IMG/VR virus record: IMGVR_UViG_3300046507_000435
Location: 64,001 to 76,960 of that record
DNA length: 12,960 bases
Reading direction: 5' to 3' (one strand)
DNA from: a virus
Taxonomy: Duplodnaviria > Heunggongvirae > Uroviricota > Caudoviricetes
The position numbers and the translations under genes are program-made. This document shows, piece after piece, positions 1-12,960 of the stretch. Numbering within the stretch: the first letter of the stretch is position 1; every line of letters begins with the position of its first letter. The notes beneath the pieces were generated by a model. It made no database searches, was not told the origin of the DNA, and was given only the letters and a program-made list of their open reading frames with translations.

Positions 1-1480
1 ACGGTGGATGAATTCCACGAATTTAAAAATCTTTGGTACTCGTCGCGCCTGACGGGCGTAAAGGGCATGGGCAACAAGACCGGCTCGCAAAAGGCGTTTG
101 ACATGTACAACAAGATCCGCGTGCTGCGCGATTCGCCGACCGGTACCGTCACCGCGATGACCGGCACGCCGATTTCCAACAGTGCCGTGGAAATGTACAC
201 CATGATGCGCTACCTGGCCGCCGGCGAGCTGCGCGACATGGGGCTGGAGCATTTTGACGCCTGGCGCGCCCAGTTCGTCAGTGCGGACGCCGGCTGGGAG
301 CCGACCGAAACGGGCCGCTTAAAGGAAGTGAACCGTCTGGGCCGCACCTGGTCGAATATGCGCTCGCTGATGGACCTGTACTACAGCTTCACCGATTCGG
401 TGGACAACGACGCCATCAAGGCCGCCTATGCCGAGGACAACAACGGCGCCGCCTTCCCGATCCCGCAAGTGAAGGGCGGCGATCGCCAGTCGATCGTGAT
501 CCAGCCGACCGCCGGCCAGATCGGCATCCTGAACGAGGTGCTGGATGGGTTCGACAACCTGGGCGACATCAAAGACCCGCAGGAGCGCAACAAGGCGCGC
601 CTGCGCCTGATGGACCGCGCCCGCAAGGTATCGCTGGACGTGCGCGCGGCCGATCCGCGCAACACCAGCATGGAAGCGGGTGGCAAGCTCGACGTGCTGG
701 CCGACAACGTGCACCGCATCTACCAGCAATGGGACGCCGATCGCGGCACCCAGCTGGTGTTCCTCGACCGTTCGGTCCCGAAGGCCAAGGGCGATGACGC
801 CGTGCTGAAGGAGTACGACGCCCTGGTGGCGGCCCAGAACGAAGCATTGCGCGCGGGTGACGAAGCTGGCCAGCGCCGCGCCGGCGAGGCGCTGGAGCGC
901 TTCGACCCGAACGAAATGGAAGAGCTGCGCGCCGCGCAGACGGGCGGCTGGAACGCCTATCAGCAGATCAAGGACAACCTGATCGCGCGCGGCATCCCAG
1001 CCGACGAAATCCGTTTTGTGCAGGAAGCGAACAGCGACGCCCAGAAAAAAGCCCTGTTCGACGCCGTCAACGACGGCACCGTGCGGGTCTTGATCGGTTC
1101 GACCCCGCGCATGGGCGCCGGCACCAACGTGCAAAAGCGTCTGGTGGCGCTGCACCATGCCGACGTGACGTGGAAGCCGTCCGACATCGAGCAGCGCGAA
1201 GGGCGCATCATCCGTCAGGGTAACTCGCTGCTGGACAAGTACGGCATGGACAAGTTCGCCGTCGAGATCCTGGCCTACGCCACCGAGCGCACCATCGACG
1301 CCAAGATGTGGTCCTTGAATTCGTCCAAGCTGCGCACCATCAACGGCATCCGCAAGTATGACGGCGCCTTCTCGATGGACTTTGAGGACGAGGAATCGGT
1401 CAGCATGGCCGAGCTGGCCGCGCTGGCATCGGGCGACCCGCTGTTGCTGGAGCGTGTCAAACTGATGTCGGAGATTGACA
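1..1480 (+). other. SF2 (SNF2/DarB-type) helicase domain of the giant protein
   Basis: Walker B DEFH (7-18), motif III TGTPISNS, motif V LIGST..MGAGTNVQ, motif VI WKPSDIEQREGRIIRQGN. These match my recollection of P1 DarB-like methylase-helicases. The methyltransferase and Walker A would lie upstream of the window. Confidence 0.9.
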
Positions 1481-4400
1481 AGCTGGAGCTGCTCAAACGC
1501 CAGCATGCCCGCAAGGAATGGGGCATCATCAGCCAGATCGAGGACGCCGAGCGCACCATCGCGCGCGCGCCGGCCCGCATCGCCGCCCTGCAGCAGGACA
1601 TGGGAGTGCTGAGCGCCGGCCAGGCGGCCATGGAAGCGGCCGCCGCCCAGCGCCGCGTCACGGTCGAGGGGCAGCAGTACAGCGACCCGACCGCCGCGCG
1701 CGCCGCCGTGCACGCCGCCGTCCAGACCCAGCAGCAGGGCGACGAGAAGGCCAAGGTATCGATCAACGTGGGCGGGCGCCGCTTGACCACGATGGACGGC
1801 GCCAACAGCGCCATCACCACGGCGCTGGGCGACAGCACGCCGTTTGCCATGACGGTGGGCGAGCAGACGCTGGGCGCGCGCACCGACGCGGCCCGCGCGC
1901 TGGCCAACATCGCCCAGCAGCAATCGAATAAGCTGGAGGCCGGCGAGGAAGTGACGGTACCGGCCGGCCGCTATCTGGGTCTGCCGCTGGAAATGACGGT
2001 GGTGCACAACAACCACGGCGGCCACTATGTCACCCTGGCGGTGCTGCGCGCCGACGGTTCGACCCTGCAGACGGCCGACACGAATATTCGTGCCGATACC
2101 GCCTACACCACCTCGTTCCTGCGCGGTGCGGTCGAGAAGCTGGAAGAGGCGCTGGAGCCGGGCCGCCTGTCGTACCAGATCAGCTATCAGGAAAAGGCGC
2201 TGGCCAGCGCGCAGGCCGGCCTGCCGGACCTGCAGGCCCGCAAGGGCGGCGCCTGGCCGCAGCAGGGCGAGCTGAACGCCAAGAACGAACGCCTGTCGCA
2301 GGTCATTTCGCTGCTGTCGTCCGGCGTGCAATCGAGCGCGCCGGGTGTGCGCTTCTCGATGAATCCCCTGATGAACGCCGACGGCAGCTACCGCCGCCAG
2401 GCGCCGGTGGCCGGCGGCGCGCTGTTTAGTCGCAAGCGCATCGACACCGACGACCAGCTGGTCAACGTGTACGCGCAGATCGCGCAGGACGACGACGCTT
2501 TCCGTATCCCCGACAGCGGCGCGCGTACCCTGGCCGGCGTGATGGCCGACATGGCGCCGGGCGTGGCCGTGGACGACTTTTATAGCGCGGGCCACCGTGA
2601 AGAGGGCGACCCGATGGCCGACCGCGTCTGGCATATCAGCGCGCAGGATGGCACTGGCGCCAACGCCTTTGTGTACCGCAATACCCGGGCGCGCCAGATC
2701 TGGCTCGACATTTCGAACTGGAAGGAAGGGCGCTCCGGCAACCGCATCTATCAGGCGGTGGCCACCTGGGCGCACAATACCGGCACCCAGTTCATCGGCG
2801 ACCCGGCCGGCCTGTCGGACAAGGCACTGTACCGTCGCACCGAGCAGATGCTGTCGTCGGCGCTGCGCCATGGCACCACCCAGCACCTGGCGCCGCACGC
2901 GCGCCAGCAAGAGGCCACCCACACCAAGAACGGGGAAGCGATGCGCCCGGTTCATTGGCGCGATGGTCATGACGCAAAGAACTTGCGGGAACTGTTGCTT
3001 TCGTCCTACACTAACATCCGCACTGTCTTCCCTGAAATCGATGATGTCCATTACAACTTCTCCACCGGCCAGTTTGAGCGCGCGCCCGCATCCGTTCGCG
3101 CATCTGGCGGGCCATTACTGGCTGACCAATCCGCTGCGGGAGAACCAGTTGCTCAGCACGGGCTGGGAGCCGGAGCAGATCGAGGCGCTGCCGGACGATC
3201 AGTTGACGGCGCTGATGAAGGACAGGGGCAGCTCGCACGAGTGGCTGCAATTCCTGTCACTGACGCGGATTTCCGCGCTCTTGGGGAATCGGTTCGCCGA
3301 GCCTATGACGTACTCTTCCCTTCCGGTCGAGGAGCGTTTACGCCTCCGATTGGCGTGTCTGATCTTAAAAGAGCGGCTCTCACCGGTACCGTACTACGCG
3401 CAGAAGGAAGCGAAGTGGGGCGAGCAGTTCTGGATCACGTATCAGAGCGGCTGTTACAACGAGTAAGCCCGCAGTTGGCCGGCCTGCTGTATAGCCCGAG
3501 CGCGGACTACTTCCGCGAAAGTGACGAATTCTCCCCGGCCGTGATCGACGCGGTGCCCCATCACGGGGTGCTGCCGCTGGCCGCCACGCTGTCGGGCGCC
3601 GATCTGCTGCAGGCGATGAAAGACACCGAGCAGCTGAACCGCCAGCTGATCAAGGAAGGCATCGCCCCGGTGCGTGCGCTGCGCACGGCGCCGAGCAGTG
3701 ACTTCGCCCTGGCGCGCCAGATCGGCGCCGCGCTGGGCATTCCGGTGCACTTTGTTGGGCAGAACAGCGCTTTTGAGGGCGTGGCCCACAAGGGCGTGGC
3801 CTTCCTGTCCGAGGGCATGCGCAACCCGGAGCTGGCCATCGCCGGCCACGAAACGCTGCACGCGCTGGAGCAAAGCAATCCCGCCCTGGGCGAGCGTCTG
3901 CGCCAGCAGATCCGCGCCTACCTGAAGGCGGGCGTGGTGCAAGAGCGCCAGCTGCAGGAATACGCCGCCAGCGGCTTCCAGGATGTCTCGCTGGAGAAGG
4001 CCGAGGGCGAGGTGCTGGCCGACATCAACGGCGCCATGTGGCTCGATCCGCAATTCTGGTCGGATCTGGCCAAGGCGGACGCCTCGCTGTTCCGCACCGT
4101 GGCCTACAAGTTCATGGAGCTGGCCGCCAAGGCGATCAGCGCCCTGCGCAGCCGCCGCTTTGACGTGGCGCGTCTGGTCACCGACGTGGCGGCGGTGCGC
4201 GCCATCATGGTCGATACCTGGGCGCAGCACGCCCAAGGCCTGCACGCGCGCGACGACATCAGCGCGCCGGCGGCCTTCTCGCCTGCGGGCGGCGACCATG
4301 CCGCAGCACTGGACAAGGCCCGGGACGCCGATCGCCAACTTGCCGAGGTTGCATTACAATACGGGGGCCGCGACGCCTACCTGGCGCAGAAAGCGGCCGG

Positions 4401-7400
4401 CGCCACGCTGCTGACCTATCCGCAGTGGTTGATCACCAAGACGCCGAATTTCAAGCAGTTTTATGGCGATTGGGAGGCCAAGCATGGACCCGCAGCAGAC
4501 GCAGCAATTCATCTCGGCCATCAAAACGGCGAAGAGTACGGCGGACCTTACAGCGTTGCTGATGACGCTGCCGGCGGCACCCCTTCCTTCTTTGGCCAGT
4601 CCGGACCCGTACGAACGATTGGAGGCACTGGAGAATCTGCCGCGCGCGAGCCAGCCGTCTACTATCACGGAACTACGGCGGATATTGACGCCTTCGACCT
4701 GAACCACCCGGGCCGCAAGGACCACGGCTGGCTGGGCACGGGCGTCTACGTCACCAGCTCCGAGTTCGTCGCCCATGGCTACGCCGACATCAAGGGCACC
4801 GAGGGCAAGAACATCGTACCGGTGTTTGTCGCCGTCAAGAACCCCTATGTGGCCCCTGCCGGCCTCAAATCCAAACTGAAAAACGCCCCGCGCGAAGTGG
4901 TCGACGCCTTCACCGCGCGCCTGGCCGCCGATGGCCACGATGGGGTGGTGTTCGAAACGCGCGCCGGCGCGCAGGAGCTGGTGGCCTTCAACCCGGCCGC
5001 CGTCAAGTCGGCCATCGGCAACAATGGCGCCTTCGACAAGGGCAATGCCGACCTGCGCTTTAGCAAAACCGACGGCGCGGCGAAGGCGGTCAAGATCGCA
5101 TGGTCGGACGACCATGAGCCGGGCCAGAACCCAGCGGGCATCAGCGCCTATGTCGAGGGCCACGAAGGCAAGGCCTTCATGTTCGCCGAGGATAACGCTG
5201 ACGGCACCTACTCGATTCAGGAGTCGGGGCTGCCTCCCGAGCTGCGCGGACAAGGCTACGGCGTCAAGATGTATCAGGCCTTAATCGATGAAATGGCGCG
5301 CCGTGGCCAGGTGCTGACCTCGGATGTCTCCGTATCGCCGGCCGCCCAGCACGTCTACCAGGCGCTGCAGGATCGCGGCTACGGTATCGAGCGCAATCCC
5401 AACGTGAGCGCCGATCCGGACACGGGCGCGCTGGAGTCCAATGACGGCAAGCCGGTCTACCGCATCATCCCGCGCGATGGCGGCCTGCTGTTCAGTCGCG
5501 CCGGCATCGGCGAGGCGATCGCCAGCGCCGCCAACAACGCGGCCGCGCTGCGCCTGCCGGCCGGCTACCTTGTCGGCGACCTGTTCAACCAGTCGGGCAA
5601 GATCAGCTGGTGGCACAAGACCATCGGCACCATGGAGAACCTGGCCAAACGTCAGCCGGCCTTCGCCCGCGTGTACGACGCCGTGCAGAGTTTTATTGGC
5701 GACATTTCGCGCTACGCCGTGGCGGCCGCCGACCTGGCGCCGACGCTGCTGCCCAAGCTGGAGGATTTCAAGGACGTGTTCGGCAAGGACCGCAAGAAGC
5801 CGCTGACGGCCGAGGACACCAAGGCGATCGGCGCGCCAATCTTCGAAGGCACGCTGTCGTGGGCGCGTGACGCCAATGGCAAGCCGGTCAAGATGGAGGT
5901 GCTGGAAGCGCAGGCCGCGCAGCTGACGACCGAACAGAAGGCCCAGATCCTGCTGCAAAAGGGCATCATCGATGACGGCCAGAATCAAGCCTGGCTGGGC
6001 CAGTCGGGCATGATGTACCAGAACATCATCGACAGCAAATTTACCAAGACCCAGCTGGCCGCCGGCGTGGTCTGGACTGATCCGGAGCTGCGCGAGCTGT
6101 TCAGCCTGAACGATCACCAGATCGCGCTGTACCGCGAATTCCGCGCCGCCCTCGACAAGAGTTTGACGAACCTGTCGATCAGCGAAATGGTGAAGTTCGC
6201 CGGCAAGGATGCCAAAGGCATGCTGGAGCAGGCCATCGCGGCGCCGGACATCAAGGCCGCCGGCGAGCTGCTGCGCGACCACTTCATTGCCCTGGCCCAG
6301 CAGGAGCCGGACAAGGCCGACATGCACCTGACCACGGCCAGCCAGCTGATGGATCTGGCCGACAAGGGCGAGGATCTGATTCGCCGCGGCTACGCGCCGC
6401 TGTCGCGCTTTGGCAAGTACACGGTGTACGTGCAGCAGGGCGAGGAACAGGTGTACTTCGGCATGTTCGAAACCCAGTATGAGGCCTCCAAAATGGCGCG
6501 TGACATGGCCGCCGAGCATCCGGACGCCACCGTCACCCACGGCACCGTGTCGGAGGATGCCTATAAACTGTTCGCCGGCGTGTCGCCGGAAACGATCGAG
6601 CTGTTCGGCTCCATGGTCGGGCTCGACAGCCAGGCCAACGCCGCCAGCACCGAGGTGTACCAGACCTATCTGAAGCTGGCCAAGAACAACCGCAGCTCGA
6701 TGAAGCGCCTGATCCAGCGCAAGGGCATCGCCGGTTTCTCGGAGGACGCCGCGCGCGTGCTGGCCGGTTTTATTTATTCGAACGCCCGCCTGACCGCCGG
6801 CAACGCCCACCTGGGCGAAGTGGACGAGGCGATCACGGAGATTCCGAAGCAGCAGGGCGAATTGACGGACGCGGCGATGCAGCTGCGCGAGTCGATCCGC
6901 AACCCTGAAGGGGGCAATAAACTGGGCGGACTGATGTTCGCGCAGTTCCTGGGCGGCTCCGTGGCGTCGGCCATGGTCAACCTGACGCAGCCGGTCACCA
7001 TGACGCTGCCATATTTAAGTCAGTTTGGCGGCATCGCCAAGGCCGGCAGCCGCCTGGCGGCCGCGATCCGCGACGCCGGCAAGGAAACGACGGGCGAAGC
7101 GCACCTTGACGAGGCGCTGCGCTGGGCTGCCGACGAGGGCATCGTGGCGCCGCAGGAAGTGCACTACCTGCAGGCGCAGGCCGCCGGCAAGGGCGCGCTG
7201 CGCTCGGGCGACGGCACCCGCGCCGGCAACGCCCGCGCCGCCCTGAACAACGCCCTGTCCAAGGTCCAGCTGGGATGGGGGAAATTGTTCGCCATGGCCG
7301 AACTGACCAACCGCCGCGTGACCTTTATCGCCGCCTACCGCACCGCGATCGATGAGAACATCCCGAACCCGGCCAAATTCGCCGAAGAGGCGGTGTCCCA

Positions 7401-8421
7401 GACGCAGGGCACCTACAACAGTGGCAACAAGCCGCGCTGGGCCCGGGGCGCGATCGGCGGCGTCTTGATGACCTTTAAGCAGTATTCGATCGGCTATCTG
7501 GAGCTGTTGTCGCGCATGGCATTCGCCGGCGCGCCGGGCTCGAAAGAGCGCGCCGCCGGGCGCCGCGCGGCGCTGTACATGCTGGCCGTGCTGTTCCTGA
7601 TGTCAGGCGCCGACGGCTTGCCGTTCGAAGCGGATCTGGAGGACGCGATTGACGGCCTGATGCAGCGACTGGGCTACAACTACTCGACCAAGCGCGCCAA
7701 GCAGGCGTTTTTGACCGACGTGCTGGGGCAGGGCGGCGCTGATTTTGCCTTAAAAGGCCTGTCGAGCATGCCGGGTATGCCGGTCGACGTGGCGGGGCGC
7801 TTCGGGATGGGCAACCTGATCCCGGGTACCGGGCTGCTGACGAAAAAGCAGTCCTATACGCAGGATCTGGGCGAGCTGGCCGGACCGGCCGGGGACATCG
7901 CCAAGCGGGCGTTTTCGGCCACCGGCAAGGCGCTGGGCGGCGACATCGCCGGCGCCGCCATGGACCTGTCGCCGGCGTCGGTGCGCAATGCCGTCAAGGG
8001 CGCCGACATGATCGCCACTGGCCAGTACAGCGACGGTCGCGGCTACAAGGTCAACGATGTCACGCCGATGGAAGGGGTGTTAAAAATCGTCGGCTTCCAG
8101 CCCAACAGCACGGCCAACATTCAGGACGCCAAGGGCCAGGCGCTGGACGCGATCGCGCAGAACCGCATGCGGTCCTCCGAGATTCAAGAGCATTGGGCGC
8201 AGGGCATCGCGGCGCAAGATCCGGCCATGATCGCTCAAGCCCGTGAATGGCGCGACGACTGGAACAGCAAGAACCCGGACACGCCGATCCGGGTCAACAT
8301 GCCGGCGATCGCCAAGCGGGTACGCAGCATGCGTCAGGACGCGCTGAACCGGACCCAGAAGACGGCCCCGGCCGCGCTGAAGGCGACGGTACGCAACGAA
8401 CTGTCGGAGGTACGCCACTGA
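1..8421 (+). CDS. Giant DarB-like polyvalent protein, 5'-partial (helicase + GNAT-like + zincin + ART + GNAT + PLxRFG/LPD38-like); probably a virion-packaged, injected protein
   Basis: Frame 1 is open from base 1 (ACG GTG GAT GAA TTC CAC = TVDEFH), so GTG at 4 is an internal Val and not a start. Ends in TGA TGA at 8419-8424. GC3 about 90% in sampled stretches. Recognisable motifs are listed as separate features. Confidence 0.93.
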   Translation, partial: TVDEFHEFKNLWYSSRLTGVKGMGNKTGSQKAFDMYNKIRVLRDSPTGTVTAMTGTPISNSAVEMYTMMRYLAAGELRDMGLEHFDAWRAQFVSADAGWEPTETGRLKEVNRLGRTWSNMRSLMDLYYSFTDSVDNDAIKAAYAEDNNGAAFPIPQVKGGDRQSIVIQPTAGQIGILNEVLDGFDNLGDIKDPQERNKARLRLMDRARKVSLDVRAADPRNTSMEAGGKLDVLADNVHRIYQQWDADRGTQLVFLDRSVPKAKGDDAVLKEYDALVAAQNEALRAGDEAGQRRAGEALERFDPNEMEELRAAQTGGWNAYQQIKDNLIARGIPADEIRFVQEANSDAQKKALFDAVNDGTVRVLIGSTPRMGAGTNVQKRLVALHHADVTWKPSDIEQREGRIIRQGNSLLDKYGMDKFAVEILAYATERTIDAKMWSLNSSKLRTINGIRKYDGAFSMDFEDEESVSMAELAALASGDPLLLERVKLMSEIDKLELLKRQHARKEWGIISQIEDAERTIARAPARIAALQQDMGVLSAGQAAMEAAAAQRRVTVEGQQYSDPTAARAAVHAAVQTQQQGDEKAKVSINVGGRRLTTMDGANSAITTALGDSTPFAMTVGEQTLGARTDAARALANIAQQQSNKLEAGEEVTVPAGRYLGLPLEMTVVHNNHGGHYVTLAVLRADGSTLQTADTNIRADTAYTTSFLRGAVEKLEEALEPGRLSYQISYQEKALASAQAGLPDLQARKGGAWPQQGELNAKNERLSQVISLLSSGVQSSAPGVRFSMNPLMNADGSYRRQAPVAGGALFSRKRIDTDDQLVNVYAQIAQDDDAFRIPDSGARTLAGVMADMAPGVAVDDFYSAGHREEGDPMADRVWHISAQDGTGANAFVYRNTRARQIWLDISNWKEGRSGNRIYQAVATWAHNTGTQFIGDPAGLSDKALYRRTEQMLSSALRHGTTQHLAPHARQQEATHTKNGEAMRPVHWRDGHDAKNLRELLLSSYTNIRTVFPEIDDVHYNFSTGQFERAPASVRASGGPLLADQSAAGEPVAQHGLGAGADRGAAGRSVDGADEGQGQLARVAAIPVTDADFRALGESVRRAYDVLFPSGRGAFTPPIGVSDLKRAALTGTVLRAEGSEVGRAVLDHVSERLLQRVSPQLAGLLYSPSADYFRESDEFSPAVIDAVPHHGVLPLAATLSGADLLQAMKDTEQLNRQLIKEGIAPVRALRTAPSSDFALARQIGAALGIPVHFVGQNSAFEGVAHKGVAFLSEGMRNPELAIAGHETLHALEQSNPALGERLRQQIRAYLKAGVVQERQLQEYAASGFQDVSLEKAEGEVLADINGAMWLDPQFWSDLAKADASLFRTVAYKFMELAAKAISALRSRRFDVARLVTDVAAVRAIMVDTWAQHAQGLHARDDISAPAAFSPAGGDHAAALDKARDADRQLAEVALQYGGRDAYLAQKAAGATLLTYPQWLITKTPNFKQFYGDWEAKHGPAADAAIHLGHQNGEEYGGPYSVADDAAGGTPSFFGQSGPVRTIGGTGESAAREPAVYYHGTTADIDAFDLNHPGRKDHGWLGTGVYVTSSEFVAHGYADIKGTEGKNIVPVFVAVKNPYVAPAGLKSKLKNAPREVVDAFTARLAADGHDGVVFETRAGAQELVAFNPAAVKSAIGNNGAFDKGNADLRFSKTDGAAKAVKIAWSDDHEPGQNPAGISAYVEGHEGKAFMFAEDNADGTYSIQESGLPPELRGQGYGVKMYQALIDEMARRGQVLTSDVSVSPAAQHVYQALQDRGYGIERNPNVSADPDTGALESNDGKPVYRIIPRDGGLLFSRAGIGEAIASAANNAAALRLPAGYLVGDLFNQSGKISWWHKTIGTMENLAKRQPAFARVYDAVQSFIGDISRYAVAAADLAPTLLPKLEDFKDVFGKDRKKPLTAEDTKAIGAPIFEGTLSWARDANGKPVKMEVLEAQAAQLTTEQKAQILLQKGIIDDGQNQAWLGQSGMMYQNIIDSKFTKTQLAAGVVWTDPELRELFSLNDHQIALYREFRAALDKSLTNLSISEMVKFAGKDAKGMLEQAIAAPDIKAAGELLRDHFIALAQQEPDKADMHLTTASQLMDLADKGEDLIRRGYAPLSRFGKYTVYVQQGEEQVYFGMFETQYEASKMARDMAAEHPDATVTHGTVSEDAYKLFAGVSPETIELFGSMVGLDSQANAASTEVYQTYLKLAKNNRSSMKRLIQRKGIAGFSEDAARVLAGFIYSNARLTAGNAHLGEVDEAITEIPKQQGELTDAAMQLRESIRNPEGGNKLGGLMFAQFLGGSVASAMVNLTQPVTMTLPYLSQFGGIAKAGSRLAAAIRDAGKETTGEAHLDEALRWAADEGIVAPQEVHYLQAQAAGKGALRSGDGTRAGNARAALNNALSKVQLGWGKLFAMAELTNRRVTFIAAYRTAIDENIPNPAKFAEEAVSQTQGTYNSGNKPRWARGAIGGVLMTFKQYSIGYLELLSRMAFAGAPGSKERAAGRRAALYMLAVLFLMSGADGLPFEADLEDAIDGLMQRLGYNYSTKRAKQAFLTDVLGQGGADFALKGLSSMPGMPVDVAGRFGMGNLIPGTGLLTKKQSYTQDLGELAGPAGDIAKRAFSATGKALGGDIAGAAMDLSPASVRNAVKGADMIATGQYSDGRGYKVNDVTPMEGVLKIVGFQPNSTANIQDAKGQALDAIAQNRMRSSEIQEHWAQGIAAQDPAMIAQAREWRDDWNSKNPDTPIRVNMPAIAKRVRSMRQDALNRTQKTAPAALKATVRNELSEVRH
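2434..3070 (+). other. Divergent GNAT-like domain (cassette 1)
   Basis: IWLDISNWKEGRSGNRIYQAVATWAHNTGTQFIGDPAGLSDKA parallels the GNAT motif A/B pattern of the second GNAT in this protein (G.G..xYQA....A..G....D..xS..A). Recognised by eye, no HMM run. Confidence 0.5.
2983..3012 (+). promoter_or_regulatory. Putative internal sigma70 promoter upstream of nested ORF1
   Basis: TTGCGG (2983-2988) - 18 nt - TACACT (3007-3012), inside a stretch where the host frame uses atypical codons (TTG, CTT, ACT). Confidence 0.35.
3041..3466 (+). CDS. Nested +1-frame ORF1 inside the giant gene, about 105-141 aa, unknown function (candidate immunity protein)
   Basis: Hand count over about 3074-3463: GC3 about 82% in the +1 frame versus about 44% in the host frame, against about 90% elsewhere in the host gene. 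The product reads like a folded protein (HPFAHLAGHYWLTNPLRENQLLSTGWEPEQIEALPDDQL...KWGEQFWITYQSGCYNE). TAA at 3464-3466. Start uncertain: ATG 3041/3044, TTG 3074, or TTG 3149 (GGGAG 6 nt upstream). Confidence 0.72.
   Translation: MMSITTSPPASLSARPHPFAHLAGHYWLTNPLRENQLLSTGWEPEQIEALPDDQLTALMKDRGSSHEWLQFLSLTRISALLGNRFAEPMTYSSLPVEERLRLRLACLILKERLSPVPYYAQKEAKWGEQFWITYQSGCYNE
3496..4260 (+). other. Zincin-like metallopeptidase domain (cassette 2)
   Basis: IAGHETLHALE (HExxH at 3847-3861) with a downstream EGEVLAD acidic motif that could supply the third ligand. Such domains are known in phage polyvalent proteins. Confidence 0.7.
4332..4360 (+). promoter_or_regulatory. Putative internal sigma70 promoter upstream of nested ORF2
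   Basis: TCGCCA (4332-4337, 4/6 to TTGACA) - 17 nt - TACAAT (4355-4360, 5/6 to TATAAT). It coincides with a short run of rare host codons (CAA CTT GCC GAG GTT GCA TTA CAA TAC). Confidence 0.55.
4345..5064 (+). other. ART-PolyVal-type ADP-ribosyltransferase cassette (H-Y-E clade) (cassette 3)
   Basis: TLLTYPQW...TPNFKQFYGDWE leader, then YYHGT (H at 4666), GWLGTGVYVT (Y at 4747), AHGYA, GHDGVV, ELVAF (E at 4975), ending KSAIGNNGAFD...DLRFS. Matches the ART-PolyVal pattern from memory. Confidence 0.85.
4484..4702 (+). CDS. Nested +1-frame ORF2 inside the giant gene, 72 aa, predicted helical, unknown function (candidate ART immunity or regulator)
   Basis: GGAGG (4473-4477) 6 nt before ATG 4484. 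Hand-counted GC3 about 72% in the +1 frame versus about 53% in the host frame. Amphipathic product MDPQQTQQFISAIKTAKSTADLTALLMTL...YERLEALENL...ITELRRIL. The host frame here is a Gly/Ala-rich, linker-like insert. Confidence 0.72.
   Translation: MDPQQTQQFISAIKTAKSTADLTALLMTLPAAPLPSLASPDPYERLEALENLPRASQPSTITELRRILTPST
5068..5480 (+). other. GNAT acetyltransferase domain (cassette 4)
   Basis: Acetyl-CoA-binding motif A LPPELRGQGYG (RGQGYG 5245-5262), followed by KMYQALID and LTSDVSVSPAAQHVYQAL. Confidence 0.85.
5500..8418 (+). other. PLxRFG domain and LPD38-like C-terminal region
   Basis: YAPLSRFGKY (PLSRFG at 6397-6414). Helical and hydrophobic C-terminal region (MTFKQYSIGYLELL, GLPF, GMGNLIPG) resembling the ends of phage internal-virion polyvalent proteins. 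The LPD38 label is from recollection. Confidence 0.65.
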
Positions 8422-8423
8422 TG

Positions 8424-8458
8424 AAAAAAGCCCCTGTGTGAAAACAGGGGCTTTTTTT
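8424..8458. terminator. Bidirectional Rho-independent terminator
   Basis: AAAAAAGCCCCTGT-gtgaaa-ACAGGGGCTTTTTT perfect inverted repeat with an A-tract on one side and a T-tract on the other, lying between convergent genes. Confidence 0.93.
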
Positions 8459-8933
8459 ATGCCGGCAGCTGGGCTGCGTCCACGCGGGTATCGGTGTGGA
8501 ACAGCGCGCAGGGCGGCGATTCGAAGAGGATGAGCGGGGCGCCGAACCAGCGCTGCGCGTCCCGCTCAATCTGGTGTTGCAGGCGCCGCAGCTCGGGCAG
8601 GATGTCCTCGCCGACGTGCTCCACCATCTGCTCCATGACGATTTTGACGGCGCGCGCGGCGATCCCCTGGGCCACGTCCAGGCTGCGGCCCTGCGGGAAG
8701 GTCGCCGGCCGGTACCATGGGTAGTTGGGCGGCGTGACCTTGAGCGGCAGGTGTTCGTCCAGTGCCTTGTCGATCAGGCAGAACCAGCCGACCGACCACA
8801 GGCCGGCCTGCGCGTCCCAGCTGGGAATCAGGCGCACGATCAGGCGCGACTGGTCCCACTTGTTGCGCATTGTCGCGCTGGTGTACTCGATCGGCGCCGG
8901 CGGCTTGCCCAGCGTTTCAGGAAACAGGTCCAT
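8457..8933 (-). CDS. Hypothetical phage protein, 158 aa
   Basis: ATG 8933 preceded by AAGG, 2 nt after the stop of the upstream gene. TAA lies inside the terminator T-tract. Protein-like composition. Confidence 0.78.
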   Translation of the reverse strand: MDLFPETLGKPPAPIEYTSATMRNKWDQSRLIVRLIPSWDAQAGLWSVGWFCLIDKALDEHLPLKVTPPNYPWYRPATFPQGRSLDVAQGIAARAVKIVMEQMVEHVGEDILPELRRLQHQIERDAQRWFGAPLILFESPPCALFHTDTRVDAAQLPA

Positions 8934-8935
8934 GG

Positions 8936-9676
8936 TCAGCCTTTCATCGCCGCGCCGTCGAACAGGTCCAGCGTCCGGGTATCGTGCGCGCTGGCCAGCT
9001 TGGCCTGGTCATACTGGTGGATGCCCCACGCCAGCGCATGGCAGCACCATTGGAAACGCGGCGTGTACTCCTTGCAATCGACCTCCCAGAAGTCGTCAAA
9101 TTCAAAGGTGAATTCCCGTCCGAAATAGCGGCGCCAGTTGTCATCCTGCGCGCCCGCATTGGGGAACGTGAAGCCGGACACCGCATCATAGGCGCGCACT
9201 TCGTTGTCATCCCCATCGAGGATGTCGTCCTTGACCGCCTGGCGCAGCTCGCGCAGCGCCTTGACGCCCATGGCGCGCGCGATGGCGTGCTGAACGCGCA
9301 GGGTGCTGATGGTGTCATGCGCAAAATCACGGACCCACGCGCGCACGCGCCGGCGAAAAGCGTCATGGCTGAACCGGCGAATGCCGCCGCCGCTGCTGCG
9401 CGTGTCGCTGGCCTCGCATTTCTCGGCCCAGTAGTGCAGGTCGATCTGGTAGGAGTGATCGGCGCGGCGGAAGAAGTCGAACATGTCGCGGGTGCGTTGA
9501 AACACGTAGGCGCCCATGTCGCCAGTGTAGGCGAGGTAGCCGGGCCAGGTCACCAGATCGAAGTGCATTTCGATGCTGGAGGGATTCCGGAAGCGGACAT
9601 GGCGATACAGGCCATCATCGCGCACGATGGTCATTTCATGGCGGGCGACATCACGCAGGAAGCGCTCCGTGATCAT
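8936..9676 (-). CDS. Conserved phage hypothetical protein, 246 aa
   Basis: ATGA overlap with the upstream gene and a GGAGG RBS. The N-terminus (HEMTIVRDDGLYRHVRF...FDLVTWPGYL.YTGDMG.YVF.R..DMF.FFR) resembles a widespread uncharacterised phage family as I recall it. Confidence 0.88.
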   Translation of the reverse strand: MITERFLRDVARHEMTIVRDDGLYRHVRFRNPSSIEMHFDLVTWPGYLAYTGDMGAYVFQRTRDMFDFFRRADHSYQIDLHYWAEKCEASDTRSSGGGIRRFSHDAFRRRVRAWVRDFAHDTISTLRVQHAIARAMGVKALRELRQAVKDDILDGDDNEVRAYDAVSGFTFPNAGAQDDNWRRYFGREFTFEFDDFWEVDCKEYTPRFQWCCHALAWGIHQYDQAKLASAHDTRTLDLFDGAAMKG

Positions 9677-10770
9677 GCGGCCTCCAGTTGCGGCTGAACC
9701 GGCGCGGCGCCCGGGTTGAGCGCGATCACCTGGTTCGGCGCGCGATCCCAGCCGCGCACCTCGTCGGCGGTGAACTTGCCCGCTTCGGACTGGTCGCGCG
9801 TATAGCCCCGGAAGCCGGTGCGGTGGTACACCTGATGTTCGCTGTTCCAGACCGTGTACAGGGCGGGGTTGCCCGGGAACAGGATATCGCGCAGCACGGC
9901 GGCGCGCTCAAAGCGCATCGCCTTGATGGCCGTAGCCAGCTCGCCTTCCAGACGCCGGCGCCGCTGCTCCCTATTGCGCTTGATGCGGGGATGCTCCGGG
10001 CAGCGCACGAAGATTTCGTTGTGGTAGAGATAGACGACGTGATAGCGCCCAGTGACGATCTGCCAGTTGCCGCCCAGACTGTAGAACGCCGTGCCGCAGA
10101 TGACGCGGCCGGCGCGGTCGATCGCGTACACCAGCATGCCATTTTCCAGCGCCACGCCATCGGCTGAAAAACCTTCGCGGCGGTTGCCGATGCGTGCCCG
10201 GTCCAGTTCGGCGACGTAGTGGCCAGTGGTGCGGCGGCGGTGCGCCGCCACTTCCAGCGCCGTGGCGCCATTCACCCCCAGCACCGGGTCGGACGGTTTA
10301 AAGGCGTAGTCGGTCAGCACGTTGAGCAGGTAATCACGGATGCGGCGGCGCGTGCGCTCCATTTCCAGCCGCATCACATAGGGCATGTGATGCTCTTTCT
10401 TGTCCTGATAGCGCCCGCCATGGTCTGGCCGGTCAGGGGCATTCACGTTCTGGAACATGTCGAGATTGATGCAGCGACCGGACACGTCTAGATCGGCCTG
10501 CAGGTCGCCCTTGACGCAATAGCGGTGATTGCGTGCGAACGGCAGGCCGTAGCGATCGATCTTGTCCTGGGGGGTGGTGCAGGTCCACCCCAAGCGGTTC
10601 AAGGTGTTGACGATGCGGGCGAACACCTCGCGCTTGTACTGACGCTCCCACGCCAGTTCGGCCTGATAGTTGCCGGCCGACCGGGTAAAGCCGTCCTCGT
10701 AAATACTCAGGCTGGCATCGCCGAAAGCGATGGTGCCCGCGCGCGGTACGCGCCCCTTGACCTGCGCCAT
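9673..10770 (-). CDS. Conserved phage hypothetical protein, 365 aa
   Basis: Start reassigned to ATG 10770 (GGAGG 7 nt upstream, 2 nt after the H-NS stop) instead of 10863. High-GC3 codons; ends LEAA*, typical of coupled phage genes. Confidence 0.87.
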   Translation of the reverse strand: MAQVKGRVPRAGTIAFGDASLSIYEDGFTRSAGNYQAELAWERQYKREVFARIVNTLNRLGWTCTTPQDKIDRYGLPFARNHRYCVKGDLQADLDVSGRCINLDMFQNVNAPDRPDHGGRYQDKKEHHMPYVMRLEMERTRRRIRDYLLNVLTDYAFKPSDPVLGVNGATALEVAAHRRRTTGHYVAELDRARIGNRREGFSADGVALENGMLVYAIDRAGRVICGTAFYSLGGNWQIVTGRYHVVYLYHNEIFVRCPEHPRIKRNREQRRRRLEGELATAIKAMRFERAAVLRDILFPGNPALYTVWNSEHQVYHRTGFRGYTRDQSEAGKFTADEVRGWDRAPNQVIALNPGAAPVQPQLEAA

Positions 10771-10772
10771 GA

Positions 10773-11090
10773 TCAAGCCTCCGGCACGATCAGGGTGGTG
10801 TCGAGGGTGCCGGCGGCTTGATAGGACCGTGCCCACTTCGGCGCGATGCCCCGGCCGGTCCATACCTGCGAGGCGTCCGCAGGATTGCGGTAGCGCGGCG
10901 CCACCGCCTTGACGCTCTTGCCGGCCAGGCCCTTGACCAGCTCCTTCAGTGGTACGCCGGCTTCCTTGGCGATCGCGTGGATCTGCGCCAGCGCCTGTTC
11001 CTTGTCGGCCTTCTCGCGGTCGATCAGGGCGCTCTTGGCGCGGGCGATCAGTTCACGCAGTTCCAGCGTGGTCATATCCTTCAGATTCAT
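10773..11090 (-). CDS. hns: H-NS family nucleoid-associated protein, 105 aa
   Basis: N-terminal coiled coil (LELRELIARAKSALIDREKADKEQALAQIHAIAKEAGV) plus C-terminal H-NS DNA-binding signature PRYRNP....VWTGRG..PKW. ATG 11090 with GGAG 7 nt upstream; the track start at 11150 runs into the promoter. Confidence 0.9.
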   Translation of the reverse strand: MNLKDMTTLELRELIARAKSALIDREKADKEQALAQIHAIAKEAGVPLKELVKGLAGKSVKAVAPRYRNPADASQVWTGRGIAPKWARSYQAAGTLDTTLIVPEA

Positions 11091-11118
11091 GGCAGGGCTC
11101 CATTCAATAGTGGGTGAA

Positions 11119-11202
11119 TTACAATAAAACGTTGTAACTATACCGACCATTTAAAGGACATGTCAAAGCCTATTTAAATCACTTTCAATATTTTATTTAA
11201 AT
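11119..11202. repeat. Operator-like motifs around the hns promoter
   Basis: Inverted repeat TTACAA-N7-TTGTAA (11119-11137), and three ATTTAAA(G/T) boxes at 11149, 11172 and 11195, exactly 23 bp apart. Confidence 0.55.
11137..11166 (-). promoter_or_regulatory. Near-consensus sigma70 promoter of the hns operon
   Basis: Minus strand TTGACA (11166-11161) - 18 nt - TATAGT (11142-11137), with an AT-rich UP-like region upstream (about 11170-11202). Confidence 0.82.
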
Positions 11203-11221
11203 GCGGGAGAATAAAACAGGG

Positions 11222-11440
11222 TCAGGCCGATTGGCGGGCGTGGGCGATGGCGCTTTGGGTGCGCAGGGTGGACAGGCGGGCGCGCAGGGCGATGACGGCG
11301 GCGCGGGTGGCTTCGAACTGGGCGCGGCGGGCCGCTTGCTGTTCAGGGGGCAGCGCATCGAAGGCGGCGCGCTGGGCGGCGATCTGCTCGGGCGTCAGGG
11401 TGGCGGCGGTGGCGCGCTGGATAAAATCGAAATTGCTCAT
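11222..11440 (-). CDS. Small Ala/Gln/Arg-rich helical protein, 72 aa
   Basis: ATG 11440 with AAGGA 9 nt upstream. The track start at 11629 overlaps the upstream gene and reads as non-coding. Confidence 0.72.
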   Translation of the reverse strand: MSNFDFIQRATAATLTPEQIAAQRAAFDALPPEQQAARRAQFEATRAAVIALRARLSTLRTQSAIAHARQSA

Positions 11441-11478
11441 GCTGGTTGGTCCTTGGCCAGGTAAAGGGGAGGGGAACA

Positions 11479-11487
11479 ATTGTAGCA
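11479..11487 (-). promoter_or_regulatory. Possible extended -10 promoter for the 72-aa gene
   Basis: Minus strand TGcTACAAT about 40 nt upstream of ATG 11440. No recognisable -35. Confidence 0.35.
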
Positions 11488-11501
11488 GGCGCAACAAATT
11501 T

Positions 11502-11527
11502 GCCGGCCCGAATGTGTACGGGCCGGC
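11502..11527 (-). terminator. GC-rich hairpin after the 241-aa gene, possible weak terminator or processing site
   Basis: GCCGGCCCG-8 nt-CGGGCCGGC perfect 9-bp stem starting 10 nt after the stop at 11538. Followed on the minus strand by AAATTTGTT, a poor U-tract. Confidence 0.45.
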
Positions 11528-11537
11528 CGGTGGCAGG

Positions 11538-12263
11538 TCAGCGGAAGACTTCGTAAGCGTGGCGGGGCATGGGCTCGACCGGCGAGAACTCGCGCCGCAG
11601 GCGCTGCTGGTCGCGCCAGCGCCGCTCATCCCAGTCCATCGGCCCCTGCTGCTTCTTCAGCTCCAGCACCAGCGCCGGCGCCAGCTCGTCGGCCAGCTGG
11701 ATGGCCAGTTCATCGGTCGGCATGCGCAGCAGCGCCTCACGGCTGACGGCATAGCGAACCTGGGAGCGGTCCAGCGTGACGCGCAGGTGCATCTGCCGGT
11801 GGACATCATCGTAGACGGAACCAATGCCCAGCAGGTGCATCATTTCGTGCTCCAGCAGCCGCATGGTGGCCGCTTCCGCGCGATAGTGGTCCTCGGCGCT
11901 GTAAGAGAGCAGCATCTGCGGCGGCTGCATCATGAACGTGTCATCGTGCAGGCGCTGGGTGATGCGCAGCACCTTATGCTGGGGCACGTTATGGGCCACG
12001 CAGGAGGCGTGCAGCATGCGCGCCAGGCGGCGCTGGAACTCGCGCGCCAGCACGCTGGTGCGGCGCTCCCACTCGATGTCCTTGGCGTGGCGCTCGTCCC
12101 TGTCGCGCAGCTCATTGACCAGCTGGTTGCGGTGGAGTGATGTTTGGTTGGCGCGCGCGCTCAGATCGGCATACGCGGTGCGCAGCGCCTGCAGTTCCTG
12201 CTGCAGCTGCGCCGTGATGCGCTTACGCTGGGCGCGGCGGTGGGGTCGCAGGCGGCGGATCAT
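11538..12263 (-). CDS. Hypothetical phage protein with N-terminal coiled coil, 241 aa
   Basis: Long ORF with high-GC3 codons. ATG 12263 overlaps the stop of the upstream 46-aa ORF (ATGA). Confidence 0.82.
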   Translation of the reverse strand: MIRRLRPHRRAQRKRITAQLQQELQALRTAYADLSARANQTSLHRNQLVNELRDRDERHAKDIEWERRTSVLAREFQRRLARMLHASCVAHNVPQHKVLRITQRLHDDTFMMQPPQMLLSYSAEDHYRAEAATMRLLEHEMMHLLGIGSVYDDVHRQMHLRVTLDRSQVRYAVSREALLRMPTDELAIQLADELAPALVLELKKQQGPMDWDERRWRDQQRLRREFSPVEPMPRHAYEVFR

Positions 12264-12400
12264 GGTTGCACCGGCTGGGTGGCGCTGATCACCAGCAGGA
12301 TGGCGGGCGCCAGCAGCAGGGACAGGGTGTGGGCCAGCAACAGCCAGGCCAGCGGGCGCACGATGGCGGCCTCGGTCGGGGAATAGGTCATCAGCTTCAT
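12260..12400 (-). CDS. Small membrane protein, 46 aa (not in the ORF track)
   Basis: MKLMTYSPTEAAIVRPLAWLLLAHTLSLLLAPAILLVISATQPVQP*. Fills the gap between neighbours exactly, has an ATGA overlap with the next gene, nearly all G/C-ending codons and a long hydrophobic stretch. RBS weak. Confidence 0.68.
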   Translation of the reverse strand: MKLMTYSPTEAAIVRPLAWLLLAHTLSLLLAPAILLVISATQPVQP

Positions 12401-12409
12401 GGCGGCGTT

Positions 12410-12874
12410 TTACTCGTCGGTGGGGGTATCGGGTGCGGCGTCGTCCTGCGGCGCGCTGGCGGCCGTCTGCTGGGCCGCAATGGCATCTTCGTTGAGGTGG
12501 TATTGCAGCGTGCCCGTAAAATCGATCGCGGCCTGCGTGGCGCCCAGAAAATCGCCATCAAAGCCGGGCACGCGGCGCCGGATCACGTCGGCGGCCGCCA
12601 CCTTGGCCTCGTAGCCGGCATGGGCCATCCAGGCCACCACCGTCATGGCAAACAATTTTTTCTCCAGCGCGACGCACTTGTCGTGGCCGTGCACCTGGCC
12701 CATCGGATCTTCCTTGTCCGGCCAGTAGGCGCTATCGGGGGCGGTGGATTGCTCGGGTGGGGGTGCTTGCTCGCCGCGCGCCAAAAAGCCGTACATGCGG
12801 GCGGGATCGCCGGCGGGGTGGAGAGTGTTGGCGAGGCGGCGCAGCTGGTGGGCGAAGTAGGTTGCAACGGTCAT
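12410..12874 (-). CDS. Hypothetical phage protein, 154 aa
   Basis: ORF co-oriented with the operon, GC-ending codons, acidic low-complexity tail. Weak RBS, so the start could be a later Met. Confidence 0.7.
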   Translation of the reverse strand: MTVATYFAHQLRRLANTLHPAGDPARMYGFLARGEQAPPPEQSTAPDSAYWPDKEDPMGQVHGHDKCVALEKKLFAMTVVAWMAHAGYEAKVAAADVIRRRVPGFDGDFLGATQAAIDFTGTLQYHLNEDAIAAQQTAASAPQDDAAPDTPTDE

Positions 12875-12960
12875 GGCGGCTTTCTGAAGGTTAGGAAAAC
12901 CGCAGTGTCAGGCCATTTATTCAAAAACTTGGAATTCAGGGGCGGGGGCCGCCCCGCCGG

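Follow-up and report, generated by a model that had tools for sequence, protein, structure and literature searches.

Does the giant polyvalent protein gene at this locus carry further genes in a second reading frame and, if so, do their products act on the effector cassettes in which they are nested? Within the window (the whole analysed stretch of 12,960 nt), the 3' 2,806 codons of this DarB-like gene occupy positions 1-8421 (+ strand) without interruption, and the whole ORF comprises 5,833 codons (genome positions 54920-72421). Respective profile matches are the PHROG DarB-like antirestriction family, Helicase_C, LPD37 and ART-PolyVal, with phrog_21376/11358 at the C-terminus. The LPD37 cassette (2416-3480, +) extends from the junction motif G-A-L-F-S (aa 806) to the junction motif G-L-L-Y-S (aa 1161). 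Its Pfam match (PF18853; nt 2467-3165, aa 823-1055) spans profile positions 2-216 of 243 with an E-value of 4.5e-64 and 216.7 bits (cut-off 27). The domain that follows carries a HETLH (HExxH) motif in the host frame (3847-3861, +) and has no Pfam or NCBIfam match in profile searches. Further downstream are a predicted ART-PolyVal ADP-ribosyltransferase domain (PF18760; 4648-5034, +, host frame; aa 1550-1678; 71.8 bits vs. a cut-off of 31.2) and, in its own cassette (5050-5481), a weak GNAT-like stretch (5170-5364, +, host frame). The best GNAT match of the latter (PF00583, aa 1733-1788, nt 5197-5364) reaches 19.8 bits and is under the cut-off of 20.7.

Along the giant gene, host codon positions 1/2/3 typically have a GC content of about.65/.45/.88. 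This changes to.88/.64/.44 within 3070-3219 and to.72/.52/.54 within 4456-4605, i.e., both shifted patterns equal the normal coding pattern once read in the +1 frame. The cumulative GC signal changes at about 3079 and 3466, and again at about 4480 and 4700; the end of each stretch coincides with a +1 stop codon. Only these two regions and a third flip upstream of the window are outliers of the GC-by-position test in the whole gene (z = 4.5, 2.8 and 4.9). The initial annotation had stated that the codon signal moves to the +1 frame at two places while the host frame stays open, which agrees with this test, and that the arrangement recurs, for which we now count three sites within one giant gene. 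The length of a +1 ORF, on the other hand, is uninformative in DNA of 65% GC, where, e.g., a 910-aa antisense ORF is found. That alternative frames are often open in GC-rich DNA would suit the reading that there is no second gene at all. The +1 signal would then be left over from a frameshift, fusion or insertion of recent date, or reflect constraint at the nucleotide level, and would encode no functional protein.

At the first site, the +1 frame holds gene X (3041-3466, +), which encodes 141 aa with a predicted all-alpha structure; it starts with ATG at 3041, followed by a second ATG at 3044, and ends with TAA at 3464-3466. All homologues, which range in identity from 68% to 37%, keep X uninterrupted. 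It is found without stops in the +1 frame of the giant ORF of the Massilia violaceinigra plasmid NZ_CP024609.1 (annotated in RefSeq as a single 5,555-aa CDS, without X) and in six IMG/VR and metagenome contigs (L003, L004, L006, L009, L016, L017). Homologues also exist as small called proteins (P0004-P0009, P0011). Given the host protein only, the probability of an open +1 frame is 0.001-0.21 per sequence (product 7e-12), and given X only, that of an open host frame is 0.002-0.17 (product 3e-11); since the sequences are related, both products overstate the significance.

Substitution patterns point in the same direction. Host third-position variability is about.5 outside the overlap and.19-.33 inside, and the pooled X/host differences are reduced for changes that affect the respective other frame (NN.283 < NS.345; SN.348 < SS.386). 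In its N-terminal half, X shows a higher amino-acid identity than the host frame (.49 vs..42), while the order is reversed in the C-terminal half (.55 vs..60). The N-terminal half overlaps a low-complexity host linker, which evolves faster than X. An AF2 model of X based on an 11-sequence alignment is confident (pLDDT 89.2, pTM.81), and no known fold relative was found for it. The initial annotation had proposed conservation of the +1 frame and per-frame selection as checks. For the first, X is stop-free in 8 close and 8 distant homologues, beyond chance; for the second, host-synonymous sites are constrained over X. An absent second gene is hard to reconcile with a frame that is kept across sequences saturated at synonymous sites, that persists at 48-49% GC, that is open together with the host frame against expectation, and that combines a conserved start and stop with a confidently predicted fold. 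We consider this explanation extremely improbable. Judged by comparison of homologues, gene X is a real overlapping gene with both frames under selection.

The start of X bears on the choice between internal initiation and a frameshift product. The +1 ATG arises from the host codons GAT-GTC in 7/7 relatives, where GAT is kept yet GAC is the preferred Asp codon (product of the GAT fractions 3e-4). In one contig (L016), the host Asp is changed to Ser and a GTG start remains, such that ATG or GTG is present at the same site in 8/8 close homologues; the stop codons of all 8 align in one column. If the X frame were instead reached by programmed +1 ribosomal frameshifting, it would provide a shorter helicase-LPD37 isoform, ending at 3466, with an alternative C-terminus. 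This would fit the weak Shine-Dalgarno match before X (GAGA/GAAA), the lack of +1 stops over at least 120 nt ahead of the ATG in every homologue, and the first 10-15 residues of X, which are poorly conserved and modelled with low confidence. It does not fit the start codon that is retained through a disfavoured host codon in close homologues and as ATG in all distant LPD37 loci, and no conserved slippery motif was noticed in a non-exhaustive look. Moreover, locus L008 (48% GC) has X open over 176-211 codons while its upstream host frame contains two stops. Given the conserved start of its own and the independence from the host frame on L008, we rejected X as a +1 frameshift product and regard this origin as very improbable.

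We also related X to the cassette in which it lies. X overlaps the C-terminal third of LPD37. Within the module, it covers a low-complexity linker and the conserved C-terminal segment (profile positions ~172-242), with about 230 nt shared with the conserved domain segment. It ends 15 nt ahead of the cassette junction motif and accompanies LPD37 regardless of which cassette comes next. The distant LPD37 loci that were read comprise L026-L030 and L034 as well as the remnants L031 and L032. Here, a stop-free +1 frame begins with an ATG at the same host motif and runs almost up to the junction, and the encoded products have a common C-terminal motif. The probability of an open frame is.001-.29 in 7/8 of these loci; L032 was excluded, because its host frame carries a TAG and the respective shuffle is uninformative. 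LPD37 cassettes with an X-type ORF occur in phages, plasmids and chromosomal islands. Since every distant LPD37 copy that is readable to its C-terminus has an X-like +1 ORF, the latter appears to be an old, integral part of the LPD37 module.

The initial annotation had placed each nested gene within the cassette of a putative toxic enzyme, which holds for the second site (ART-PolyVal) and fails for the first: the cassette of X is LPD37, and the GNAT-like match assigned to it lies two cassettes downstream and below the cut-off. What it said about nested genes being physically inseparable from their cassettes is borne out, given that X ends inside the LPD37 cassette and moves with LPD37.

Could X and ORF2, the nested ORF of the second site, be independent cargo? 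In that case, both would be moron-like or regulatory accessory genes that reside in tolerant linkers and whose function is unrelated to the overlapped cassette, the giant ORF having been assembled by read-through of small genes or the small genes having been inserted. The location of the N-terminal half of X over the fast-evolving linker would be in line with this, as would the X frame kept on L008 despite the broken upstream host frame. The C-terminal half of X, however, lies over a conserved and integral segment of the LPD37 model rather than a spacer, and among the copies found there is none without an LPD37-derived host-frame segment. For ORF2, the cargo reading is favoured by its position as an insertion relative to other ART leaders and by an intact copy within a decayed ART fragment, described below. 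Taken together, we deem it rather unlikely.

ORF2 (4484-4702, +, +1 frame) encodes 72 aa with three predicted helices. The leader of the ART-PolyVal domain carries an insertion of about 55 aa, and ORF2 lies within it. A Shine-Dalgarno-like GGGAGG (4472-4477, +) precedes its ATG by 6 nt, and start and Shine-Dalgarno are conserved together, the latter as GGGAGG in L013, GGGTGG in L040 and GAGAGG in L015. Database searches revealed only 4 ORF2 sequences. All four are open, which is not beyond chance, since the +1 frame stays open anyway in 87.5% of host-synonymous shuffles (P.875); openness alone is not significant at this site. Both this expected openness and the small family (n=4) would suit the reading that denies a second gene. 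Against it stands the GC flip, which is present in three diverged homologues (the window, L013 and L040) along with Shine-Dalgarno and start. In L015, ORF2 is intact, although a TGA and a frameshift disrupt the host frame. ORF2 is intact in a decayed ART fragment that has a resolvase and a type I R-M system as neighbours, in an Oxalobacteraceae MAG. The AF2 model of ORF2 (3 sequences) is of moderate confidence (pLDDT 73, pTM.35), and comparisons for selection on both frames have low power at this site. Based on these signals, ORF2 is probably a real nested gene.

With regard to expression, a sigma70-like promoter had been claimed upstream of each +1 ORF. For ORF2, the consensus scan reports one site with 9/12 matches (TCGCCA-17-TACAAT; 4332-4360, +), whereas for X it makes no call. 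The site at 4332-4360 includes ATTACAATA, which is invariant in 4 homologues, and its -10-like hexamer TACAAT is built on rare host codons (TTA, 3.4% of Leu; CAA, 14.8% of Gln). Upstream of the X start, a block at 2980-3018 (+) hardly varies among 6 homologues, even at third codon positions, and is conserved at host-synonymous sites. This block, a candidate for an internal promoter or a signal for translation, includes weak sigma70-like hexamers (TTGCGG, 18 nt, TACACT; also TAACAT), and the ACT codon within it accounts for only 5.8% of Thr codons. Conserved hexamers on rare codons are thus found at both sites, and separate promoters for the nested genes are plausible from these motifs.

Overall, X and ORF2 are likely real, separately translated nested genes, and the giant polyvalent gene would be dual-coding at discrete places. 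Translation of X would begin internally at its conserved ATG (replaced by GTG in one relative), possibly via internal promoters, and yield a compact all-alpha protein of ~140 residues. ORF2 would be a younger and rarer instance of the same layout, situated in an insertion ahead of the ART domain. The two products are unrelated to each other and have no Pfam, PHROG or NCBIfam match, thus none to a known immunity, antitoxin or chaperone family. A Pfam comparison (E <= 0.1) with TnpV (PF14198) likewise gave no match for 11 X-family members, the +1 ORF translations that contain X and ORF2 (P0002, P0003) and the third nested ORF.

What these proteins might do was suggested by the initial annotation: as cognate inhibitors of toxic cassette enzymes (or as chaperones), expressed from their own promoters, they would protect the lysogen or the producing cell. 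Such inhibitors would resemble the immunity genes of polymorphic toxins. In line with this role, ORF2 directly precedes a bona fide ART-PolyVal domain and is equipped with a strong Shine-Dalgarno and a conserved -10-like hexamer, and X is kept in all LPD37 lineages examined. However, the X cassette is LPD37, a domain of unknown function, and the GC-by-codon-position scan finds no nested ORF in the GNAT-like cassette (5050-5481). In addition, no insert of ORF2 size is present in the corresponding ART-PolyVal cassette of the protein from the Massilia plasmid; with only 4 ORF2 sequences known, the ART domain does not generally need ORF2. Considering also the lack of similarity to known immunity and antitoxin families, immunity for both genes seems unlikely. 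For X on its own, we tentatively propose that it may be the binding partner, as chaperone or inhibitor, of the LPD37 module in the producing or carrier cell. Here, the overlap ensures that X and LPD37 are always inherited and exchanged together, so this co-inheritance does not independently argue for inhibition or immunity. A doubtful but wider extension is that effector cassettes hard-wire out-of-frame partner genes (inhibitors, chaperones or immunity factors) as a general design rule of giant genes, with LPD37 and X as the oldest and most widespread example. If true, every exchangeable cassette would be a self-contained two-protein unit.

Overlapping genes are found in phiX174. Embedded out-of-frame pairs are represented by Rz1 inside Rz, in lambda and as the embedded class in Bcep22-like phages (PMC9144972, PMC5295617). 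Like Rz1, X and ORF2 appear as complete small same-strand +1 genes that lie wholly within a larger phage gene, with their own start and both products selected. Unlike in Rz1/Rz, the host gene is a 5,833-codon multi-enzyme virion protein with three inserts, the nested products are predicted soluble helical proteins and not a lipoprotein partner of a known complex, and the overlap of X takes in about 230 nt of a conserved domain segment and not only spacer.

Polyvalent proteins of phages and conjugative elements were described by Iyer et al. 2017 (PMC5512222), the main text of which has no mention of overlapping, frameshift, immunity protein or LPD37. Bcep22 gp75 and JC1 gp69 are DarB-like virion proteins, and mass spectrometry has shown the JC1 homologue to be associated with the virion (PMC9144972); in the same paper, overlap comes up only for holin/spanin genes and the attP site and not in connection with gp69. 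X was found neither listed in annotations nor described in published literature. That is, embedded gene pairs as such are already known, while we found no published description of the nested X/ORF2 layout within a polyvalent gene. The giant protein itself is of the polyvalent kind: its methylase-helicase (DarB-like) N-terminal part is followed by cassettes of the LPD37, ART-PolyVal and GNAT-like types, and its C-terminal region is of the PLxRFG type.

In polymorphic toxin systems, the immunity gene is located downstream of the toxin gene and does not overlap it. An analogy between polyvalent cassettes and polymorphic toxin-immunity cassettes has been drawn (PMC5512222). Our locus differs from the latter in that the small gene sits inside the coding sequence of its module, with toxin and neutraliser roles being putative; it shares with them modular, exchangeable effector domains and a small gene tightly linked to one module.

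The window comprises the 3'-most 12,960 nt of a 76,960-nt IMG/VR virus record. Its plus-strand ORF 1-8421 is the 3' portion of a single 5,833-codon ORF (genome positions 54920-72421), whose product is, given its Pfam and PHROG profile matches, a DarB-like polyvalent protein. All respective features lie on the plus strand. A PHROG "DarB-like antirestriction" profile together with Helicase_C covers the N-terminal end of the window part, followed by LPD37 (aa 823-1055), ART-PolyVal (aa 1550-1678; Pfam, 71.8 bits) and, downstream of the cassettes, a long C-terminal region common to other giant phage proteins. Cassette borders carry the junction motif G-x-L/R-F/Y-S (aa 782, 806, 1161, 1684 and 1828; window 2344-5496). 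The latter four, in the form G-x-L-F/Y-S, delimit three cassettes, i.e., the LPD37 cassette (2416-3480), an HExxH-bearing domain without family assignment plus ART-PolyVal (3481-5049), and a GNAT-like cassette (5050-5481). The likeness of the junctions is at the level of the protein motif: their DNA is similar, yet not near-identical, and a repeat search in 2300-5600 found no near-identical 21-nt junction repeats, only short imperfect ones. The cassette of the first nested gene was taken to be GNAT-like in the initial annotation. We instead find Pfam LPD37 there (E 4.5e-64), and the GNAT match is a sub-threshold one at aa 1733-1788. The domain at 3481-4320 (aa 1161-1440) is conserved and shows an HETLH (HExxH) motif at 3847-3861. 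It is common to four homologous loci (L002, L004, L006, L016), is swapped out in two others (L003, L009) and has no match in Pfam, PHROG or NCBIfam; it may be an undescribed metallopeptidase-like cassette.

Since the window DNA has about 65% G+C, long alternative-frame ORFs are common and their length alone is no evidence. Opposite the giant gene (319-3051, minus strand) runs an antisense ORF of 910 aa, a typical artefact of GC-rich DNA that cautions against using ORF length here. The GC content per codon position is about.65/.45/.88 (positions 1/2/3) for the giant gene. It changes to.88/.64/.44 at 3070-3219 and to.72/.52/.54 at 4456-4605, that is, to values that form an ordinary coding pattern when the +1 frame is read. 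Cumulative plots place the change points at about 3079 to 3466 and 4480 to 4700, both terminating at the +1 stop codon. The claim that the codon signal moves to the +1 frame at two places is thus borne out. Only three stretches of the whole 5,833-codon gene show such a flip: sites 1 and 2, with z 4.5 and 2.8, and a stretch that lies before the window begins (z 4.9). The upstream flip, the strongest in the ORF, marks a 112-codon +1 ORF (genome 60345-60683, upstream of the window; 14345-14683 in L037), whose 112-aa product has no Pfam match.

At site 1, the +1 frame encodes gene X, which extends from the ATG at 3041 (with a second ATG at 3044) to the TAA at 3464-3466 (141 aa). By six-frame and protein searches, X is found without interruption, in the +1 frame of a giant ORF, in plasmid NZ_CP024609.1 of Massilia violaceinigra B2 (X at 43348-43764), for which RefSeq lists a single 5,555-aa "PLxRFG domain-containing protein" CDS at 32079-48746 and no X, as well as in IMG/VR and metagenome contigs L003, L004, L006, L016 and L017 (identity 49-68%). 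The most distant of these homologues is contig L009 with 37% identity, where the gene caller reports X and splits the giant ORF in two. Conservation of the +1 ORF, which the initial annotation proposed to check, holds for site 1 down to this level. In contigs L009-L012, X is called and the giant gene restarts about 100 nt further on as an 855-aa LPD38 protein. Searching 1.8 billion representatives with phmmer yields seven small-protein relatives of X and one eukaryotic match, P0010 (811 aa, repetitive, eukaryote-like, E 6e-5), which we judge spurious. There is no match by tblastn in phage GenBank records or in a first scan of genome contigs, and one locus only in metagenomes. A sequencing error or compensated frameshift at site 1 is rejected because the identical two-frame layout recurs in many independent assemblies. 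We consider it very likely that X is a real gene.

The start and stop of X are both conserved. The host Asp-Val codons are GAT-GTC in 7/7 sequences and thereby yield a +1-frame ATG, even though GAC is preferred for Asp (GAT fractions.24-.49, product 3e-4). Where the host residue is Ser (AGT, L016), GTG is still left in the +1 frame. The X stop codon occupies a common alignment column in 8/8 sequences. With these signals in view, a +1 frameshift isoform of the giant protein is a very unlikely explanation. For any one sequence, no more than 0.1-21% of host-synonymous shuffles leave the +1 frame open (product 7e-12, eight sequences) and 0.2-17% of X-synonymous shuffles the host frame (product 3e-11). 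Both products overstate significance because the sequences are related, but beyond the overlap synonymous sites are close to saturated. Host third-position variability drops from about.5 outside the overlap to.19-.33 within. Substitutions that affect both proteins at once occur less often than those affecting one (pooled NN.283 vs. NS.345 and SN.348). In the first half of the overlap, where the host stretch is a low-complexity Gly/Ala/Arg/Asp linker, X is conserved more than the host translation (.49 vs..42); over the second half, each of the two translations is conserved (.55 vs..60). A natural control for X is contig L008 (48% GC), in which X is open over 176-211 codons and two stops lie upstream in the host frame, which residual similarity still identifies. 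That X is a non-functional relic is hardly credible to us.

The host-frame segment under X corresponds to the C-terminal model positions ~172-242 of LPD37. Part of a curated Pfam domain is shown here to be dual-coding. Our survey covered 401 genomes from the order to which one of the related MAGs belongs, and LPD37 occurred in 7/401. In all copies readable to the C-terminus (L026-L030, L034 and two short remnants, L031 and L032), no stop interrupts the +1 frame between an ATG at a shared host motif and a point just short of the junction motif. The respective X-like products comprise 63-139 residues from the first ATG, or about 75-100 from the host-motif ATG, and carry a C-terminal motif in common with X, in one case at 49% GC. 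Chance openness is.001-.29 in 7/8 distant LPD37 loci; the shuffle for L032 is uninformative because its host frame carries a TAG. That remnant (L025/L032, G044:C2:23872-27139), a short LPD37 C-terminus with an X-type +1 ORF and one host-frame TAG, adjoins a tandem array whose unit's translation repeats many times and which could be a CRISPR array.

The X stop lies 15 nt before the junction, and the cassette downstream of LPD37 differs between loci (the window has the HExxH domain, L009 has LPD38, and L003 has a different one). Since an X-like ORF is present in all readable LPD37 copies and the downstream cassette varies, X is, on sequence grounds, an old and integral feature of the LPD37 cassette. 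Its persistence in every LPD37 lineage shows X to be useful wherever LPD37 occurs. As the overlap forces co-inheritance, co-inheritance alone does not prove a functional pair of X and LPD37.

The AlphaFold2 model of X (11-sequence alignment) is all-alpha with nine helical elements, six of them at least 6 residues long, at a pLDDT of 89.2 and a pTM of.81. A mere out-of-frame translation would not be expected to give so confident a model. PDB and AFDB clusters searched with Foldseek returned nothing at E<1, a wide VIA-align search gave a best Z of 3.0, and the ESM Atlas yielded TM values of at most 0.39 by shape and no usable match by features. PDB sequence profiles gave nothing meaningful for X, and neither X nor ORF2, the nested ORF of site 2, matches a family in Pfam, PHROG or NCBIfam. 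X thus defines a protein family of its own, new and with a fold that is predicted confidently and resembles nothing known in the structure databases searched. Concerning its role, we tentatively favour X as a candidate binding partner, i.e., chaperone or inhibitor, of the LPD37 module, which the producing or carrier cell would make. A co-folding run of X and the LPD37 cassette, done without controls, scored 0.00, 0.69 and 0.26 (median 0.26, mark 0.32) and counts neither for nor against this reading. A specific immunity function, which overlaps with the binding-partner reading, appears rather unlikely.

ORF2 (72 aa) starts with the ATG at 4484, which GGGAGG precedes by 6 nt, and ends at 4702. 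Its relatives are few: the host ORF is intact in L013 and, over 580 codons, in L040 (a Burkholderiaceae MAG), and the GC flip is seen again in both. In L015 (an Oxalobacteraceae MAG), only a decayed fragment of the ART region is left, flanked by a resolvase gene and a type I R-M system; its host frame has a TGA at the host Trp codon and a frameshift, and ORF2 is intact (72-76% identical, GTG start). In the middle of ORF2, first, second and third codon positions are all conserved. The openness of its frame has no weight as evidence because 87.5% of host-synonymous shuffles keep it open. AlphaFold2 (three sequences) models three helices with moderate confidence (pLDDT 73, pTM.35). Overall, ORF2 is probably a real gene. 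It coincides with a ~55-aa insertion that separates the "FYGDW" leader from the "YHGT" with which the ART domain begins; the Massilia plasmid protein lacks this insertion. That the nested genes are independent cargo, read through or inserted, is a possible but doubtful account. ORF2 residues 38-78 (4597-4699) match a class-I SAM methyltransferase (L022, G384:C2) in the part that follows its motif II (41 residues at 49%, per-genome E 1e-4 with 401 genomes searched); we judge this likeness of the C-terminal half to be probably due to chance.

A sigma70-like promoter had been proposed before each +1 ORF. A consensus scan of 2500-5000 yields a single promoter-like site, TCGCCA-17-TACAAT at 4332-4360, which lies before ORF2; at site 1 there are weak hexamers and none is called. 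The -10-like TACAAT arises from the host codons TTA-CAA-TAC, and within the giant gene TTA accounts for 3.4% of Leu and CAA for 14.8% of Gln codons. ATTACAATA before ORF2 is invariant in 4/4 sequences and neighbouring synonymous sites vary. This invariance is good evidence for a nucleotide-level signal, which is plausibly a promoter. Before X, a 39-nt block (2980-3018) is conserved in six homologues including third positions; it contains a rare ACT codon and the weak hexamers TTGCGG-18-TACACT and TAACAT about 25-35 nt before the ATG. The Shine-Dalgarno match before X is weak. Given these conserved rare-codon and hexamer signals, separate promoters are plausible for X and ORF2, more so for ORF2. 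The 2,806 host codons include eight TTA Leu codons, of which those at 3115 and 3454 fall into the X overlap and that at 4354 into the -10-like hexamer.

X and, probably, ORF2 are real, conserved and unannotated nested genes. Bacteria and tailed phages seldom have conserved same-strand overlaps of more than 400 nt. Such overlaps either escape gene callers, as with the single RefSeq CDS of the Massilia plasmid, or lead them to split the giant gene (L009-L012). If the small proteins are indeed cassette partners, the understanding, annotation and engineering of injected multi-enzyme proteins would change, and M. violaceinigra B2, as a cultured carrier of X, offers a direct route to experiment. The main text of the founding polyvalent-protein paper contains none of 'overlapping', 'frameshift', 'immunity protein' or 'LPD37' (PMC5512222), and in the full-text literature we found nothing relevant on LPD37 or on the nesting or overlap of genes within those for polyvalent or DarB proteins. 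For Bcep22-like phages, such overlaps are mentioned for lysis genes only (PMC9144972). The layout of the nested genes described here is that of embedded phage genes, i.e., of Rz1 in Rz.

Follow-up and report, generated by a model that had tools for sequence, protein, structure and literature searches.

A probable +1-frame gene within the LPD37-coding region of a giant polyvalent phage gene

The DNA analysed here (the window) is a stretch of 12,960 nucleotides from a virus of the class Caudoviricetes, taken from IMG/VR record IMGVR_UViG_3300046507_000435. All features described below lie on its plus strand. Positions 1 to 8421 are occupied by the 3' part, 2806 codons, of a giant DarB-like or PLxRFG polyvalent open reading frame, as judged from the list of open reading frames, from Pfam and from a sequence motif. 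The frame continues past the 5' border of the window. The encoded protein matches the Pfam domains LPD37 (E 4.5e-64) and ART-PolyVal (E 1.3e-19), shows weak matches to GNAT and Helicase_C, and contains the motif PLSRFG. Homologs of the gene carry the annotations PLxRFG domain-containing or DarB-like. On these features of its sequence, the host gene is assigned to the polyvalent or DarB-like PLxRFG class, in which a single giant phage or plasmid polypeptide combines many effector and LPD domains. The carrier is a phage-plasmid of the Massilia/Janthinobacterium type, and the giant gene is of the virion-type polyvalent kind, whose product is injected. The polyvalent proteins of phages and conjugative elements have been described by Iyer, Burroughs, Anand, de Souza and Aravind (2017, PMC5512222). 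With these proteins, including the giant DarB-like / PLxRFG protein gp27 of Erwinia phage PEp14, the host gene shares LPD37, ART-PolyVal, the C-terminal part of a helicase and the PLSRFG motif.

The LPD37 domain, together with an insertion and a C-terminal tail, extends from 2467 to 3465. This delimitation is based on the Pfam match (residues 823-1055), on relatives, in which the match continues across the insertion up to profile position 240-241, and on an AlphaFold2 model of the host protein, which agrees with a layout of core, insertion and C-terminal tail. The insertion (3091 to 3240) comprises about 50 residues rich in G, A, R and D and is predicted to be disordered, with pLDDT below 30 at model residues 217-266. 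It is lacking in the LPD37 domains of PEp14 and of locus L026. The tail, consisting of one strand and three helices, is modelled at a pLDDT of about 80-88 (model residues 270-341). The initial annotation had described the host frame in this region as a linker-like string rich in G, A, R and D. The description is apt for about 3091-3240. It fits the first half only, because the host frame from about 3250 to 3465 is conserved and predicted to fold. Slightly downstream, at 3484-3498, lies the junction motif GLLYS, one of three G-x-L-(F/Y)-S motifs that are found at domain boundaries of the host protein (residues 807, 1162 and 1829). A comparison of the LPD37 model with the PDB using Foldseek gave no match at E ≤ 0.001, and LPD37 has no sequence relative in the PDB. 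Alignment with VIA-align returned several GNATs at Z 4.4-5.5 (e.g., 2vez, with Z 5.5, rmsd 3.9 and 105 aligned residues), and unrelated KA1 domains scored higher, at Z 6.3; the earlier designation of this module as GNAT-like is thus at most weakly suggested.

Within the LPD37-coding part, a putative gene in the +1 frame, hereafter F2, comprises 140 codons and a TAA stop codon (3044 to 3466). If the adjacent ATG at 3041 were used instead, the gene would have 141 codons. Its opening stretch of about 15 codons coincides with the final conserved hairpin of the LPD37 core; the N-terminal half of the fold lies over the disordered insertion and the C-terminal half over the folded, conserved tail. The stop codon ends 17 nt ahead of the G codon of GLLYS at nt 3484, as had been noted. 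The gene had also been said to close a cassette; instead, it lies inside LPD37, over the insertion and the domain's own C-terminal tail.

The composition of the two frames differs strongly. Over the 130 codons from 3074 to 3463, GC3 is 0.82 in the +1 frame and 0.44 in the host frame, and a sliding window at 3151-3450 again gives 0.82 and 0.44. Outside 3041-3466, the host GC3 is 0.86. Recomputation therefore reproduced the values of about 82% and 44% that had been counted by hand over about 130 codons. The same switch is present in loci L005, L006, L008, L009 and L020, and the frame-specific GC3 spans 0.82-0.87. No stop interrupts the +1 frame between 2543 and the TAA at 3464-3466, a span within which the list of open reading frames reports 2597-3466. 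Long +1 frames are frequent in this GC-rich host gene. Consequently, openness of the +1 frame alone is weak evidence for a gene.

Comparison among relatives is more informative. The +1 frame is open and stops at the same place, with TAA, TGA or TAG, in 15 related loci, and 12 of them likewise have an uninterrupted host frame over this stretch. These loci come from a finished Massilia plasmid and from IMG/VR, NCBI, ENA, JGI and Logan contigs, with protein identities of 37-69%. All indels among the compared loci are multiples of three. The initial annotation had considered that an indel might make this stretch the true C-terminus of a shorter upstream gene, or that homologous regions might not keep the +1 frame open. 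An assembly or sequencing frameshift would require an indel around 3050-3075 that is balanced by another around 3466, and the only observation in its favour is the switch of frame itself. Since the same artefact cannot recur across 15 independent assemblies, this explanation is hardly credible. The modules that flank the overlap form a mosaic among the loci. Locus L004 diverges past the LYS junction, and in L013 compared with L001 the overlap is nearly identical, yet the flank upstream of it differs strongly (dN 0.47).

Small proteins of the same family have also been deposited. A search of 1.8 billion representative proteins with F2 retrieved seven, of 61-176 aa, which end at one shared C-terminal motif; it gave no convincing in-frame fusion of F2 to a long protein. 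A profile search extended the family to 13 proteins. An 811-aa repeat protein (P0009, E 6e-5), considered as a fusion form, was judged to be a chance match to a helical repeat. All of the small-protein matches stem from automatic gene calls. The family has no match in PHROGs and no sequence match in the PDB, and ESM Atlas features gave nothing usable. When all 14 family members were compared with Pfam at E ≤ 0.1, just single chance-level matches (DUF446 and PHL) and no TnpV were obtained. With tblastn, F2 had no match in GenBank phages, and among plasmids it matched the Massilia plasmid only.

Pairwise comparisons of loci allow selection to be assessed separately in the two frames. In the N-terminal half, dN/dS is 0.3-0.6 for F2 and 0.8-2.4 for the host frame. 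Loci L021 and L007 have a broken giant frame; in comparisons with them, the values are 0.35 and 0.38 for F2 and 1.2 and 1.4 for the host frame. In the C-terminal half, several close pairs show the opposite pattern, with F2 at about 1 and the host frame at 0.3-0.6; across 3250-3465 as a whole, the host value lies between 0.28 and 0.7. Synonymous change in the host frame is also reduced: pairs with a dS of 0.2-0.5 within the overlap have 0.6-2.0 on either side of it, a two- to three-fold fall. In the N-terminal half, these rates indicate purifying selection on the nested frame alone, the host insertion evolving neutrally; in the C-terminal half, they indicate constraint on both frames. In principle, the C-terminal half of F2 could be shaped mostly by the host frame.

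Structure prediction is in line with the division of the overlap into two halves. AlphaFold2 models the F2 product as an all-helical domain with a pLDDT of 88.8 and a pTM of 0.81, and residues 70-135 exceed a pLDDT of 90. Over the bases of the first half, F2 is confidently folded, whereas the host frame has a pLDDT below 30. Over the second half (3250 to 3465), the C-terminal helices of F2 and the LPD37 tail are both predicted to be structured. The structural check proposed earlier gave a confident helical fold, and Foldseek found no neighbour, its best results against the PDB, AFDB clusters and the ESM Atlas being only E about 1 or TM 0.37. VIA-align against 48,161 PDB chains gave a top Z of 2.9.

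These results also bear on the explanation that there is no second protein at all. According to it, the conservation reflects a recombination junction used for cassette shuffling or an RNA structure, and the +1 frame and its protein family are by-products of gene callers. The mosaic arrangement around the stretch (L004, and L013 versus L001) would fit a junction, the automatic origin of the small-protein calls would fit a by-product, and similarity in an alternate frame can follow from strong conservation of the host. The last point is illustrated by core block B of LPD37, where alternate-frame profiles score 35-41; because the host is very conserved there, such matches can be a by-product. 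However, a constraint blind to frame cannot produce the frame-specific GC3, and at the bases where the host evolves neutrally, a dN/dS below 1 is confined to the +1 frame. Furthermore, the +1 frame is the one predicted to fold where the host frame is disordered, and at the conserved start codon local RNA structure is lost rather than gained. This explanation is consequently very improbable. About 420 bases inside LPD37 appear instead to code for two proteins at once, and the stretch from 3044 to 3466 is probably (with a probability of about 0.8) a genuine gene that encodes a protein in the +1 frame and is contained entirely within the LPD37-coding part of the giant polyvalent gene. This reading combines composition, the protein family, conserved start and stop codons, rates of substitution and predicted structure. 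In its main point, that a nested overprinted +1 gene had been overlooked by annotation, the initial annotation was borne out.

The start codon of the nested gene deserves separate consideration. In the host frame, the codon ahead of a conserved Val is GAT, AAT, CGT or GGT (Asp, Asn, Arg or Gly). It always ends in T, which yields ATG or GTG in the +1 frame, and the start remains ATG or GTG despite replacements of the host residue. In the host, T-ending codons make up 7-24% of the codons for these four residues and 8% overall. Starts at 3041 or 3044, 3074 and 3149 had been proposed, with products of 105-141 aa. Only 3044, with 3041 adjacent to it, is conserved in relatives, and the product would accordingly have 140-141 residues rather than 105. 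The start at 3149 is disfavoured because the conserved HPF-H-L motif would be lost.

The sequence around ATG 3044 is an AT-rich, unstructured patch (3004 to 3063), which is the probable ribosome entry site according to a comparison of folding energies. From -40 to +20 relative to the start, the mfe is -4.3 kcal/mol versus a host background mean of -22.1. The patch is unstructured in all eight loci compared, and in seven of them it is the weakest-folding of 54 windows of 60 nt. Pairing with an anti-Shine-Dalgarno sequence was not found at the F2 start in the window, and it is absent or weak among the loci. A regulatory scan of the window showed no promoter-like site for F2 and no relevant terminator. 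Because the window contains neither a Shine-Dalgarno sequence nor a promoter-like site, the mechanism of initiation can only be inferred. The nested gene would be co-transcribed with the giant gene. Ribosomes would begin internally at ATG 3044, in the AT-rich unstructured patch and without a Shine-Dalgarno sequence, and the product would be a separate all-helical protein of 140 residues.

Alternative C-termini made by frameshifting are well known among phage genes. A programmed +1 frameshift near 3050-3085, with translation ending at the TAA at 3466, would give a truncated polyvalent protein with the F2 sequence as its C-terminus and no free protein. It would account for the lack of a Shine-Dalgarno sequence or promoter at F2 in the window and for the fact that the +1 frame is open well 5' of the ATG (from 2543, and for about 62 codons upstream in most relatives). 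However, when 3044-3085 was aligned by inspection for 13 loci, they shared no slippery motif from the start codon to the HPF motif; this part varies among the loci and includes a 6-nt indel. Frameshifting also leaves unexplained why ATG or GTG is kept by T-ending codons of four different residues and why the unstructured patch falls exactly at the start codon. Moreover, loci L007 and L021 encode F2 from their own upstream starts, with no LPD37 core upstream. Among the alternatives to a nested gene, a frameshift is rated highest, and it is still improbable.

In L007 and L021, F2 is kept although the giant frame is broken. As to the earlier question of whether free-standing homologs occur beside GNAT genes, free-standing copies exist, but GNAT genes are not adjacent to them. 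The copy in L021 sits beside an integrase in a defence island. A further variant is seen in the insertion-free LPD37 genes of PEp14, L026 and L024, which contain a short +1 open reading frame matching the C-terminal half of F2. In PEp14, this short form was found by inspection of the locus and with a profile, not by tblastn. Erwinia phage Pavtok has the short form as well, and plasmid NZ_CP024609 of Massilia violaceinigra B2 has the long one. At distant insertion-free loci, the profile of the F2 frame outscores that of the host frame (32.0 versus 13.5 and 28.9 versus 15.6).

The distribution of these forms is relevant to the possibility of a selfish insertion, comparable to the hidden homing endonuclease insertion of the ShiLan type. 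In this scenario, a mobile segment of about 150-420 bp would have entered LPD37 in frame as a tolerated surface loop and would carry an out-of-frame gene for its own spread. The absence of the host-frame insertion from the LPD37 of PEp14 and L026 would agree with such an origin, as would the local drop in GC to 0.60-0.61 at the nested stretch, a codon bias that tracks the nested frame and the occurrence of the module outside giant genes in L021 and L007. In both cases an in-frame loop is tolerated, and the other frame specifies a folded protein that has start and stop codons of its own. Unlike the ShiLan-type insertion, however, F2 belongs to no HNH or other nuclease family in Pfam or PHROGs, its model is all-helical, and half of it lies over a conserved folded domain of the host, namely the LPD37 tail that is part of the Pfam LPD37 profile. 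Close relatives showed no pairs of filled and empty sites, nor was any evidence of homing of the module found. Because F2 overlies the LPD37 tail and insertion-free genes already have the short +1 frame there, it looks like an old resident that was later extended and not like a newcomer. A selfish insertion is therefore rated slightly below a frameshift, and slightly above the absence of any second protein.

Embedded out-of-frame genes are known from other phages: Rz1 lies inside Rz in lambda, and in phiX174, B lies inside A and E inside D. F2 resembles these in being a complete small +1 gene within a larger gene on the same strand, with both products conserved and the inner gene missed by standard annotation. 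It differs in that its outer gene is a polyvalent open reading frame with more than 2,800 codons in the window and in that it lies within one enzyme-like domain. A Shine-Dalgarno sequence is not evident, and F2 represents no lipoprotein, lysis protein or known family. Another counterpart is comS of Bacillus subtilis, a gene of 46 codons with a known regulatory role that lies out of frame in the giant modular gene srfA-B. Both are small proteins encoded out of frame in a giant multi-module gene with which they are co-transcribed, a feature that is inferred for F2. In contrast to comS, F2 has 140 codons, is predicted to fold as a domain by itself and is found again and again in different lineages of phages and plasmids. 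The main text of PMC5512222 uses none of the terms 'overlapping', 'frameshift' or 'out of frame', and the hidden F2 gene is a layer added to the polyvalent proteins described there.

In every giant gene checked, F2 lies inside LPD37, and the other domains vary. Since LPD37 is the one constant companion of the gene while the surrounding domains change, the F2 product is suggested to act upon LPD37 or together with it. It may be an inhibitor or immunity factor, or a chaperone for folding or packaging, translated from the shared mRNA. This proposal, drawn from co-occurrence in sequences, is tentative and somewhat against the odds. A predicted complex of LPD37 (model residues 1-345) with F2 scored 0.13 against a mark of 0.32, a value that counts neither for nor against binding. 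If the two products do act together, copies of F2 outside giant genes would be orphan partner genes. A broader and clearly more doubtful idea is that the effector modules of giant injected polyvalent proteins conceal, in alternative frames, genes whose products inhibit the cognate effector or confer immunity to it, F2 being the one specific to LPD37. If this were true, hidden inhibitors would prevent each effector from harming the cell that makes it, and orphan copies such as that in L021 would protect bacteria from incoming LPD37 effectors.

The overlap is a clean and comparatively well-supported case in which about 70 codons are predicted to have folded structure in both frames, which sets it apart from Rz1 and from phiX174 B and E. 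In the rest of it, order in one frame goes with disorder in the other, an arrangement useful for studying the origin of overlapping genes. LPD37 is a widespread domain of polyvalent proteins, and a gene that always accompanies it gives a handle for its study. Should nested genes prove general in giant injected anti-defence proteins, they would form a hidden layer of phage-host conflict biology. Gene finders place no gene wholly inside another on the same strand. The F2 family is therefore unannotated in both annotated records examined (the Massilia plasmid and Erwinia phage PEp14), and it is called only on short contigs where the giant open reading frame is cut.

The window, 12,960 bases long, forms the end of an IMG/VR virus record of 76,960 bases, and a giant open reading frame (frame 1, 2806 codons, 5' end open) occupies positions 1-8421 of its plus strand. 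The encoded host protein contains LPD37 at residues 823-1055 (Pfam, E 4.5e-64) and ART-PolyVal, gives weak Pfam matches to GNAT and Helicase_C, and carries HExxH, PLSRFG and three G-x-L-(F/Y)-S junction motifs. Relatives on Massilia violaceinigra plasmid NZ_CP024609 and in Erwinia phage PEp14 are annotated as 'PLxRFG domain-containing protein' and 'DarB-like antirestriction', respectively. On the basis of these domains, motifs and annotations, the host gene encodes a polyvalent protein as defined by Iyer et al. 2017 (PMC5512222).

Inside this gene, a +1 frame termed F2 extends from ATG 3044 to TAA 3466 (140 codons), and the sequence evidence indicates, with a probability of about 0.8, that it is a real and separately translated gene. 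Host-frame GC3 in a sliding window is 0.83-0.95 along the gene, and drops to 0.44 at 3151-3450; over these positions GC3 in the +1 frame climbs to 0.82. Exact counts at 3074-3463 likewise give 0.82 for F2 and 0.44 for the host frame, the latter having a GC3 of 0.86 outside 3041-3466. The switch is present in the first half of the overlap (0.87 vs 0.43) and in the second (0.75 vs 0.42), and it is repeated in all giant-gene loci profiled (L005, L006, L008, L009 and L020). The +1 frame stops at TAA 3464-3466, 17 nt ahead of the GLLYS junction; the initial annotation had given both this position and the GC3 figures correctly.

The comparison was extended to 15 related loci from the Massilia plasmid, IMG/VR, a Massilia frigida draft genome, and JGI, ENA, Logan and NCBI contigs. 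As expected of an overprinted gene, the +1 frame is open for at least 120 codons to an identically placed stop in 15 of 15 loci, and the giant frame is likewise open across the overlap in 12, although several loci are closely related and these counts overstate how many observations are independent. Three different stop codons are used, TAA, TGA and TAG. In the alignment with the Massilia plasmid, nucleotide identity is 72.6% and the region has a sole indel, of 6 nt; the plasmid's TAA occupies the same alignment column as that of the window. An assembly or sequencing frameshift, raised in the initial annotation as another source of the pattern, is ruled out, since paired compensating errors cannot recur across the 15 loci that share the two-frame layout. 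In the Massilia frigida draft genome (NZ_WHJG01000051, 4559-7861), the polyvalent gene is truncated on the 5' side midway through LPD37 and stops early, after 1101 codons; its nested frame is intact and near-identical to the one on the Massilia violaceinigra plasmid.

For the analysis of selection, the overlap was aligned by the +1 protein and Nei-Gojobori rates were calculated in both frames, with both flanks treated likewise. At 3086-3290, dN/dS, a pairwise value confounded where both frames are constrained, is 0.3-0.6 for F2 in most informative pairs and 0.8-2.4 for the host frame, with a host dS of 0.14-0.37 among close relatives. At 3291-3463, F2 dN/dS is 0.4-2.3, and most pairs show a host dN/dS of 0.28-0.7 and a host dS of 0.2-0.5. 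The flanks of the same pairs mostly give a host dN/dS of 0.2-0.6 and a host dS of 0.6-2.0. Host synonymous change is thus 2- to 3-fold lower exactly across the second frame, which is the classical dual-coding signature. In the first half of the overlap, the constrained frame is the nested one. Comparisons with L021 and L007, two loci in which the giant frame is broken, yield dN/dS values of 0.35 and 0.38 for F2 and 1.2 and 1.4 for the host frame.

The presumed start codon is also conserved. Among the long-form loci, in which F2 covers both an insertion in LPD37 (nt 3091-3240) and the tail of this domain, the codon at 3044 is ATG in 11 and GTG in L015 and L020, while ATG and GTG make up just 2.1% of +1-frame codons. 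It combines bases two and three of a host codon with the G of the next, a conserved Val codon. The host codon is GAT (Asp), AAT (Asn), CGT (Arg) or GGT (Gly), T-ending throughout; elsewhere in the gene the T-ending share is 24% for Asp, 18% for Asn, 12% for Arg, 7% for Gly and 8% for all codons. The starts at 3074 (TTG) and 3149 put forward in the initial annotation are not conserved, and the latter would cost the conserved HPF-H-L motif. No anti-Shine-Dalgarno pairing is present upstream of the F2 start in the window, a weak GAGA or GGAG occurs there in some relatives, and no sigma-70-like promoter was found for F2. The region from -40 to +20 is strikingly AT-rich and unstructured, with an mfe in the window of -4.3 kcal/mol where the background averages -22.1. 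Of 54 windows, it has the weakest structure in seven of eight loci and the third weakest in the eighth. F2 would be translated by internal initiation on the giant mRNA at this open, Shine-Dalgarno-poor site.

A search of 1.8 billion representative proteins retrieved seven small proteins (61-176 aa) that align end to end with the +1 peptide and all end at the same (C/S/A)-(Y/F/W)-N-x-stop motif. One long repeat protein was also matched and is regarded as a chance match. No convincing in-frame fusion of the F2 domain to a polyvalent protein was found among the same representatives. A profile search enlarges the family to 13 proteins, which originate from automated gene prediction on short or gapped contigs; there the giant ORF is interrupted and the +1 frame was chosen instead. 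Family, open frame and selection agree with the original proposal of a nested, overprinted protein gene. F2 has no Pfam, PHROG or PDB sequence match.

The AlphaFold2 model of F2 (14-sequence alignment; mean pLDDT 88.8, pTM 0.81) consists of nine short to medium helices and is uncertain only at the first residues. Host residues 815-1175, modelled in the same way, form a confident LPD37 core, a stretch with pLDDT <30 (model residues 217-266, nt 3091-3240), a confident strand and three helices (270-341, nt 3250-3465), and a disordered junction. The initial description of the host string as linker-like therefore holds for the insertion at nt 3091-3240 and fails for the confidently folded nt 3250-3465. 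In the models, the unstructured first ~15 residues of F2 overlie the last hairpin of the LPD37 core, and the N-terminal half of the F2 fold overlies the disordered host insertion, so that predicted order and disorder are complementary between the frames at the start of the overlap. Over the last ~70 codons, helices are predicted in both frames.

The PEp14 protein matches positions 10-242 of the 243-position Pfam LPD37 profile unbroken; in L004, L015 and L009 the match reaches position 240-241 only across an extra 50-70 residues. Judged from these profile matches, the G/A/R/D-rich string is an insertion inside LPD37 and is followed by a conserved host-frame tail that belongs to the domain itself. 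The domains flanking LPD37 vary by locus (LPD5 and LPD1, ART-PolyVal, RadC or LPD38), and LPD37 is present at every giant-gene locus checked, which ties F2 to LPD37 and not to neighbouring cassettes. F2 is consequently not the closing part of a GNAT-like cassette, as first supposed, but lies within LPD37, over its insertion and tail. Structure searches gave no significant match for LPD37, and the 'GNAT-like' label is unproven at the level of predicted structure, because several GNAT enzymes (Z 4.4-5.5) rank under unrelated folds. The LPD37 tail also occurs apart from the core: in two bacterial genomes of the class searched (L027 and L028), the profile match of small ORFs (158 and 165 codons) is confined to the final ~60 positions. 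L027 shows no F2-frame signal and L028 a weak one.

In LPD37 genes that lack the insertion, a shorter +1 ORF of ~60-66 codons covers the tail and matches the C-terminal half of F2. Profile E-values are 1.8e-6 for PEp14 (L023), 5.6e-12 for L026, a locus that came from screening 400 genomes with Pfam LPD37, and 5.4e-18 for the remnant L024; the 61-aa family proteins P0010 and P0018 are of the same kind. The PEp14 ORF (L023:2075-2257, NC_016767, ~60 codons) is unannotated inside PEp14_00027 of a cultured phage, and host GC3 dips locally to 0.40-0.46 there. As a control, the tail and two LPD37 core blocks were each profiled in all three frames. For the tail, the F2-frame profile scores 32.0 (L026) and 28.9 (L024), above the host-frame profile (13.5 and 15.6), so the nested frame is better conserved at long range; the third-frame profile gives no score above 1 in distant loci. 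For core block B, the host-frame profile scores 85-100 in distant loci, but alternate-frame profiles also score (5-41, with 35-41 in PEp14), and alternate-frame similarity alone is therefore not proof. On these sequence comparisons, the short form is probable, not established.

Copies are also found outside giant genes. L007, a ~47% GC contig, carries a homolog of 176 aa that starts at an upstream ATG of its own, and the host-like frame of this contig has one stop upstream and another in the linker. At L021:8001-8555, a 184-aa homolog lies outside any giant gene, between a phage-type integrase and other small genes; MmeI-type restriction-modification, SIR2-like and DUF87 genes lie nearby, and the host has ~53% GC. 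Homology of this copy to the polyvalent gene starts exactly at the HPF motif and stops ~20 codons past the F2 stop; the homolog is an orphan copy or, alternatively, a fragment that was captured. The contig of family protein P0016 apparently has no large gene downstream. L007 and L021 show that the nested frame survives where the giant frame is not maintained, and copies of this type may be captured fragments.

The F2 fold has no Foldseek match in PDB, AFDB clusters or ESM Atlas, and the best Z against 48,161 PDB chains (VIA-align) is 2.9, unusually low for a helical protein; none of the searches pointed to a function. F2 and the giant protein would share a transcript, and F2 strictly co-occurs with LPD37. 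This tentatively suggests a dedicated partner of LPD37, which could act as an inhibitor or immunity factor quieting the effector in the producing cell, or as a folding or packaging chaperone. Prediction of an LPD37-F2 complex yielded no verdict either way.

Embedded +1-frame genes as such are already known in phages, namely Rz1 in Rz and phiX174 B and E, and comS in srfA-B is one inside a giant modular bacterial gene. Like these, F2 is fully embedded in the +1 frame of a larger gene. The ShiLan element is an HNH gene read out of frame from a segment that is inserted in frame in a phage methylase (PMC11855218). The terms 'overlapping', 'frameshift' and 'out of frame' are absent from the main text of the paper defining polyvalent proteins (PMC5512222), and literature searches for such genes returned nothing relevant. 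The new part is a protein family with a predicted fold without match, nested in a domain and not a linker, so that one DNA stretch is predicted to encode two structured products.

The three G-x-L-(F/Y)-S motifs (2419-2433, 3484-3498 and 5485-5499, plus strand; host residues 807, 1162 and 1829) lie at domain boundaries, and directly after the LYS motif modules diverge or are swapped among relatives. These motifs could serve as junctions for processing or recombination. Host residues 783, 1425 and 1686 carry weaker motifs, R-F-S and A-F-S. A second, shallower host GC3 dip (0.63-0.69) is located at window 4351-4800, just before ART-PolyVal, with no clear GC3 rise in any other frame by sliding window. 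The HExxH motif (H-E-T-L-H) lies at window ~3840-3870 (host residues ~1280-1290), within 350 residues between the LYS junction and ART-PolyVal that are covered by no Pfam family; this segment may be an unrecognised zincin-like module.

Follow-up and report, generated by a model that had tools for sequence, protein, structure and literature searches.

A small, hitherto unannotated gene of 72 codons appears to be embedded in the +1 frame of a giant polyvalent virion-protein gene, at a point where the giant protein itself encodes little more than a linker. According to the reading preferred here, to which a probability of roughly 0.75 is assigned, this gene is translated independently; its product may act on the effector module encoded immediately downstream, a step given less than even odds. 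The window analyzed, a stretch of 12,960 nt, represents the final part of a 76,960-nt IMG/VR virus record. Positions given below refer to this window, and all features described are located on its plus strand.

The host gene is DarB-like, and its 3' 2,806 codons (positions 1–8421) comprise Helicase_C, LPD37, ART-PolyVal and GNAT-like modules of a multi-module polyvalent protein of approximately 5,200 residues. The ART-PolyVal domain (PF18760; 71.8 bits versus a cut-off of 31.2) covers host residues 1550–1678 (4648–5034). Its H-Y-D active-site configuration has been described previously (PMC5512222), and the three residues are visible in the alignment as H of YYHGT, Y of GVY (within GTGVY) and D of HDGVV. 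Between GDWE and EPAVYYHGT, the host frame contains a spacer of 57 codons (4477–4647), rich in G, A, P and S and poorly conserved, which separates a metallopeptidase-like module from the ART-PolyVal module. An insert of about 60 residues ahead of YYHGT had been proposed in the initial annotation, and the insert is real: the distance from the leader F-x-x-W-F-G/K to YHGT amounts to 13–17 residues in other ART-PolyVal copies versus 62–72 in this subfamily, corresponding to approximately 57 extra codons. Indels in the host-frame spacer among relatives are exclusively multiples of three. In an AlphaFold2 model of the host segment, which is poor as a whole (mean pLDDT 39), the spacer is devoid of secondary structure with a pLDDT of about 26. 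The giant protein probably reads this stretch as an unconstrained, floppy linker.

The nested ORF occupies positions 4484–4702, running +1 relative to the giant ORF for 72 codons until a TGA at 4700–4702. Its ATG (4484–4486) is preceded at 6 nt by the GGAGG pointed out in the initial annotation; the complete Shine-Dalgarno (SD) sequence, GGGAGG (4472–4477), is written in host codons W-E and followed by the spacer CCAAGC. A survey of same-strand, ATG-started ORFs of at least 60 aa in alternative frames of the giant ORF yielded 19 such frames, only one of which, the nested gene at 4484, has a 5-nt SD core 4–10 nt before its ATG. Another in-frame ATG further upstream (4463–4465), which would give a 79-aa version, is forced by host codons Y-G, has no SD sequence and is probably not the start of the gene; in one relative (L017), a TAG is found between its equivalent and the conserved ATG. 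Base composition at third codon positions is conspicuous as well. GC3 of the host gene is 0.84 overall and collapses in the frame plot only at approximately 3060–3470 and at 4441–4620. Over 4484–4702, recalculation gave 0.722 for the nested frame versus 0.528 for the host frame, in agreement with the 72% and 53% estimated before. For another candidate, nested ORF1 (approximately 3060–3466), a tblastn search against the loci compared here returned no homologue.

Comparison with relatives adds considerable weight to these start signals. Four further polyvalent-gene lineages (L002, L004, L008 and L011), with host-protein identities of 53–65%, possess an ATG at the same place, an SD-like site and a +1 frame open through the common core, and both frames are open in all five polyvalent lineages. 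The conserved ATG is set in differing host codons across lineages (CAT-G or AAT-G). The SD site reads GGGAGG or TGGAGG in L004, L008 and two free-standing copies described below (L014, L017), GGGTGG in L002 and GGGAGA in L011. The test proposed in the initial annotation, whether long inserts consistently carry such a frame, had a positive outcome: every lineage found with a long insert has a +1 ORF with SD and ATG, and ART copies with a short spacer do not. Based on these patterns, a start codon and SD sequence belonging to the nested gene itself are regarded as highly likely. Explanations through a compensated frameshift or an error of assembly were rejected, given that both frames are common to five independent assemblies and indels come in multiples of three.

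Frame-specific selection provides the principal evidence for a coding function. Across all pairs, the +1 frame of the insert has a pN/pS of 0.66 (CI 0.50–0.87) and the host frame one of 1.14; the flanks display the opposite pattern, with 0.42 in the host frame and 1.13–1.27 in the +1 frame. Restricting the comparison to three phylogenetically independent pairs gives 0.46 (+1) and 1.33 (host) for the insert, with an excess of synonymous changes in the +1 frame (binomial P = 2.8e-5). Of 45 pairs, 39 have a greater amino-acid identity in the +1 frame than in the host frame. Host-synonymous variability falls to 0.05–0.23 over 4468–4647 and is back to 0.42–0.52 over the tail of the nested ORF. By these estimates, the pN/pS of 0.5–0.66 in the +1 frame corresponds to moderate constraint only. 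Selection acts on a conserved core of about 55 codons (4484–4647), which is followed by an unconstrained C-terminal tail of 18 codons (4648–4702) lying over the first ART strand (EPAVYYHGT...FDL). This tail differs or terminates early in L011, L012 and L013. An overlap of about 15 codons with the catalytic YYHGT strand had been suggested to constrain both frames. The overlap itself is present, as the last 14 nested codons overlap YYHGT...FDL (host TAC at 4660), but the dual constraint is not: over 4648–4701, pN/pS is 0.23 for the host and 1.58 for the +1 frame, which places the constraint there on the host frame alone as far as substitution patterns tell.

Additional evidence comes from copies in which the host frame has been abandoned. 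In two low-GC integrative elements (L014 and L017; GC 0.43), the body of the ART gene has been lost and the remnant comprises the ART leader and first strand only, broken up by stops in L014. Both elements have the small ORF intact, with GGAGG, 6 nt and ATG, and called as a gene. A SIR2 gene starts 8 nt after the stop codon of the ORF, and a recombination junction falls exactly at that start. The SIR2 fold differs from that of ART. Between the two elements, pN/pS is 0.36 for the nested frame and 1.27 for the host remnant. The alignment also includes an Arg preserved despite a switch from CGC to AGG that alters two host residues, and the conserved host motif F-x-G-Q-S-G-P-V-R has decayed where the host frame is dead. 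In a further, decayed copy (L015/L016), both frames are open over the ORF span and the frames are not discriminated. Taken as a whole, these data make it very probable that the nested ORF is a real gene under purifying selection.

How the gene would be transcribed is less clear-cut. A sigma-70-like promoter candidate is located at 4332–4360, approximately 125 nt upstream of the nested ATG, and consists of TCGCCA (4332–4337), a 17-nt spacer and TACAAT (4355–4360). The search found one site against 0.1 expected. The -10 hexamer, invariant in six sequences, relies on two rarely used codons, TTA (8 of 235 Leu) and CAA, and host-synonymous variability dips to 0.15 at 4324–4359. Both hexamers, however, double as codons for conserved host residues (R-Q and L-Q-Y), which leaves codon choice alone to argue for constraint at the DNA level. 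The odds that the nested gene has its own promoter are considered about even.

The predicted product is small, and its core is acidic. The helical nature assumed in the initial annotation was recovered by AlphaFold2 (10-sequence alignment), which gave three short helices (3–15, 19–27 and 42–50) and a proline-rich loop preceding the last one, with a mean pLDDT of 75 and a pTM of 0.37. In the alignment, the protein has this loop but neither a hydrophobic signal sequence nor a conserved Cys. Searches of Pfam, PHROGs, NCBIfam and PADLOC revealed nothing above threshold. Extending the Pfam scan to E 1 gave sub-threshold HEAT_2 (14.7 bits versus a cut-off of 27.7) and L27 only, and no TnpV match. 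Likewise, an Atlas feature search returned HEAT-like leads only (0.94–0.95), having 131–152 of 256 features in common, which is below same-family level. Foldseek with the AlphaFold2 model, a small one of pTM 0.37, found no match in the PDB at E ≤ 0.001. The earlier statement that the protein lacks macrodomain or ADP-ribosylhydrolase (ARH)-like features holds insofar as no such family in Pfam, NCBIfam or PADLOC and no PHROG family matches it.

The family is rare. Its known members comprise five polyvalent lineages, two short contigs, the two free-standing copies and the decayed copy. The nested-protein profile matches small proteins that were called as such (P0003, P0004, P0006, P0010 and P0013). 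Searched against 1.84 billion representatives at E < 1e-5, it yielded such small proteins and five long proteins, in which several short stretches were matched (E 5e-8 to 4e-5). A six-frame profile search was positive in one of 401 sampled Burkholderiales genomes, which was the already-known one. Cultured-phage and plasmid collections gave no tblastn match to the nested protein, and further IMG/VR scans using the profile and a degenerate DNA pattern recovered only the two contigs already known. A positionally analogous +1 ORF in Eikenella (L003) was rejected as a family member, since its hhalign comparison was not significant.

In the preferred reading, ribosomes would start at ATG 4484 behind GGGAGG on a transcript that probably originates from the conserved internal promoter-like site at 4332–4360; internal initiation on the giant mRNA would be a possible alternative. 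The product would consist of about 55 conserved residues folding as helix, proline loop and helix, plus a tail that merely continues to the first stop within the ART coding sequence. It would bind the effector module encoded immediately downstream, ART in the present case and SIR2 in the free-standing copies, and might serve as an inhibitor, an immunity-type protein or a chaperone partner. The small ORF is located directly 5' of the ART domain in seven lineages and of SIR2 in two, meaning that all nine intact contexts lie immediately 5' of an NAD+-using enzyme module. For the pair of nested protein and ART domain, complex prediction gave a score of 0.52 (runs of 0.52, 0.52 and 0.50), while the best of three controls scored 0.00; at least 95% of contacts agree between runs and partner pLDDT is at least 77. 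In calibration, 58 of 80 solved complexes and 2 of 110 mismatched pairs attained the pass mark, counts that hold roughly for the present predictions, in which own alignments were used. The band up to 0.60 contains seven of the 80 solved complexes together with both passing mismatched pairs, and most passes in this band would be false, except where the guess had been probable beforehand. Positional linkage and this prediction, which lends weak support, suggest tentatively that the nested protein may bind the ART domain, with chances somewhat short of even. That it inhibits ART, as proposed in the initial annotation through a steric mechanism, is less likely still, and the fact that the gene is kept in front of SIR2 once the ART body is lost speaks against a steric inhibitor dedicated solely to ART.

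The same retention is accommodated by the strongest competing explanation, according to which the nested gene is real while its function is unrelated to ART. The small protein would then be independent cargo, for instance an anti-defence or accessory protein; neighbouring genes of the polyvalent array would have become fused by reading through the small gene in another frame, and its adjacency to ART and SIR2 would merely reflect cassette history. Many anti-defence proteins are acidic and small, as is the core of the nested protein. Moreover, a polyvalent gene is put together, mosaic-like, from modules that act independently (PMC5512222). Against such an origin stand the nine intact contexts, in all of which an NAD+-using enzyme module follows directly, and the junction in L014 and L017, which falls 8 nt after the stop, exactly at the SIR2 start; the ART complex prediction, too, gave weak support and not none. 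Independent cargo is a serious contender, if one that falls a little below an even chance.

Far less probable is a leader or upstream ORF, in which the act of translation would matter, for example by coupling to or controlling the downstream effector. The distance of 8 nt between the stop and the SIR2 ATG in L014 and L017 would permit coupling, and the lack of constraint on the C-terminal tail fits as well. A pure leader, however, has no need for the purifying selection acting on the amino-acid sequence of the core, and the polyvalent genes offer no start codon further down for such coupling, ART being part of the host frame.

Even lower is the probability of a chance open frame in GC-rich DNA, conserved passively through the host frame or through an RNA or DNA element. 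Long alternative-frame ORFs are common in high-GC genes, as illustrated by the 19 frames surveyed above, and the most conserved piece of the nested ORF also encodes the host motif F-x-G-Q-S-G-P-V-R. Yet, the combination of a neutral-like host frame and a constrained +1 frame in the insert disfavours chance, and the ORF has survived in copies whose host frame is dead and in which that very motif has decayed. A conserved RNA structure was rejected (-15.8 kcal/mol across 231 columns, with a covariation term of -0.3). Within the limits of such sequence comparisons, this explanation is largely refuted. Finally, a programmed +1 ribosomal frameshift would yield a shortened polyvalent protein that ends in a different C-terminus and lacks the ART, GNAT and distal modules. 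A GGGAGG close upstream, reminiscent of prfB-type +1 shifting, and a TTT-T run at 4459–4462 would fit this reading. It was rejected, since the slippery run is not conserved (TTC-T in L002, L004 and L008), all lineages have a +1-frame stop 12–20 codons upstream, the ATG is maintained although the host codons there vary, and the free-standing copies begin at this ATG with nothing upstream, preceded in L017 by the TAG.

Complete embedded same-strand genes are known from other phages, such as Rz1 within Rz of the phage lambda spanins, or B within A and E within D of phiX174. The present case resembles these: a larger gene contains, in its +1 frame and on the same strand, a small one equipped with a start signal, and both frames are open. 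The ORF is situated wholly inside the larger gene, has its own start signals and is under purifying selection in the +1 frame. Rz1, however, is a proline-rich periplasmic lipoprotein with signal sequence and lipobox Cys that partners the product of its containing gene. As the nested protein has neither signal peptide nor lipobox or conserved Cys, an identity as o-spanin was rejected, a proline-rich loop being the one trait in common; in addition, Rz1 overlaps a functional domain, while the nested gene overlaps the spacer of a multi-module protein. Another parallel is comS of Bacillus subtilis, which lies out of frame in srfAB, has about 46 codons and encodes a regulatory peptide acting by protein binding. 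In both cases, a giant multi-module gene conceals a small one in another frame. In contrast, comS overlaps a functional NRPS domain, and no free-standing homologues are known to us, whereas the nested gene overlaps a neutral linker and also exists alone. With respect to function, immunity or antitoxin partners of ART toxins include DarG for DarT, ParS for ParT and Tri1 for Tre1, which share with the nested gene that a small gene is tightly linked to the ART-fold enzyme of a mobile element. Those are separate neighbours, though, while the nested gene is located upstream and overlapped, with no macrodomain, ARH or antitoxin-family match. A virion-packaged effector made late in the lytic cycle has no obvious need for an immunity protein, which weighs against a role as ART partner. 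The founding survey of polyvalent proteins makes no mention of overlapping or nested genes (PMC5512222), and no nested genes in polyvalent protein genes were found described in the literature searched.

Phages and conjugative elements inject DarB-like giant proteins together with their DNA, as major weapons whose workings are poorly understood. As indicated by frame-specific selection and by a gene that outlives its host frame, an annotated linker in such proteins can be a separate gene, and standard gene callers miss nested genes of this kind. More generally, a fusion that produces a multi-domain gene can swallow another gene, whose wrong-frame reading then serves as a linker. The link to two different NAD+-using enzymes moreover affords a concrete, testable hypothesis. 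In its boldest and rather improbable form, the small protein would found a family of dedicated regulators or neutralizers of NAD+-consuming effectors of mobile elements (ART, SIR2), expressed from a promoter of its own. If true, the nested protein could be made without expression of the giant gene, as in a phage-plasmid lysogen, and would shield from injected ART either the carrier cell or cells that relatives superinfect; injected polyvalent effectors would thus come with hidden, overprinted immunity genes.

The 12,960-nt window lies at the very end of a 76,960-nt IMG/VR virus record, and the 3' 2,806 codons of a giant open frame occupy positions 1-8421 on its plus strand. Pfam matches in the translated giant ORF comprise Helicase_C, LPD37, ART-PolyVal and, weakly, GNAT, with the ART-PolyVal domain (giant-ORF residues 1550-1678) scoring 71.8 bits, where the cut-off is 31.2. 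The product is a polyvalent, DarB-like virion protein as defined by Iyer et al. 2017 (PMC5512222). An HExxH motif (HETLH, window ~3850-3870, host residues ~1285-1290) is found in the module that precedes the nested gene; it is kept in the related locus L004 and reads HELGH at the equivalent place in L003. This module gave no Pfam match at E 0.01 or better; it is probably a zincin-like MPTase, a frequent neighbour of ART (Iyer et al.; PMC5512222).

The nested ORF lies in the +1 frame of the plus strand, extending over 72 codons from an ATG at 4484-4486 to a TGA at 4700-4702, with the Shine-Dalgarno (SD) sequence GGGAGG (4472-4477, plus strand) six bases before the ATG. Its GC3 is 0.72 versus 0.53 in the host frame over the same stretch and 0.84 for the entire host gene. 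In a frame plot, the host-frame GC3 signal is lost at two places only, ~3060-3470 and ~4441-4620. Among 19 same-strand, ATG-started ORFs of at least 60 aa in alternative frames of the giant gene, the nested ORF alone (1/19) has a correctly spaced 5-nt SD core. Everything that the initial annotation had read from the sequence here (SD, 6-nt spacing, ATG, ORF, GC3 of 72% vs 53%) is thus correct, and the same holds for its claim of an insert ahead of YHGT: the distance from the F-x-x-W-F-G/K leader to YHGT is 62-72 residues in the window copy and four related lineages, compared with 13-17 residues in other ART-PolyVal copies (L005, L019, L021). In the host frame, the insert is G/A/P/S-rich and poorly conserved, with indels only in multiples of three; the AlphaFold2 model of this spacer is of too poor quality to prove disorder.

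Relatives were sought with the host-frame protein in genome, viral and metagenome collections, yielding four further insert-bearing lineages with host-protein identities of 53-65%: a Burkholderiaceae MAG (L002), two IMG/VR contigs (L004, L011) and a metagenome contig (L008). The initial annotation had asked whether long inserts consistently carry a +1 ORF with SD and ATG, which is the case in all four. Each has an ATG at the homologous position despite differing host codons (CAT-G or AAT-G), an SD-like site (GGGAGG, GGGTGG or GGGAGA) and an open +1 frame across a shared core. This core starts with a helix around a conserved F and a K-T-Q-E-D-F-T-A-A-L type helix, followed by L-P, a proline-rich loop ending in D-S-P-D-P and, finally, F-E-R-L-E-A-L.

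Selection on the two frames was compared by Nei-Gojobori pN/pS on five sequences with column bootstrap. In the upstream and downstream flanks, host pN/pS is 0.42 and +1 pN/pS 1.13-1.27, the latter matching normal wrong-frame behaviour. Within the insert (4483-4647) the values are 1.14 (0.88-1.50) for the host and 0.66 (0.50-0.87) for the +1 frame. Three phylogenetically independent pairs gave 0.46 for the +1 frame (synonymous excess P = 2.8e-5) and 1.33 for the host frame. Host-frame synonymous variability, 0.3-0.65 in the flanks, falls to 0.05-0.23 at 4468-4647 and is back at 0.42-0.52 at 4648-4701, and +1-frame amino-acid identity exceeds host-frame identity in 39 of 45 pairs. Taken together, these sequence comparisons indicate that selection switches to, and acts on, the +1 frame for ~55 codons of the nested ORF. 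Over the YYHGT overlap (4648-4701), host pN/pS is 0.23 versus 1.58 in the +1 frame, which contradicts the constraint on both frames proposed there initially and marks the last ~18 codons as a passenger tail. A +1 frameshift reading was rejected on three grounds: a non-conserved T run, the presence of upstream +1 stops, and free-standing copies that begin at the ATG.

Such copies were found by searching the nested-protein profile against 1.84 billion representative proteins, where a handful of called small proteins matched and a second search added one; the family is small. Two of them, P0004 and P0013, sit in L014 and L017, two related integrative elements of low GC (0.43), in the order integrase, Gp49/HI1420 pair, VIT-VWA, MerR, small ORF, CobB-like SIR2 and differing nucleases. 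Beyond SIR2, L014:1-10237 and L017:1-12176 differ, one carrying PLD/DrmC-like and DnaJ genes and the other HNH and DEDDh; the arrangement resembles an effector or defence island whose cargo can be swapped. Of ART, the old host frame retains only a recognisable remnant of the leader and first strand, with no ART body after it, and in L014 stops interrupt this remnant and its F-x-G-Q-S-G-P-V-R motif is decayed. Both elements have an intact small ORF, which retains GGAGG-6 nt-ATG and stops 8 nt ahead of the ATG of SIR2; its end also marks the end of homology to the ART gene. Comparison of L014 with L017 gives pN/pS values of 0.36 (nested frame) and 1.27 (host remnant). L017 has a TAG between the upstream ATG (equivalent of 4463) and the conserved ATG, hence 4484 is the start. 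In the alignment, the Arg of the F-E-R-L motif is preserved via a CGC-to-AGG switch altering two host residues.

Other contexts are more fragmentary. In L012 (1-859), a host-frame stop lies inside the insert, and the small ORF is accompanied by a separately called ART gene; ART may thus have its own gene here, which the small ORF overlaps, reflecting either a real split or a sequencing error in this short metagenome contig. In L013, the small ORF stands at the front of an ART-like frame. L015/L016:4600-5800 (GCA_027490725.1, JAIXXN010000078) is a pseudogene fragment derived from a close polyvalent-gene relative; it is decayed and shifted towards AT (GC 0.54), with a resolvase gene on one side and a type I R-M locus on the other. 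Its host frame has many stops, and its +1 ORF is called as a gene, now with a GTG start; both frames are open over the nested-ORF span, which makes it uninformative on frame choice. At L019/L024/L026 (G703:C51:81340-82902), a 4,850-codon open frame of another genome contains three tandem ART-PolyVal copies, each with 13-residue leader-to-YHGT spacing and without a comparable +1 ORF. The closest ART body outside the insert-bearing subfamily, that of L003 (Eikenella glucosivorans NZ_JACSGR010000001), has a 77-codon +1 ORF (L003:2858-3091) ending just past its FHGT. GGGAGG stands 9 nt ahead of this ORF's ATG, and its GC3 is 0.74 vs 0.48 in the host frame. It was not linked to the nested-gene family by hhalign (E 0.099) and would be either a highly diverged homologue or an unrelated ORF that came to occupy the same place independently.

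The nested gene's arrangement is of the known embedded out-of-frame kind, as Rz1 in Rz or comS in srfAB. As far as found, the family itself, its location ahead of ART within the linker of a polyvalent gene and its free-standing occurrence beside SIR2 are new; overlapping or nested genes are unmentioned in the founding polyvalent-protein paper (PMC5512222), and literature searches returned no description of nested genes in polyvalent-protein genes. A second, stronger frame switch occurs at window 3060-3466, where host GC3 is 0.40-0.47 and host position 1 is at 0.7-0.95. The +1 frame there (ORF 2597-3466) runs open for 307 codons, far longer than any other in the giant gene, and its last ~110 residues are globular-looking (W/Y/F/L-rich). 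It has no Pfam or PHROG match and no homologue among the fetched loci, and is probably another nested gene (Nested ORF1).

Inside the giant gene, a sigma-70-like site, TCGCCA-17-TACAAT (4332-4360, plus strand), is the sole one within 4100-4900 versus 0.1 expected. Its -10 hexamer, formed by rare TTA and CAA codons, is invariant in six sequences, TTA accounting for 8/235 Leu codons in the giant gene, and host-synonymous variability drops to 0.15 exactly at the site. This suggests an internal promoter, which could permit expression of the downstream part independent of the giant transcript. No conserved RNA structure was predicted over the nested-gene region.

For the nested product, AlphaFold2 (ten sequences, mean pLDDT 75) predicts helices 3-15, 19-27 and 42-50 around a proline-rich loop, in line with the helical protein first proposed. 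It has no family match in Pfam, PHROGs, NCBIfam or PADLOC (HEAT_2 was sub-threshold), and a PDB search with its model returned no similar fold; by Atlas features, it loosely resembles single HEAT-like hairpins. TnpV-like, spanin and macrodomain identities were all rejected.

In all nine intact contexts, the small ORF lies directly 5' of an NAD+-using enzyme module (ART in seven, SIR2 in two). A predicted complex of the ART domain with nested-protein residues 1-56 was rated as weak support, scoring 0.52 (runs 0.52, 0.52, 0.50; best of three controls 0.00). Passes in this low band are wrong more often than not unless the pairing is already likely; contact agreement across runs was at least 95% and partner pLDDT at least 77. 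The pass mark is reached by 58/80 solved complexes and 2/110 mismatches, counts which are rough here since own alignments were used, and passes at 0.60 or under comprise 7/80 solved complexes and both passing mismatches. Binding of the nested protein to ART is given a probability of roughly 0.4. The main rival, likewise tentative, takes the nested protein for independent small cargo, engulfed during the fusion of neighbouring modules. That the nested protein inhibits ART, as the initial annotation had suggested, appears rather unlikely. That it persists beside SIR2 speaks against steric inhibition directed strictly at ART; regulation of NAD+-consuming effectors, or some broader role, would be compatible with this.
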